DNA of 64,000 nucleotides from an uncultured Planctomycetia bacterium (GTDB lineage: Bacteria; Planctomycetota; UBA8108): the NCBI GenBank assembly GCA_964615885.1, contig CAZTRG010000281.1, forward strand, positions 144 to 64,143. The letters are read 5' to 3'. How positions within the stretch are numbered: position 1 is the first letter of the stretch; every line of letters starts with the position of its first letter. Positions 1 to 64,000 of this stretch are shown piece after piece. A program made the position numbers and the translations under genes. A model generated the notes under the pieces. The model ran no database searches and was not told where the DNA came from. It saw only the letters and a program-made list of their open reading frames with translations.

Positions 1-900
1 GGGCACCAGCGGCGGGAAGCAGAGCCCTCCACTGACCTCGATAGCAGCCCCAGGGTTTCCCGGACACAGCTCACGCAGCTTCCGGTCCATCTCTTCACCA
101 TCGGCCGGGTCGTCAAAACGCAGATCGACTCCGGCCACGGCCGACCCGGCAACGACATTTCCAGCCGTGCCTCCCCTGACTGTGCCGACATTGAGCTGGA
201 TTCCCCTGGCCGGCTCGTTCCAGCCGTGAATCTCCAGCACCAGGCGTGCCAGCTCATCCACCGCGCTGATACCCCGCTCCGGTTCGACCCCGGCGTGGGC
301 CTCACGCCCGGTGATCTTCAGCTCGTAGATCCCCACTCCCTTGCGCTGCACCTTGACCGAACCATCCGGGCAGGGTGGCTCCACCACGAAGACCGTCGAG
401 CCGGGAGCCAGCACCTCGTCCATGCAGGGATGGCCCGTATCACCGCCGCTCTCCTCGTCCGCAGCGATGAAGATCTGCAGTTTTCTCCTTCGCGCCGCCC
501 CGCTTTCCTGGAGAAACCGGGCCGTGGCCAGCACGATACAGAGCCCGGCCTTCATGTCGTAAACCCCCGGGCCGTAGAGCCTGCCTTCCTCTTCCCGGGG
601 AGGACGCTCACTCACCGCACCGGCCGGCCAGACCGTATCGCAATGCCCGAGCAGGACGACCGGAGGTTCCTCTCCGGGCAGCTCCGCCAGCAGCTGCGGC
701 CCCCAGGGGCCGGCGAACTGGCGGCAGGAAAGCCCCGCCTCCTCGAGACGGCTCGAATAGTCCTGGATAAAACCCTCGATGCTCGCAGCATCCCTGCTCG
801 GGGTCTCCCGCTCGACAAACTCACGCAGCTCGGCAAGCATCGCATCGCTGCGGGCGGTGAAATAATCACGAATCGAGTTGAGAGCCGGTGGGTGCTGCAT
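1..900 (-). CDS. M20-family metallopeptidase (carboxypeptidase G2 / ArgE-DapE-like); C-terminus lies outside the window
   Basis: My own minus-strand translation from the ATG at 900-898; it is absent from the ORF track because it runs off the window edge. It reads MQHPPALNSIRDYF...LLGHCDTVWP...GPGVYDMKAG...ADEESGG...REAHAG, which are M20 metal-ligand motifs. The + ORF 226..942 (GTG start) is its antisense shadow. Confidence 0.8.
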   Translation of the reverse strand, partial: MQHPPALNSIRDYFTARSDAMLAELREFVERETPSRDAASIEGFIQDYSSRLEEAGLSCRQFAGPWGPQLLAELPGEEPPVVLLGHCDTVWPAGAVSERPPREEEGRLYGPGVYDMKAGLCIVLATARFLQESGAARRRKLQIFIAADEESGGDTGHPCMDEVLAPGSTVFVVEPPCPDGSVKVQRKGVGIYELKITGREAHAGVEPERGISAVDELARLVLEIHGWNEPARGIQLNVGTVRGGTAGNVVAGSAVAGVDLRFDDPADGEEMDRKLRELCPGNPGAAIEVSGGLCFPPLVP

Positions 901-1030
901 TTCCTGTTTGCTCTGCCGGGGGTTAAAATCAAGCCGCTATGATACGATCTGCCGGGGTGATTCCTACAGCCTGGCAGAAAAACCGTTGCCTGCCGGGCCG
1001 GCACAAGACCAGCACCGCGGAGTGGATTCT

Positions 1031-1291
1031 ATGGGTATTTTTAAAAAAGGCGAGGTACTTGGTTCCGGGACGGCTCCGGGACGCTACAAGATCCGCATCA
1101 CCACAGAGGATGGCGAAACCCTCTACTGGAACAAGCGTGGCGATATCCATATCGTCGATGAAGACGTCGCACAGATCTTCGTCGCCAACTTCAAGCCCGA
1201 GCTCTTCCAGGTGCTGCCCGATGGCAGCCTCACGCCTCCGGACCCCGGCAGAACGAAACAGATCGTGAAGGTCGAGATGGAGCCTGAGTAG
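1031..1291 (+). CDS. hypothetical protein (86 aa)
   Basis: Internal ATG of ORF 878..1291. Third-codon-position GC is strongly high, and the stop lies 4 nt before the next gene. No family recognised. Confidence 0.55.
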   Translation: MGIFKKGEVLGSGTAPGRYKIRITTEDGETLYWNKRGDIHIVDEDVAQIFVANFKPELFQVLPDGSLTPPDPGRTKQIVKVEMEPE

Positions 1292-1295
1292 CCCC

Positions 1296-1724
1296 ATGGG
1301 TGCAGAGAAGACAGCCCTCGAACACACGGTAACCGCCCGGGTCCGCTATGGAGAGACCGACCAGATGGGTGTTGTCTATCATGCCAACTACCTGTCCTTC
1401 TTCGAGGTCGCCCGCACCGAGCTGATCCGCCTGCGTGGCGTCGCCTACAGCGCGCTGGAGGAAGGCGGGCTTCGCCTGATGGTCACCGAGGCCGCCATGC
1501 AATACCACTCGCCGGGGCACTACGACGATGTGCTCGCCATCACCACCCGCCTGGCTGAATCGGGACCCGCGCGGGTGCGCTTCGATTACGAGGTGCGCCG
1601 GGAGGGAGAGGAGGATGTGCTCGTAACCGGGCACACTGTGCTCGCCAGTATTGGCGAAGATGGCCGCCCCTGCCGCCTGCCGGCCGAGCTGCGGGAGATC
1701 TTTGAACAGGGCGAGAGCACATGA
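1296..1724 (+). CDS. acyl-CoA thioesterase, YbgC/4HBT hot-dog family
   Basis: The motif VRYGETDQMGVVYHANYLSFFE is typical of 4HBT/YbgC thioesterases. ATG start; the stop overlaps the next start (ATGA). Confidence 0.85.
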   Translation: MGAEKTALEHTVTARVRYGETDQMGVVYHANYLSFFEVARTELIRLRGVAYSALEEGGLRLMVTEAAMQYHSPGHYDDVLAITTRLAESGPARVRFDYEVRREGEEDVLVTGHTVLASIGEDGRPCRLPAELREIFEQGEST

Positions 1725-2419
1725 GCCTTGAGGAGGGCCCGTCCCACAGCGCCATCGACATCCTCTACCAGGATGACGAGCTCCTCGTTGCCGACAAGCC
1801 CCCCGGGCTCCTGGTCCATCGCAGCCGTGAATCTTCCGACCGGGTCTTTCTCCTGCAATTGCTGCGCGACCAGGTCGGCCGCTACCTCTACCCGGTTCAC
1901 CGTCTCGACCGTGCCGCCTCCGGGCCCATCGCCTTCGCCCTGTCGAGCGAGACGGCCCGGGCCCTGCAGGCCTCGATCACCTCGCCCACCGCCCACAAGG
2001 AATACCTGGTGCTGGTGCGGGGCAGCGCCGCGGATTCAGGTGAGATTGACCGGCCACTGACCGGAACCAACGGAAAGAAAAAAGAGGCCCTCACCCACTT
2101 CGAAAAGATCGGCGAGGTCTACCGCTCCTCGCTGCTGCGGGTGCGGATCTTCAGCGGACGCCGCCACCAGATCCGCCGCCACCTCGCCCACCTCAGCCAC
2201 CAGCTCATCGGCGACACCACCTACGGCAAGGGAAAGATCAACCGCTTCCTGCGCGAGGAGCACGGCCTGCCGCGCATGTTCCTGCACTGCGCGCGGCTTG
2301 AATTCGACCATCCCGGCGGCGGAAAGCGCGTCGAGGTCCGGGCTCCGCTGGCCGAAGACCTGCGAAGCTTTCTGCTGAGCCTTCCCGGCTGCCCGCCGGA
2401 CATTCTTGAGGAGGCCTAG
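1721..2419 (+). CDS. RluA-family pseudouridine synthase (TruC-like size)
   Basis: Catalytic motif HRLDRAASG, plus GRRHQIRRHL and KEYLVLV, which are typical RluA-family blocks. Confidence 0.85.
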   Translation: MSLEEGPSHSAIDILYQDDELLVADKPPGLLVHRSRESSDRVFLLQLLRDQVGRYLYPVHRLDRAASGPIAFALSSETARALQASITSPTAHKEYLVLVRGSAADSGEIDRPLTGTNGKKKEALTHFEKIGEVYRSSLLRVRIFSGRRHQIRRHLAHLSHQLIGDTTYGKGKINRFLREEHGLPRMFLHCARLEFDHPGGGKRVEVRAPLAEDLRSFLLSLPGCPPDILEEA

Positions 2420-2799
2420 GCGTCTTCTGAGGGTGCCTCGTCTTCAGCAGGTGCAGCCTGCTCCCCCGAAGAGCTCTCTCGCTCCTTCAGGAAATTGGCA
2501 ATTAAGACCCCGATGGCTAAAACGCTGAAAGCAATGACGACCCCTGCAGGCCAGATCGCCAGGCCTTTCTTGGCGGCTACGCTGCCAAAGCGCCCAAGCA
2601 GGGCGAGACTCACGACCAGCCCCAGCACAGAACCGCCCATCGGACGAGATCCCAGGAGCCAGCAGGAAAGCAGGATTGCCGCTGCGCTGACCACGCCGGC
2701 GATGAGCGACGCGGCTGATCCCGCCACCACCATGCCCTGGATTCCACCAATAACCAGCAACAGGGCAAATACCAGTAAGACTTTTTGAGCGAGCTTCAT
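2416..2799 (-). CDS. TMEM14/UPF0136-family small membrane protein with an acidic C-terminal tail
   Basis: Four predicted TM helices. GGIQGMVVAGSAASLIAGVVS resembles the TMEM14 signature GGxxGYxKxGSxxSLxAG. ATG start with AAGGAG upstream. Confidence 0.7.
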   Translation of the reverse strand: MKLAQKVLLVFALLLVIGGIQGMVVAGSAASLIAGVVSAAAILLSCWLLGSRPMGGSVLGLVVSLALLGRFGSVAAKKGLAIWPAGVVIAFSVLAIGVLIANFLKERESSSGEQAAPAEDEAPSEDA

Positions 2800-2818
2800 G
2801 GGAGAGTCTCCTTAAGAG

Positions 2819-3127
2819 TTATTTTCCGAGCAATTTGACGAGGAGGTAGATGCAGACTATGGCGCTGAGAACCAGCAGCAGTCCCGAGGGCATGAGCTTG
2901 CGGGTCTTCGAAACACGCAGAAAGAAGACCAGTGAGAGCAGACCGCTTGTCGCCACGGCCACCCAGATCTCCTGTATAAAATAGGCCACCACCAGGACAG
3001 CAAAACTCAGAACACCTGCGACCAGGGATGGCTTCGAGCCCGACTTCTTGAAGCCGAACCAGCCGCCGAGCCCCATCAGAACGGCATAGACAAGAACAAT
3101 CATCCAGTCTGTAATTTGAATATTCAT
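2819..3127 (-). CDS. TMEM14/UPF0136-family small membrane protein
   Basis: GGWFGFKKSGSKPSLVAGVLSF and ATSGLLSLVFFLRVSKTRKLMPSG are colinear with human TMEM14C [22 protein letters not shown] ... ATSGTLAGIMGMRFYHSGKFMPAG (recalled from memory). Confidence 0.75.
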   Translation of the reverse strand: MNIQITDWMIVLVYAVLMGLGGWFGFKKSGSKPSLVAGVLSFAVLVVAYFIQEIWVAVATSGLLSLVFFLRVSKTRKLMPSGLLLVLSAIVCIYLLVKLLGK

Positions 3128-3224
3128 GAGCCCTCCTGTCGAGCTCCCTGCCGGACCAGGCGCTTGCGAGACCGGCTCAGCGGGTTTAGATTGCCCGCTG
3201 CATTTGGTTCAAAATGGAAAGAAA

Positions 3225-3341
3225 ATGAGCTGGTTACCTTACGCGGCCATGGCGGCGGGACTCATGGTCCTGTTCTTCATGGGTATTGGATATCTCTGGG
3301 TCAAGGTCGATAAGGACGACCCTGACGGTGATGAAAGTTGA
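3225..3341 (+). CDS. possible small single-TM protein (38 aa)
   Basis: Internal ATG of ORF 3126..3341, reading MSWLPYAAMAAGLMVLFFMGIGYLWVKVDKDDPDGDES. Moderate GC3 and no homology recognised. Confidence 0.25.
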   Translation: MSWLPYAAMAAGLMVLFFMGIGYLWVKVDKDDPDGDES

Positions 3342-3377
3342 ACTCGGTGGAGTTGTCAAGGCTCCTGCGGGGGCGCT

Positions 3378-4592
3378 TCACTTCGCCGCCGGCTTGCTGG
3401 CTGGATTCTCGTACCAGAAAACACCCAGGTTGTCCCTCTCCTCGCAGGTGATGAGATCGAGATCCCCATCGGCGTCGAGATCACGCAGCTCGATCCGGTC
3501 GAACTTGACTCCGGTCGGGCCGCTGAGCTCGTGTGGAACCCACCTCTTTCCGGATCGGCGCAGGTAAAACACCCCGGACTTGCCGCCCGAGGCGTTCTCG
3601 CAGCTGACCGCCAGCTCCGCAAGGCCATCTCCATCGAGATCTCCCGGCCGCACGGCCTTCGCTGTGCCGAAGCGTTCGAGGGGAAACTCCAGGAGCTCCT
3701 CGCGCCAGGGCTTACGCGGATCCTCACCGGCAGAGAGCAGAACCACCTGGTTGGGCCTGACTGTCGCGGCGAGCTCTTTTCGCCCGTCACCATCAAGATC
3801 GTAGAGGCTCACGAAAAAAACCTCCTTGCCGCTGAGCCCCAGCCGATGCTCCCTCCAGGGCCGGCCGGGCTGATCCACCATCGCCTTGCGGCCGGGGTTT
3901 TCCAGCCAGAGAACCCCCGGCGTCTTCCCCCTGCGATCGGAGATCACGACATCGCTGTCGCCATCTCCATCGATATCCTCGCTGATCAGGCTCATGATCC
4001 AGCCGGCCTGGTACCAGCTGTGAAAGGTCCACGCCCCGAGATCCCTCGGGTTGGCTGGAGAACGAAGCCAGCCCACACAGGCCCCACGCCCCTTGGCCCC
4101 CAGCACCAGGTCAATGCCACCTTTGCCATCGAGCTCCATCGGCAGGGCAAACATCCACTGGGTCTTTTTCTCAACGGCCGGAAAGGAGGTCGTCTCCCAG
4201 GCCTTTTCATCGAGAAACCGGCCGGCTGCCCTGGGTGCCCAATGCGCAAAGACCCTGCGATTGCCACCCTCACAACAGCTCACCACATCGACTGCCCCAT
4301 CACCGTCCAGGTCGCAGAAAACCGCATCCTCGGGTGACTTCACCCTGCCCACGGTCACCAGGGGCCAGGGTGCAGTTACTTTTTTCGGGCCAGGATGAAG
4401 GTAAGCCCGTATAAGCGCTCCCTCTTCCCAGCCGGTTGCGATGTCCTCGAGGCCGTCACCGTTCACATCAAGGAATCGAACACCGTCGGCTCCGCGCGAG
4501 GTCTTGTCAATCGTATGGCGAGTCCAGGCGCCTTCCTCAGCTCCTGAGAACCCACACCAGAAAAAAAATACTGCTGAAAGTAAGCGTGTCAT
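3378..4592 (-). CDS. secreted FG-GAP/VCBS-repeat beta-propeller protein
   Basis: Seven repeats of the DxDGDGxxD type: DVNGDGLEDIATG, DLDGDGAVDVV, DIDGDGDSDVV, DLDGDGRKELA, DLDGDGLAELA and DLDADGDLDLI, with ELDGKGGIDLV (DGKG) as a degenerate copy. Start set at the internal ATG, giving signal peptide MTRLLSAVFFFWCGFSGA; the ORF-track start at 4637 is TTG. Confidence 0.8.
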   Translation of the reverse strand: MTRLLSAVFFFWCGFSGAEEGAWTRHTIDKTSRGADGVRFLDVNGDGLEDIATGWEEGALIRAYLHPGPKKVTAPWPLVTVGRVKSPEDAVFCDLDGDGAVDVVSCCEGGNRRVFAHWAPRAAGRFLDEKAWETTSFPAVEKKTQWMFALPMELDGKGGIDLVLGAKGRGACVGWLRSPANPRDLGAWTFHSWYQAGWIMSLISEDIDGDGDSDVVISDRRGKTPGVLWLENPGRKAMVDQPGRPWREHRLGLSGKEVFFVSLYDLDGDGRKELAATVRPNQVVLLSAGEDPRKPWREELLEFPLERFGTAKAVRPGDLDGDGLAELAVSCENASGGKSGVFYLRRSGKRWVPHELSGPTGVKFDRIELRDLDADGDLDLITCEERDNLGVFWYENPASKPAAK

Positions 4593-4880
4593 TGCCGTCT
4601 TTGCACTCCAGGAGATATTACCGGACTCTTTTCTCAACCGGCAGGGCCCGGAATCCGGGAAGGCCCCTTGCCTGCACTAGGTTGGCCCTCCAAAGAGTTT
4701 GAATCAAGCCCCATCCCGCCTCGTCTAAGCTCCTGAAGCCCCAGCCAGGGCGAAAAACCGTTATTTTATGCCGCATCCCGGGCCTGCGCGGGTTAAATTC
4801 AATGGTTCACTGCCCCTGGGAAACAGGGGCGTTCAGGTCATCTGATTTACACGTAAACCTATCCTTGCTGGAGTACATTC

Positions 4881-5813
4881 ATGTCACGAAACACCGTGGT
4901 ATACACCCTGGTTGCTCTCCTCGTCCTTTCTATGGGCAACTCACTGCAGTCGGCCGAAGGCTGGATCACTGATTACGAAGCTGCCAAGAAACAGGCCGCC
5001 AAGGAAGGTAAGGACATCCTGATGGACTTCACCGGTTCGGACTGGTGTGGCTGGTGCATCAAGTTGAAAAAAGAAGTCTTCAGCCAGGAAGCCTTCAAGA
5101 AAGAAGCCCCGAAGCACTTCGTGCTCCTGGAGCTTGATTATCCCCGGACCAAGCAGCTCGCTCCCGCCCTCAAGGCGCAGAACGAAAAGCTCCGTACCGA
5201 GTTCGCCATCCAGGGCTACCCGACCATCATGCTGACCGATGCCACCGGTAAGGCCTACGCCAAGACCGGTTACCAGCCCGGCGGCCCGGAGAGCTACATC
5301 AAGCACCTGGCTGAAAAGGCCAGTGTGAAAAAAGAGCGCGACAAGAACTTCGCAGCGGCTGCAAAAGCAAAAGATAATGCCGAAAAGGCAAAGCTTCTCG
5401 ACCAGGCTCTCAGCAAGATCGAGGAGACCGGTGGAATCCCGGTGCTCGCCAATTACAGCGATATCGTTGAGCAGATCATCAAGCTCGACAGCGACAACAA
5501 GGCCGGGCTCAAGAGCAAGTACGAAGCCCGCTTTGCGCTGCAGAAGCTCGATAAAAAATTCGCTGCTCGCGATCTTCCCGGCGTTGTCAAGGAGGCCGAC
5601 CTTATCCTGGCAAGCAAAGGCCTCGATAAGGGAATCCTGCAGAAGGTGTCCTTCAAAAGAGCCCAGGCTCTTTTCCTGCAGAAGGATGTGAAGGGCGCTA
5701 TCGCGGCGCTCGAGAGCGCCCAGAAGTTTGATCCTGACAGCCCGATGGGCAAGCAGATCCCGAAAATCCTTGAAGGCCTGAGGAAACAGGCAGAGAAGCA
5801 GGCCGAGAAGTAG
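4881..5813 (+). CDS. secreted thioredoxin-fold protein (CGWC active site) with a helical repeat C-terminal half
   Basis: Signal peptide, then ILMDFTGSDWCGWCIKLKKEVF (thioredoxin-like CxxC). The C-terminal part is Lys/Ala-rich and helical. ATG with GGAG upstream. Confidence 0.8.
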   Translation: MSRNTVVYTLVALLVLSMGNSLQSAEGWITDYEAAKKQAAKEGKDILMDFTGSDWCGWCIKLKKEVFSQEAFKKEAPKHFVLLELDYPRTKQLAPALKAQNEKLRTEFAIQGYPTIMLTDATGKAYAKTGYQPGGPESYIKHLAEKASVKKERDKNFAAAAKAKDNAEKAKLLDQALSKIEETGGIPVLANYSDIVEQIIKLDSDNKAGLKSKYEARFALQKLDKKFAARDLPGVVKEADLILASKGLDKGILQKVSFKRAQALFLQKDVKGAIAALESAQKFDPDSPMGKQIPKILEGLRKQAEKQAEK

Positions 5814-5864
5814 GCCGGGGCAAGGGCTCTGCCGGATAAGCCTGCCGGAAAATACGGATATCAG

Positions 5865-5900
5865 AAAAGGGAAGGGCTCCTCGAAGAGTCCTTCCCTTTT
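5865..5900. terminator. bidirectional intrinsic-terminator-like hairpin between convergent genes
   Basis: AAAAGGGAAGGGCUC-loop-GAGUCCUUCCCUUUU forms a roughly 15-bp stem flanked by an A-run and a T-run. It lies between the stops at 5813 (+) and 5904 (-). Confidence 0.7.
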
Positions 5901-5903
5901 CTC

Positions 5904-7139
5904 TTATTTCTTCTTCTTCTGGGATTTATTGAGCGCGCGGTACCAGCCCCAGTTCCTGTCGGCGAGGTCCTTCATGAGCTTCTCATCGGAGCCGGTGAAT
6001 CCGTAGGTCACCACCCGCACGCCAAGAAGATAATTCATCGCCTCGACCCGCTTCTTGATCTCGGCCGGCCCGCCGCCGCGGGAGGGCGCACCATCGGAGA
6101 GGAGATAGATCGTCTCGACGCCCCTGACCTTCAGCGCCAGCACGAGGGAGTCGTGGATGTTGGTCCCGCTACCGGGCTGAAGCCCCCTGGCAAAGCCCGC
6201 AGCGGCCAGGACATTGGTCCGGGTGCCCGGCTGCAGCTGGCCGCGGCCACGCCAGGTCGTTGCGGTGCCATCGTAGGGAATGATGGTGAAGAGGCTCTCA
6301 CGGCTGAGGCCACCGACCGCCTTGCCCAGCTCGTTCTTTACGATCTCGACCTTCGGGGAGCTCCCCTTGCCCGGCATCTTGACCTGCCCCTTCATGCTCG
6401 AAGAAATATCGATACAGAAGATCGCTCGCAGGGCGATGCGGTCCCCGAAAAACACCGTGTTGCCGCCTCCACCGGAAACCTCGGGATTATAGTTCGGCTC
6501 ATCCGGAACCTTCTTCCCCATGGTCTCCCAGCGTTTCTTGATCCCGCCGGCATCGCCAACAGCAACAGATCCGAGAGCCCGGTACAGCTCGCTCTGCAGA
6601 ACACTGGCGAGGTCCTCGAGATGGCGGCCGGCATCTTCCTCTTCCCGCAGGCGCATAAGAAGTGCATCGATCGCCTCCGGCCAGCCACTGTCAACCAGCA
6701 ACCTCACCGCCCAGGTCTGCACACCACGATCCTTGTGCCGAGTCGCCTCGGTATAAAGGCCCACAACATCAGCCCTGGTAACTCCATCTCCCACACGCCC
6801 GGAGAAGGCCTTGAGGGCAATCACCTGCGAAGGGTACATCGAGGAGGTCCTCTTCTTGAGCAACCCCCGGGCGACAGCCAGCAGGTTCTTATCGACCTGC
6901 CCCCTCAGGGCCTTGAGAAGGCCCTTGTGAACCTCGTAGCGACCGAAAACATCCAGGCGATTTGATGATTCGACCCGGTTGTACTGGCGCAGGGCATAAC
7001 TGTAGGAAGCCTGGCCACCTTTTTGAAGACGCGTCACCAGCGGGGCGAGAGCATCGGCAGGTGAGTCAGCCAAGGCCGGCAGCGTCGTGAGAAGAACGGA
7101 TAAAGCGAAAACAGAAATGCCTCGTACTTGCCTGGTCAT
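5904..7139 (-). CDS. secreted von Willebrand factor A (vWA) domain protein with a helical-repeat N-terminal half
   Basis: MIDAS motif CIDISSSMKG (DxSxS) and YLLSDGAPSRGG. Start set at the internal ATG, giving signal peptide MTRQVRGISVFALSVLLTTLPALA; the ORF-track start at 7163 is GTG. Confidence 0.8.
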   Translation of the reverse strand: MTRQVRGISVFALSVLLTTLPALADSPADALAPLVTRLQKGGQASYSYALRQYNRVESSNRLDVFGRYEVHKGLLKALRGQVDKNLLAVARGLLKKRTSSMYPSQVIALKAFSGRVGDGVTRADVVGLYTEATRHKDRGVQTWAVRLLVDSGWPEAIDALLMRLREEEDAGRHLEDLASVLQSELYRALGSVAVGDAGGIKKRWETMGKKVPDEPNYNPEVSGGGGNTVFFGDRIALRAIFCIDISSSMKGQVKMPGKGSSPKVEIVKNELGKAVGGLSRESLFTIIPYDGTATTWRGRGQLQPGTRTNVLAAAGFARGLQPGSGTNIHDSLVLALKVRGVETIYLLSDGAPSRGGGPAEIKKRVEAMNYLLGVRVVTYGFTGSDEKLMKDLADRNWGWYRALNKSQKKKK

Positions 7140-7364
7140 CAGATTGGCTGAGCTCCATTTCACGGCTGAACACCCGGGCCTTCGGCTGAACCTCAGCCAT
7201 CGAGCCCAGTGGCAATCATCTTGCCTCGAACAATTATTTTAAATCCAATCGGGCTTGTGGGAGAACGTGTTTCGAATTTTTATTCGAAGAAAAACCCGGG
7301 GAAACCACCATGCCAATGCAGAGGGAAGCTTGTCAAGAGAGACACTGAGGGGCAGTATGAAGGT

Positions 7365-7865
7365 ATGAGTATCCTACCCGGCGATGACGATTTCCAAGAA
7401 GAGGAGCCCTGGGCGGATGGAGAATCCGGGGATAACTGGGATTTCGAGGAGTCCGATACCGAGGAACTCCCGGGAAACGAGGTGGTGACGGTCAACGAGG
7501 ATTTCTACCGGGCACTCGAATCTCTTGAAATCGAACGAATGGAGAAGGTCTGGCATCACGCCGACTGGATAACCTGCGTACACCCCGGCGGCCCGATGCT
7601 CACCGGTTGGGATAACATCCGCGATAGCTGGGTACAGATCTTCAAGGGCACCCAGGACATCCGCTTTGAGCTTTCCGATACCAGTGTACGCATCGAGAAC
7701 CGGACGGCCTGGGTAACCTGCACCGAGAACATACTCCACCTCAGCACTTCAGGCGTTTCGAATGTAGCCGCGACGGCCACCAATATTTTCCTGCAGACCC
7801 CCGATGGCTGGCGAATCGTTCTTCACCATGCATCCGCGGTCCCTGAGACCGAGGACAAGGACTAG
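7365..7865 (+). CDS. SnoaL/NTF2-like (DUF4440-type) protein with an acidic N-terminal extension
   Basis: EDFYRALESLEIERMEKVWHHADWITCVHPGGPMLTGWDNIRDSW...WRIVLHHAS fits the NTF2-like fold pattern. Start is the internal ATG; the ORF-track start at 7209 is GTG. Confidence 0.6.
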   Translation: MSILPGDDDFQEEEPWADGESGDNWDFEESDTEELPGNEVVTVNEDFYRALESLEIERMEKVWHHADWITCVHPGGPMLTGWDNIRDSWVQIFKGTQDIRFELSDTSVRIENRTAWVTCTENILHLSTSGVSNVAATATNIFLQTPDGWRIVLHHASAVPETEDKD

Positions 7866-7910
7866 CCTGCCAGCTCCCGGCAGGCCGCAAACCTCCACTG
7901 CCCCGAAAAA

Positions 7911-8231
7911 ATGAACTCCCGCACCGTCCGTGTCGCCCCGATTGATGACCTCACTGAAGGAGAACCCCGTGTCTACCAGGTCGGTGAACTCTTCATCGTC
8001 CTGTGCAGGGTCAGCGGGGAAGTTTTCGCCCTCGAGGACCGCTGCACCCACGACGACGGCCCCCTGGCCAGCGGTTGCCTGGACGGCTACCAGCTGGAAT
8101 GTCCGCGCCATGGTGCGCGTTTTGATATACGGGATGGCTCCATCTGCAGGATGCCGGCCCACGGAGATGTCCCCACCTACAGAACGATGATCGATGGCGC
8201 AGATGTTCTTGTCGAGAATCCGGCCGAATAA
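7911..8231 (+). CDS. Rieske [2Fe-2S] ferredoxin
   Basis: CTHDDGPL...(17 aa)...CPRHGARF matches the Rieske CxH...CxxH ligand pattern. It is 106 aa. Confidence 0.85.
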   Translation: MNSRTVRVAPIDDLTEGEPRVYQVGELFIVLCRVSGEVFALEDRCTHDDGPLASGCLDGYQLECPRHGARFDIRDGSICRMPAHGDVPTYRTMIDGADVLVENPAE

Positions 8232-8343
8232 TCGCAAGGCCCCATCTTGAAGGCTCTCCTGCATCATGGTAGAAGCGTCCCTTCGGCCAGGGCGCAAACC
8301 CTTGCAGACCAGGCCGCCAACAACAACATCGAGGGAACCTATC

Positions 8344-9189
8344 ATGCAGGATTACGCACACCCGGAAACCATCGTCAGCACCGACTGGGTGGCTGAAAAC
8401 AAAGATAATGCCGACGTTGTGGTCGTAGAGGTCGACGTGGATACCGGCGGCTACGACGAGGGGCATGTGCCCGGAGCACTCGGTTGGAACTGGGCGGAGC
8501 AGCTCTGTGACCAGGTTGTACGCGACATCCTGCCGAAGGAGGCAATGGAACAGCTTCTCTCCTCCTCCGGCATCAGCAACGACACCACGGTTGTCCTCTA
8601 CGGAGACAACAACAACTGGTTTGCCGCCTGGGCCTTCTGGCAGATGAAGATCTATGGTCACGAGAAGGTTATGCTCATGAACGGCGGGCGCAGCAAATGG
8701 CTCGAAGAGGGCCGCGAAATCAGCCTGGAGGCCCCGGCAAGGGAGCCGGCCGAGTATTCTGCTGCAGACGCTGACAGCTCTCTGCGCAGCTTCCTGCCCG
8801 CGGTCCAGCAAGCTGTCACCGGCGGCGAGGTCGACATGGTCGATGTTCGCAGCCCGGAAGAATACACCGGTGAGATTCTCGCCCCGCCCGGACTTCCTGA
8901 GACCTGCCAGCGGGGCGGACATGTTCCCGGGGCGCGCTCGATCCCCTGGGGACTGGCCTGCAATGAAGACGGCACCTTCAAGAGCCGGGAGGAGCTCACC
9001 GAGCTCTACTCCTCACGCGGCATCAGCGGAGAGCGGCCGGTCATCGCCTATTGCCGCATCGGTGAGCGCTCATCGCACACCTGGTTTGTTCTTTCATGCC
9101 TCCTCGGCTTCGACGGGGTCACGAACTATGACGGCAGCTGGACGGAGTACGGCAACCTCGTCGGGGTTGAGATCGAGAGGGGCGAATGA
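8344..9189 (+). CDS. two-domain rhodanese (thiosulfate sulfurtransferase, CysA/SseA-like)
   Basis: Active-site loop CRIGERSSHTWF, with tandem rhodanese domains. Start is the internal ATG (MQDYAHPETIVSTDWV). Confidence 0.85.
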   Translation: MQDYAHPETIVSTDWVAENKDNADVVVVEVDVDTGGYDEGHVPGALGWNWAEQLCDQVVRDILPKEAMEQLLSSSGISNDTTVVLYGDNNNWFAAWAFWQMKIYGHEKVMLMNGGRSKWLEEGREISLEAPAREPAEYSAADADSSLRSFLPAVQQAVTGGEVDMVDVRSPEEYTGEILAPPGLPETCQRGGHVPGARSIPWGLACNEDGTFKSREELTELYSSRGISGERPVIAYCRIGERSSHTWFVLSCLLGFDGVTNYDGSWTEYGNLVGVEIERGE

Positions 9190-9419
9190 TGACCGAATCC
9201 ATGCGCTCAGAAGACTACCAGCGCCGCAGCGAGACGCTGGCCGGTTGGCCGGTGAAGATCGCCTCCTACCGCATTGGCGAGACACACTACTGCCACATCG
9301 ACAATGTCTCCCCCGGGGCAACGATCGCCCGGGCAAAAGCCGCCTCCCTGGAGGAGGCTGAGAAAGAGGCGGTTGACAAGGCCACCGAGCGGCTGAAGAA
9401 AACCCGGAGGCACGACTGA
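9186..9419 (+). CDS. hypothetical protein (77 aa), translationally coupled to the rhodanese
   Basis: ATGA stop/start overlap with the preceding gene and high GC3. No family recognised. Confidence 0.55.
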   Translation: MMTESMRSEDYQRRSETLAGWPVKIASYRIGETHYCHIDNVSPGATIARAKAASLEEAEKEAVDKATERLKKTRRHD

Positions 9420-9448
9420 GGGCACCCCGTCCCCGGCTGTACAGTGCA

Positions 9449-9476
9449 TTGACCTGTGCAGCGTCCTCCGTATGAT
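9449..9476 (+). promoter_or_regulatory. sigma70-like promoter candidate for the peroxiredoxin gene
   Basis: TTGACC (9449-9454), a 16-nt spacer, then TATGAT (9471-9476), about 37 nt upstream of the ATG at 9513. An imperfect inverted repeat GCTGTACAG (9436-9444) / CTGTGCAGC (9454-9462) straddles the -35 element. Confidence 0.4.
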
Positions 9477-9512
9477 ACCCACACAAATCTCTATTCAGAA
9501 TTGGGAGTAAAC

Positions 9513-10115
9513 ATGAGTGAACTGCAAGTAGGTATGTCGGTACCCGACTTCACCCTGACCACCTTTGAGCCCGAAAGTGGCGGCTTTGGAGAGCTCAGCC
9601 TCGCCAAGCAGAAAGAAGAAGGCCGCTGGACCTGTCTCTTCTTCTATCCCGCAGACTTCACCTTTGTGTGAGCAACCGAATTCGCTGCTCTGGCAGAGCA
9701 GCAGGACCGCTTCAAGAAAATGGGCTGCGACATCGTAACCGTAAGCACTGACACCCAGTTCACTCACCTGGCCTGGCAACGCGAAGAAAAAGAGCTGGGC
9801 GATGTGCGTTACTCGATGGCCGCAGACACAACCGGCTCGCTGGCGAAAACCTTCGGGGTCTACCTCGAGGCAGCAGGCCTGGCGCTGCGCGGCACCTTCC
9901 TGATCAACCCGGAAGGCACCCTCATGAACGCAGAGGTCAACTTCCTCAACATGGGCCGCAACATCGATGAGCTCATGCGGAAGTTCAAGGCCAACCTCTA
10001 CCTGGCGAAGAAAACCGATGAGGGCTGCCCCTCGAAGTGGAAAGACGACGGCGACAAGACCCTGACACCGGGGCCGGAGATGGTTGGACGGGTTCACGAG
10101 GCCCTGAACGACTAG
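9513..10115 (+). CDS. typical 2-Cys peroxiredoxin (AhpC/Prx1 type) with predicted selenocysteine (in-frame TGA at 9669-9671) at the peroxidatic position
   Basis: ORFs 9456..9671 and 9720..10115 are in the same frame. The joined sequence FFYPADFTFV-TGA-ATEFAALAEQQDRFKKMGCDIVTVSTDTQFTHLAW is colinear with AhpC FFYPADFTFVCPTE...VSTDTHFTHKAW. The resolving-Cys motif EGCPSKWK is present. GGGAG lies upstream of the ATG at 9513. Confidence 0.8.
9684..9702 (+). promoter_or_regulatory. bacterial SECIS-like hairpin
   Basis: A perfect 7-bp stem, GCUGCUC (9684-9690) / GAGCAGC (9696-9702), with a 5-nt loop UGGCA. The stem starts 12 nt after the UGA, and the loop G residues lie about 20 nt from the UGA. 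Confidence 0.6.
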
Positions 10116-10213
10116 CCTCTGAAACGCTGTCGATTCAACAGCAAGGCCCGGGTCCGGCTTGCCTCAGGGGCGGGCCGGGGAGAGAATACGGGCTGATGAG
10201 CTAACAAGGGTAA

Positions 10214-11995
10214 TTGCCAGTGAAAGCCTCAGCCCGATTCTATTGCCACCTGACCTTGCTGCTGAATGCAGCCATCCTGTCCTGCCCACTGCTCCTGGGC
10301 GGCGCGGACCCGCTCCAGGAAAAACCCGCCCTGCGGAGGCCCGTAGCCCTGGGAATTTCCGGCAGCTGGCTGCTGTGCGGAAACCGCAACAGCGGCTCTG
10401 TCTCCCTGGTTGATCTTGAGCTGCTGGAGGTCGCCGCCGAGTACAAGACCGGGCAAAGGCTCGGGGACCTGGAGATCACCGGCTCCGGCGCCCTGGTCAC
10501 CGACCCCGCCACCGGACGCCTGCTCTCTTTGCTTATCGATGATGGAAAGCTAGAGACAACAGGCCTGCTGCCCCTTACCGGCGCCCCGCAGGACATCGCC
10601 CTGTCGCAATCAGGAACAAGCTGCTCTGTCTCCTCTCCCTGGAAGCGCCAGGTAACCCTGGTTGAGCTGGAGGAGATTGAAGGAGGGCAGACCCGCCTGG
10701 TGAAGACCGGCGAGGTCCGCCTGCCTTTCTCACCCGGGCTGCAGGTCTTCTGCCGCAACGACACCCTGCTGGTGGTCGCTGATGCCTTTGGAGGAAACCT
10801 TGCTCTTGTTGATCCACAGAAGGGAAAGCTGCTGGGAACCAGGGTGCTCGAGGCCCATGGTATTCGCGGACTGGTTGTCAGCCGTGATGGAGAGAGCCTG
10901 CACCTCTCCCACCAGCGAATTGAGAGCAGTGTGCCCACGACCAGGAACCGGGTGTTCTGGGGCCAGGTCATCAGCAACATCCTCAGGAGCATCAGCCTCG
11001 ACCACCTGCTCCAGGACGGCACCGCCCGGGATGGCAGGCCAAGGGCCGTCGCCCACTGGAGCCTGTATCCTTTCGGCACGCCGAGCAAAGCCGCCGGGGA
11101 TCCCGGCGCCCTCGCCATGGGCCAGCGCGGAACCACGCTGGTTGCTTTCGGTGGCGTTGACCGCATCGGCCTGAGACCGAAACCCAACCATGTCTTTGAA
11201 GAAATAGAGGTCGGCGACCGGCCCCTAGCCGTCGTGCTCGGCCCGCAGGAGCGCTACGGTTATGTAGCCAATTTCTTTGACGATTCCATCTCAGTCGTCG
11301 ACACCACTGAGGCCGAGGTGGTTCGCACCATCTCCCTGGGACCGGAAAGAAAGCTGAGCCGGGCTGAGGAGGGCGAAAAACTTTTTTACGATGCCAAGCT
11401 GTCACTCGATGGCTGGTACAGCTGCCACAGCTGCCATCTCGACGGGCATACTCACGGGCAGCTGAATGATAACCTCGGAGATGACACCTTCGGCACGCCC
11501 AAGCGGGTTCCAAGCCTGCTGGACACCTCCAATACCGGTCCATGGGGCTGGATCGGAAACCGGACAACCCTCTGGGAACAGGTTGAAAAATCCATCGAAA
11601 CCACCATGCGGGGGAAGAAACCCGAGGCGGCCAGCGTTGAGGCTCTCGTCGCCTACCTGGAACTTTTCGATTCCGTCCCCGCTGGAAGCCCCGGCAAAAA
11701 CAAGGCTGCGGTGGACAGGGGACGCCTGGTCTTTGAGCGCCTCAAATGTGGAAAATGCCACCGGCCGCCCAGCTACACCACTGCCGGAACCTACGATGTA
11801 GGACTGCAGGATGAAACCGGGCAGAGCTCCTACAACCCCCCTTCACTCAAGGGGCTCCAGCACCGCAGCAGGTTCCTGCATGATAACCGGGCCGAAACGC
11901 TCGCCCGCGCCCTGGAGCTCCATCGGCCGGCTTCAACGCGAGACCTCCCGGCAAAGGACCTCTCCGACCTGCTGAGCTTCCTGCTCAGCCTCTGA
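10214..11995 (+). CDS. secreted beta-propeller (YVTN/YncE-like) fused to a di-haem cytochrome c peroxidase/MauG-like domain
   Basis: Two haem motifs, CHSCH and CGKCH, sit in a CCP-like context (EEGEKLFYDAKLSLDGWYSCHSCH..., PSLKGL...FLHDN). The N-terminal roughly 380 aa are repeat-rich and beta-strand-like. The start is TTG in the ORF track and is uncertain. Confidence 0.75.
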   Translation: MPVKASARFYCHLTLLLNAAILSCPLLLGGADPLQEKPALRRPVALGISGSWLLCGNRNSGSVSLVDLELLEVAAEYKTGQRLGDLEITGSGALVTDPATGRLLSLLIDDGKLETTGLLPLTGAPQDIALSQSGTSCSVSSPWKRQVTLVELEEIEGGQTRLVKTGEVRLPFSPGLQVFCRNDTLLVVADAFGGNLALVDPQKGKLLGTRVLEAHGIRGLVVSRDGESLHLSHQRIESSVPTTRNRVFWGQVISNILRSISLDHLLQDGTARDGRPRAVAHWSLYPFGTPSKAAGDPGALAMGQRGTTLVAFGGVDRIGLRPKPNHVFEEIEVGDRPLAVVLGPQERYGYVANFFDDSISVVDTTEAEVVRTISLGPERKLSRAEEGEKLFYDAKLSLDGWYSCHSCHLDGHTHGQLNDNLGDDTFGTPKRVPSLLDTSNTGPWGWIGNRTTLWEQVEKSIETTMRGKKPEAASVEALVAYLELFDSVPAGSPGKNKAAVDRGRLVFERLKCGKCHRPPSYTTAGTYDVGLQDETGQSSYNPPSLKGLQHRSRFLHDNRAETLARALELHRPASTRDLPAKDLSDLLSFLLSL

Positions 11996-12009
11996 AAAAA
12001 GAAAATCGG

Positions 12010-13011
12010 TCAGGGAGCTTCCCAGGTGCCGCTCTCACCCGAACGGAAGAGAGCCTCGATCACCTTCATATTGGCCACGGCATCCTCCAGCGGGGTCGTG
12101 ACCTCCCGGTCGTCGAGAATCGCCCTGGAGAAATCATCCCCCTGGATCGTGTACTGGTCGCAGGTGTCGAATTCAAGAACCTCGATGTCCTCGCCGAAAA
12201 GATCCCCCCTGGACTGGAACACCCTGCAGGGCCTGTCAGGCGGAGCATTGTAGGGAATCTCCACTTCCAGGCGGCCCTCGCTGCCGAAGAAATGGGCGCG
12301 CTGGTAAGGCACCATCTGGGTGCTGCAGATGAAGGAGGCCTGCCCTGAGGGATAATCGAGAATAGCAGAGTCCAGCCGGTCAATACCCATATCCGGATCC
12401 CGGTCGACCAGTCCGAGCACCCGGGTCGGCTCTTCGCCGAAAACAAAGCGCGAGGTCGTGATGGGATAGCAGCCGATATCCATGATCGGCCCACCCCCGA
12501 TATCAGCCTTGTTGCGAATATTCTCCGGGTCACGATTGAAATAGCTGAAGGCGAATTGTGCACCTGTCAGCTGCCCGATGGCGCCCTCCTGAACCCGGTC
12601 ACGCACCGCCACCCACTGGGGATGGGTGCGGACCATGAAGGCCTCCTGGATCTTCACCCCGGTGCGGTCCCGGGCCGCCACCAGCTCCATGGCCTCTGCC
12701 GATGACAGGGCGATCGGCTTCTCGCAGAGAACATGCTTGCCGGCCTCGGCCGCCTTGACTGACCAGGAGACGTGAAGGTGGTTGGGCAGGGGATTGTAGA
12801 CCGCATCGATATCCGGATCGGCAAGCAGCTCCTCGTAGGAGCCGTAGCTCTTCTCGATTCCCAGCGACCCGGCAGCCTCGGCCGCCTTCGCCGCATCCCT
12901 GGAGGCGATCGCCGCCACCTCCGAAAACTCTCCCTGCTGCATCGCCGGGATAACCTTCTCAACGGCTATCTTGGCAACGCCCAGGATTCCCCACCTGATC
13001 TTCGTGCTCAT
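12010..13011 (-). CDS. Gfo/Idh/MocA-family NAD(P)-dependent oxidoreductase
   Basis: The N-terminal Rossmann motif IRWGILGVAKIA and the EKP motif (LCEKPIALS) are typical of the family. Confidence 0.85.
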   Translation of the reverse strand: MSTKIRWGILGVAKIAVEKVIPAMQQGEFSEVAAIASRDAAKAAEAAGSLGIEKSYGSYEELLADPDIDAVYNPLPNHLHVSWSVKAAEAGKHVLCEKPIALSSAEAMELVAARDRTGVKIQEAFMVRTHPQWVAVRDRVQEGAIGQLTGAQFAFSYFNRDPENIRNKADIGGGPIMDIGCYPITTSRFVFGEEPTRVLGLVDRDPDMGIDRLDSAILDYPSGQASFICSTQMVPYQRAHFFGSEGRLEVEIPYNAPPDRPCRVFQSRGDLFGEDIEVLEFDTCDQYTIQGDDFSRAILDDREVTTPLEDAVANMKVIEALFRSGESGTWEAP

Positions 13012-13113
13012 GTTTCAGTCCTCACTGTTTGGCTTAAAGGGCCACATGATGCAGGAAGAGCCGCGCCGCGTCGAGAACACAATGGCCGGCTTGCCCGCCG
13101 TAAAAAAGCGCTC

Positions 13114-14118
13114 TCAGCGCCGCCGGACACGGCCCTCGCCCAGCACCAGGCGACCCGCTTCGTTCTCAACCCCCGCATAGGGGTCATCCTGGATGAGAAC
13201 ATTTCCATCAAGGTCGAGATAATCCGCCAGCGGCCCCAGCTGGGCGGCAGCCGAAATCAGGATAGAGGTTTCGATCATGCAGCCGAACATCACCTGCAGC
13301 CCAAGGGTCCGGGCAAGATGAACCATGCGCAGGGCCGGCAGGATCCCGCCGCATTTCACCAGCTTGATGTTGATGCCGTGGAAGCGGCCGGCCAGGGCGG
13401 GAATGTCTCCGGGGCTTATGGAGTTTTCATCAGCGATCACCGGCAGGGCCGACCTGCGACAGACCTCCTCCATGGCTTCAAGCTGGTCGGGTGGCAGCGG
13501 CTGCTCGATGAACTCCACGCCGAGCGCCTTCAGCTCAGCGGATTTCTCGATGGTCTCATCAACCGTCCAGCCGCAGTTGGCATCGACACGGAAGACCGCA
13601 TCGGTCTCCTTGCGCAGCTCGCGGATGATCTCGATATCCTGCGGGGTGCCGAGCTTGACCTTCAGGATCGGATAGTCCCGCGCTTCGCGAAGCTTGCTGA
13701 GCATCTGCTCGATCGTATCGATGCCGATCGTAAAGGAGGTGAGCGGAATACGGGCCGGGTCCAGGCCGAGAAGGCGCCAAAGGGGCACCCCGAGCTTACG
13801 GCTGGCGAGGTCAAAGAGCGCCGTGTCAAAAGCGCAGAGAGCCCCCCGGCGGTCCCCGAGAATTTCAGCAGCCTGCTCAAGAACATCACGGTAATGAAGT
13901 GGATCTGCGCCGGCGGCCAGCTCCTCCAGCAGCTGGAGGTCAGCCTGGACTCCCTCGGCATCCTCTCCATAGAAGCTCGAGGGGCTGGCCTCTCCGAAAC
14001 CGACGAGGTCGCCATCACTCAGCTCGACGGTAACCACCCGGACCACATCCTGGGACTCCCGGGAGATGGTGAAGGTGTGGCGCAGGTGGATCTCCTCGAT
14101 AGCTGTTTGCAGTTTCAT
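13114..14118 (-). CDS. enolase-superfamily dipeptide epimerase / N-acyl amino-acid racemase-like enzyme
   Basis: FRVDANCGWT, FIEQPLPPD and IADENS correspond to the metal-ligand and catalytic blocks of the MLE subgroup (L-Ala-D/L-Glu epimerase-like). Confidence 0.8.
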   Translation of the reverse strand: MKLQTAIEEIHLRHTFTISRESQDVVRVVTVELSDGDLVGFGEASPSSFYGEDAEGVQADLQLLEELAAGADPLHYRDVLEQAAEILGDRRGALCAFDTALFDLASRKLGVPLWRLLGLDPARIPLTSFTIGIDTIEQMLSKLREARDYPILKVKLGTPQDIEIIRELRKETDAVFRVDANCGWTVDETIEKSAELKALGVEFIEQPLPPDQLEAMEEVCRRSALPVIADENSISPGDIPALAGRFHGINIKLVKCGGILPALRMVHLARTLGLQVMFGCMIETSILISAAAQLGPLADYLDLDGNVLIQDDPYAGVENEAGRLVLGEGRVRRR

Positions 14119-14120
14119 TC

Positions 14121-15170
14121 TCAGGCTCCCTGCCCGGCGTCTTCACCGAGACGCCGACGCTCCTCAAGCACAGCCTCGACAACCGGCTCACAACCAAAAC
14201 GTACCACGTCGGTGGCCGGCAACTCGAGGGTCTCCTGCAGGGTGTCGAGCAGCTTCCTCGCCCCGGCCTCATCAAGCGAGGATGTGTTCGCCGCCACGGC
14301 CACCACCCGCGAAGGAGACATCACGTTCGCCATCGCCTCGTAAAGCTCAATCACCTCCCTCAGGGGAGGCATCTCCTGCTCGCTGTGCCGAATGGTCGAG
14401 CGGGTCGGGTCAAAGCCCATGACCATCGCCTGTGGTGCGCAACCATGCAGCAGCCCGAGAGTCACACCTGAATAGAGCGGATGAACCAGGGAGCCCTGCC
14501 CCTCGATGAGGACAAACTCCTTGTCGCGGTTTTCAAGAACCAGCTGCTCTGCCGCCCCTGCCACGAAATCACTGACCACGGCATCAATCGGGATGCCACT
14601 GCCGCTGATCATGATACCAGTCTGGCCGGTAGCGAGAAATTCTGCCCTATGCCCCCTCTCGCGCAGGGCCGCTGTCAGCTCGAGCGCTGTCAGCATCTTT
14701 CCAACACCACAATCGTGACCGACGGTGTGCACCCTGAAGCAGCTGGTGTTGCGCGCTTCGTTGGAAGACACCACGAGATCAGCGGGCGGGCGGCGCACAT
14801 CGATCAGCTCTCCGCCGTGCTCCGCCGCCAGCGGCGCAAGCTCGGGATCATCTCTGAGGAAGGTGTGAAGCCCGTTGAGAATTTTCATCCCGCTCCTGAG
14901 AGCCTCGGCAATCACCGCGCGCCAGCCCCCGGGCAGCTCGCCGCCGGCCGTGGCGACCCCCATCACCAGGGTATCGGCCTCGAGGCCCTCGAGCGCTGCA
15001 ACAAAGGGAATCTCGCCGCCAACACCGAAGACCTCCCTGGCGGTCCTTCCGGCGCAGGCCGAATCAAGAATCGCCACCACCTCTTCCCCCCGGTAGCGCA
15101 GCAGCCCCGTGGCGGTCTTGGCCTCGGTGGGATTCGACATTCCCTCTGTCAGAAGAATCATTCGGCTCAT
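14121..15170 (-). CDS. DUF1611-family protein (P-loop-like, often paired with dipeptide epimerases)
   Basis: ILLTEGMSNPTEAKTATGLLRYRGEEVVAILD... and VGHDCGVGKM fit the family as I remember it. Start set at the internal ATG (MSRMILL). The stop lies 2 nt before the epimerase start. Confidence 0.7.
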   Translation of the reverse strand: MSRMILLTEGMSNPTEAKTATGLLRYRGEEVVAILDSACAGRTAREVFGVGGEIPFVAALEGLEADTLVMGVATAGGELPGGWRAVIAEALRSGMKILNGLHTFLRDDPELAPLAAEHGGELIDVRRPPADLVVSSNEARNTSCFRVHTVGHDCGVGKMLTALELTAALRERGHRAEFLATGQTGIMISGSGIPIDAVVSDFVAGAAEQLVLENRDKEFVLIEGQGSLVHPLYSGVTLGLLHGCAPQAMVMGFDPTRSTIRHSEQEMPPLREVIELYEAMANVMSPSRVVAVAANTSSLDEAGARKLLDTLQETLELPATDVVRFGCEPVVEAVLEERRRLGEDAGQGA

Positions 15171-15324
15171 ACGAACTTCATCCCTCTCTCTGTGGAGTGG
15201 GAATTCTAACCGAATAGCAGGGCGGTGTCGCCGCCGCGAAGCATTGAAAACGCGGCCCATGGAGGCGAAAATAGGGGCCGGAAAGATCAACTCTCCTCCG
15301 TGACCTGAGAACTCTCCCCACCCT

Positions 15325-17376
15325 ATGCCCCGTCTTGTTAAAACTGTCTGCTCTCATGATTGCCCGGATGCCTGCAGCGTGCTGGTCACTGTCGATGACA
15401 GCCAGGACCTTCCCGGCGGACGGGCTGTTCAATTCCGGGGCGATCCCGAGCACCCCCTGACCAGGGGCTTTCTCTGCGGCAAGGTCAACACCTACGAGCA
15501 GGTCGTCCACTCGAGCGAGCGCCTGCTCCATCCGCTCCGCAGATCCGGCGCCAAGGGGGAGGGCCGCTTTGAACGCATCAGCTGGCAGGAGGCTCTCTCT
15601 TCGATCGCTGAAAACATCCAGGCCGTGAGTGCCGAGTGTGGCGGTGAAGCCCTGCTGCAATACACCTACGCGGGCACCATGGGCCTCGTTAACCGCAACT
15701 GCCCCAACGCTCTCTTCAACCGGCTCGGCGCCACCCAGCTGCGCCAGAACATCTGCTATTACGGAGCCGACGAGGGCTACCGGGTCACTGTCGGCAGCGG
15801 CTATTGCGTAGATCCCGAGGACACCCGGCACAGCGACCTCATTATCGTCTGGGGCGCAAACGTGGTCACCACCCAGGTCCACCTGGTGCCTTTCCTCGAC
15901 GAGGCGCGCAAAGCGGGCGCCCCTATGATCGTCATCGATCCCTACCGCAACCGGACGGCCAGAACCGCGGACCAGTGGGTCGGCATCCGGCCCGGCACCG
16001 ACGCAGCCCTCGCCCTGGCCCTGATGCATATCCTGGAGCGGGACGGCAAGCTGGACCGGGACTTCATCGAGCGCCGCACCATCGGCTTCGAGCGCCTGAG
16101 CCGGGAGGTCCTGCCACGCTTTGAGCCGGCCGTGGCGGCCGGGATCACGGGAGTGCCCCTTGAAGAGATCGAGAAACTTGCAGCGAAGATCGCCGGCGCC
16201 AGGGCCCCCTTGTTCAAGGTGGGGATCGGTATTGGCAGGAGCACCCGCGGCGGCGCTGCGGTCCGTGCCATCTGCGCCCTGGGAGGATTTACCGGTTCCT
16301 ACGAAGTCCTCGGCGGAGGTGTCCAGTTCGACACCGGCTCTGAATTCCAGCTCGAGCTGGACTCCATCAACCGCCCTGACTGGCTTGAGGGAGACCCCCG
16401 CTGGCTCAACATGACCGACATCGGACCCGCCCTTTGCGACTGGCAGGACCCACCGATCCGGTTTCTCTACGTCCACGGCACCAATCCTGCCGCCACCGCC
16501 CCCCTGCAGGCAAAGGTCCATACAGGGCTTGCCCGTGAAGATCTCTTCACCGTCGTCCACGAGCGCTTCCTCACCGACACCGCCCGCTACGCCGACATCG
16601 TCCTGCCCGCTCCGACCTTTGCGGAATACCCCGATCTCTACAAGGCCTATGGACACCTCTACCTTCAATACGCCGAACAGGCCATCGAGCCGGTGGGGGA
16701 ATCGCGCTGTAACCTCGAGGTCGTGCAGGGGCTGGCAAAAGAGCTTGGCTACGATGATCCCTGGTTCCGCAAGAATACACGGGAGCACGCACGCTCCCTG
16801 CTCCAGGGCTCCCACGCCAACATCGAGGGCCTCGACATCGAAGAGATCCTCTCGGGAAAAACCACCCGCCTGAATATTCCGAAGCAGGCTCCCGGCTTTG
16901 CCGAGCGCTTTGCTACACCCTCGGGAAAACTGGAGTTCTATTCGGCAGAGCTCGAGGAGCAGGGGCTCGCGGCGCTGGTGGATTTTTCCGCAACAGAAGA
17001 TCCTGAAGACCCGGAGCTCCACCCCTTTCGCCTGATCACTCCCCCCGCCCATTCTTTCCTGAACTCTTCCTTCGTCAATATCGAGAAGGCAAGAAGACGT
17101 GAGGGCGGCGGCCCCATCCTGATGATCCACCCGGAGGATGCCGGAGAGATCGCCAGCGGTGACCTGGTTGAGATCTCGAACCAGCAGGGTTCCGTTCGTC
17201 TCTCAGCACTGGTGACAACCGACACCAGGAAGGGTACCTTGGTCGCCGAGGGAACCTGGTGGCCCTCCCACAGCCTGGAGGGAGGCGGCATCAACCGGCT
17301 GACCTCCAACCGGCTGACCGATCTGGGCGGCGGATCCACCTTCCATGACAACCAGGTAGCGCTGAAGAAAATCTGA
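15325..17376 (+). CDS. molybdopterin (bis-MGD) oxidoreductase, MopB superfamily, with an N-terminal [4Fe-4S] Cys cluster
   Basis: N-terminal CSHDCPDAC...C cluster, MopB-like core blocks and a C-terminal MGD-binding barrel (ILMIHPEDA...GDLVEISN). The substrate cannot be inferred. Confidence 0.85.
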   Translation: MPRLVKTVCSHDCPDACSVLVTVDDSQDLPGGRAVQFRGDPEHPLTRGFLCGKVNTYEQVVHSSERLLHPLRRSGAKGEGRFERISWQEALSSIAENIQAVSAECGGEALLQYTYAGTMGLVNRNCPNALFNRLGATQLRQNICYYGADEGYRVTVGSGYCVDPEDTRHSDLIIVWGANVVTTQVHLVPFLDEARKAGAPMIVIDPYRNRTARTADQWVGIRPGTDAALALALMHILERDGKLDRDFIERRTIGFERLSREVLPRFEPAVAAGITGVPLEEIEKLAAKIAGARAPLFKVGIGIGRSTRGGAAVRAICALGGFTGSYEVLGGGVQFDTGSEFQLELDSINRPDWLEGDPRWLNMTDIGPALCDWQDPPIRFLYVHGTNPAATAPLQAKVHTGLAREDLFTVVHERFLTDTARYADIVLPAPTFAEYPDLYKAYGHLYLQYAEQAIEPVGESRCNLEVVQGLAKELGYDDPWFRKNTREHARSLLQGSHANIEGLDIEEILSGKTTRLNIPKQAPGFAERFATPSGKLEFYSAELEEQGLAALVDFSATEDPEDPELHPFRLITPPAHSFLNSSFVNIEKARRREGGGPILMIHPEDAGEIASGDLVEISNQQGSVRLSALVTTDTRKGTLVAEGTWWPSHSLEGGGINRLTSNRLTDLGGGSTFHDNQVALKKI

Positions 17377-17388
17377 GGACACCTCCCC

Positions 17389-19344
17389 ATGGCCGGCAGG
17401 AAAGAACAGATCGCGGAACTCGAGAGCGAGATCAGGCGCCATCGCCAGCTCTACTACAATGAGCAACCCGAGCTCAGCGATGCCGAATTCGATGAGCTGG
17501 TCGACCGGCTCGAGGAGCTGGCGCCGGGAAGCGAGGTTCTCGCCGAGGTCGGCGCCCCGGCCCCGGCCGGGCAGACCGGCCTGCCGACCAAGGAGCACCG
17601 CATCCCGATGGGCTCGCTTGACAAGGTCACCGAGGAGAAGCTCGAGCTCTGGGTTGAGAAGACCGGGCCGCTCTATCTCATCCAGGAGAAATACGATGGA
17701 ATCAGCCTCGAGCTCGAATACCAGGAGGGCAAGCTTGTAGACGCCATCACCCGCGGAGATGGTTTTACCGGGGAGGTCGTAACGCACAATGCCGTCGAGT
17801 TCTCAAATATCTCCAGCGAGCTGCCGGCCGCCTTTACCGGCAGTGTTCGCGGCGAGGTCATCCTGCGCCTCAGCACCTTCGAAAAACATTTCAGGGAAAA
17901 GGGCTTCGCCAATCCCCGCAACACCGTCAGCGGAACCGCCAGGAAGAAGCATGGCGACCGGTCGCTGAACCGGCACTTTGAGCTCTTCTTTTACGATGTG
18001 CTCAGCGTCGACCGCGAGTTCGAGACAGAGAAAGAAAAGATGGCCTACCTGGGTGAAGAGCTCGGCCTGCCGGTCGCGGTCAGCTACTTTGACCAGACGG
18101 TGGAAGGGCTGCTGGAAATCTACCAGCTCTACGAAGGGGCTGAAGAAGGCGAGGGCAAACGCTTCGAGCTCGACTACGAGATCGACGGTCTCGTTGTGCG
18201 CTCCGACTCGATCGCCCTGCAGCAGGAGCTCGGCAGCCGCCAGAACAAGCCGCGCTACGCCATGGCCTACAAGTTCCCCTCAGCGGGCAGCCCCACAAAG
18301 CTGCTCGATGTAGACTGGTCCCTCGGCCTTGGCTCCCGGATCACCCCGGTCGCCCGCCTCGAACCGGTACAGATTGCCGGCGTGACGGTCTCTAACGCCA
18401 CCCTGCACAATGTCGACACCATCGCCGAGCTTGACCTGAGAATCGGGGACACGGTCTTCGTGGAGCGCCGGGGAGATGTCATCCCCAAGGTCATCCGGGT
18501 CATCGAGAGCGGCGAAGGGGAGAAGCCCGCGCCCCCGCAAGACTGTCCGAGCTGCAGCGGCCCCCTCACCATGGATGGAAAATTCCTGGTCTGCCCGGGC
18601 GATGAGTGTCCCGGGAAAACCTATGGCGACATCCTGAAATGGATCAACTCCCTGGAGATCGATTCCCTCGGCGAGAAATGGGTGAGCACTCTCATCGAGG
18701 CCGGCCTGCTGAATGATCCGGCTGACCTCTACACCCTCTCGGCTGAAAACCTCGTACCGCTTGAGAGGATGGGAGACATCCTCGCAGCCAAGATCGTTCA
18801 GAACATCGATGAGTCCAGGGGCCCGGCCCTGGAACGATTCATCGCGGCCCTCAACATTCCCGGCTTCTCTCGCCAGCGTGCGCGCATGCTGATCGACGAG
18901 GGGGTCCTGACCCTCGCCCAGCTGCTTGAGATGCCGGCGGAGGAGATCGCCGCTGTGAAGGGATTTGCAGACATCTCTGCGGATGGAATCGTCAGCGGGC
19001 TGGAGAAACGCCGCGACCTCATCGAGAAGCTCCGAGGCCTGGGAGTTGAACCGCTCAAGGGTGAGCCCACCGAGGAGATCGACGGAGTCCTGAGCGGAAA
19101 GACCTTCTGCTTTACCGGCGCCATCCAGCGGCTGGATCCACGAACTGAGAAACGCTTCACCCGCAAACAACTTCAGGAAATGGTCAAGGCCAACGGAGGA
19201 CGCGTGCTGAAGGACGTAAACTCGAAGCTGGACCACCTCGTGATGGCGAATCCGGACTCGAAATCATCCAAGGCAAAAAAAGCGCGGCAGCAGGAGGTGG
19301 ACATCCTCTCCGAAGAAGAATTCTTTACCCTCATCGATGGCTAA
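17389..19344 (+). CDS. ligA: NAD-dependent DNA ligase
   Basis: Adenylation motif KYDGISLEL, a Zn-finger CPSCSGPL...CP, HhH repeats and a C-terminal BRCT domain (GKTFCFTGA). Confidence 0.95.
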   Translation: MAGRKEQIAELESEIRRHRQLYYNEQPELSDAEFDELVDRLEELAPGSEVLAEVGAPAPAGQTGLPTKEHRIPMGSLDKVTEEKLELWVEKTGPLYLIQEKYDGISLELEYQEGKLVDAITRGDGFTGEVVTHNAVEFSNISSELPAAFTGSVRGEVILRLSTFEKHFREKGFANPRNTVSGTARKKHGDRSLNRHFELFFYDVLSVDREFETEKEKMAYLGEELGLPVAVSYFDQTVEGLLEIYQLYEGAEEGEGKRFELDYEIDGLVVRSDSIALQQELGSRQNKPRYAMAYKFPSAGSPTKLLDVDWSLGLGSRITPVARLEPVQIAGVTVSNATLHNVDTIAELDLRIGDTVFVERRGDVIPKVIRVIESGEGEKPAPPQDCPSCSGPLTMDGKFLVCPGDECPGKTYGDILKWINSLEIDSLGEKWVSTLIEAGLLNDPADLYTLSAENLVPLERMGDILAAKIVQNIDESRGPALERFIAALNIPGFSRQRARMLIDEGVLTLAQLLEMPAEEIAAVKGFADISADGIVSGLEKRRDLIEKLRGLGVEPLKGEPTEEIDGVLSGKTFCFTGAIQRLDPRTEKRFTRKQLQEMVKANGGRVLKDVNSKLDHLVMANPDSKSSKAKKARQQEVDILSEEEFFTLIDG

Positions 19345-19429
19345 TCACCTTCTTGCAAAACGCTCGTGGCGTTTATAATCACTGCCCCCCCGCCTCGAGG
19401 CGTCAAAACAATACAAGGGAGAAGCCGAG

Positions 19430-20341
19430 ATGAGATTCTTCACAGCTTTTTTATTTCTACTTTTGCCGGCAAACCCCGCCCTGGGCGGCGATGAACAATA
19501 TGTTCTCGGCGCGGACTCCAAGCGTAAAAACGGGGTGCCGACGGGCAAGATCACCAAGCACAGCCACAAAAGCAGAATCTTCCCCGGAACCGAGCGCGAC
19601 TACTGGGTCTATGTCCCCGCCCAGTACGATGCCTCCGCCCCGGCAGCCCTGATGGTCTTCCAGGACGGCAAATGGTATGTCAACGAGAAGGGGCAGTTTC
19701 GCGTCCCGGTGGTCTTTGACAACCTCATCCACACCGGCGAGATGCCCATCACCATCGGCATCTTCATCAACCCGGGGGTCGTGCCGGCGGCAAAAAAGGG
19801 CGCCAAGGCGAGGAGGAACCGGAGCTTCGAATACGACACCCTCAGTAAGCAGTATGTGCGCTTCCTCTCCGAGGAGCTCATCCCCCTGGTCGAAAAGGAA
19901 TACCGGCTGGCTGATGACCCGAAGATGAGGGCGATCGCAGGCATCAGCTCCGGAGGGATCTGCGCATTCACCGCAGCCTGGGAGCGGCCGGACTACTTCC
20001 ACAAGGTTGTCAGCCATGTCGGCAGCTTTACCAACATCCGCGGGGGGCACGTCTACCCGAGCCTCATCCGTAAAACCGAGCACAAGGACATCCGGGTCTT
20101 TCTGCAGGCTGGGGCCAACGACCTCGACAACCTCCATGGCAGCTGGCCGCTGGCCAACCACCAGATGGCTGCCGCCCTGAGGTTCAGCAAATACGATTTC
20201 GGCTTCGTATTCGGTGAGGGAGGGCACAACGGCAGGCACGGCGGCGCCATCCTGCCGGACACCCTGCGCTGGCTGTGGAGAGACTGGAAAGGGGCCGGCG
20301 CTGAGAAAGAGAGCCCCCAGGAGAACGGGGAGAAGAAATGA
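19430..20341 (+). CDS. secreted alpha/beta-hydrolase esterase (enterochelin-esterase / CE1-like 'putative esterase' family)
   Basis: Signal peptide, nucleophile elbow GISSGG, and the family-typical [23 protein letters not shown] block. Confidence 0.8.
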
Positions 20342-21258
20342 GAGGAATGCTCTCCAGGGCAATGCCCGCCATCCTGTTGCTGGTGCTGGCCACCGGCAGC
20401 AGCCTGGCAGCCCAGGACATGCCGCTTGACCAGGTACTCATCGAGGGCGAGGGCTGGGAGCTGGTGGGTGAGGGTTACAAGTTTACAGAGGGGCCCGCCT
20501 GCGACCCGGCCGGGCGCCTGTACTTTACCGACCCACCGGGCAACACCATCTACCGTCTCGGCGAAGATGGCAAACCGGAGGTCTTCGCAAAAGATGCCGG
20601 GCACCCGGGAGGAATGATGTTTGGCCCTGGCGGACGGCTCTACTGTACCCAGGGCGCAAAACGCCGGATCGTTGCCTACGACACTGCCGGAAAGGTCGAG
20701 GTGATCGCCTCCGATATCCGGTCCAATGACCTGGTTGTCACCGGCAAGGGCGGTGTCTATTTCACCGACCCGAGGGCAAAGCGGATCTGGTATGTCGATC
20801 CACAGAGGAACAAGAGAGTCGTCGATGAGGGAATCGAGCGTCCCAACGGCATCATTCTCTGGCCCGACCAGGGCACCCTGGTGGTCGCAGACACCAACAC
20901 CTCCAGCCTGTGGACCTTCCGGATCGAAAAAGACGGCAGCCTGAGCCAGAAGCAGCCCTACTACACCATGAGGCTGGCCAGGGAGCAGGCCCCCAAAAGC
21001 GGCGCTGACGGCATGACGGTTGACCGTGACGGACGGCTCTTTGTGGCCACCCACTGCGGGCTGCAGATGTTCGATACCCAGGGAAGGATCAGCGGCGTGA
21101 TCGCAAAGCCGCAGGCCGCCTTTCTCTCGAATGTCGTCTTCGCGGGCAAGGGCCTGCAGACCCTCTACGTCACCTGCAGCGACAAGGTCTTCCGGCGGAA
21201 AACAAAGACCAGGGGGCTGCTCTTCTTCCAGCCCGTCCCCCCACCTTCGAAGCCCTGA
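20338..21258 (+). CDS. secreted SMP-30/gluconolactonase/LRE-family beta-propeller
   Basis: [35 protein letters not shown] and [15 protein letters not shown] are typical SGL repeat blocks. ATGA overlap with the esterase. Confidence 0.8.
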
Positions 21259-21259
21259 T

Positions 21260-22867
21260 TCAGCGCACCTGCAATACGGCCCTTCTCTTGAGATCGTAAA
21301 AGGACTTTGCACCCAGGCGGGCTCGCTTGTCACCGGCATAGAAATGAGCCTTGTGGAGGCCCAGCACCTCCGCTACCGACCCCCGGACAACGATGGCCGT
21401 TGACTCATCAAGCCCGATCCCCAGCAGCTGGGGAAAACGGGCAACCAGGGCCTCCATGTCTGCCAGCCGTCCCCGCTGGCTGAAGTGCTGGTCGACTGCC
21501 GCGCCGGGAAGAAAACCGAAACCCCTCTCGTATCCCTCCGCCATGATATCGAGGTTACCGAGCGGGTTGCCGCGCGCCATGTAGGAGGCCTGGATGGAGG
21601 CGCCGGCCGAGCTTCCGCCGACGACTCCCCCACGCCGGAGAACGCCATGGAAGAGCTGCTCGATCTCGGTGCCTCCATAGGCATCGACAAGGCGCCACTG
21701 GCGCCCGCCGCAGAACCAGACACCCCCGGCCTTGTTGAGTACCGCAGCAAACTGTTTCCGCTCCTTTGCATCGGGGCGTCGACTGTGCAGCACAACGAGG
21801 TTCCGGGCCCCCTGGCGCCGAAGCATCCTCTCCTCGCCAGGTGGGTCCGGAACAGGATCCTCCATGGCGCCTGGAATAATGGCGATGAGCGACCCTGGCC
21901 CGCCAGCGAGCTCGATAAAGCGGCGAACAATACCGGCGGGCATCCCGCCACCCCCTCCAAGGACAAGGGAACCTGCCGGAACAGCTGTGCGCTCCTGCGA
22001 GGCCGGGGGAAATCTTTCACCAGCCCGCGCTAGAGCCGCCCGCCGCAAGGCCGTCAGATCGGCCACCTGCCCCTGGCGAAGCAGCTGCTCCTTGAGCGGG
22101 CGGGTTTGGGCAGCTCCGGAACCTGCAGGTGCCAGGAACACACTGACAGCACCCTTGCCCAGCACCATCAGCCGCCTTCCCCTTGCGATGAGAGCGGTAC
22201 CCTCATCAATGCCATAGCCTACCAGGGCGGGACGAGCACTGATCACCCCCACCAGCCGCCCGCGGCGCTTGCGAGCGGTAAAATGCTGATCGATGACGGA
22301 GCCGGGAAGAAGGTTGAAGCCGGTCCCGAGCTCCGCTTTTGCCGTCCCCCCGCTAATCATGACCCGCGACATGATGGCTGCCCCCGCGCTTGTTCCTCCC
22401 ACGACCCCGCCCCGGGCAAGCAGCGCATAGAGCTCCTTCTCGACCCGGGTCCCCAGGTAGGCTTTTGAAATCCGGCCCTGGCTTCCTCCTCCAAACCAGA
22501 CCCCGCTAGCCTCACGAAGTTGAAGGCAGAAAGCCTCTTCATCAGCTCGCTGGCGCGACCGTGTGTGCAGCAGGACCACCGAGGCAGGCTTCCTCTTGCG
22601 CCAGGGAGAGAGGTAATTCTCGGCCTTTTCCTTGTCGGCCCCGGCACTGGCAGTCGGGATAATCACCAGGCGCGCCGAGCTTCCGCCGGCCAGCTTCAGG
22701 AACTGCCCGGCGACCTGCTCCGGAAGTTCCCCCCCGCCGCAGATCACCAGGGAGCCCTTGATTCCGGCTGCCTCGATCCTCGCTGCTGAATCGGCCGGAT
22801 ACGCTGCCAGCGGCAGGATGCCCTGGATCCAGCCGCCCAGGAAGATCAAGCAGAGCAGGCTTCTCAA
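21260..22867 (-). CDS. secreted tandem peptidase-S51 (cyanophycinase/dipeptidase E-like) protein
   Basis: Two homologous halves each carry GGG(E/G)..., (V/A)IIPTAS/IIPGAM, GG(S/R)Q and a Ser-nucleophile motif (GGTSAGAAIMS and GGSSAGASIQ). TTG start with a TTGA overlap to the upstream gene. The N-terminus looks like a signal peptide. Confidence 0.75.
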   Translation of the reverse strand: MRSLLCLIFLGGWIQGILPLAAYPADSAARIEAAGIKGSLVICGGGELPEQVAGQFLKLAGGSSARLVIIPTASAGADKEKAENYLSPWRKRKPASVVLLHTRSRQRADEEAFCLQLREASGVWFGGGSQGRISKAYLGTRVEKELYALLARGGVVGGTSAGAAIMSRVMISGGTAKAELGTGFNLLPGSVIDQHFTARKRRGRLVGVISARPALVGYGIDEGTALIARGRRLMVLGKGAVSVFLAPAGSGAAQTRPLKEQLLRQGQVADLTALRRAALARAGERFPPASQERTAVPAGSLVLGGGGGMPAGIVRRFIELAGGPGSLIAIIPGAMEDPVPDPPGEERMLRRQGARNLVVLHSRRPDAKERKQFAAVLNKAGGVWFCGGRQWRLVDAYGGTEIEQLFHGVLRRGGVVGGSSAGASIQASYMARGNPLGNLDIMAEGYERGFGFLPGAAVDQHFSQRGRLADMEALVARFPQLLGIGLDESTAIVVRGSVAEVLGLHKAHFYAGDKRARLGAKSFYDLKRRAVLQVR

Positions 22868-23235
22868 CTTCCTTCATCCCCGGCGCCGGTGGATTCATTT
22901 TCCCCCGGCGCTGCACCGCTGCCGGAAGGTTCAGAAGCGTAGGCCTGCCGTCGGGCGGCCTCGCTCCAACCCTCTTTCTCGAACTTCCGGGCAAGCTTCC
23001 TGACAAGCACCGAGAGCCCTGCCAGCAGAACAGCCGCCGCCAGGACCATAAAGATCGGGGTGTGCCAGTAGATCGTCGGCTTCCAGCGGCCGAAAGAGCT
23101 GGTTGGCTTCACGGGAATCGTGATGATGCCGGGCTCGGTCGAGGTTTCGGCTGAAGGCTCGCCTGTACCCTTTGCGGTATTCTGCATGAATGAAACAACG
23201 CCCGCTGGAAATTCAGAACCGCTCGGCCGGGCCAC
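22864..23235 (-). CDS. hypothetical single-TM protein
   Basis: High-GC3 ORF with one hydrophobic helix (IFMVLAAAVLLAGLSVLV). The start is ambiguous: GTG at 23235 or ATG at 23187. Confidence 0.45.
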   Translation of the reverse strand: MARPSGSEFPAGVVSFMQNTAKGTGEPSAETSTEPGIITIPVKPTSSFGRWKPTIYWHTPIFMVLAAAVLLAGLSVLVRKLARKFEKEGWSEAARRQAYASEPSGSGAAPGENESTGAGDEGS

Positions 23236-23316
23236 TCCCTGCCGCCTTGTAAGATCGCCTCATTATACGAGGGTTCACCAGCCAAAACACGATGAACAAA
23301 AGCGGGGCCCGGAATT

Positions 23317-24375
23317 TCAGTCGGCCGGAGGCGGTGGCGGAGGAGGCGGTGGCGCCTGGTCCTTCGCTTCAAGCTTCGGTGTCTCGGGCTCTGGCACATC
23401 CGGCTTCCCGGGCTCTTTTTCAGCAGGGACCGGCTTTACCAGGTCTCGCGGCTGGACCGAATTACCCGCCAGCAATTCGACAATTTCTGCACCGCTGTAA
23501 TCAGCCCAGACCCTGACAACCTTGACGAAGGCAATGTGCTCGCCGGTTCGAGAGACCGAGAAGAGCTGGCCTTCCTTGATGCCTGCCTTCATTCCCCGGT
23601 TCAGGACCACGATGCCGGTGGCTACATCCGAGGCTCGGACCTCGAACACCGGCAAGGGCTGCGCCGATGTTTCCCCCGCTCCCCTGGTGAGGGCTGCCAG
23701 CTTATCCTCGGCCCCTTCGGGTTCCGCCTTCGACACAGTCTCCTTCGCGCGCTGCTCCGGGATGCCTGCAAGATCTTTGTGGAACTGGTCGACGGCCAGG
23801 CGCAGATCCGCTGAAGTTTTTTCTGACTGCTCCCGGATCTCTGCCAGCTCGCCCTGGAGGTCTGCAACTTTGCGGGATGCTCCCACCTCTGCCTCCTGGT
23901 TTTTCCGGAGCTCAGCCAGCTGCTCAAGAATCCTGGCCTGCGCAGAGTCCGCTGCCTCAGCCCTGCCTGCATTGTCCTGGCGCAGTGTCGCAACCGACTG
24001 GGAAACATTGCCAAGGCTGCCTTCCAGTAACTTGAGGCGGTCGGTAACGGAGCCCGGGTTCCCCTCATCGCCCTCCTTGCCAAGCTTGGTACTGAAACGC
24101 CCAAGGTCTTTCTCAAGCACACTGAGCCGGCTTTCCAGGAGGCCGTTGCGCCCCTGGGCCAGCTCAAGCCGGTTGGAGAGCTTCTGGTTCTCAACTCGCA
24201 GCTCAACCTCCTGCTGCGAAGATGACTGCTCAAGAGAACCGAGGCGCTTCTCGGCCAGGTCCAGCTTCGTTTCGAGCACAACAAGAGCCGAAAGGCGCGA
24301 CTCAACGTAAACACCAAAGATGGCAACAAGGCCAAAAACCACCACTAAAGGAAGCCAGCTGTTTTTGCTGAGCAT
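23317..24375 (-). CDS. membrane-anchored coiled-coil protein with a C-terminal small beta-domain and a Pro9 tail
   Basis: N-terminal TM helix (SWLPLVVVFGLVAIFGVYV), about 200 aa of heptad-like LE/LA repeats, then GIVVLNRGMKAGIKEGQLFSV...VKVVRVWADYSGAEIVEL, ending ...APPPPPPPPPAD. ATG with GGAGGTGG upstream. Confidence 0.6.
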   Translation of the reverse strand: MLSKNSWLPLVVVFGLVAIFGVYVESRLSALVVLETKLDLAEKRLGSLEQSSSQQEVELRVENQKLSNRLELAQGRNGLLESRLSVLEKDLGRFSTKLGKEGDEGNPGSVTDRLKLLEGSLGNVSQSVATLRQDNAGRAEAADSAQARILEQLAELRKNQEAEVGASRKVADLQGELAEIREQSEKTSADLRLAVDQFHKDLAGIPEQRAKETVSKAEPEGAEDKLAALTRGAGETSAQPLPVFEVRASDVATGIVVLNRGMKAGIKEGQLFSVSRTGEHIAFVKVVRVWADYSGAEIVELLAGNSVQPRDLVKPVPAEKEPGKPDVPEPETPKLEAKDQAPPPPPPPPPAD

Positions 24376-24461
24376 CTCTCCACCTCCCAGGCAACCAGGT
24401 CTTCACTTCAACTTTTCTCGAAAGCTTTAGGGGATTTAACTACAAGCAGAAGCAAATTTCA

Positions 24462-25370
24462 TCACCCTTCTCTCCCGCTTGAAGAAAAGACCAGTGCTGC
24501 AGCCCCCGCCGCCCCTGGTGAAGCCCCTGCCTCGCTGGCGACAATCCTCAGCTGCTCTGCAGCCCCTGGAGCGATGTACAGGACAATCTCGCGCTTGAGA
24601 ACACCCTCGAAGCAATCGAAGGCAGCTGCCACGCCACCTCCCAGGACGACAACCTGTGGGTCAAGTACAGCAGCCAGGATCCCCAGGCCCCGGGCCACAG
24701 CAACACCGAAGGCCTCGAAAACCTCTCCTGCAGCAGGGTCGCCATTGCGGGCGAGCTCACTGATCTCCGCTCCGGCCCGCTTGACCCCCACCTGCTCAAA
24801 ATAGAGCTGCTCCAGGCCGGGACCCGAGAGCACCTCATCGAAGGTCCGCTCACCACAGGGAGCCCTGTAAACCTCGCCGGCGTTAAAGGTGGCGCCTTCG
24901 TGGATGCGGCCGTCGACAACCAGTCCGGCGCCACAACCAGTACCCATCGTCACCCCGAGCACAACTGACTCTGCCCTGGCCGCCCCGTAAAGCGCCTCCC
25001 CCAGGGCAAAACAATTGCCATCGTTGCTGATCTCCACCCGCGTTCCATAGCGTTGCTGAAGCGTTCCCCGGAGAGGGAAATAATGCAGGCCCGGCAGGGT
25101 CGGAATCTCCAGCAGGGTCCCGGACCGCGCGTCGAGCGGCCCGGGCGAGCCGACCCCGATTCCTTCAAGCGCCGCGGAATCAATTCCCGCAGCCGCCAGG
25201 GCCCCATCGACAACACCTAGAAGCGCTTCCCGGCTTCCCTCCGCAGGGCCATCGGCAAGGGTCGGCTCAACAGCCAGCGCACCCAGCAGCCTGCCATCGG
25301 GCTCAAAGACCCCCGCAGCTATCTTGGTTCCACCGAGGTCCACCCCCACTGCCAGTCCCTCGGCACCCAT
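24462..25370 (-). CDS. ROK-family sugar kinase (glucokinase-like)
   Basis: VDLGGTKIAAGVF ATP-binding motif and ROK-type GxGxGxG blocks (GVTMGTGCGAGLVVDG). Confidence 0.85.
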   Translation of the reverse strand: MGAEGLAVGVDLGGTKIAAGVFEPDGRLLGALAVEPTLADGPAEGSREALLGVVDGALAAAGIDSAALEGIGVGSPGPLDARSGTLLEIPTLPGLHYFPLRGTLQQRYGTRVEISNDGNCFALGEALYGAARAESVVLGVTMGTGCGAGLVVDGRIHEGATFNAGEVYRAPCGERTFDEVLSGPGLEQLYFEQVGVKRAGAEISELARNGDPAAGEVFEAFGVAVARGLGILAAVLDPQVVVLGGGVAAAFDCFEGVLKREIVLYIAPGAAEQLRIVASEAGASPGAAGAAALVFSSSGREG

Positions 25371-25373
25371 CGA

Positions 25374-26801
25374 TCAGGAGCCCTCGCTGAGCCGGACCGC
25401 GAGCATCTTCAGAACAAAGAGCAGGAAGATAAAGGATGCTGAGATGTCAACCGTGATGGTCACAAAGGGCCCGGATGCGATCGCCGGATCGATACCTACC
25501 CGCCTGCAGATAACCGGCACAAGAGCGCCGATCGCCGCAGCCCAGGCAATCGAGGCAAAGAGGCCGCAAACCACCACCATGATAATATCCGGTTGATACC
25601 TGGCTCCGAAGAAGAACGACAGGACCAGGCCAACCAGCACAGCGATCACCAGGCCGATGAGAATTCCAATAAGCAATTCCTGCCAGACCGCACGGGATAT
25701 TCTCCCCGGGTGGATCTCGCCGGTAGCCAGGCCGCGGACGAACACCGTCGAGGTAACCACCGCCACGTTCCCTGACAGGCCGCTGATGAGATGGACGATG
25801 GGCAAGACCAGCAGCATGAGCAGGCTGGCCTCGGCGGTCCCGTTTTCGGTGATAACCTCCCTGAAGTGGTTCTGCACCAGCAGCACCCCGATACAACCGG
25901 TCAGGGTCACCAGCAGGAAGGGGAGGCGCTTCGCCACTCCAACATGAACAGGTTCGTAATAGGGGTGGATGGCAGTAGTTCCCGCCATTCGAAGCATGTC
26001 TTCACTGTGCTCATCCTGCACCGCATCCAGCACATCATCGAAGGTGACAATACCCCGGATACTGCCGGTGGAATCAACCACCGGAACAACCGGCAGGTTG
26101 TACTTGTCAACCACGGCGGCCACCTCTTCCCTGTCAGTCTCGACCTCGACCTTCACGAGGTCGGTTTCCATGTGATCCCGGACAGAGGTTTCCGGGGGTG
26201 CCCGCAGCAGCTCCCTGATCGAGACAACTCCCTCGAGCCGGCCCTCCTTCGAGGTGATATAGACATAGCTGATGACCTCGGCATTGAGGTTGCCCTGGAT
26301 GGTTGCCAGGGCCTCGCCGCTGGTGGCCTCCATGGATGCCACCAGGAATTCTGGCGTCATCATTCCACCGGCACTATCCGCCTCGTACTGGCGGAGCTCT
26401 CGAACATCCTCGGCATCTTCATCCTCAAGCTCAGCAATAAGCCGCTCCTGCTCAGCTCTTGGAAGCTCATCCAGGGCGTCAACCAGGTCATCGACCGGCA
26501 TCTCCCCGATCACCTCGCGGCGCTCTTCTTCGGTCAGTCCATCCAGCAGATCTGCCCGGGTCTGCTGGTCGGTCTCCTCCAGAACCGTTGCCTTGCTCTC
26601 AACCGAAGGCAGGGCTTTGAAGATAACCAGTCGCTCGTCAGTATCGAGGTCACCCAGGACGGCCGCGACATCCTCGGGAGCAACCCTGTTCAGGCACCCT
26701 CGCAGGGCAACAAGATCTTCGGCACCGAGTATACTGAGAGAGACCAGCGTCTCCCTGAGCGCTACTGCACGATCCTGCATAGAGCTTTCGTATTGGGCCA
26801 T
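25374..26801 (-). CDS. mgtE: magnesium transporter MgtE
   Basis: N-domain, tandem CBS domains, and a C-terminal 5-TM domain with the typical MgtE blocks (GNVAVVTSTVFVRGLATGE, DPAIASGPFVTITVD). Start set at the internal ATG (MAQYES...); the ORF-track start at 26876 is TTG. Confidence 0.9.
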   Translation of the reverse strand: MAQYESSMQDRAVALRETLVSLSILGAEDLVALRGCLNRVAPEDVAAVLGDLDTDERLVIFKALPSVESKATVLEETDQQTRADLLDGLTEEERREVIGEMPVDDLVDALDELPRAEQERLIAELEDEDAEDVRELRQYEADSAGGMMTPEFLVASMEATSGEALATIQGNLNAEVISYVYITSKEGRLEGVVSIRELLRAPPETSVRDHMETDLVKVEVETDREEVAAVVDKYNLPVVPVVDSTGSIRGIVTFDDVLDAVQDEHSEDMLRMAGTTAIHPYYEPVHVGVAKRLPFLLVTLTGCIGVLLVQNHFREVITENGTAEASLLMLLVLPIVHLISGLSGNVAVVTSTVFVRGLATGEIHPGRISRAVWQELLIGILIGLVIAVLVGLVLSFFFGARYQPDIIMVVVCGLFASIAWAAAIGALVPVICRRVGIDPAIASGPFVTITVDISASFIFLLFVLKMLAVRLSEGS

Positions 26802-27004
26802 GGGACTGTTACCTGGACTGGCGGCCTGCAAAGTTTGAAAGAGACCCTTTTTTTCCCCCACGGGGATAAAGGTCAAGCTAAATCCAATCCACCGGAACCC
26901 GCAGGGCTGCCGTCAAGGTCCGGATAAGTTTGAAGAAGCACCCCGCCACAGGAGTATAGTTATGTATACGGGTAAAAACACCAACCGCCAGCAAAGGAAA
27001 TAGA

Positions 27005-27607
27005 ATGAGCGAAGGGGATACGCAAGCCGGGGACAGCGGCGGAAAAGAGACTCAGTTCATTCCCCAGGCTCTGCCCGAGGTCATCCTCATCGAGCCCGCC
27101 TTGTGGCGGGACGAGCGAGGTTTCTTCCTTGAATCCTATAAAGCCGAAGCCTGGCAGGAGGCTGGGATCCCGGAGTTCATCCAGGACAACCACTCCTCAT
27201 CAGGCCGGGGAGTCCTTCGCGGACTGCACGCCCAGCTCCGGCAACCCCAGGGCAAGCTGGTGCGTGTTATCGAGGGGGAGATCTACGACGTCGCCGTCGA
27301 TATCAGGCCCGGCTCACCCGGCTACGGGAAATGGGTCTCCGCTCATCTCTCAGCTGAGAATTTCCGCCAGCTCTACATTCCACCGGGTTTCGCCCATGGC
27401 TTCTGTGTCCTTGGCGAAAAGGCCCAGGTGCTCTACAAGGTCACCGGCCCCTATGACCCCGCCGATGAAATCACCATTGCCTGGAATGACCCGCAGCTGG
27501 CCATCGACTGGCCTCTCAGCGACCCGGTCCTGTCGGAAAAAGATGCTGCCGCTGCCAGGCTGGAAGAACTTGCCGATCGTCTCCCGGGCCGGGAGGGCGA
27601 CTCTTGA
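27005..27607 (+). CDS. rfbC: dTDP-4-dehydrorhamnose 3,5-epimerase
   Basis: [23 protein letters not shown] and PPGFAHGF are canonical RmlC blocks. Confidence 0.9.
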
Positions 27608-28464
27608 AAGTCCTGGTCACGGGAGCCGCAGGGCTGCTGGGCAGGGCCCTGGCAGCATGCCTTGAAAGCGAAGGACCGGTCATCGGACTGGCCCACTCCG
27701 AGCTCGACATCTCATCGGAAGCTGCCGTCTCGGAAGCTCTCAGCCTCCATCAACCGGACATCCTTATCAACGCCGCCGCCTTTACCGATGTGGACGGAGC
27801 TGAGACGCAGCCCGAAGCGGCCCGCGCCGCCAACACCATCGGTCCCGCTGTCCTGGCCGCACAAACCTGCTCAGCGGGCATCCGGCTCCTCACCGTCTCG
27901 ACCGATTACGTCTTTGACGGCAGCAAGGAAGGCCCCTACGACGAGAACGACACCCCGGCTCCCCTGTCGGTTTACGGCCGCAGCAAGCTGGAGGGAGAGG
28001 AGGAGGTCCGCCGGCAGAACCCGCAACATTTCATCGTTCGCACCGCCTGGCTCTATGACAGTCCGGGGAAGTGCTTTGCGCAGGCGGCCCTGGACTTTGC
28101 CGCCGACAAGGAGGAGGTGAGAATCGCGGGTGACCAGCGAGGATCACCAACCTTCGTCCCCCATCTTGCCCGGGCGATTTCGCAGCTGATTCTCTCTGAT
28201 AACTTCGGCATCCACCATATTGCCGGCAGTGGAGGAGCCAGCCGTTTTGAGTTTGTCCGTGAGCTCTATTGCCGCCTGGGAATCGAAACTCCGCTGGTCG
28301 AGGCCAGAGCCAGTGAGTTCCCCTCGGCGGCCGAACGCCCGGCGAATTCAGAATTGACCACAACCCGGGAAGACTCTCCCGGCCTGCCTCCCTGGAGGGA
28401 AGGTGTCGCTGAATTCGCCCGCCGCAAGCTGGCCACGGAAAGCGACCCGCGCTCCCCCGGCTAG
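27604..28464 (+). CDS. rfbD: dTDP-4-dehydrorhamnose reductase
   Basis: [13 protein letters not shown] Rossmann motif, STDYVFDG and YGRSKLEGE (YxxxK). TTG start overlapping the rfbC stop (TTGA). Confidence 0.9.
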
Positions 28465-31400
28465 CCTGGGGGCTTCCCCCAGCCGCCCCCTCCCGGCGTC
28501 TCAATTCGCAGCCGGTCGCCGGCTTTCGTGCTGAAGGTCGCCACCGCCGGCAGCTCTTCCCAGCCGGCCTCCCCCTGCCTGGAGAGGAGATTACGGCCAG
28601 GCCGGCCCGCCTCCCCTCCGGCCTGCCCGTAGGGCCCCTTCAAACGGCGCTGGCTGAGGATGGAAACCTCGACCTGCTCGAGGAACTCGAGCTCCCGGAG
28701 GATGCCCTCACCTCCACGGTTTTCGCCCGCCCCACCGGATCCCCGACGCAGACAGAAACGGTGGAGCCTGACGGGATAGCGCCGCTCAAGCACCTCCGGA
28801 TCCGTGATCCTTGTATTGGTCATATGGGTATGAACTCCGTCAGCGCCCCTGAAGCCGGCTCCCGCACCAGCGCCCCCGGCGATGGTTTCGTAGTACCCGA
28901 AATCTTCATTGCCGAAAAGAAGGTTGTTCATCGTCCCCTGGCTGGCGGCAACAAGCCCCAGCGCCCCGAATATCACATCGACAATACGTTGAGAGGTTTC
29001 CACGTTACCCGCCGATACGGCCGCGCACTCTGCCGGATCAGGGACCGCCGCCGGGTTCAGGAAACATTCCGGAAGGATGATCTCCAGCGGCTCGAGGACT
29101 CCGGCATTGAGGGGAATATCACTGTCTACCAGGCAACGAAAACAATAGAGGGCGGCGCTCGATACAATAGCCGGCGTAGCGTTAAAGTTGTTGGCCAGCA
29201 CTCCCGAGGTGCCGGTGAAATCAAGGCGGACTCCGCGCCCATGCCTCTCAAGCTTCAGCGCGATCCGGGTACCATCATCGAGCTCATCTTTAAATTCCCT
29301 CGGCCCCGGATCCAGCCCCTGGATCTGCGACTCCATGAGCCGCCGGGCTGCATCCTGGATATGGCCCATGTAGCCGAGGACGGTTTCCCGGCCGCAGGTC
29401 TCGATGAGCTCCTCCAGCCTTCCGGCACCGGCCTTGTTGGCAGCAACCTGGGCCTCGATATCAGCAATATTCTCCTGGGGGCTGCGCGATGGCCAGGGCC
29501 CGGAGCGCAGGAGCGCGCCAAGCTCATCGAAACGGCTGAGGCCTCCATCGATGACCTTGAAAGAGCGAAGAAGCACTCCCTCCTCAGCAAGATTCTTCGA
29601 ATCCGGCGGCATCGATCCCGGCCGGATCCCGCCGATCTCGGCATGGTGCGCACGGTTGGCGGTATAGAACAGGAGCTCCCCGCCGGGCTCGAAGACCGGG
29701 CTTATAACCGTGACATCGGGAAGGTGCGAGCCACCGAGGAAGGGGTCATTGCTGACAACTACATCTCCCGGAGAAAGAGCGGAAAGCTTCCGGGAAACCT
29801 GCCTCACGCACTCCCCCATAGCCCCGAGATGAACCGGGATGTGAGGGGCATTGGCAACCAGCCCCCCATCCGCATCAAAGATGGCACAGGAAAAATCCAG
29901 CCTCTCCCTGACATTGGTCGAAACCGCCGAGCGCTCGAGCGCAAGCCCCATCTCCTCGGCGATCGAGGCAAAGTGCTGATGGAAAATTTCCAGCTGGACA
30001 GGATCAGGCTGGGTGGCCTGCCGGCTTGCGGGTGGCGAAGAGCCGGACCCGGCCTGCTCCAGCAGGATGTTCCCTCCGGCTTGCCTGGCTGCTGTCCAGC
30101 CCGGCTCAACAAAAAGGGTATGGTAGCTCGATGCCGCAACCGCCGGGCCGCACAAGCTCTCACCCTCCGCCGGCAAGCCCCCCTCAAGGAGCCGGGCCTC
30201 CTGCCAGCCGCCGGCAAAAAATACCCGGCTGGTTTTCCCCGGGGCGCCTGCCGACTCCCCGGGCTCTTCCTCTTCAGCAGCTGCCTCAGCCTCTGCCAGG
30301 CCTTCGCAGCTGACCCGGGCCGCGACGAGCTCCAGCTCCCTCTGTGGGTGGGTGAAACCATAGAGACGCTCATGCGCCTCCTCGAAGTCATCCCGGCAGC
30401 GCTCAAAGGTCGTCTCCAGCTCGATGGAAGACTCCTGCCCGCGGTAGCGCAGGTCAAGGCTCCTTGAGCGGACCTCGATCTGCTGCTGCTCGATGCCATC
30501 CTCGAGCACCTCCTGCCTGGCCTTTTCCTCAAGCTCCCCCAGGAGCTCGCCAAGCTGCTGCGCCGTGATGGAGTCGAGCAGCTCGAGTACCGGTTTTTCA
30601 GCAATCTTCGTGACGGTGGCCTGCGAGGCGCCCCGGGCGCTCAGTATTCCCGCAAGCGGGGGAACCATCACCCTCGAGATGCCCAGCTGGCGGGCAACCG
30701 CGCAGGCATGCTGCGCGCCTGCGCCCCCGAAAGCCACCAGCAGGTATTCGCGAACATCGTATCCACGGGCCAGGCTGATTTTCCGGATCGCTGCTGCCAT
30801 GCGGTGGTCAGCAATCTCAAGGAAGCCCTCGGCGATCTCTTCAAGGCTCCTGGAGTAACCGCGGCTGCGCAGGCGGCCGGCCAGGGAATCGAGTCCCTCC
30901 CTGACAGCCTCCTCATCGAGAGGAAAGGGGAAGTATCCGGACGGGATCCGTCCGAGAAAAAAATTCATATCCGTAACCGTCAGGGGGCCCCCCGCCCCAT
31001 AGCAGGCAGGCCCGGGAGCGGAGCCGGCACTGTGGGGGCCGACGGTCAGCTTCTCGCCGTCAAAATCACAGATCGAACCTCCACCGGCGGCGACGGTTTC
31101 GATCGCCAGGAGAGGAGTCGCGATCCGCACGCCCGCCTTCACGGTCTCATGCTCCAGCTCGAAGCTCCCGTCCCAGCGGCTCACATCGGTGCTCGTCCCT
31201 CCCATGTCGAAAGCGATTGCACGGCAAGAGCCTGCCTGCCGGGCGACATCGGCCGCACCGACCACCCCGCCGGCAGGACCACTGAGAACCGAGTCCTTCC
31301 CCGAGTATCCGCGGACGGAACACAGGGCGCCCGCACTGGTGAGAAGACGCAGCTTCGCAGCGGGGGCCGCATCGGCAATAGAGCCCACATAGCTTCCTAT

Positions 31401-32273
31401 GACCGGACCGAGATAGGCATCGACGAGAGCCGTATCGCCCCGGGAAACAAGCCGGGGAGCTGAAGAGGACCTGCTCGACAACACCACCTCCTCAAACCGG
31501 AAGCCTTCAGCAAGCTCACCGAGCGCCTCCTCGTGCCGGGGGTTTGCCGCGGCATGCAGCAGGCAGATCGAGACCGCCTCGAAGCCCTCGGACTCCAGCA
31601 CCGCAAAACGCTCGGCCGCAAACTCGAGATCGAGCGGCTCAAGCTCTTCTCCCCCGGCACTGATACGGCCGGGGATCTCCACCGCCACCTCGAAGAGGGG
31701 GTCCGGCTTGCGAATTTCCAGGTCAAAGATAGAGGGGCGGTCCTGGTTGCCGATCAGGAGGATATCGGCGAAGCCGGGGGTGGTGAGGAATGCCGTTCGC
31801 GCCCCCTTACGCTCCAGCAGGGCATTGGTTCCCCGGGTCGTTCCCAGGCGCAGCTCGACCTCGCCAATGCCTTCATCCAGGCGAAGCCCCATCAGCATGC
31901 GCATGCACAACAGCGGTGCCTCCTCGGGAGAGGCCAGCTCCCAGGAGCGTGCAGCCGCCAGCTTGTCCAGGGGCCGGGCGGTAAGAACAGCTCCATCGGC
32001 GCTGCGGGAGCCGGTAACAGCTGCCCGCTCAAGCACCACACCGGCGGGACCCAGCAGGCTCAGCTCGAAGCCACGCAGGAAATCATCACAGAGGCCGCAG
32101 AGACTTTCATCACTGAGAAGGCCCGCGGCACCGGCGGCAACCCTCCCCTTCAGCCTTGCGGAGCTCAAGACCTTGAGCGTGCGGAGCTCCTGGGCCGGAG
32201 TCCTGGCGACGCAATCGGTAAAGGTACCGCCCACATCGATAGAAAAACGCCATCCTGGAGTTGCCTTGCTCAT
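28461..32273 (-). CDS. fused hydantoinase A/B-type 5-oxoprolinase (ATP-hydrolysing), 1270 aa
   Basis: N-terminal HyuA-like region ([23 protein letters not shown]) and C-terminal HyuB-like region (DPVQLEIF..., [20 protein letters not shown]) in a single ORF. Confidence 0.9.
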
Positions 32274-32339
32274 CAGGAATCGGAGTCTAACCGCCCTGCT
32301 GCCGGTTCAGCAATCAGCATCCTGCCGCCCGCCGGCCCA

Positions 32340-32615
32340 TCAGTCCGCACAGCTGGTGGTTTCGCAGCTTCCCAGCTCGTCCTCGGTGGGATCGGCCCCG
32401 CAGTCGATACCGGGCGAAGGGGGTGGTTCGATACCACCAAAGAGATAACGCAGGAGGCGGACAGCATCGGTAACGAGGATCATTCCATCGTCATCGACAT
32501 CGGCTGCATCCGGGCAATTGATTTCAACTCCACCGGCAAAGAGCGAGAGCAGGATCCTGACCGCATCGGCAATATCAAGCTGGCCCTCATCCGACACATC
32601 GCCGCGGCGAAAGAG
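32340..32615 (-). other. dockerin-like double EF-hand C-terminal tail (copy 1 of 3)
   Basis: LFRRGDVSDEGQLDIADAVRILLSLFAGGVEINCPDAADVDDDGMILVTDAVRLLRYLFGGIEPPPSPGIDCGADPTEDELGSCETTSCAD. Confidence 0.7.
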
Positions 32616-35600
32616 CCCTGGAAGCGGCTGCTCAGCCCGGCAGGGTTTCACCAGCAGGAGCGAGGGGGCAAGACTGAGCATGAAGGAGAGGTCCGAGCTG
32701 TTGATGGAGGTGTTGTGAACACTGACAGCCAGGACATTTTCTCCAGGCCGCAGAAGCTCCCCGGCTATCTCCAGGCCCACAACAGCGCTCTCGACCGAGC
32801 TCACCGCCCGGGTAAGCCTGGAGACCCGGCCCGCAGGCATGTTGGCCCGGGCCAGCTCCACTCCGTTAAGGTAGATAACGATTCCATCGTCGTAAATTGC
32901 ATTGAGAACGGCCAGGTTGATCTCTCCAGGGCAGTCGAGCTGGAAGGTCTTGCGGCAGAAAACACTGAGATAGTTGCCCTGCATGTCGACCAGCTCGGTC
33001 AGGTCGTCTCCATCCCCGTAGCCGATCCCGGCCGGGCCGGCCGCCCATCCCGAATCGTCAAATCCCGGCTCCGTCCAGCCCGGCGGAGTCTCCGCGGAGC
33101 CCGGCAGGTAGCTCCAGCTGGCATTGCCCTCAACCAGGATGTAGGAGGCTCGCAGGCGGGGAATCAGCGAGAGATCAGCGGAGCCGATGGTGAAGTTGTG
33201 GACCTGGATCGCGAGAACATTCTCCCCCGGGCGCAGAGCCTCCGGGGCAATGGAGAAGATCTCTTCCTCGCCCGCCTCGTGACCTGAATCCGGCCGGGTC
33301 GTCCTTGTTACCCGGCTGCCGGGAGCTCCCATGTTTTCCGAACGGGCCACCTCGATGCCATTGAGATAGGCGACAAAGCCATCATCGTAATCGATCCCCA
33401 GCTCGAGCTTGCCGACGATGGCCGGGTTGGCAAGCTCGAAGCTCCGGCGGCAATAGACCGTAAGATAGCGATCCTCCATGTCACGCAGAATCGTCGCATC
33501 ATCGTTATCCCCGAAACCAATCCCGCTCGGACCCGAAAACCAGGACTCTCCGGGAATAAAACCGGGCTCCTTCCAGTCCGGATCGACTGCTCGCAGGCCC
33601 TTGAAATAATCCCACTCATCACCAATGGAAATATGCCGTCTCGACTCGATAAGCGGGTATTCCACCACCAGCCTGGGCGGGCTGCCGTCATCGCTCTCGG
33701 CTGAATCAAACTGCCAGCCGTCAGAGCCGGTTGGCAGAAAGGCCCAGCCCCTGTTCGCCTCCGGGTCATCGGACCAGAGTCGAAGACTCCCGGTCACATC
33801 CACCTCGGCCGGCCGGCCCATGCCGGTCACGGTCGCTTCTGCGGCCGCAGCAGCCTCCTCGCCGGCCTCGATACCCTCCAAACCGAAACTGTTCCAGGTA
33901 TCTGCCTCGCTCCAGGGCAACAGCATCCTGTGAACAGCTGCTCCATCCCCGGAGTTGGTCGTGTTCAGCTCCAGCCACGCCCTCTCGATATCGATCCCCG
34001 GGGGAAGCTGGTCCGGACCGGAACCGAATATGGATTCAAAGCGCAGCAGGACCTGGGCCGCGCTGCCGGATCCTGATGGTGTATCGGTGTCGATGCGCAG
34101 GCTCTCGGAGAAGCCATAATCTTCATCGGGGGAGCCGGCATAGATGTAGGTGTCCACAAGCCCCTGGTAGCCATCAACTCCCTGCTGAAAGGAAGCCCGG
34201 GCACGGCTGCCCAGGAGGACCTCCACCTCAACCTCAACCTGGTCGACACCCAGCAGCTCTCCATCGTGGGCAACGAGCGAAAGAATATACCGGCCTGATT
34301 CAGAAAAGGATGCGCTTGTCGAGGCCGCGGACGGATCGGCGAAGGTCACCTCTCCAGGGCCGCTGACAGCTGCCCAGGAAACCTCCAGCTCTTCGCCCTC
34401 AGGCATGCCGTCATCGCTGACTGCCCCTTCGAGACGAACCGAGTTTCCAAGCAACACGAGGTCGAGATCCGCACCGGCCAGGACCTGGGGACGCTCATTG
34501 GCTTCGCTCAAGGCCGGATAGGCATAGCGGGAACAGGCCCTGTCGGTGTCGTTGATGTCCCGGCAGCAGGAGGCGTACATCAGCGCCCGGGAGTCCTCCA
34601 CGTGCCCGAAGCCGAGGCCGTGGCCAAGCTCATGGGCAAGCATTCTCCTGTAGCCACTCGAGCCGAGGCAGCCAACGCCCTCGTTCACGACAACGAACCA
34701 GCCGGTGATGGTAAGCCACCTCTCTCCGTCAAAGGTATGGGTTCCCGAGGTAACCGGGCCGCCGTAGGCCAGCACCCCCCCGCAGCCTTCAATATCAGCG
34801 ATGTCCGAGCAGGGGTCGCCGAAGAGAATGTAGTTCTGCTCAGAGCTCTCCTCGCCCCTGCAGTCGGCGGCAATGTCGCGCGAGCCTCCGAAATAGAGGT
34901 TGTAGCTTGCCCCCGGGATTTCCATCCAGAGCTCCATGGCCTGCTGGACAGTCCACAGCCCGCCATCACGAAGCGAGGCATCTCCAGGGTTGCTGCCGTA
35001 GATCGTCGCCCATTCACCGGAGTCAAACCTGCGCCAGCGCATCTTGCGGCCGTTGCTCGAAAAGATCGAGCAGCCCTCGGGCTGCTCGGCACCACCACCA
35101 TCCCCCGGGCGCAGAAGAGAGGGCATGGGGTCGAGGGGGCGAAGCCCCCAGGTGCCAGCCTGGCCCAGGACTGCACGGAGATGGTCCATGAAAGCCGCCC
35201 GGTCCCAGGGGCCGGGAGCGCCTGCCGCCTCGCCGCCGGGAGGCGGTAACAATCCATCGGAATGCTCCTCAACCGGGACCAGGACTTCACGACCGGAAAC
35301 ATCCTTCGCCTCTGTGAGGATACCCCAGAAAAGCATCGTCGGAATCCAGAGGTTCTCGCCCTTGCGGCTCAGGCACAAGAGGTAGCCGGAGCCTTCAAGG
35401 AAGGCCGGGGAACCCGGAACATGCCAGGCGCGCTCCTCGAGCTCGCCGCCGGGAGTCTCAACCCTGGCCACATCGCCCGGAGCCAGGGGGCCGGAAAAGC
35501 TGGAGATCACCTCGAAGCCGGTGGTGGTAAAAACCAGGGGGCCGCGAGCCGCCGGTATTGAGGCCCGCGCCCGGGCAAAGACGACCGCATCGGCTGCGCG

Positions 35601-35747
35601 AGCCAGCTCCCCGTAGTTTGCCGGAGCAACCAGGGAGGCTGCAAAGAGGCCCGGGCAAAGAAGAAGGCCTGCCAGCACAGCCAGGCCCGGCAGCAAGCCC
35701 CGCCGGCCCGGTAATACCAAGCTCAGTTTATTTGCGAAGAACACCAT
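32340..35747 (-). CDS. secreted multidomain metzincin-like zinc protease: protease + PKD-like + DNRLRE-like + 2 GYGD jelly-roll modules + dockerin-like tail
   Basis: HELGHGLGFGH (34602..34634) followed by ALMY (Met-turn-like). Start set at the internal ATG at 35747, giving signal peptide MVFFANKLSLVLPGRRGLLPGLAVLAGLLLCPGLFA. Domain calls are by motif only. Confidence 0.8.
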   Translation of the reverse strand: MVFFANKLSLVLPGRRGLLPGLAVLAGLLLCPGLFAASLVAPANYGELARAADAVVFARARASIPAARGPLVFTTTGFEVISSFSGPLAPGDVARVETPGGELEERAWHVPGSPAFLEGSGYLLCLSRKGENLWIPTMLFWGILTEAKDVSGREVLVPVEEHSDGLLPPPGGEAAGAPGPWDRAAFMDHLRAVLGQAGTWGLRPLDPMPSLLRPGDGGGAEQPEGCSIFSSNGRKMRWRRFDSGEWATIYGSNPGDASLRDGGLWTVQQAMELWMEIPGASYNLYFGGSRDIAADCRGEESSEQNYILFGDPCSDIADIEGCGGVLAYGGPVTSGTHTFDGERWLTITGWFVVVNEGVGCLGSSGYRRMLAHELGHGLGFGHVEDSRALMYASCCRDINDTDRACSRYAYPALSEANERPQVLAGADLDLVLLGNSVRLEGAVSDDGMPEGEELEVSWAAVSGPGEVTFADPSAASTSASFSESGRYILSLVAHDGELLGVDQVEVEVEVLLGSRARASFQQGVDGYQGLVDTYIYAGSPDEDYGFSESLRIDTDTPSGSGSAAQVLLRFESIFGSGPDQLPPGIDIERAWLELNTTNSGDGAAVHRMLLPWSEADTWNSFGLEGIEAGEEAAAAAEATVTGMGRPAEVDVTGSLRLWSDDPEANRGWAFLPTGSDGWQFDSAESDDGSPPRLVVEYPLIESRRHISIGDEWDYFKGLRAVDPDWKEPGFIPGESWFSGPSGIGFGDNDDATILRDMEDRYLTVYCRRSFELANPAIVGKLELGIDYDDGFVAYLNGIEVARSENMGAPGSRVTRTTRPDSGHEAGEEEIFSIAPEALRPGENVLAIQVHNFTIGSADLSLIPRLRASYILVEGNASWSYLPGSAETPPGWTEPGFDDSGWAAGPAGIGYGDGDDLTELVDMQGNYLSVFCRKTFQLDCPGEINLAVLNAIYDDGIVIYLNGVELARANMPAGRVSRLTRAVSSVESAVVGLEIAGELLRPGENVLAVSVHNTSINSSDLSFMLSLAPSLLLVKPCRAEQPLPGLFRRGDVSDEGQLDIADAVRILLSLFAGGVEINCPDAADVDDDGMILVTDAVRLLRYLFGGIEPPPSPGIDCGADPTEDELGSCETTSCAD
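32664..33149 (-). repeat. GYGD module (roughly 162 aa, copy B2)
   Basis: W..P.FDDSGW..GP.GIGYGDGDDLTELVDMQGNYLSVFCRKTF...YDDGIVIYLNGVELAR...GENVLAVSVHN...SSDLSF. Confidence 0.65.
33150..33635 (-). repeat. GYGD module (roughly 162 aa, copy B1)
   Basis: EWDYFKG...WFSGPSGIGFGDNDDATILRDMEDRYLTVYCRRSF...YDDGFVAYLNGIEVAR...GENVLAIQVHN...SADLSL. Confidence 0.65.
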
Positions 35748-36003
35748 TGTGCAGCCCTGGCCGTATCGCCTGCCCCTGAACTGAAAATCTCTCTGCCAAT
35801 TCACAACAGGAGCCCCTGCGGACTCCCACTCCTGAGTATACATGTGGCAGGAGGTATTTCTAAGAAGTGATGCCGGTGGGCGTGATAAGACCTCCCGGTG
35901 CCGGGAAGCACATTTACCGCTCAGCAGCGCACAGGATTCCGGAGGGACTGTGTTACAGTAATCCCCTGTTTTAACGAGGACCAGACACCCGGAGGACACT
36001 GAA

Positions 36004-37311
36004 ATGAACCACTGCAGATTGATTGCATCCTGCCTGCCTGCCCTTCTTCTGCTGGCGGCCGGCCTTGGAGCCTACGAGAACCCACCGACAGAACCCGGCT
36101 TTGTATCCCTCTTCGATGGCAAAAACATCGAGGAGCACTTCATCATCAAGGGAAAGAAGGAATCCTGGACCGTCAAGGATGGCGTCATCCACTCGCTTCG
36201 CGGCGGCAACAGGATCATCAGCCGGGAAAAATACGGCGATTTCGTTCTCCGCCTCGACTGGCGGATCTCCGAGCAGGGCAACAGCGGCATCTTTATCCGC
36301 GTCCCCGGCCAGAATGACGGGGCACCGTGGGTTTCCGGCTACGAGGTCCAGATCTCCAACGCCCCACGAGACGATGCGCACTGCACAGCTTCTCTCTACG
36401 GAGTCGCGGCGACCAATCCACGCCCGACGAAGGAGGCAGAAGGTGCCAATACCTGGCACACCTACGAGATCACCTGCCTCGGCGGCCGGATCTCCGTACG
36501 GCTTGACGGCGTCCTGAACATCGATGCCGACGAAAAGAAGAACGCGAAGATGCGCTCCCGCCCCAGGGCTGGCTTCATCGGGTTGCAGGACTACCACGCG
36601 AGCAAGGGCTGGGTGGAATACCGCAACATCCGTATCCAGCCGCTGCAAGCCAACGGGGTTCCGGTGGGCTTCGAGTCCCTGTCCTCCGATGGCAAGGGCT
36701 GGCATAAGATCCGCACCGGCCACGGCAGCGGGGGCCAGTGGGCCTATGCCGATGGCACCTGGGAAGGCCAGCAGGACCCTCCCGGAAGCGGCAACGGTGG
36801 CGTGCTGGCGACCGACCGCAAGCTCTCTGACTTCGAGCTGGTCATCGAGACGAAGCCTGACTGGGGAGTCTGCAGTGGAGTCTTTCTGCGCTCGACCGAG
36901 CGCGGTCAGTGCTACCAGCTGATGGTTGACTGGCACGGCAAAGGGAATGTCGCCGGGATCTACGGCGAGGGCACCGGCGGTTTCAACATCCGCAACTACC
37001 AGCTCAGCGATGATAAGACCATTCGAGAGGGCAATGGCCACGAACAGAACATTCCCCTGGCCTTTGAGCTGAAGGACTGGAAAAAGGTCTGGCGCTTCGG
37101 ACAGTACAACGAGGTGCGGGCCCGGATCACCTCGAACCCGCCGACGATTGACACCTGGCTCAACGGCTGGCACATTTCCCATTTCGAGGACGACAAAAAA
37201 CGAATTCCGGACGCCGGCAGCGTGGCGATCCAGGTACACGGCGGCAAGGGATGGCCCAAGGGCGCCAAGGTGCGCTTCAGGAACATCAGCGTCCGCGAGC
37301 TCAAGAAGTAA
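36004..37311 (+). CDS. secreted protein with two DUF1080 (3-keto-disaccharide hydrolase-like, ConA-fold) domains
   Basis: GFVSLFDGKNIEEH...WTVKDGVI...YGDFVLRLDWRISEQGNSGIFIR...GYEVQI...GFIGLQDYH...YRNIRIQPL. A second, more divergent copy ends VRFRNISVRELK. Confidence 0.8.
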   Translation: MNHCRLIASCLPALLLLAAGLGAYENPPTEPGFVSLFDGKNIEEHFIIKGKKESWTVKDGVIHSLRGGNRIISREKYGDFVLRLDWRISEQGNSGIFIRVPGQNDGAPWVSGYEVQISNAPRDDAHCTASLYGVAATNPRPTKEAEGANTWHTYEITCLGGRISVRLDGVLNIDADEKKNAKMRSRPRAGFIGLQDYHASKGWVEYRNIRIQPLQANGVPVGFESLSSDGKGWHKIRTGHGSGGQWAYADGTWEGQQDPPGSGNGGVLATDRKLSDFELVIETKPDWGVCSGVFLRSTERGQCYQLMVDWHGKGNVAGIYGEGTGGFNIRNYQLSDDKTIREGNGHEQNIPLAFELKDWKKVWRFGQYNEVRARITSNPPTIDTWLNGWHISHFEDDKKRIPDAGSVAIQVHGGKGWPKGAKVRFRNISVRELKK

Positions 37312-37330
37312 CCCCGAGAAAGGAACTCCA

Positions 37331-37906
37331 ATGGTAAAAACCGCTTCAACCATGGTCGAGCTGGGCACCCCGGCTCCCGGCTTCAGCCTGCCGGCCACCG
37401 ATGGCTCCACCGTGAGCCTTTCGGACCTCGAAGGCAGTCCCGTGCTGGTTATGTTTATCTGCAACCACTGCCCCTTCGTCCTGCACCTGCGAGAGCATCT
37501 CGCAGAAACCAGCAAGGGCTACCAGGAACGCGGCGTCAAGGTCATCGGCATCAGCTCTAACGATGTCTCCACCCACCCGGATGACAGCTTTGAGAAAATG
37601 GTCGAGGAGGTCGCCAACACCGGCTACACCTTCCCCTACCTCTACGACGAGAGCCAGGAGGTCGCGCAGAGCTACCGCGCCGCCTGTACCCCTGACTTCT
37701 TCCTCTACGACAGCTCCCACAAGCTGGTCTACCGCGGGCAATACGATGACAGCCGGCCGGACAACGGCACTGCCACCGGCGCCGATCTCTCAGCCGCCAT
37801 CGATGCGCTGCTGGCAGGTGAGGCACCGCTGGAGAACCAGAAGAACAGCATCGGCTGTAACATCAAGTGGAAGGCCGGCAACGAGCCCGACTATTTCAAC
37901 CCCTGA
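37331..37906 (+). CDS. thioredoxin-fold (AhpC/TSA-redoxin-like) protein
   Basis: APGFSLPATDGSTVSLSDLEGSPVLVMFICNHCPFV...GVKVIGISSND. Start is the internal ATG at 37331 with AGGAA upstream. Confidence 0.8.
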   Translation: MVKTASTMVELGTPAPGFSLPATDGSTVSLSDLEGSPVLVMFICNHCPFVLHLREHLAETSKGYQERGVKVIGISSNDVSTHPDDSFEKMVEEVANTGYTFPYLYDESQEVAQSYRAACTPDFFLYDSSHKLVYRGQYDDSRPDNGTATGADLSAAIDALLAGEAPLENQKNSIGCNIKWKAGNEPDYFNP

Positions 37907-38843
37907 GGGAGCCCGGGTCCTCCGGCAGGCCCCAGCTCTTCAGGAAGTCACCGTAATGTTCCCGCCGGGAGCTTGTAGCCCCCTCGAGACAGCAGGCCGC
38001 TGCGGCAAACCGGACCGCTCGCTCGAGGATTACCTCCCCGGGCCACGCGCTTGAGAGTCCCAGCATCGCAACTGCCGTGAAGGCATCGCCGGCGCCGACC
38101 GTGTCGACCAGCTTGCCTGCTGCAACAGCCGGCAATTCGAGAACCTCTTCAGCCGGGCCCAGGATCGCCGCCCCCTCGCTGCCGCGAGTCAGGAAAAGAA
38201 CCTCGAGCCCCAGCTCCTGCCTGAAAGCAGCCGCCTCTTCAGCAAGTCCTCCGAAAGAGCCGGGCGGCTGTGAAGAGAGCTCCCGGAGCTCCTCGTCGTT
38301 CAGCTTCGCCCAGCGGGCGCGAGAGAGGCCGGCCCGAACCTCTCCCTTCTGCCACCAGGGCTGCCGCAGGTTCACGTCGACAAAAATCTCTCCCGGCAGG
38401 CGTGCAGCCAGGGCATCGAGCGCCCCGCGCGAGACCTCAGAGCGCAGCGCAAGGCTCCCGTGGTAGAGCATTCCCGCCGAGTGGCCGCCCAGGGCCGTGA
38501 GAGCCTCTGCCGCATCGATTGCATCGTAGGCCTGGCAATCGTTGATCGTGTATTCAGGTTGTCCTTCACGGACCCTGACGCTCACCGTCCCGGTGGGGAG
38601 CCTGGGGTCAACCTGGACACCCGCTGTGTCCATCCCGCAGGAGCTCATGGTCTCCAGCACCAGCTCGCCAAGAGGGTCACTGCCGATACGGCTGATAAAC
38701 AGAGGGGCCAGGCCGAGGCGCTCGAGATTCCAGGCCAGGTTGAAGGCAGCCCCTCCGATGACGCTGGGCCCATCTTCGAAGTCGTCGAAGAGCACCTCGC
38801 CGAATACCACCGGGCGGGCCTTGTTTTCTTTCAGGTCGTTCAT
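37896..38843 (-). CDS. PfkB-family carbohydrate kinase (fructokinase-like)
   Basis: GGAAFN near the N-terminus and DTVGAGDAF near the C-terminus. The 3' end overlaps the convergent gene by 11 nt. Confidence 0.85.
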   Translation of the reverse strand: MNDLKENKARPVVFGEVLFDDFEDGPSVIGGAAFNLAWNLERLGLAPLFISRIGSDPLGELVLETMSSCGMDTAGVQVDPRLPTGTVSVRVREGQPEYTINDCQAYDAIDAAEALTALGGHSAGMLYHGSLALRSEVSRGALDALAARLPGEIFVDVNLRQPWWQKGEVRAGLSRARWAKLNDEELRELSSQPPGSFGGLAEEAAAFRQELGLEVLFLTRGSEGAAILGPAEEVLELPAVAAGKLVDTVGAGDAFTAVAMLGLSSAWPGEVILERAVRFAAAACCLEGATSSRREHYGDFLKSWGLPEDPGSLRG

Positions 38844-39008
38844 ACTTCATCCAGCCTGGGAAACCAGGAAACAGGCTATAGCTTTTCGCCTCCCGCTGGA
38901 ACCCTCCCCACCGGGGGGAGGCCGCCAAAGAAACGGGTCAACACTTGGATCCTGAACGCAGACTGTTACATTAAGACCTCTTCAAGTACAACCCCGGAGG
39001 TCGAGACC

Positions 39009-39899
39009 TTGAGACAGCGCTGCTGCGATTTCGCCCGCGAGCTTCAGGAAACCATCTGCAAGGCCCTTGAAGCCGTTGATGGCGGAAGCTTCCTGCAGGA
39101 CACCTGGGAACGTCCCGGCGGGGGCGGCGGGACCAGCTGCGTCCTCACCGATGGGCCGGTTCTTGAAAAGGCCGGGGTTAATTTTTCCGAGGTTCACGGC
39201 CTGCTGGAGGAGAACTATGCCGGCGATCTTCCCGGCGAAGGGGACGACTTTTTCGCTACCGGGATCTCGCTGGTTCTGCATCCGCGCAACCCGCGGGCCC
39301 CCACCGTGCATGCCAATTTTCGCTACATCGAAAAGGGCGACCGGAAGTGGTTCGGCGGCGGCGCCGACATGACCCCCTATTACCTCTACGATGAAGATGC
39401 CATCCACTTTCACCAGGCCTGGAAAGATGCCTGTGAGCTCCATGGCACTGAGCTTTACCCGCGCTACAAGAAAGAATGCGACGAGTACTTTTACCTCCCC
39501 CATCGCGGTGAAGGCCGTGGAATCGGCGGTATCTTCTTTGACTACGTCGATGCCGACGAAGGCAGCCTCGCGATGTGGCAGGACCTCGGCAGGGCCTTTG
39601 TCGATGCCTACCTGCCGATCCTCCAGCGGCGAAAGGATGAGCCCTGCGGCGAACGGGAGCGCCTGCACCAGCTGCAGCGGCGGGGACGCTATGTCGAGTT
39701 CAACCTGCTCTACGACAGGGGAACGGTATTCGGCCTGAAAACCAATGGCCGGATTGAATCCATCCTGATGTCGCTGCCTCCGCTGGTTCGCTGGGATTAT
39801 GATGCCCGGCCCGAGCCGGGCTCTGAAGAGGCCCGCCTGCTGGAGGTTCTGCAGAGCCCGCGTGACTGGCTGGACGGCAAAAACGAAGCGGATTCCTGA
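39009..39899 (+). CDS. hemF: oxygen-dependent coproporphyrinogen III oxidase
   Basis: LQETICKALEAVDG...TWERPGGGGGTSCVL...AGVNFSEVHG...HPRNPRAPTVHANFRY...WFGGGADMTPYY...YFYLPHRGEGRGIGGIFFDY is colinear with E. coli HemF. No ATG or GTG is available after the divergent gene. A TTG at 39009 is preceded by GGAGG (38996-39000) at 8 nt. Confidence 0.85.
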   Translation: MRQRCCDFARELQETICKALEAVDGGSFLQDTWERPGGGGGTSCVLTDGPVLEKAGVNFSEVHGLLEENYAGDLPGEGDDFFATGISLVLHPRNPRAPTVHANFRYIEKGDRKWFGGGADMTPYYLYDEDAIHFHQAWKDACELHGTELYPRYKKECDEYFYLPHRGEGRGIGGIFFDYVDADEGSLAMWQDLGRAFVDAYLPILQRRKDEPCGERERLHQLQRRGRYVEFNLLYDRGTVFGLKTNGRIESILMSLPPLVRWDYDARPEPGSEEARLLEVLQSPRDWLDGKNEADS

Positions 39900-39955
39900 A
39901 AACAGCGTGATCCTGCCGCTTGAAGTAAAAGCCCCGATCGGCGAAAACATTCTCC

Positions 39956-40927
39956 ATGCGCTATCTCTCAGGTATCCAGCCCTCGGGCGTTCTCCATATC
40001 GGCAATTACTTCGGCGCCATCCGCCAGCATATTCGCAGCCAGGATGAGCATGACTCCTATTACTTTATCGCCGACTACCACGCCCTGACCACCGTCCGCG
40101 ACGCGGAGGTCCTGCGCGAGCATGTCCTGGGAGTCGCCCTCGACTACCTCGCCCTCGGGCTCGACCCTGGAAAAACCACCTTCTTCAGGCACTCGGAGGT
40201 TCCCGAGGTGCAGGAGCTTGCCTGGATTCTCTCGACCCTCACCCCGATGGGCCTCCTGGAGCGCTGCCACAGCTACAAGGACAAGACCGCCAAGGGAATT
40301 GCCCCGGACCACGGCCTCTTCGCCTACCCGGTGCTGATGGCCGCCGACATCCTGATCTACGACTCCAACAAGGTTCCTGTCGGCAAGGACCAGATTCAGC
40401 ACATCGAGGTCACCCGGGATATCGCCCAGCGGATCAACCACGTCTACGGCAAGGGACAGGAGCTCCTGGTCATCCCCGAGGCCCAGGTGGAGGAATCAAC
40501 CGCGGTGGTGCCCGGTATCGACGGGCAGAAGATGTCCAAGAGCTATGACAACACCCTCGAGATGTTTGCATCGGAAAAGAAGCTGAAGAAAGCTATCGGC
40601 AAAATCGTCACTGATTCACGCACCCCCGATGAGCCGAAAGATCCCGAGGAGATCATCATGTACCAGCTCTACAGGCTTTTTGCCTCCGCCGATGAGCTGG
40701 AGACCATGGCAGAACGCTACCGGGCCGGAGGCTACGGCTACGGAGATGCCAAGAAGGACCTGCTCGAAAAGCTGCTCGACTATTTTGCTCCCTACCGCAA
40801 AAAGCGCGAAGAGCTGGCCAGCGACCCGGCAGGAGTCTACGAGATTCTCGCGGCCGGGGCAGCCCGGGCCAGGGCGACCGCCAGGGCCACCGTCGAGCGG
40901 GTCTACAAGGCTGTCGGCCTGCGCTGA
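39956..40927 (+). CDS. trpS: tryptophan--tRNA ligase
   Basis: SGIQPSGVLHIGNYFGA (HIGH-type) and KMSKS motifs. It is 323 aa. Confidence 0.95.
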   Translation: MRYLSGIQPSGVLHIGNYFGAIRQHIRSQDEHDSYYFIADYHALTTVRDAEVLREHVLGVALDYLALGLDPGKTTFFRHSEVPEVQELAWILSTLTPMGLLERCHSYKDKTAKGIAPDHGLFAYPVLMAADILIYDSNKVPVGKDQIQHIEVTRDIAQRINHVYGKGQELLVIPEAQVEESTAVVPGIDGQKMSKSYDNTLEMFASEKKLKKAIGKIVTDSRTPDEPKDPEEIIMYQLYRLFASADELETMAERYRAGGYGYGDAKKDLLEKLLDYFAPYRKKREELASDPAGVYEILAAGAARARATARATVERVYKAVGLR

Positions 40928-40946
40928 GGTGGCCGCGCCGGACAGG

Positions 40947-41921
40947 CTATGATTTGAAGGGCTTTCTACCCAGCAGCTCGAGGCAAAGCTCCTCAAGTGC
41001 GGTGGAATAGACCTCGCGCAAGAGCCCGGGGTCTCCCTCCTTACTGGTGGTCACCCGGGCAGGAGTTGTCCTCGTCTTGACACTGAAGCTCGATGTGGAC
41101 TGGAAGCTGTTACCCTTGCGCTCCTCCAGGCTGCAATCAAGACGGCAGGAATATTTGCTGCCGGTCCTGGTCCCGTTGAACAGGATGTCTCCGTCAAAGG
41201 ATGCCGAGATGTGAATCACCAGGCGGTGGCCGGGTTTTTTCCTGCTGGCCAGGGAGGGATATCCATCGGGAAACTTCTTTCCCGTCGCCTTGTCCTTCTC
41301 TCCCTCTTTTTTGATGACCGGCACCCGCGAGGGATTCGGGAATTCAAGCCAGTGCTGCTCGGAAGCTTCGTGCTGAAGAAAATAGCCGATCCTTGACCAG
41401 GTGCGAATGTCGCCAGGAGGTATTTTCTCAGGGCCGAGCTTGCCGGTGACAAGCATACTGAAGACCGTGTTTTTCACCGGTCCGGCAGCAGGAGCAGGTG
41501 GCTTCTTGACAGGCTCAGGCTGGGCTGCAACCACCTCCCGCGGCACCGGGGGCTCTGGTTCCGGGACAACAAGGGGCTCAACCGGCTCCGGCTCCGGGAT
41601 CTCTTCCGGGGGAGGATCCGGCTCTCGCTCCGGCTCGGCCTCCTGCGGGGGAAGCTTTTCGGGCGGAAGGGCTGCTGCTCCATCCGGAGGAGCCCGGCGG
41701 CGAAACTTCGGCGCCGAATCCCTTCCATTATCGGCGAGACCCCCCAGCGGCTGTGAATCAGATCCGGTGGAGTTCACCATCACAAAGAGGAACAGGCCGA
41801 AAACGAAAATCACACCGCCGATGATGCAGTAGAGAAGGGTCTTATCGCCCGAGCCCCCGCGGGCAGCGCCATGCCGCCTCGAAACCCGGCGGCGGGAACT
41901 ATAATGTTTTCTAGCTGCCAT
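40947..41921 (-). CDS. membrane-anchored protein: basic N-terminus, 1 TM helix, Pro/Glu-rich stalk, roughly 170-aa C-terminal domain of unknown family
   Basis: TM helix LLYCIIGGVIFVFGLFLFVMV. The stalk reads PPEKLPPQEAEPEREPDPPPEEIPEPEPVEPLVVPEPEPPVP. High GC3 and an ATG start. Confidence 0.6.
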   Translation of the reverse strand: MAARKHYSSRRRVSRRHGAARGGSGDKTLLYCIIGGVIFVFGLFLFVMVNSTGSDSQPLGGLADNGRDSAPKFRRRAPPDGAAALPPEKLPPQEAEPEREPDPPPEEIPEPEPVEPLVVPEPEPPVPREVVAAQPEPVKKPPAPAAGPVKNTVFSMLVTGKLGPEKIPPGDIRTWSRIGYFLQHEASEQHWLEFPNPSRVPVIKKEGEKDKATGKKFPDGYPSLASRKKPGHRLVIHISASFDGDILFNGTRTGSKYSCRLDCSLEERKGNSFQSTSSFSVKTRTTPARVTTSKEGDPGLLREVYSTALEELCLELLGRKPFKS

Positions 41922-42187
41922 ACTCCTGGGCCTGTCTCAAAAGGGGGTGAATTTCAACCGGGCCTTCATTCCATACTGACAGGCACATTATGACGCATAA
42001 GCAGGCCGGGAACCAAATCAGCGGAAAAAATTCTAGCGGAAAATACCGTGAGTAAGCGCAGAAGGCCCCCTGGCCCCCTGGCCGGCCCAGTCTGGTTTTC
42101 GGCTTTGTTTTTACCCTGCCAGCCCGGAAAATAAATGGGTTGGGAAGAATGTTAATACCACCTGCGGCCAGGTCCCGCTGCTGAACA

Positions 42188-44119
42188 ATGCTTGTGAACC
42201 CGATTCATGGGTCTGCACAGGTACCCCTGAAGGGAATGCCCATGTCTGATTGGACACCATTTCTGTTGCCCCGTTTCCAGGTTCCGGGTTTTGCCCGGCG
42301 TGGCTGGGCCTGCCTCATCTTCTGCCTGGCTGCGGCACCCGGCACCTCCCTGGAGGCCCAGGACTTCGACTGCATCCTCCTCAATGATAACAACACCAAT
42401 ATCTTCATGGTGCCCGATGCCTGCTTCACCAAGGAGAACATCGACTGGTGCAACTGCGTCGACTCCGGCCTGACCCATCCTGTCCGGGGTGAAACAAGCG
42501 GCTTCCGCCAGGCGATCCAGTGGATCAGTGGACAACCCGGTATCGGCAACCACATCATCGAGATCGAGGAAGGCACCCTGGACCTCTCCTCTGTGTCGCC
42601 GGGAGATCTGCTCGGCACCGGCGAGGCCCTGGAGCTGATCCCGCTGGGCTTCCCCTTCGTCGGGGGAAATTTCTTCGGGGTTGATTTCGCGGTGACTGCG
42701 ACCGCAGTGGAGAACGGCGCCGTTGATTTCCAGGTCTCCATCACCTCGGTAACTGCAGCCGTGCTGGAGGCCATCGGCTACGACCCGACTGATGCGGAGC
42801 ACTCCAACGGACATATGCTGACCGGCCAGATACGGGATAACGACGGCCAGGGCCTGGTTATCGAATACCGCTACGCAACGGAAAACTACACCGCGACAAC
42901 GGTACCCGGGCTGCTTCCGACCGAGGCCTCCATGCCCATCTTCACGGTGCCCTTCATTCTTGAATTCTTCTCCCGCGAAAGCGGCATCTACACCCTGCCG
43001 GAAACCGGTGACGTCGATGTCACCACCACGATCCGCAGCTTCCTCGAGGACACGGTCGCCGATATTCCGCCCCTGGGGACCACTGACCTCTGTGCCGGCC
43101 TCGATGACTTCACCTTCTGCAAGATCATCTCCGAGATCGTCGAGCTGCGTGATTCTGCCCGGGACAACAATCCTCCCTCGGCGGCCATCACCCCCGTCGA
43201 CCCGGGCATCTTCCTGCTGCTCGACGAGCCCGTCAACCTCGACACCTTCTGCGGCAGGTCCTACATCCTGCTGCGCGGCCGCAACTCCAATGATGGAGAC
43301 GGCGGCGGGCAGGAGCTGCGCTACCGGTGGGACATTGTCGATGGGACCGAGGGTGGTGCCGAGATCTATGCCAACACCCGCAATTTCAAGGACACCCATG
43401 TCATCTTCACCCAGGCTGGAATCTACGAGATCCGCCTCCGGGTTGATGACGGCTCGACGGGTGAACATATCTCGGAGGCCTTTGTCACCATCTCCGTCTC
43501 AACCGACCTTGACTTCAATGCACCGCCCTTTGTCGTCCTGCAGACCCGGCCCGACCCTCCGGATGTACAGCTCAACAGGCGCTCAGCCTCAGTGGTGCTC
43601 GATGCAACAGGGTCCGATGGCGGTGGTGAAGGTTGTGAGCAGGAGGTCACCTTCCTCTGGCGGCAGATCGATGGCCCTGCCCGCTCAACCATCAACAGTC
43701 CCCGCGCAGCCACCACCGAGGTGACCTTCGACACCCCGGGCACCTATCTTTTCGAGCTCGAGGTCGATGACGGGGGCTTCCAGGACAACATCACCGTTGC
43801 GGAGGTAGAGGTCGTCGTCCTGGCGGAGATCGAGGCCGGCACCTTCAGGCGGGGCGATGCCGATGACAGCGGACGGATTAATATTACCGACGCCATCGCT
43901 GTGCTGAACTGGCTGTTCCTCGGCAGCGCCAATCCCGGCTGCACCGATGCGGCTGACGTCGATGACAATGGCCGAAACAACATCACCGATGCCATCCAGC
44001 TGCTGCAGTTCCTTTTCCTCGGAGGCCCTCCTCCACCTGCACCCGGTAAAGACGACTGCGGAATGGACCCGACCGCCGACCCCCTCTCCGACTGCAATTA
44101 CCTCTCCTGTGGTGATTGA
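42188..44119 (+). CDS. secreted protein with two PKD-like domains and a dockerin-like tail
   Basis: Hydrophobic signal-like segment WACLIFCLAAAPGTSLEA. PKD-like blocks (LRYRWDIVDG...GIYEIRLRVDDG and VTFLWRQIDGP...GTYLFELEVDDGG). The start could also be an ATG about 16-18 codons downstream. Confidence 0.75.
   Translation: MLVNPIHGSAQVPLKGMPMSDWTPFLLPRFQVPGFARRGWACLIFCLAAAPGTSLEAQDFDCILLNDNNTNIFMVPDACFTKENIDWCNCVDSGLTHPVRGETSGFRQAIQWISGQPGIGNHIIEIEEGTLDLSSVSPGDLLGTGEALELIPLGFPFVGGNFFGVDFAVTATAVENGAVDFQVSITSVTAAVLEAIGYDPTDAEHSNGHMLTGQIRDNDGQGLVIEYRYATENYTATTVPGLLPTEASMPIFTVPFILEFFSRESGIYTLPETGDVDVTTTIRSFLEDTVADIPPLGTTDLCAGLDDFTFCKIISEIVELRDSARDNNPPSAAITPVDPGIFLLLDEPVNLDTFCGRSYILLRGRNSNDGDGGGQELRYRWDIVDGTEGGAEIYANTRNFKDTHVIFTQAGIYEIRLRVDDGSTGEHISEAFVTISVSTDLDFNAPPFVVLQTRPDPPDVQLNRRSASVVLDATGSDGGGEGCEQEVTFLWRQIDGPARSTINSPRAATTEVTFDTPGTYLFELEVDDGGFQDNITVAEVEVVVLAEIEAGTFRRGDADDSGRINITDAIAVLNWLFLGSANPGCTDAADVDDNGRNNITDAIQLLQFLFLGGPPPPAPGKDDCGMDPTADPLSDCNYLSCGD
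43841..44119 (+). other. dockerin-like double EF-hand C-terminal tail (copy 2 of 3)
   Basis: TFRRGDADDSGRINITDAIAVLNWLFLGSANPGCTDAADVDDNGRNNITDAIQLLQFLFLGGPPPPAPGKDDCGMDPTADPLSDCNYLSCGD. Confidence 0.7.
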
Positions 44120-44205
44120 ATTCCGCAAGCTCCGGGTAATCAGGTTGCCTATCTCCCGTACCGAAGAGTAACCTCTCTGGCAAAAGTGAGCAGACACCCC
44201 GCGCG

Positions 44206-44784
44206 ATGAAAGAATCCATCCTGTTTTTTTACAACTTTGTCCGCCACCCGAAGTCTACCGGGGCGGTATTTCCCAGCTCCCGCAGGCTGGCGGAGAAGAT
44301 GGTCGATGGGGCAGGTCTCGAAAACGCAGCCTCCGTGGTGGAGCTTGGCCCCGGCACGGGAGCCTTCACCGGCGCCATCAGCGAGCGCCTCGGGGACCCG
44401 GGTGTCTATCTTGGACTCGAGCTCCGGGAGAAATTCTCCGAGATCGTCAAAGACAAGTTTCCCCAGCTGCTGGTGGTCAACGATTCAGCCGAGAAGATCG
44501 TTGAGAACCTCCGGAAGATTGACCGTGAAACCGCCGATGCGATCATCTCCGGCCTGCCCTGGGCAGCCTTTGATTCACAGCTGCAGAAGCGCATCATGAG
44601 CTCCGTTACCGCGGCGCTGGCTCCGGGTGGAAAATTCTCCACCTTCACCTACCTTCACGCCTGCCGCCTGCCGGCCGGCAAGCGCTTCCGGGCCTTGCTC
44701 GAGGATAACTTCTCCGACGTCCAGACATCGAAAACGGTCTGGCGCAACCTGCCCCCCGCCTTCGTCTACCACTGCACGAAATAA
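44206..44784 (+). CDS. class I SAM-dependent methyltransferase (COG3963 phospholipid N-methyltransferase-like)
   Basis: FVRHPKSTGAVFPSSRRLAEKM, then SAM motif I VVELGPGTGAFT. Confidence 0.75.
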   Translation: MKESILFFYNFVRHPKSTGAVFPSSRRLAEKMVDGAGLENAASVVELGPGTGAFTGAISERLGDPGVYLGLELREKFSEIVKDKFPQLLVVNDSAEKIVENLRKIDRETADAIISGLPWAAFDSQLQKRIMSSVTAALAPGGKFSTFTYLHACRLPAGKRFRALLEDNFSDVQTSKTVWRNLPPAFVYHCTK

Positions 44785-44968
44785 AACCCGCCACCGCCGG
44801 CCAATAAAATATTCCCACTACTGCTGGATTGTCGGGAATTGTCATCTGTAACATAGGGAACGTGTTTCGCCCCCTGGCATCGATTTTAATTCGGTCAAGG
44901 GCGGCTTTGGGTCGGCAAAAAATAAGATCAGCTATCTCAAACCTCTACGAGGGTTCCGGGAGGACTCC

Positions 44969-47566
44969 ATGTCCCTATCAAGACTTTTCATCCATGTTCT
45001 GCCTTTCTGCTCCTTGCTCCTGCTGGCGGCCCCTGCTGCCCTGGCACAATCCCGGCTTGTCAGCGAAGGCGACACCTGGAGGTTTTTCAGAGGGGTGTCA
45101 GCACCGCCTGCGGACTGGAACGAGATTGATTTCAATGCAGAGGAGGCCGGCTGGGAGAGCGGGCCCAGTGGCTTCGGCTACGGCGATGACGATGACGCCA
45201 CGGTCATCAATGACATGGCTGATAACTACCTCTCTCTCTATGTCCGGATAGAATTCGATGTTCCCGAGGAGCTTGCCGAGGCCTGGCTGGAACTTAGCGT
45301 TCGCTACGATGACTCCTTTGTCGCCTATATCGATGGCGAAGAGGTCGCCCGGCGGGGTATCGACGGAGAGCCGCCGCTCTTTGATGCTCCCGCCTCCACA
45401 GAGCACGAGATCACCAGCGCCGATGGCTTTGACGAAGAATTCCTGCTCGAGCAGACCGAGCTCGACACCGGACGGCATGTGCTGGCCGCCGAGATCCACA
45501 ATGTCACCCTCACCTCCAGCGATCTCTCATTCTCCGCTGAGCTGATGGCATCCCAGATCCTGATCACCTCGATCGACCCATCCTTCGGTCCGCTGGAGGG
45601 GGGCAATACCGTGAGGATCTCAGGACTCGGAATCTTCCCCGGCCTGAACCCTGATGTCTCCTTCGGCAACCTCGAATCTCCCTCGGTCACCATAGAGGAC
45701 GGGGCCATCCTTGCCGTCGTCCCTGCTTCGGAAGTTACCGGGGTGGTGGATGTCATCATCGACAGCCCGACGGCATCGGCCATCCTCCCCGGCGGCTACG
45801 TCTATACCGATCCAAACGGTGGAACGATGGGTCTGAACTTCACCGATGGGCCCTTCGCCACCGCTGAAGGCTTCAGCGGGTCTCTTGTCGAGGGCACCCT
45901 GCAGGCCTGGTTCCGACGCTCGCCTCGCAATGGCGGCTTCGCTAATTTTGCCTACAACACGCTCTTCGCAATTGAGGCCCCCGATGGCTCCGATGCCTTC
46001 ATCGTGGAGCTGAGACCCGGCAATATCAGGGCGAGAACCGCCTCCGATGGCGACTTTGATGACCTGACCGCCTCGGCTGAGCTGGCCGAGGGCGAGTGGC
46101 ACAACATCTGCTGCACCTTCTCCCAGCGCGGGCGAGCCATCTACCTCGACGGCCAGCAGCTCCTCAGCGACAACTTCCCCACGAGCCTCCCAGGCAGTGA
46201 CCGGATCCGCCTCGGATCCCGCTTCCAACCCGAGGGCGGCTTCTTCGGCGGCGGCGAGCTCAATGGCCTTGTGCGCTCAGCATCGGTCTGGAACTTTGAG
46301 CGTTTTGAAGATGAGATCCGGCGGGAGCTGTTCATGCCGGCTGAGGAAGACCCCTACATCGGCGCCAACTGGAACATGAATGAAGGTGCCGGGGACACGG
46401 CCTCCGACAGCGGCGACCGTGAAATCGACCTCATCCTGGGATCAGGTGCTGGAGCCGATGCAGATGACCCCGAATGGGTGACCATCGATGACTTCCCCTC
46501 CTTCATGCTGACCGGTATCCTGCCCGCCTCCGGGCCCATCACCGGCGGCGAGACCATCAGGATCTTCGGCGGCGGCTTCCCCAGCGAGGGAGATGCTGTC
46601 GTCACCTTCGGCGGGGTGGCCTCTGAAAAGGTCGAGCTCGTCAGCGACTGGGAGATGACCGCGGAGACACCTGCCTCGGAGACCTTCCAGGTGGTCGACA
46701 TCGTGGTTGAAACGGCCGGCGGCAGCGGCCGGCTCGCCGGGGCCTACACCTACGCCCCCGACCCGGCCAGCATCTTCAGGGCCGTCGAGGAAGGAGACAC
46801 CTGGGATTATATCGTCGCCAACGAGGCGATGCCGGCGAACTGGAACCTGCCCGAGTTCCGCCCCCAGGAAAACGGCTGGGAGAGAGGGCCGACCGGAATC
46901 GGCTACGGAGATGACGATGACGCAACCATCGTCAACGGGGTCCAGGACCAGGCCCTGTCGGTCTTCGCCCGCTACGAATGGCTGCTGAGTGGTGGTGGCG
47001 AGAGGATGAACTTCCTGCGCATGAACATTCGCTACGATGACGGCTTCGTCGCCTACCTCAACGGCACCGAGATCGCCCGCGCCAACATCGATGGCTTCCC
47101 TCCTGCCTTTGACACCCCGGCAACTGAAACGCACGAGATCACCGGCGGTGAGGGCGTCTTCGATGAGGTCATCGACCTCACCGGGCTCCGTGACAGCCTG
47201 CGCAACGGCCTCAACGTCCTGGCCATCCAGATCCACAACAACACCATCGGCTCCAGCGACATGTCTCTCTCCGCCGAGCTCGAATTCTCCGCCACCGGTG
47301 AGACCTTCATCCGCGGAGACGTCGACAACAACAAGAGCTGGAACGTCAGCGATGCGGTCAAGATCCTGCTGCACGCCTTCACCGGCCTCGAGCTGCCCTG
47401 TCTTGAGGCGGCCGATGTCAACGACAGCGGCCGCATCGACATGGAGGATGGGGTCCGCCTGCTGAACTTCATCTTCACCCAGGGCGAAGCTCCCCCTCCC
47501 CCGCTCTTCGAGGCGCTGCCTGACCTCGACAGCGATGAGCTGGGGTGCGAAAACGCCGGGGAATAA
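44969..47566 (+). CDS. secreted multidomain protein: GYGD module + IPT/TIG + LamG/ConA-like + IPT/TIG + GYGD module + dockerin-like tail
   Basis: Signal peptide MSLSRLFIHVLPFCSLLLLAAPAALA. IPT-like ITSIDPSFGPLEGGNTVRISG and LTGILPASGPITGGETIRIFG. LamG-like LQAWFRR...EWHNICCTF...IYLDGQQ. GGGAGGA lies upstream of the ATG. Confidence 0.8.
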   Translation: MSLSRLFIHVLPFCSLLLLAAPAALAQSRLVSEGDTWRFFRGVSAPPADWNEIDFNAEEAGWESGPSGFGYGDDDDATVINDMADNYLSLYVRIEFDVPEELAEAWLELSVRYDDSFVAYIDGEEVARRGIDGEPPLFDAPASTEHEITSADGFDEEFLLEQTELDTGRHVLAAEIHNVTLTSSDLSFSAELMASQILITSIDPSFGPLEGGNTVRISGLGIFPGLNPDVSFGNLESPSVTIEDGAILAVVPASEVTGVVDVIIDSPTASAILPGGYVYTDPNGGTMGLNFTDGPFATAEGFSGSLVEGTLQAWFRRSPRNGGFANFAYNTLFAIEAPDGSDAFIVELRPGNIRARTASDGDFDDLTASAELAEGEWHNICCTFSQRGRAIYLDGQQLLSDNFPTSLPGSDRIRLGSRFQPEGGFFGGGELNGLVRSASVWNFERFEDEIRRELFMPAEEDPYIGANWNMNEGAGDTASDSGDREIDLILGSGAGADADDPEWVTIDDFPSFMLTGILPASGPITGGETIRIFGGGFPSEGDAVVTFGGVASEKVELVSDWEMTAETPASETFQVVDIVVETAGGSGRLAGAYTYAPDPASIFRAVEEGDTWDYIVANEAMPANWNLPEFRPQENGWERGPTGIGYGDDDDATIVNGVQDQALSVFARYEWLLSGGGERMNFLRMNIRYDDGFVAYLNGTEIARANIDGFPPAFDTPATETHEITGGEGVFDEVIDLTGLRDSLRNGLNVLAIQIHNNTIGSSDMSLSAELEFSATGETFIRGDVDNNKSWNVSDAVKILLHAFTGLELPCLEAADVNDSGRIDMEDGVRLLNFIFTQGEAPPPPLFEALPDLDSDELGCENAGE
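45053..45550 (+). repeat. GYGD module (copy A1)
   Basis: GDTWRFFRG...GWESGPSGFGYGDDDDATVINDMADNYLSLYVRIEF...YDDSFVAYIDGEEVAR...GRHVLAAEIHN...SSDLSF. Confidence 0.65.
46772..47287 (+). repeat. GYGD module (copy A2)
   Basis: GDTWDYIVA...GWERGPTGIGYGDDDDATIVNGVQDQALSVFARYEW...YDDGFVAYLNGTEIAR...GLNVLAIQIHN...SSDMSL. Confidence 0.65.
47303..47566 (+). other. dockerin-like double EF-hand C-terminal tail (copy 3 of 3)
   Basis: TFIRGDVDNNKSWNVSDAVKILLHAFTGLELPCLEAADVNDSGRIDMEDGVRLLNFIFTQGEAPPPPLFEALPDLDSDELGCENAGE. Confidence 0.65.
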
Positions 47567-47578
47567 GAACCTCCCGGC

Positions 47579-48352
47579 TCAGGTCAGGTCCCGGTATTCG
47601 CGCCTGGAGAACCAGTACATCCCCAGCAACAGGAAGCCGGCTGCAATTGAGGCCAGGACGAGGGCTGCATCGCTGCCTTCAAGCAGCTCAAGCTGGAAGA
47701 TTCCCGTCCTCTCCCTGGGAGCGACTCCAAGCTCCCCGGCCGCATCGTAGAGCATGGAGCGAATGTAGAAACTGATCGAGACCTGCTTGAGAACACCCGG
47801 CACGCTCCCCATGAAGAACTCCACCAGGAAGACATAGGCAACCCCAAGCAGGGTTGAGTTGCGGAAGGCAGCCCCCAGCCAGCTGAAAAACGCCAGGTAG
47901 GCAAGAACTCCGAAGATTACCGTGGGCGCGAAAACCGTGGCCACCTTGAAGAAGGAGAGGGACAACCCGCCGGCAAGGGTAGCTGTGGCGCAGATTCCCA
48001 GCAGCGTCCCGAGCGCGATCCCCAGCACCAGCGGCACGCTGCCAAGCACCTTGGCAAGAAACAGGCTCCAGCGCGGCAGGGGGCGGGTTGAGAGGTAGAC
48101 CAGGGTCTTGTCCTCACGCTCATCTCCAAGCACAGCGGTACCGAAGGTGAGGGCGACAACCGGTAAGAAGAACCTGCAGAACGGCCGCTCGATGATAGCC
48201 CGGATAAAGCGCCTGATGCTCAGGGAGCGCTCGTCACCAACGACAGCCACCACCACAACAAGCAGGACAAAAAGAAGGAGGGCTACTGCAAGGCGGCGGG
48301 GACGAAGCTGGCGACGCAGGCTGAAATAGATGAGGTAGAACCAGGAGCTCAT
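47579..48352 (-). CDS. ABC-2-type transporter permease
   Basis: A polytopic membrane protein with about 6 hydrophobic segments. It is the last gene of a four-gene overlapping operon. Confidence 0.7.
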   Translation of the reverse strand: MSSWFYLIYFSLRRQLRPRRLAVALLLFVLLVVVVAVVGDERSLSIRRFIRAIIERPFCRFFLPVVALTFGTAVLGDEREDKTLVYLSTRPLPRWSLFLAKVLGSVPLVLGIALGTLLGICATATLAGGLSLSFFKVATVFAPTVIFGVLAYLAFFSWLGAAFRNSTLLGVAYVFLVEFFMGSVPGVLKQVSISFYIRSMLYDAAGELGVAPRERTGIFQLELLEGSDAALVLASIAAGFLLLGMYWFSRREYRDLT

Positions 48353-49302
48353 GCCTTGCCTCCGGGCTCTGCCCCCAGCAGGTAGGCGAAGACCGCCTCG
48401 GCCGAGGTGTCGAGGGGAACCAGTCGCTCAATCCCGATGCCAAGCTCCAGGACCAGGGCGGGCAGGGCCCGGTAGAAGCTCTCGGCCTGGGGGACGCTCA
48501 AAATGAGATCCTCGGAACCCGCTGCCGTGCTCCGGCGCTCAAAAGAAATCCCCGTAACCAGGCCTGATTCCATCAGCCGGGCCCCGAGCCTCCGCGGATC
48601 GCTGGCACTGATGAGTAATTTCAGCGGATGGTCCTTGAGAAGGCGGCGGACCTCATCGAGAGGGCCGGAGGCGATGACCTTGCCCTCAGCCAGGAACACG
48701 ATGCTGCTGGTGACCGCCTCGATCTCCTCCAGGATATGGCTCGAAACCAGGACCGTCACGCCCCGGGCAGCCTGCTCTTCAAGGAGTCCCAGCAGCTCGC
48801 GCCGGCCTCCCGCATCGATTCCGTTCAGGGGCTCATCGAGCACCAGGATATCGGGCTTGTGAACCAGGGCCTGGGCCAGCTTGGCTCGCTGCCGCATCCC
48901 CTTTGAGCAGGCCTTCAGGCGCTTGCCGGCATACTCGAGCGCACCCGTGCGTCCTAGCGCCTCGCGTGCGAAGGCATCGGAAGAGCTTCCGAGTCCGCAC
49001 AGGCGGCCCATGGCACGGACAAAACCGAGCACGCTCATGTCCTCGTAGAAAGAATCTCCCTCGGGGGCGTAGCCCACCCTTCGGCGAACCGCCGAAGACC
49101 TCCAGGCATCCTCCCCGAAGACAAGCGCCTCCCCGCAGGAGGGCTTGAGCTGGCCGGTTAAAATCTTCATCAGGGTCGACTTGCCGGCGCCATTGGGCCC
49201 CACCAGCCCGGTGATCCCGGGCAGCAGGTCAAAGCTCACCCCGTTCAGACCGGTAACGTCCCCGTACCACTTGGCCAGCTCTCGAAGTGAAACCGGTTTC
49301 AT
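48349..49302 (-). CDS. ABC transporter ATP-binding protein
   Basis: Walker A GPNGAGKST, signature CSKGMRQR-like, and Walker B ILVLDEP. Confidence 0.9.
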   Translation of the reverse strand: MKPVSLRELAKWYGDVTGLNGVSFDLLPGITGLVGPNGAGKSTLMKILTGQLKPSCGEALVFGEDAWRSSAVRRRVGYAPEGDSFYEDMSVLGFVRAMGRLCGLGSSSDAFAREALGRTGALEYAGKRLKACSKGMRQRAKLAQALVHKPDILVLDEPLNGIDAGGRRELLGLLEEQAARGVTVLVSSHILEEIEAVTSSIVFLAEGKVIASGPLDEVRRLLKDHPLKLLISASDPRRLGARLMESGLVTGISFERRSTAAGSEDLILSVPQAESFYRALPALVLELGIGIERLVPLDTSAEAVFAYLLGAEPGGKA

Positions 49303-50249
49303 GAAACCACCTCCACCGCCCGGGTCTTATGCCAGAAGGCCCACAGGGCGATCGACAACCAGGCCACCAGGGCACCCACGGCCTCCAGCGGCAACAGGGC
49401 CATTGTTCCTAGCTGCGGGTTCACCCCGAAGAAGATGTCGCCGATCCGCGAAAGCAGTCCCCAGAAATCCAGCATTCCCCAGTACCGGGTATCCGTCCCT
49501 ACCCGCAAGAGCGTGGTGATACCCGGCAAGAAGACGAAGATCAGGCCCCAGACCATAACGATCGAGATGGTTCTCTGTAAAAGTGCAGCCACCCCCAGCA
49601 GGATGACTGACATACCTGTACTGACCAGCAGTCCATAGCCCAGGATGGCAAAGAGGATGTAGCCGGAGTCGGTAAAGTAGCTGAAGGAATCACTGAAGAG
49701 CCCGTACTCGATAAAGAGCACCAGGCAGGGCAGGAGGGTCAACATGCCGACGAGCATGGAGGTGGCCGCGAGCTTGCCGAGGAAATACTGCCCGCGCCCC
49801 AGCGGCTTGGACAGGTAATAGGTGAGTGAGCGGAAACGGAAATCATTGCTGACGAGGACCGTGCCGCTGACCGCCAGCAGGAGCATGACGACGATATTCT
49901 GGGCAAAGATAAAGTTACGGTAGGCCTCACCATTGCCGGTGAAGGCAAAGTTCCTGGCGAATTCGATGGCGCCCTGGGGAAGCCCCCGCTTCTTGAGGTC
50001 GGCAAGGAAATAGATCATCGAGCTGAAAAACAGGAAGTTCAGCAGGCCAAGGCCGAGGAAGACCTTGAAGATCCAGCGCTTCATCACCAGCTTCAGGCCA
50101 ACCCGCGCCACCGGCCACCAGGTCATCGCAGCGGGGCGTGATTCTTCCTTCGAAACCGGGCGGCTCAAACGCCAGCGGTCAGCGACCGTGGCCCCCGGCA
50201 CCTCTGCCGGCAGGTCTTCTTCGCTGATTTCCCTGGGGGCTTCGCTCAT
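49299..50249 (-). CDS. ABC-2-like transporter permease with an acidic cytoplasmic N-terminus
   Basis: A polytopic membrane protein. ATG at 50249 (TTG at 50252 is also possible), overlapping the upstream ATPase stop. Confidence 0.65.
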   Translation of the reverse strand: MSEAPREISEEDLPAEVPGATVADRWRLSRPVSKEESRPAAMTWWPVARVGLKLVMKRWIFKVFLGLGLLNFLFFSSMIYFLADLKKRGLPQGAIEFARNFAFTGNGEAYRNFIFAQNIVVMLLLAVSGTVLVSNDFRFRSLTYYLSKPLGRGQYFLGKLAATSMLVGMLTLLPCLVLFIEYGLFSDSFSYFTDSGYILFAILGYGLLVSTGMSVILLGVAALLQRTISIVMVWGLIFVFLPGITTLLRVGTDTRYWGMLDFWGLLSRIGDIFFGVNPQLGTMALLPLEAVGALVAWLSIALWAFWHKTRAVEVVS

Positions 50250-51283
50250 CAACCCGCCTCCCCCGGCCCTGCAGCTGTCTGCGCCGTGGCCTCCGCAGCA
50301 ACAATGCGCTCGAAAACCGTCTCGAGGTTCTCTTCATGGGGCCAGAGCCCCGAGAGCAGACCGGCCTGCTCAGCAACTCCACCGGCGGCGAAGGCCTCAA
50401 AGAGAAGCCGGGTATCGGTCTTCTCCGGCAGGGTAACGATGTATTCCCGTGATCCGGCGCCGACACGGGGAGGCAGAGACTCTACCTCGGCACCCTGCTG
50501 CGCCAGGAGCTCGCCGAGATCCTCCCGGGCGCTGGAGACCTGGATCCGGTAGCTGTTGGCCCTTGATGAAGCCAGGGTGCCCACCTCGCCGTGGGCCAGC
50601 ACCCTGCCCTTGTCGAGAATGACAACTGAATCGCAGACCCGCTCGACATCGCCGAGCAGGTGGCTCGACAGCAGAATCGATTTCCCCTGGTCCTGGTGAA
50701 GACGCGAGATCAGCTCGAGCATCGCCGAGCGTCCGGCCGGGTCGAGACCGTTGGTCGGCTCATCCAGGATGACCAGGTCCGGGTTGTTGATCAGCGCCTG
50801 GGCGAGCTTGGCGCGCTGGCGGATGCCGGTCGGCTGCTCCTCGATGAGGCGGTAGCGCGCCTCCTCGAGGCCGAGCAGCGAGAGGACCTCGTGGGCGCGG
50901 CGGCGGGCAGCAACCGGCTTCTGCCCGTGGAGCTCGCCGGCAAGCGAGACGAACTGCAAAACCGTCAATCCCGCGACAAAGCTGTCATTCTCGGGCATAT
51001 AGCCCACCCGGGACCTCGCCCGGCGGGACTCCTTTGCCGTATCGAAGCCCAGCATCCAGGCCCGGCCCGAAGATGGAGCCAGCAAGCCCATGAGCATGTT
51101 CAGCAGCGTCGACTTGCCGGCCCCGTTGGGGCCCAGCAGCCCGATCACCCCGGGCTCGAGAACCACCTCGTCGGCCTCGAAGGCGAGATAGGTGCCATAA
51201 TAGCGCTTCAGACGTTCAAGACGAACCAGCTCACTCACGGTCAACTCCCGGATCCTGCTTACCTCGATGGCGTATCCTAACAC
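50249..51283 (-). CDS. ABC transporter ATP-binding protein
   Basis: Walker A GPNGAGKST, Q-loop, signature PTGIRQR-like, and Walker B LVILDEP. The GTG start from the ORF track is uncertain. Confidence 0.85.
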   Translation of the reverse strand: MLGYAIEVSRIRELTVSELVRLERLKRYYGTYLAFEADEVVLEPGVIGLLGPNGAGKSTLLNMLMGLLAPSSGRAWMLGFDTAKESRRARSRVGYMPENDSFVAGLTVLQFVSLAGELHGQKPVAARRRAHEVLSLLGLEEARYRLIEEQPTGIRQRAKLAQALINNPDLVILDEPTNGLDPAGRSAMLELISRLHQDQGKSILLSSHLLGDVERVCDSVVILDKGRVLAHGEVGTLASSRANSYRIQVSSAREDLGELLAQQGAEVESLPPRVGAGSREYIVTLPEKTDTRLLFEAFAAGGVAEQAGLLSGLWPHEENLETVFERIVAAEATAQTAAGPGEAG

Positions 51284-51409
51284 GACTACGAAGGCTTGCC
51301 ACCTCGCACCACACGGCCTGTCATAGCTTGACAGCCGCCTGTGGCTTTCGCATGATCATGCCGCGGCCGGACAAATCAAATACCATTGCTGGAATCGAAG
51401 CAGGCAACT

Positions 51410-51697
51410 ATGCGCACCCTGGTCATTGCACTGATCATTCTCCTCGCCATCCTCCACCACGACTGGTGGTGGTGGGACTCGAAAGAACCCCTGGTCCTCG
51501 GCTTCATGCCCATCGGGCTGGCCTGGCACGCGGGGATCTCCCTGGCAGCCGGGCTCGTTGGCCTGGTGGCAGTAAAGTTCTGCTGGCCGGAGCACCTTGA
51601 CGATGAAGAGGAAGATGCCGGTACTCAGTCGCCAGAAGACGATCCCGGCGGAGCCGAGGATAATTTGGCGGAAGCAGAGAAAGAGGAGGCCAGCTAA
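51410..51697 (+). CDS. small membrane protein (DUF3311-like) coupled to a sodium:solute symporter
   Basis: MRTLVIALIILLAILHHDWWWWDSKEPLVLGFMPIGLAWH: two TM helices with a Trp cluster. Its TAA stop overlaps the ATG of the symporter (TAATG). Confidence 0.6.
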   Translation: MRTLVIALIILLAILHHDWWWWDSKEPLVLGFMPIGLAWHAGISLAAGLVGLVAVKFCWPEHLDDEEEDAGTQSPEDDPGGAEDNLAEAEKEEAS

Positions 51698-53385
51698 TGT
51701 CCTTCACCATCATCCTCTGCTACCTCTCCCTGCTGCTCTTCCTGGGAATTTTCGCCGGCCGCCTGCTGAAGAAAAGCTCGGGCGACTTCTTCCTCGCCAG
51801 CCGCGGCATCGGCCCCTTCATGCTGCTGATGTCGGTCTTCGGCACGACGATGACAGCCTTCGCCCTCATCGGCTCAACCGGCAAGACCTTTGAATTCGGA
51901 GTCGGGGTCTACGGACTCATGGCCTCCTGGTCAGGCATTATCCATGCTGCGATCTTCTTCCTCATCGGCGCCAAGGTCTGGGCCCTGGGCAAGAAACACG
52001 GCTACCTCACCCAGCTGAGCTACTTCCGCGACCGCTACCAATCCGATGGACTGGTGCTGCTGCTCTTCCCGCTGGTGGTGTCCTTTGTCGTTCTCTACCT
52101 GCTGATTGGTGTCATTGGAGCCGGGCGCTTCATCGAGGGCGTCACTCCGGAGACCTTCAGCAAGAGCGAGGTGGTGACCCTCGTGCCGCTGGCCGCGGCT
52201 CCCGCCGACCTTAAAATTCCCGACGACTGGCAGGAGAGGGTCTCCGTCAAAGACGGCCAGCTCTCCGTCAGCGGTTCGCTCCATCCCAAGCGCAAGGGCC
52301 TCTTCATGAAGCTCAGCAAGGCGCCCGAGTGGAAAAAGGCCGTCAACGAGCTGATGAAAAAGGCTCCACGCGGAGCGGTTCCCACGCCGGCCGGCATGGC
52401 GATTGTCTGCCTGGTGGTGCTCTTCTACGTCTTCTTCGGAGGCATGCGGGCGACCGCCTGGGCCAACACCATGCAGACCCTCGTCTTCATGGTCATGGGA
52501 TTGATTGCCTTCTATGTCATCACCGATGCGCTCGGCGGCCCGGTGGAGGCATCTAAAAAGCTGCTGGCGAACGAAGAGAAAAACTCCGTCATGGCGCGAG
52601 AGGGCCTGATCGGAAAATGGCAATTCCTCACCTATTTCTTCATCCCGCTGTCGGTGGGCATGTTCCCCCACCTCTTCCAGCACTGGCTGACAGCCAGGAA
52701 GGCGAGCAACTTCAAGCTCACTGTTGTTGCCCACCCGATCTGTATTCTCATCACCTGGGTACCCTGCGTCCTGCTCGGAATGTGGGCCTTCGGTATCCTG
52801 CCCGATGGAACCAACCCCAACGCGGTACTCGGAATGATGGTCGCGCGCTACTCAGGCGAGGTGCTCGCCGGGCTGATCGGAGCCGGGGTGCTGGCCGCAA
52901 TCATGTCGAGCATGGATTCGCAATTTCTCTGCCTCAGCAGCCTCTTCACCAATGACATCGTCTCCCATCACTTCGGCAAAGACGGGATCAGCGATGAAAA
53001 GAAGATTCTGCTCGGCAGAGGCTTCGTCGTGCTGATCGTGCTCGTGTGCTACCTCATCGGGCTGAGCAATACCCAGTCAGTCTTCGATCTGGGCGTCTGG
53101 TGCTTCACCGGCTTCGCCGGCCTCTTCCCCATTCTCGTTGCTGCGCTCTACTGGAAACGCAGCAACAAGCAGGGAGCCATCGCCGGGGTCCTGACCCTCG
53201 CGGTGCTCGAGACCACGGGTTATCTCCTCAGCCTGGGAGATCACGAGGGAGAGTTCCTGATCCTGGGAATGATGCCGGTTGCCTTCATCGTCACCATCAC
53301 GACCGCGGTGATGGTCATTGTCACGCTGCTGACGCCGCCGCCGGACGAGGCGATCGTTGAAAAGTTCTTCCCCGCTGGGGATTGA
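51697..53385 (+). CDS. sodium:solute symporter family (SSF) transporter
   Basis: About 13 hydrophobic segments, SSF-like blocks (FFLASRGIGPF, GGMRATAWANTMQ), and a roughly 90-aa hydrophilic insertion after about TM4. Confidence 0.85.
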   Translation: MSFTIILCYLSLLLFLGIFAGRLLKKSSGDFFLASRGIGPFMLLMSVFGTTMTAFALIGSTGKTFEFGVGVYGLMASWSGIIHAAIFFLIGAKVWALGKKHGYLTQLSYFRDRYQSDGLVLLLFPLVVSFVVLYLLIGVIGAGRFIEGVTPETFSKSEVVTLVPLAAAPADLKIPDDWQERVSVKDGQLSVSGSLHPKRKGLFMKLSKAPEWKKAVNELMKKAPRGAVPTPAGMAIVCLVVLFYVFFGGMRATAWANTMQTLVFMVMGLIAFYVITDALGGPVEASKKLLANEEKNSVMAREGLIGKWQFLTYFFIPLSVGMFPHLFQHWLTARKASNFKLTVVAHPICILITWVPCVLLGMWAFGILPDGTNPNAVLGMMVARYSGEVLAGLIGAGVLAAIMSSMDSQFLCLSSLFTNDIVSHHFGKDGISDEKKILLGRGFVVLIVLVCYLIGLSNTQSVFDLGVWCFTGFAGLFPILVAALYWKRSNKQGAIAGVLTLAVLETTGYLLSLGDHEGEFLILGMMPVAFIVTITTAVMVIVTLLTPPPDEAIVEKFFPAGD

Positions 53386-53556
53386 GCTCTCCGCCCCCCT
53401 GCGGGGTTTACAATAGTCCGTCCTGCCCGGCGGGCGCGATGATGACCAGCCCCCTGGGCGCAGACCCTGAGAGCGGGCTGCGCGCCGCTTGTCTTGAACG
53501 GGGTGATAGTCTATTCTCGGCTTTCCCCTGAAACGCAATTCAAGCCGGCGGCCGGA

Positions 53557-54156
53557 ATGATTCTACTCATCGACAATTTTGACAGCTTCGTCTACAACCT
53601 TGCCCGCTACCTCGAGGAGCTTGGGCAGGAGTGCGAGGTTGTTCGGAATGACGCCATCACCCCGGCTGAAATCCGGCGGCGGTCCCCGGATGCCATCGTT
53701 CTCTCCCCCGGGCCCTGCGACCCTGGAAATGCCGGTGTCTGCGTCGAGGCCGTGCAGGAGCTTGGCGGTGAGCTGCCCATCCTGGGGGTCTGCCTCGGCC
53801 ACCAGGCCATCGGCGCGGCCTGGGGCGCAGAGATCATCCGCGTCGAGCCCTGCCACGGCAAGACCGCCAGGATCCTCCACGATGGCCGCGGTATCTTCGA
53901 GGGCCTGCCGGAGAGTTTTGCCGGCGGCCGCTACCATTCGCTTGCGGTTTCTGAAGAAAACCTCCCCGAAGAGCTCGAGGTGTCAGCGCGCACAGAAGAC
54001 GGCATCATCATGGCCCTTCGCCACCGGGACAAGCCCGTCTGCGGTATCCAGTTCCACCCCGAGAGCATTCTCACCGAACACGGGCACACGCTGCTTGAGA
54101 GCTTTCTTCACCTTGCGGGCATCCGCACCCGCCTGCCGGCCCAGGAGACCGCATGA
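53557..54156 (+). CDS. glutamine amidotransferase component II of anthranilate/aminodeoxychorismate synthase (TrpG/PabA)
   Basis: MILLIDNFDSFVYNL, LSPGPC, GVCLGHQAIG (catalytic Cys) and GIQFHPES (His-Glu). Start is the internal ATG. Confidence 0.9.
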   Translation: MILLIDNFDSFVYNLARYLEELGQECEVVRNDAITPAEIRRRSPDAIVLSPGPCDPGNAGVCVEAVQELGGELPILGVCLGHQAIGAAWGAEIIRVEPCHGKTARILHDGRGIFEGLPESFAGGRYHSLAVSEENLPEELEVSARTEDGIIMALRHRDKPVCGIQFHPESILTEHGHTLLESFLHLAGIRTRLPAQETA

Positions 54157-54770
54157 GCGACCGGGAAGAACTCATCCTCGAGGGTATCGTGACCACTCTC
54201 AACCCCGGCCACGAGGAAGGTATCAGCGAGGACATCAACATATCGCCCATGGGCCCGCTTGTATCCGGCGCGATGGACAGCCTCCTGCTCAAGCCCTACA
54301 CCTCCTCACGAACCTACGCCAATCTCAAGCGCCATGGCGAGGGCGTCTTCCATGTAAGCGATGATGTGGAGCTGCTGGCCAGGGCGACACTCGGCCGGGC
54401 CGAGCCCGCCCTCCTGCCAACCCGGAAAATCACCGGCCGCTATATCGAGAGCTGTTGCCGTTTTTACGAGTTCCGTGTTGAAGAGCTTGACGACTCTGAA
54501 GAGCGAACCCGGATCCGCTGCAGGATCGTTCACTCCGAGCGCCTGCGTGATCTCCTGGGCTTCAACCGCGCCCGCAACGCCGTGCTGGAGGCGGCCATTC
54601 TCGCCAGCCGGACAGCCTTCCTGCCGCCTGAGGACATCCTCCGCCAGCTCGATGAGCTGCAGGTGCTCGTCGACAAGACCGGGGCAGAACCTGAAAAGAA
54701 GGCCTTCACAATACTCAGAGACCACGTTGAAGAGGCCCGCCGCGAAGCCGGCGGTCAAGAGGTCCGGTGA
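54153..54770 (+). CDS. DUF447-family protein (split-barrel, flavin-binding-like)
   Basis: ILEGIVTTLNPG...NISPMGP...KPYTSSRTYANL fits my recollection of the DUF447 N-terminal pattern. ATGA overlap with the upstream gene. Confidence 0.6.
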   Translation: MSDREELILEGIVTTLNPGHEEGISEDINISPMGPLVSGAMDSLLLKPYTSSRTYANLKRHGEGVFHVSDDVELLARATLGRAEPALLPTRKITGRYIESCCRFYEFRVEELDDSEERTRIRCRIVHSERLRDLLGFNRARNAVLEAAILASRTAFLPPEDILRQLDELQVLVDKTGAEPEKKAFTILRDHVEEARREAGGQEVR

Positions 54771-55738
54771 GCGCAAAGCCCGGGAGCCTAGCTATAGAAA
54801 CCGGCAGCCGCCTTCACTTCGGGCTCATCGATCCGGCGGGAGCGAGCGGGCGTCTCTATGCAGGAGCAGGAGTGATGCTGGAGAATCCCGGCATCCGCCT
54901 GGCTGCAGAGCTGACCGAAACCGGCGACCGGGTAAACGCCGAAGGCTCGATTGCCTCCCGGGTTGAAGATTTTCTCAAGCGCTTCAGGAAGTCCACCGCC
55001 TGCGATGCCTTCTTCAATATTGAAATATCCTCCTGCCCTGCTGACCATCTCGGGCTCGGAACCGGGACCCAGCTGGGAATGGCCATCGCAACCGCCTGCT
55101 CAAACCTGCTGGAACTCGAGGGCGGCATCGAGGCTGTCGCCGGACGAACCGGCCGCGGACGGCGCTCGGCGATCGGGGTCCATGGCTTTGACAGGGGCGG
55201 CTTTCTCATCGACAACGGAAAGGCCGGGGAGCAGGGGCTCTCCGCGCTGCGCACCCGGATCGAGCTGCCGGAGGCCTGGCGGTTCCTGCTGGTTATCGCG
55301 CCGGGCCAGCGCGGCCTCAGCGGCCGGAAAGAGGCTGACTGCTTCAAAAGCCTCGAGGCCATACCCTCCGAGACGGTCGACCGCCTGGAGGACCTTCTCG
55401 AGAACACCCTGGTGCCGGCAGCACAGGAGGATGACTGTCCCGCTTTCTCCCGGGCCCTGCATGAATTCGGCCTGCTGGCCGGGGAGCCCTTCCAGCAGGC
55501 CCAGGGTGGCGCCTTCTCGACCAGCCTGGCCGCAGAGGTTGCCCGGCACCTTCGCCAGGAGGGAGTTGAGGGTGTTGGACAGAGCTCCTGGGGGCCGGCC
55601 CTCTACGCCCTCCTGCCCAACCAGCAGGAGGCCGAAACGGTGGCCGGCAAACTCAGGACCCGGTTCGGGCTCAGCACTGCAGAAGTACAGGTCACCCAGC
55701 CACGCAACCGTGGCGCTGCGGTCAGGGCCCTGGCCTGA
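54767..55738 (+). CDS. mptG: beta-ribofuranosylaminobenzene 5'-phosphate (beta-RFAP) synthase-like GHMP-family protein
   Basis: IETGSRLHFGLIDPAGASGRLYAGAGVMLENP and GLGTGTQLGMAIA match the beta-RFAP synthase pattern as I remember it. GTG start overlapping the upstream stop (GTGA). Confidence 0.7.
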   Translation: MSAKPGSLAIETGSRLHFGLIDPAGASGRLYAGAGVMLENPGIRLAAELTETGDRVNAEGSIASRVEDFLKRFRKSTACDAFFNIEISSCPADHLGLGTGTQLGMAIATACSNLLELEGGIEAVAGRTGRGRRSAIGVHGFDRGGFLIDNGKAGEQGLSALRTRIELPEAWRFLLVIAPGQRGLSGRKEADCFKSLEAIPSETVDRLEDLLENTLVPAAQEDDCPAFSRALHEFGLLAGEPFQQAQGGAFSTSLAAEVARHLRQEGVEGVGQSSWGPALYALLPNQQEAETVAGKLRTRFGLSTAEVQVTQPRNRGAAVRALA

Positions 55739-55844
55739 AGCTGCTGAAGTTGAAAGAAGGGAGAACCACTGCCGAACAGGCTTGATCTGTCGTCCGATTT
55801 GGTACCCAATGTCAGCCTTTCACGAATGTAGAAGGAAGCGATCC

Positions 55845-56417
55845 ATGCTCAACCCGGGTGAATTCAAGAGAGGCCAGATCATCGATATCGATGGCCACCC
55901 CTGCCTGATTGAAAAAATCACCATGCAGACTCCCTCCTCCCGCGGCGGCAACACCATCTGGAAGGTCCGGGCAAGGAACCTCAGAACCAAGCAGAAGGTC
56001 GATAAGGCGTTTAGAAGCGGTGATACGGCCATCGAGCCGGATTTCGAGAAGAGACACGTACAGTTTCTCTACCGGGACCCAAGCGGCCTCCACTTCATGG
56101 ACATGGACAGCTACGACCAGTTCTCACTTCCGCTCGACGGCTTCAGCGACGAGGCCGGCTACCTCACCGACAACCTCGAGGGTATCCGCTCCCTGGTTCT
56201 CGAAGACGAGGTGATCGGTATCGAGCTCCCCCTGACCGTCGACATCTCAATCACCGAATGCGACCCGGCGGTAAAGGGAAACTCCGCAACTGCACGGCAG
56301 AAGAATGCCACCCTGGAAACAGGCCTTGTGATCCAGGTGCCCGAACATATTTCCAGCGGAGAGGTCGTCCGCGTCGACACGACAAACGGCAAGTTCATCC
56401 GCCGGGCCACGGACTGA
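55845..56417 (+). CDS. yeiP: elongation factor P paralogue, YeiP/EfpL subfamily
   Basis: [26 protein letters not shown] and [34 protein letters not shown] are colinear with E. coli YeiP IQSPTARGAATLYKMRF... and [34 protein letters not shown]. ATG at 55845 with GAAGGAAG upstream. The 5' part of ORF 54951..56417 is not coding. Confidence 0.85.
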   Translation: [190 protein letters not shown]

Positions 56418-56424
56418 CTGGAGC

Positions 56425-56859
56425 TCAGACCTCGTTCGTGGCGACGACCGTACCGGGCTCGAAGTTCCCCTCGACGGGTTCCCGGTTATCGAAACCTGTC
56501 GTCAGCTCGTGCCAGTGCTCGATGGTTTCTTCGCCGAGCTTCCAGCAGAGATAGACTACGCGGCCATCGAGCAGGGCCGGAAAGTCAACCAGCCCTTTAT
56601 TGGGATCCTTCATCTCGATACCGAGAGCGGCGAGCTCTTCGAAAAACTCTGAGCGCCCATCTGCGATTTTCTGGAGGCGCTCCTGCAGCACATCAAGACG
56701 GTCACGATCGGAGCCCTCGCCGGCCACCTCCCGGATCTCGAGGTAGACCTCTTTCATCTGCGCGGTCACCTCGACGATATCACTGACGATCCTGGAGACC
56801 AGGGGGAGGGTGCTCCGCGCCTCTTCGAGTTCAAACAGCTTCTGTTCTCTTCTTGCCAT
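56425..56859 (-). CDS. DUF2203-family protein
   Basis: N-terminal FELEEARSTLPLV and C-terminal VYLCWKLGEETIEHWHELTTGF match the DUF2203 pattern as remembered. Confidence 0.6.
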   Translation of the reverse strand: MARREQKLFELEEARSTLPLVSRIVSDIVEVTAQMKEVYLEIREVAGEGSDRDRLDVLQERLQKIADGRSEFFEELAALGIEMKDPNKGLVDFPALLDGRVVYLCWKLGEETIEHWHELTTGFDNREPVEGNFEPGTVVATNEV

Positions 56860-56980
56860 TGCTCTTTCCTGCTAGTGCTGCTACCCGGTTACCCGGTTAC
56901 CCAAGGGCCACATTCTGGCCGAACTGTGCCCCGCAATCAATAGCCCACGAACAAACAGGAGGAACAATTCGGGCAGTTTT

Positions 56981-57844
56981 TCAGAAGAGATCGACGAAGC
57001 CTTTCACAGCCGGGGTGGGCTCCTCGCCTCTGCGGGTCACCAGGTAGATATACTGGCGCGGGTAGTAGGCCTTCAGGCTCCTGGTGTGAAGATCCTGGCG
57101 GGTCGCATCGATGTTGAGGTTGTGGATGATGGAAATTCCATAGCCAAGACTGACGTAGTTGATGATCAGGTCGGTAGACCCGAGCGCCATGGCAACCGGG
57201 GTCTTCAGCTTCCTCTGCTCAAAGGGCCTGTCGATGAAACGGCGGGTCTCCGTCCCCCCGGTGTAGGAGAGGAATGGGTACTCGGTGATGTCAGCCAGGG
57301 AAACCTTGCGCCGGTGGCCCAGGGGGTGGTTGCTCGGAGTGATCAGGATCATCTCACAGGGTGCCACCGGACGGGCCTCGAGCTCCTCACGCTGGGGATC
57401 GATCAGGATAATGCCGACATCGGTCTGGGCATTGGCAACCGAGTCGATGATCTCGGCGGTGCGCATATTGTGGATACTGATCTCCACCTTCGGAAACAGG
57501 GTCCTGTATTTCTCCAGCAAGGGAGGAAGCATGTGGGTGGCCACCGACTGGTTGGTCGAGACGGTCAGCCGGGTGCCCTCGTACTGCGCATGGCCGCTGA
57601 AAACCGCATCGATCTCTTCCTCGGTTTCAAACAGCTTCTGCGCCAGCTCGTAGAGAACCTGGCCTTCCCGGGTCGGCTCCACGCCACGGGGGTAGCGCTG
57701 GAGTAATTGCATACCGACCTCCTGCTCGAGGTTCTTCACCTGGAGGCTTATGCTGGGCTGAGAGAGCCGTAAACGACGGGCTGCAGCCGTAAACCCTCCC
57801 TGCTTCACAACCGTGTAGAAGCCGCGCAGACGATTCAGATCCAT
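56981..57844 (-). CDS. LysR-family transcriptional regulator
   Basis: N-terminal wHTH FYTVVKQGGFTAAARRLRLSQPSISLQVKNLE and a LysR substrate-binding C-terminal domain. Confidence 0.9.
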   Translation of the reverse strand: MDLNRLRGFYTVVKQGGFTAAARRLRLSQPSISLQVKNLEQEVGMQLLQRYPRGVEPTREGQVLYELAQKLFETEEEIDAVFSGHAQYEGTRLTVSTNQSVATHMLPPLLEKYRTLFPKVEISIHNMRTAEIIDSVANAQTDVGIILIDPQREELEARPVAPCEMILITPSNHPLGHRRKVSLADITEYPFLSYTGGTETRRFIDRPFEQRKLKTPVAMALGSTDLIINYVSLGYGISIIHNLNIDATRQDLHTRSLKAYYPRQYIYLVTRRGEEPTPAVKGFVDLF

Positions 57845-57867
57845 CCTGTAGCTCCCGCAAAAGACCC

Positions 57868-57882
57868 ATAGTTTCTAACTAT
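57868..57882. promoter_or_regulatory. LysR-type T-N11-A box candidate in an AT-rich divergent promoter region
   Basis: ATAGTTTCTAACTAT is a dyad (ATAG-N7-CTAT). An adjacent direct repeat CTAACTAT occurs at 57875-57882 and 57885-57892. It lies 24 nt upstream of the LysR gene start. Confidence 0.4.
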
Positions 57883-58006
57883 GACTAACTATATTGTTTA
57901 TTTATTAGATTTATAGTCTTTTCTTGCGTATTTTCTCCCTCTGGACCCTTTGCCCGCGAGGGAAGAGGAGAAAACCCGCCGGGATGAAAAAACTGATGAG
58001 TCACCA

Positions 58007-58369
58007 ATGAATCGCAGGCTGCTTAAATCGAAAATCCACCGCGCCCGGGTCACCGAGGCCGACCTCGACTACAACGGCAGCGTCACCGTTGATGCCGAGC
58101 TGCTCGAGGCTGCCGACATCCTCGAACACGAGGAGGTGCAGATCTACAATATCACCAACGGCGCCCGGCTATCGACCTACGCCATTGCGGGGCCCCCGGG
58201 CTCCGGAATCATCTGCATCAATGGAGCGGCTGCACATCTCTGCTCTGTCGACGACCTGGTCATCCTGGCCAGCTACGCCGACTACCTCCCCAGCGAGCTT
58301 CATGAACACAGCCCCGCAGTCATCCTCGTCGATGAAGAAAACCGCATCCGGCAGAAAGTAAAGGCATGA
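58007..58369 (+). CDS. panD: aspartate 1-decarboxylase proenzyme
   Basis: [24 protein letters not shown] contains the self-processing Gly-Ser site; [10 protein letters not shown] is also present. Confidence 0.9.
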
Positions 58370-58397
58370 CCCCCCAACTGGAAACGGAGGCGGCCGG

Positions 58398-59267
58398 ATG
58401 AGCCATCTACCCCCACCGGGAAAAGATTCCGGAAGAAAAGACAAGGTCACCTCCACCGGGCTGAAAACCCGCAAGCTCGCCGGCGAAAAGATTACCGCCC
58501 TGACCGCCTTTGATTGCCTCGGTGCCTCGATTGTAGAGGAGGCGGGAGTTGACCTGGTGCTGGTGGGCGACAGCCTCGCCAACACATCCCTGGGCTACGA
58601 AAACACCCTGCCCGTCTCTATGGATGAGATGCTCTCCGCTGTCAGGGCCGCCAGGCGCGGGACCTGCCGTGCCATGCTGGTCGCCGATATGCCCTTTGGC
58701 AGCTACCAGGTCAGCAGCGAAGGCGCCCTGGCCAACGCGGTCGCCTTCCTCAAGGCCGGGGCCGAGGCTGTGAAGATCGAAGGCGGCGCAGCCAGGGCCC
58801 CGCTGGCGGCAAAGCTGGCGGACAACGGGATTCCTGTCATGGGCCACATCGGCCTCACCCCGCAATCAGTCCATGCAATGGGCGGCTACAAGGTACAGGG
58901 CAAGGTGGAGGAGGATGCACGCCAGCTTCTCGATGATGCGCTGGCGCTGGAGGAGGCCGGGGTCTTCAGCCTGGTGCTCGAGGGGATGCCCTCGGACCTC
59001 GCAGCAAGGATCACGGGAGCCCTGGAGATACCGACCATCGGCATCGGGGCCGGAGGCGGCTGCGATGGCCAGATCCTCGTTTTTTCCGATCTCCTGGGGC
59101 TCAGCGCCGGACAAAAACCAAAATTTGTCCGCAAATATGCCGATCTTCGATCAGCCGCGATCGAGGCCATCAGGAGCTATTGCCGCGATGTTCGCGATGG
59201 CGATTTCCCTTCTGCCAGCGAGACTTACGGAAAAATCCCGGAAAAACGCGCCGAAAACCAGGCCTGA
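58398..59267 (+). CDS. panB: 3-methyl-2-oxobutanoate hydroxymethyltransferase
   Basis: ITALTAFD, LVGDSL, VADMPFGSY, VKIEGG and GHIGLTPQ blocks. GGAGG lies upstream of the ATG. Confidence 0.9.
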   Translation: MSHLPPPGKDSGRKDKVTSTGLKTRKLAGEKITALTAFDCLGASIVEEAGVDLVLVGDSLANTSLGYENTLPVSMDEMLSAVRAARRGTCRAMLVADMPFGSYQVSSEGALANAVAFLKAGAEAVKIEGGAARAPLAAKLADNGIPVMGHIGLTPQSVHAMGGYKVQGKVEEDARQLLDDALALEEAGVFSLVLEGMPSDLAARITGALEIPTIGIGAGGGCDGQILVFSDLLGLSAGQKPKFVRKYADLRSAAIEAIRSYCRDVRDGDFPSASETYGKIPEKRAENQA

Positions 59268-59390
59268 GGACTGCACGCGGTAAGGGGCCTTTGCCCTTGG
59301 GGAGCCCCTCGCGCTCCGGCCAATTTCCTTTGATTTTACCCCCCCGATTAGCCATGCTTGTCCCTCGATTTGAACTCGTTTCGAGGTTAA

Positions 59391-59771
59391 TTGGTGGTCT
59401 CTATACAAGACGAAAACATCGTCTTCCTGGAGCTGACCCTCCGGAAAGACGAGGCTTCGGTATTGTCGGCTGAAATTATTCAGACCGGGCACAATGCTGT
59501 AGTACGCAAAACGATTCACCACTGGGCCCGCCTGCGAGGAGCCTCGATCAAGGACCGTATCCGCAGGGAGATCACGACCTACCGCATAGAGAATCCTGTC
59601 CCGGACCCCTCGCGAAAAACGGAGAAGGTTCTCGCCAGGGTCCTGGATCATTATCTTGACCGGTGTTGCTCCGGCCAGAGCGTCTTCGGTGAACGGCTTG
59701 TAGTCGATGTGCCGATGGGGCAGGTTTCAGGCCCCCACGGCATCTCAGAGCGCCTCGAAGTCATCGCCTGA
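59391..59771 (+). CDS. hypothetical protein (start TTG 59391 or GTG 59394)
   Basis: Third-position GC is higher in this frame than in the overlapping minus ORF 59151..59651. GAGG lies 5-8 nt upstream. No family recognised. Confidence 0.3.
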   Translation: MVVSIQDENIVFLELTLRKDEASVLSAEIIQTGHNAVVRKTIHHWARLRGASIKDRIRREITTYRIENPVPDPSRKTEKVLARVLDHYLDRCCSGQSVFGERLVVDVPMGQVSGPHGISERLEVIA

Positions 59772-59833
59772 AGCAAACAGCTCCAGGGCAGAAAAACCAA
59801 CCGGTCTTATCAGAAGCAGCAGGGGAAAAAAAC

Positions 59834-60916
59834 ATGAGCCGCAATGAACAGGAAATGAAGGAGCTCCTGCGCTCCCTGACCCTGGCCGCCGGGGCACCCG
59901 GGGCCGAGGACGAGGTGCGGGCCCTGGTCCGGGAAAAACTCGAGGGAGCCGGGGAGCTCTCCTATGACGGGCTCGGAAGCATCCTCTGCGAAAAAAGCGG
60001 AGGTGCCGGCTCGCCCCGGATCATGATCGACGGACACATGGACGAGGTCGGCTTCATGGTGCAGAGCATCAGCTCCGAGGGACGAATCAACTTCGTGCCG
60101 CTGGGAGGCTGGTGGGCCCATGTGCTCCTCAGCCAGAGGGTGGACATCATCAGCTCTGATGGAAAGGTGCCGGGAGTCATTGGCTCTACGCCGCCCCACT
60201 TCCTCAGCGCCGGGAAACGGGAAAAACTCCTCGGGCTCGAGGACATGTACATCGACATCGGCGCCACCAGCGCTGAAGAGGCCGCCGAGACGGGAGTGCG
60301 CATCGGCGACACCATCGTCCCCCATGCCGAATTCTGCGAGCTGAGCAATCCGGACATCCTCAGCTCAAAAGCATTCGATAACCGGGTCGGCATCGGCCTG
60401 ATGATCGAGACCCTGCTGGAGTTCTCCTCCCGTGAACACCCCAACACCATCATAGGCGTCGGCGCCGCCCAGGAAGAGATCGGCTGCCGTGGAGCAGCGA
60501 CCGCCAGCGAGAAGGCGGCCCCGGATGTAGGGATCGTCCTGGAGGGGACCCCTGCGGATGACATCCCGGGCTTCACCGAGCCCCAGGCCATCCTCGGCAA
60601 GGGGCCCCAGATTCGTTTCTATGACCCCACGGCTATCTCCAACAGGCGGCTCGCCGACCTGGTCGCCGGGGTTGCTGAAGAGGCCGGCATCGAGATCCAG
60701 CTTGCGGTGCGCCGCAGCGGCGGAACCGATGCCAAGAGCATCCACCTGCACCGAAGCGGCGTCCCGACAGTGGTCATCGGTGTGCCCGCAAGGTACATCC
60801 ACAGCCACGTAAGCCTCATCAGCTGGCAGGATTACCTCAACACAGGCAAGCTGGTCTGCGAGCTGGTTGCTCGACTCGATTCCGCCGCAGTTGAGAGCCT
60901 CAGCGACTTCAGCTGA
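59834..60916 (+). CDS. M42-family aminopeptidase (FrvX/glutamyl aminopeptidase-like)
   Basis: IDGHMDEVGFMV, SKAFDNRVG, AQEEIGCRGA and HSHV blocks are typical of M42. Confidence 0.85.
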   Translation: MSRNEQEMKELLRSLTLAAGAPGAEDEVRALVREKLEGAGELSYDGLGSILCEKSGGAGSPRIMIDGHMDEVGFMVQSISSEGRINFVPLGGWWAHVLLSQRVDIISSDGKVPGVIGSTPPHFLSAGKREKLLGLEDMYIDIGATSAEEAAETGVRIGDTIVPHAEFCELSNPDILSSKAFDNRVGIGLMIETLLEFSSREHPNTIIGVGAAQEEIGCRGAATASEKAAPDVGIVLEGTPADDIPGFTEPQAILGKGPQIRFYDPTAISNRRLADLVAGVAEEAGIEIQLAVRRSGGTDAKSIHLHRSGVPTVVIGVPARYIHSHVSLISWQDYLNTGKLVCELVARLDSAAVESLSDFS

Positions 60917-60943
60917 GCTGGAGTGCTTCCGCCACAGCAGGGC

Positions 60944-61978
60944 CTAGTCCTTGAAGCCGGCACCACGGGTCAGGGTTTTGATCCTGCACAGGTACATGTC
61001 TGAGGTCAGGTAGAGCACGCTTCCATCGTTGCCCCAGCCTACATTAGCAATCCTCTCGCCTGTCACGATCCGCCCCAGCAGCTTTCCCTTCGGCGAGATC
61101 ACCAGCACACCCCCGGGCCCGGTTGCAAAAACATTCCCCTTTGCATCAACCTTGAGACCATCACCACCGCCTCGCGAAATGTGCTCCTGCTTTGAAGAAT
61201 CGAAAAAGGCGCGGGCAGGGCCCAGGCTTCCATCTTCTTTCACCGGGAAGGCCCTCCAGACGGGATCACGGCCATCGCTGTTGGCCACGTAGAGGGTCTT
61301 GTGATCCGGCGCAAAGGCGATGCCGTTGGGCCGGGAGATCTCCTTCGATTGCAGGGTGACCGTGCCATCTTTCTGCAGGCGGTAGACACCGCAGAAATCA
61401 ATCTCACGCATGGGATCCTTTTCCCGCCGGGGCAAGCCATAGATCGGATCGGTAAAAAAGATGTCCCCATTGTCGCGGATCGCCAGGTCGTTGGGACTGT
61501 TGAAGCGCTTGCCCTGCCAGCGGTCGGCCAGGGTGACCTTGCCGCCTCCGGCGGTGAGCACGGAGATCCTGCGGTCGCCGTGTTCACAGGAGACCAGGCG
61601 GCCCTTCGCATCGAGGGCGAGCCCGTTGCTGCCGGGCTCACGGCCGTAATCCGCCGCCCCCGTATAGCCGGAGGGCTTGAGGAAGACCGATGAGCCGACG
61701 CCCTCCTGCCACTTGATGACCGAGTTGGGCGGGATATCTGAAAAGAGGACGTAGCCGCCGAACTTGTTGCCCTGCTCGGGAATCCAGACCGGACCCTCAG
61801 CCCAGTCAAAGCCGCCGCAGAGCACCTCGATCACAGCGTCCTTCGGGATGAGGCCATCGAGGGAAGAATCGAAGCGGTCGACGCGGCCGATCCTGGCGAA
61901 ATTGGTGGTGTTCTGGGAGAAAGCCATCGAGGGAAGGATGGCAAGCAATAGCGCTGTAGCGCAGAGGGCTGTTTTCAT
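60944..61978 (-). CDS. secreted SMP-30/gluconolactonase/LRE-family beta-propeller
   Basis: Signal peptide, then WAEGPVW, YVLFSDIP, NSPNDLAIRDNGDIFFTDP, RPNGIAFAPD and GGGDGLKVDAKGNVF. Confidence 0.8.
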   Translation of the reverse strand: MKTALCATALLLAILPSMAFSQNTTNFARIGRVDRFDSSLDGLIPKDAVIEVLCGGFDWAEGPVWIPEQGNKFGGYVLFSDIPPNSVIKWQEGVGSSVFLKPSGYTGAADYGREPGSNGLALDAKGRLVSCEHGDRRISVLTAGGGKVTLADRWQGKRFNSPNDLAIRDNGDIFFTDPIYGLPRREKDPMREIDFCGVYRLQKDGTVTLQSKEISRPNGIAFAPDHKTLYVANSDGRDPVWRAFPVKEDGSLGPARAFFDSSKQEHISRGGGDGLKVDAKGNVFATGPGGVLVISPKGKLLGRIVTGERIANVGWGNDGSVLYLTSDMYLCRIKTLTRGAGFKD

Positions 61979-62111
61979 AGGACTTCTTTCTTTATCTGGT
62001 AAGGATCAGCCGGCGACGATGCCGGTTGAAAAAAATGGCTGTTGTGAGCCTTCACGATCAATGCGGAAAGAGAAAGGGCAGGCCTCCTCGCCGAGGGGCT
62101 AATCGGAAACG

Positions 62112-63002
62112 TCATCTGTTATGCAGACGGTCCCAGGCCGCCCCGGGTCTCTCGACACGGAAGGAGACAATTCGGGTGTGCTCCACCTCGGTAACGTAGG
62201 CAGTGCGGCCATCGGGGCCGCCGAAGCAGATGTTGCTCGGCCTCTTGCCCAGCACCTCGATCTCCCTGAGCACCTCCCCCGTGGGCGACAGCTTGACCAC
62301 GGTCCCCTTGCCGTAGCGGGTAACGTAGAGGTTGCCATCGACATCACAGCGCATGCCGTCAAAACCATGGTCTTCGAAGCTCTTGAAGAGCTTCTTGCCG
62401 GAGAGGTTCCCTTCTGAATCAATGGCGAAGGACCAGATCCTGCGCTGAACGCTCTCGTTGACGTAGAGAATCCGCCCATCGGGGCTGACCTCGATCCCGT
62501 TCGTGGTCCCCATCCCCTCCGCGAGGCGGACTGTGCGGCCATCGACCGTAACCTTCCAGAGCTGGCCGGTCTTCTCAGACCAGTTCGGATCGCTGGCATA
62601 GAGCGTACCGTTAAAGCTGATCGCAAGGTCATTGGGCTGGTTCATCGTGGTGTCAGCCGCAAAAACAACCGGCTTCGCGGTGCCGGCGGCAACCTTGAAG
62701 ACCTGGTGGTTGACGTAGTCGGCGATGTACATGTTGCCGGCCCGGTCGAAGCGGATTCCATTGCCGACACTGTCAGCGGGCAGCTTGAGAAAGACCTCTC
62801 CTTTTCCCGATGGAGAGACCCGGCCGACCGTACCCTGCCCGGCAAAGTTGACGGCATAGACTGATCCATCGCGTCCGCAGGCCGGCCCCTCGATGCCGGG
62901 AGTGAACTCCCCCGGCTTCGTGAGCGCGCGGGCCTTGTAAAGCCGCGGCGAACAACCCGCCAGCAGAAGCAGACAGAAAAGAGAAACAACAATACGGGCC
63001 AT
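62112..63002 (-). CDS. SMP-30/NHL-type beta-propeller lipoprotein
   Basis: Internal ATG gives MARIVVSLFCLLLLAGCSP (lipobox LAGC). Repeats include GNGIRFDRAGNMYIADY, PNDLAISFNGTLYASDP, TNGIEVSPDG and FDGMRCDVDGNLYV. Confidence 0.75.
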   Translation of the reverse strand: MARIVVSLFCLLLLAGCSPRLYKARALTKPGEFTPGIEGPACGRDGSVYAVNFAGQGTVGRVSPSGKGEVFLKLPADSVGNGIRFDRAGNMYIADYVNHQVFKVAAGTAKPVVFAADTTMNQPNDLAISFNGTLYASDPNWSEKTGQLWKVTVDGRTVRLAEGMGTTNGIEVSPDGRILYVNESVQRRIWSFAIDSEGNLSGKKLFKSFEDHGFDGMRCDVDGNLYVTRYGKGTVVKLSPTGEVLREIEVLGKRPSNICFGGPDGRTAYVTEVEHTRIVSFRVERPGAAWDRLHNR

Positions 63003-63223
63003 CCTGCACTCTCCTTGATCGAGAAAAACGGAGCCCCGGCAGCAGCCGTCAGGCCGGCAACCGGTTCCAGCGACGAATTGTACACCTGCAACCGCCAACA
63101 GAACAGGTCCTCTCCCACTGACGGTTCTTGACATCAGGGCAGGCGTGCAAATAGCATCCGGTTTCGTCGATTTCCGCAATGACTGGACTTGCGGAGACAC
63201 CTTCAACTCAAGGGAGAAAAATC

Positions 63224-63610
63224 ATGAAGTACACCACCGGAATCCTCGCAGCCACGCTGGCTGCCGCTGTTTTTGCGCTCGGCCTCTTCAGCACCGTTAA
63301 CGCGCAGACCAAGCCGAAATACACCATCAAGCAGATCATGAAGGACGGCCTCAAGGGAGGCCTTGCAAAGAAGGTCATCGAGGGCAAGGCCACCAGCCAG
63401 GAAAAGATCCAGCTGCTTGATTACACCATTGCCCTCTACGAGACCAAGCCCAAGAAGGGCGACCCGGCCGGCTGGACGAAGCTCACCGGTGATCTTGTTG
63501 CCGCCGCTGCCAAGGTCGCCATCGACCCCAAGGCCAGCACCGAGGCGCTCGGCAAGGCGGTCAACTGCAAGGCCTGTCACAACAAGCACAAATACGACAA
63601 GCCTAGATAA
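63224..63610 (+). CDS. secreted class II (cytochrome c'-like, four-helix) c-type cytochrome candidate
   Basis: Signal peptide, a helical Lys/Ala-rich body, and a single CKACH haem motif about 10 residues from the C-terminus. AGGGAG lies upstream of the ATG at 63224. Confidence 0.55.
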   Translation: MKYTTGILAATLAAAVFALGLFSTVNAQTKPKYTIKQIMKDGLKGGLAKKVIEGKATSQEKIQLLDYTIALYETKPKKGDPAGWTKLTGDLVAAAAKVAIDPKASTEALGKAVNCKACHNKHKYDKPR

Positions 63611-63630
63611 ACACAGCCCAGGCTCCTGAC

Positions 63631-63653
63631 CGGGGCTTGCCCCTGCTTTTTTT
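63631..63653 (+). terminator. weak intrinsic terminator candidate
   Basis: A short GC stem, GGGG-CUUG-CCCC, followed by a T7 run. Confidence 0.35.
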
Positions 63654-63679
63654 ACAGATCGAAGGAAAGTGACATACCC

Positions 63680-64000
63680 ATGATGAGGTTCCCCCGAAAG
63701 ACGCTCTGCCTCCCCGCCCTGGCACTCCTGCTGAGCCTTTCAGCCATTGCCGAGGCAGCTGACAAGCGCCCGAATATTCTCTTCATCTTCACCGATGACC
63801 ACGCCCCCCACGCTATCGGCGCCTACGGGACGAAGATCAACAAGCCGCCGCACATGGACCGGCTGGCACGCGAGGGAATGATCTACCACAACAGCTACTG
63901 CACCAACTCGATCTGCGGGCCGAGCCGCGCCGTGATCCTGACCGGCAAGCACAGCCACCTCAACGGCTTCATGACCAACGGCAACTCCTTCGACGGCTCC
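63680..64000 (+). CDS. sulfatase (arylsulfatase A family), N-terminal part; continues beyond the window
   Basis: Signal peptide, [11 protein letters not shown], and the formylglycine motif [16 protein letters not shown]. Confidence 0.9.

Follow-up and report, generated by a model that had tools for sequence, protein, structure and literature searches.

A predicted selenocysteine-containing AhpC-type peroxiredoxin and its SECIS hairpin in a marine planctomycete

The question raised by this locus is whether a peroxiredoxin gene that carries an in-frame TGA at the codon for its catalytic cysteine encodes a selenoprotein, or whether the TGA marks a damaged, split or wrongly sequenced gene. The window, by which we mean the whole 64,000-nucleotide stretch of DNA that was analysed, is an ordinary piece of a marine planctomycete chromosome. 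In the public gene calls the peroxiredoxin is split into products of 52 and 131 amino acids, a two-fragment outcome that the initial annotation of the sequence had predicted. As set out below, the interval 9513–10115 is very probably a genuine selenocysteine (Sec)-peroxiredoxin gene with a functional selenocysteine insertion sequence (SECIS), a reading that draws on comparison of the sequence with those of its relatives.

On the forward strand, a single frame extends from ATG 9513 to TAG 10113–10115 and is broken only by the TGA at 9669–9671, with no other frame disruptions in between. The ORFs 9456–9671 and 9720–10115 share this frame and are separated by the TGA and 16 sense codons, exactly where the initial annotation had placed them. 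Read through, 9513–10115 constitutes a complete coding sequence for a predicted Sec-containing AhpC-type 2-Cys peroxiredoxin of 200 residues, with U53 and a resolving Cys 172, as assigned from Pfam and NCBIfam matches, alignment with AhpC and dN/dS. A Shine-Dalgarno-like GGGAG can be read at 9503–9507 (+), 5 nt before the ATG, and a sigma-70-like promoter candidate (TTGACC, a 16-nt spacer and TATGAT) lies at 9449–9476 (+); the latter is a consensus match only, with 10 of 12 positions matching and one site found versus 0.2 expected in shuffled sequences. Around the TGA the joined product reads FFYPADFTFV, then U, then ATEFAALAEQQDRF. The Pfam family AhpC-TSA (PF00578) covers residues 6–137 with an E-value of 1.6e-32 and 112.5 bits against a cut-off of 26, and the read-through product also matches Pfam Redoxin.

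Both the read-through translation and the AhpC alignment place the active-site motif P46-x3-T50-x2-U53 (PADFTFVU) at 9648–9671 (+), and this is the ‘TxxU’ form of the PxxxTxxC motif as these are defined in PMC13188914 and PMC1088965. The predicted UGA selenocysteine codon at 9669–9671 (+), assigned to the peroxidatic position from the comparative data, aligns with the peroxidatic Cys 47 of E. coli AhpC. The codon for the resolving Cys 172 is found at 10026–10028 (+) within EGCPSKWK and aligns with Cys 165 of E. coli AhpC; this residue is kept in all 81 aligned sequences, and protein lengths are uniform. Third-position GC content is 0.79 downstream of the TGA versus 0.65 upstream. In comparisons with the five closest relatives (dS 0.66–1.3), dN/dS is 0.02–0.08 upstream and 0.05–0.08 downstream of the TGA, which points to strong purifying selection on the protein downstream of the TGA. 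The exact coincidence of the TGA with the peroxidatic Cys, the intact resolving-Cys block and the high third-position GC content after the TGA had all been proposed from the window alone, and each is upheld here.

The closest solved structures are those of E. coli and Salmonella AhpC (PDB 4o5r, 1yep and 5b8a), at 158 bits. The alignment with the E. coli protein is gapless and runs column for column through FFYPADFTFVCPTE and EVCPAKWK, the latter corresponding to EGCPSKWK in the window protein. Common to both are FFYPADFTFV-C/U-xTE, E-x-CP-x-KWK, an AhpC-like C-terminal tail and the typical 2-Cys mechanism, for which the C-terminal resolving Cys of the Prx1/AhpC subfamily is present as Cys 172, whereas AhpC has Cys within CPTE and the window protein is predicted to have Sec within UATE. 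The AhpC equivalog model of NCBIfam (TIGR03137) scored 183.9 bits, below its cut-off of 272, and the assignment was rejected. To our knowledge, PrxU of Eubacterium acidaminophilum is the only biochemically characterised Sec-peroxiredoxin. PrxU, like the predicted window protein, carries Sec as its peroxidatic residue, and it is thioredoxin-dependent according to NCBIfam. Scored with U replaced by C, the window protein covers positions 35–228 of 233 in the PrxU model (NCBIfam NF040737) with an E-value of 2.9e-50, and thus lacks the first ∼34 positions. At 171.1 bits it falls below the curated cut-off of 270, and PrxU was retained as a relative only. The predicted product belongs to a distinct AhpC-like “VUATEF” subclade that rises above the cut-off of no NCBIfam equivalog model.

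The state of the peroxidatic codon was compared across relatives in two sets of loci. A genome scan limited to one genome per species returned 80 loci with relatives at 68–93% identity, and all 80 carry TGA at this codon, or 81 of 81 genome-derived sequences when the window gene is counted. They span at least eight phyla, and comprise Planctomycetota, Acidobacteriota (Sulfomarinibacteraceae, Holophagae and Thermoanaerobaculia), Myxococcota/Myxococcales/Deltaproteobacteria, Desulfuromonadales/Geobacteraceae, Krumholzibacteriia, Nitrospirae/Thermodesulfovibrionia, Rokubacteria and a gammaproteobacterium of the Pseudohongiellaceae. A further 80 loci came from a scan of metagenomes that started from a Cys homologue, with TGA in 68, TGC in eight and TGT in four, and 114 of the 120 best database proteins have Cys at the peroxidatic column. 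The tally over all sets is 149 TGA loci versus 14 TGC/TGT loci and 114 Cys proteins. Cys/Sec alternation at this column, which had been put forward as a check when the gene was first described, is therefore present, and such alternation at one column is the pattern that defines a selenoprotein family. A few sequences depart from it. Three JGI proteins (P0025, P0037 and P0096) carry Trp in place of Sec, presumably because TGA was translated under code 4. In locus L084 (3001–3597; JGI Ga0190284_1000357) the Sec TGA is replaced by CGA (Arg) and the hairpin described below is fully intact, and in L087 a CAG within the hairpin has become TAG; the two are either putative inactive variants or single-base assembly errors.

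The hairpin lies 12 nt past the TGA, at 9684–9702 (+). The initial annotation had described it as a 7-bp stem, GCUGCUC with GAGCAGC, closed by a UGGCA loop; this was found as described, and one additional U-A pair extends the stem to 8 bp and reduces the loop to GGC. The predicted SECIS thus has a 5′ arm at 9684–9691 (GCUGCUCU), an apical loop at 9692–9694 (GGC) and a 3′ arm at 9695–9702 (AGAGCAGC), as defined by RNAalifold, covariation and synonymous entropy. The 12-nt spacer between UGA and hairpin (9672–9683, +) encodes A-T-E-F, and its synonymous sites vary freely, with third-position conservation of 0.46–0.60. The apical loop, which includes a G, opens 20 nt past the UGA. These two properties fit published features of bacterial SECIS elements, in which the loop is located 16–37 nt from the UGA (PMC10778597) and a G is present in a small apical loop (PMC1088965). 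Folded alone, the hairpin region is no better than dinucleotide shuffles (z = −0.79 to +0.63), and for this reason the significance of the hairpin rests on the comparative data. An Rfam scan of the window at gathering thresholds returned zero RNA families, so there is no curated model for the SECIS at 9684–9702. The paradigm for bacterial selenocysteine insertion sequences is that of E. coli fdhF. The two elements have unrelated sequences, but both are hairpins embedded in the reading frame directly 3′ of the UGA, with a G-containing apical loop; in the one predicted here, the stem is short and perfect, at 8 bp around a 3-nt GGC loop (or 7 bp and UGGCA), and no bulge is evident.

The comparative data come in the first place from synonymous sites. 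When the 81 sequences are aligned by codon, the six hairpin codons at 9684–9701 are nearly fixed (GCT in 77/77, GCT in 81/81, CTG in 81/81, GCA in 74/74, GAG in 80/81 and CAG in 80/80), whereas the flanking codons use two to six synonymous alternatives with entropies of 0.6–2.0 bits. Only seven of 160 degenerate columns have entropies below 0.15 bits, against a median of 0.99 bits; six of these seven are the hairpin codons, and clustering of this kind in six consecutive codons has a permutation p < 1e-5. Among 138 distinct TGA-bearing sequences, the third positions at +18, +21, +24, +27, +30 and +33 are 94–100% conserved, compared to 46–68% for neighboring third positions. In 12 Cys homologues the same hairpin positions are only 33–92% conserved, though many of these genes encode AALAEQ as well, so that the constraint on the nucleotides goes with the UGA rather than with the protein.

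Base pairing follows the same pattern. With 64 diverse sequences, RNAalifold returned the 8-bp hairpin as the only consensus structure, and 98.4% of the cells in the pairing table are standard pairs, a share that drops to 15–64% if the 3′ partners are slid. Compensatory double changes affect two of the pairs, with C-G replacing U-A in three sequences and A-U replacing C-G in a single sequence, and several G-C/G-U and U-A/U-G exchanges are also found within the pairs. The covariation score was reached by none of 500 shuffles; since the stem is nearly invariant, this evidence is contributed by a few variant lineages. Among the 12 Cys homologues, just 4–8 keep the inner pairs. Synonymous conservation confined to the TGA-bearing genes, the compensatory changes and the RNAalifold consensus together bear out the SECIS-like character first proposed for the hairpin. 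Over at least eight phyla the element is nearly identical in nucleotide sequence, and the invariant 18-nt motif GCUGCUCUGGCAGAGCAG following UGA-N12 offers a simple and highly specific tag for this Sec-peroxiredoxin clade.

These observations also bear on the other ways in which the TGA could be explained. In a decaying pseudogene, a nonsense change from TGC or TGT to TGA would have inactivated an ordinary AhpC-type peroxiredoxin; the two fragments reported by gene callers are in line with this, as is the isolated damage in relatives such as L087, with TAG in the hairpin, and L084, with CGA for TGA. Yet the same TGA is present at 149 loci in many phyla, the frame has no more breaks, the resolving Cys is invariant with dN/dS of 0.05–0.08 downstream, and the synonymous sites of the hairpin are constrained, unlike those of a dead gene. 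We consider decay extremely improbable, in agreement with the initial annotation, which had argued against it. An error in sequencing or assembly would need to affect only one base, as TGA is one base away from the TGC or TGT of a normal gene. However, the identical 131-residue downstream product occurs on 19 independent marine-metagenome contigs from several studies, with the 52-residue upstream fragment called separately in all of them, and TGA is found in 149 independent loci, which leaves a negligible chance of such an error. A naturally split enzyme, in which translation stops at 9671 and restarts at ATG 9720 to give polypeptides of 52 and 131 residues that assemble, draws some support from this in-frame ATG and from the Met found at its column in 74% of homologues. 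No Shine-Dalgarno sequence precedes 9720, though, and a start codon is missing from that column in 26% of homologues; moreover, the 16 codons from TGA to ATG are conserved as protein (ATEFAALAEQQDRFKK), and the catalytic residue would be lost altogether, making this arrangement very improbable.

The UGA could also have been reassigned to Trp or Gly (code 4 or 25), or a near-cognate tRNA could read through it with no selenium involved. The three JGI proteins have W at the site, some pipelines translate in that way, and the window shows no Sec machinery. Against this, about 40 of the 59 window genes stop at TGA, and do so at ends that complete Pfam domains (e.g. RmlC, EF-P and PanD); that TGA is the usual stop in the window argues against a reassigned genetic code. 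The window was scanned twice for in-frame TGA codons with coding signal on both sides; these scans gave only the peroxiredoxin gene, artefacts of adjacent genes and antisense shadows, and, adjacent genes aside, only the peroxiredoxin TGA combines two-sided coding signal with a redox motif. Trp or Gly in place of the catalytic Cys would kill a peroxiredoxin, and the hairpin is conserved specifically in UGA-bearing genes, as predicted by SelB-dependent recoding. Reassignment or selenium-free read-through is accordingly judged very unlikely, and insertion of Sec at the UGA is the reading that we prefer.

If Sec is inserted, the established bacterial mechanism suggests that SelB carrying Sec-tRNA(Sec) would bind the hairpin 12 nt downstream of UGA 9669 as the ribosome reaches the UGA, and that Sec would be put in at this codon instead of termination. 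The chemistry can be predicted from the homologous AhpC/Prx1 and PrxU enzymes: H2O2 or an organic hydroperoxide would be attacked by the U53 selenolate, leaving a selenenic acid, which Cys 172 of the partner subunit would resolve to a selenenylsulfide, and a thiol reductase would then regenerate the enzyme. There is no AhpF partner adjacent to the gene and, according to Pfam, no pyridine-nucleotide disulfide reductase or AhpF-like flavoprotein among the window genes; because no AhpF-like gene is present in the window, a thioredoxin-type protein is the most likely reductant. Pfam annotation of the ∼59 genes in the 64-kb window revealed no selA, selB or selD, and ARAGORN detected no tRNA of any kind in the window and no tRNA-Sec in any of the ∼168 fetched loci; selA, selB and selD are likewise missing next to the gene in those loci. 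The Sec-decoding capacity of the organism is therefore a prediction. The window contains no further selenoprotein candidate.

The peroxiredoxin gene is preceded by genes for a Rieske protein (7911–8231) and a rhodanese (8266–9189) and by a 77-residue ORF (9186–9419), and is followed by a gene for a β-propeller/di-haem cytochrome c peroxidase (CCP)-like protein (10214–11995). This order is syntenic with the MAGs UBA1662, UBA8108 and UBA1146, at 65–92% amino-acid identity. The synteny is limited to close planctomycete MAGs (L001, L002, L004 and L005) and is not family-wide, so that no dedicated partner gene can be deduced from it. The 77-residue ORF (+) overlaps the rhodanese stop in an ATGA, has no Pfam match and is 78–81% identical to its counterparts in the planctomycete MAG loci L002, L004 and L005. 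Two deltaproteobacterial loci (L045 and L053) also have a rhodanese gene upstream of their Sec-peroxiredoxin. The CCP-like gene (+) lies directly downstream of the peroxiredoxin and is syntenic in the close relatives; its 593-residue product has a weak match to a YNCE-like β-propeller and a di-haem CCP_MauG region, and may be a second peroxide-handling enzyme of the locus. In other phyla, the neighbors of the Sec-peroxiredoxin include a Fur/PerR-like regulator in 19 loci, desulfoferrodoxin in 16 and rubrerythrin in 10 (L070, L098, L125 and some 40 further loci), all typical of the oxidative-stress clusters of anaerobes. Together with the adjacent CCP-like gene, these neighbors lend support to a role in peroxide defence.

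Several other genes in the window were noted in the course of this analysis. A second AhpC/TSA-Redoxin protein of 184 residues is encoded at 37352–37906 (+); it has a thioredoxin-like CNHCP (CxxC) motif and resembles a Cys version of the ‘Prx-like’ thiol:disulfide oxidoreductases, a group that has UxxC selenoprotein members in other bacteria. The gene at 15379–17376 (+) encodes a molybdopterin oxidoreductase with Fe4S4, Molybdopterin and Molydop_binding domains and contains no in-frame TGA; the selenoprotein FdhA belongs to the same superfamily. At 2416–3103 (−) there are two tandem small membrane proteins matching TMEM14 (PF03647), a family better known from eukaryotes.

The distribution of Sec and Cys among the relatives gives some indication of how the family evolved. 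Cys forms are interleaved with Sec forms, and a rough neighbor-joining tree, which is distance-based, derived from a short protein and built without a model of horizontal transfer, needs at least 20 Sec/Cys switches. The Cys homologues nearest to the Sec clade (L081:820–1491, L083:42–659, L097 and L098) retain a recognisable and partly compensated relic of the hairpin; that of L081, GCC GCT CTG GCA GAG CGG, is fully paired via a compensatory C-G. In more distant Cys forms the synonymous sites are randomised. The relic hairpins in the near Cys forms tentatively suggest repeated and recent reversion from Sec to Cys, starting from a single Sec ancestor. The wider history, in which a Sec and SECIS cassette would have originated once within the AhpC-like clade, spread horizontally and then reverted to Cys many times independently, is a possible one to which we give somewhat less than an even chance. 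If true, the many Sec-to-Cys reversions would run in the direction opposite to a count made in 2006, of five Cys-to-Sec and zero Sec-to-Cys events among peroxiredoxins (PMC1794560).

At the sequence level, the predicted gene has every feature of the bacterial Sec-peroxiredoxin family known from the Zhang and Gladyshev surveys (‘Prx’, PF00578, TxxU). As in the family, the product has the AhpC/TSA fold and would place Sec at the peroxidatic residue of PxxxTxxC, Cys homologues abound, and a SECIS with G in its loop lies just past the UGA. Nothing essential is different; the window copy comes from a marine planctomycete lineage, with the MAGs UBA1662, UBA8108 and UBA1146 as its nearest relatives, and is without selenoprotein annotation in the public gene calls. 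Sec-peroxiredoxins are among the most abundant bacterial selenoprotein families, with 43 genes in the Sargasso Sea (PMC1088965), 253 in GOS (PMC2398784) and 91 in 78 sequenced bacteria (PMC5029168). The family has been known since PrxU was described by Sohling et al. in 2001, as cited in a 2026 review that includes it (PMC13188914). The gene is thus a new member of a long-known family, as had been recognised when it was first annotated, and leaves the current understanding of selenoproteins unchanged.

The value of the finding lies mainly in annotation, but also in ecology, and it holds little surprise. MAG and metagenome catalogues list the window gene and hundreds of orthologues as pairs of truncated “AhpC-TSA” fragments, and some catalogue copies carry Trp or Arg at the catalytic site. 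Owing to such splitting and mistranslation, the active-site residue is missing from protein databases and from the functional inference built on them. For the organism itself, the gene implies that this marine planctomycete lineage would decode UGA as Sec, would need selenium and would use it in peroxide defence.
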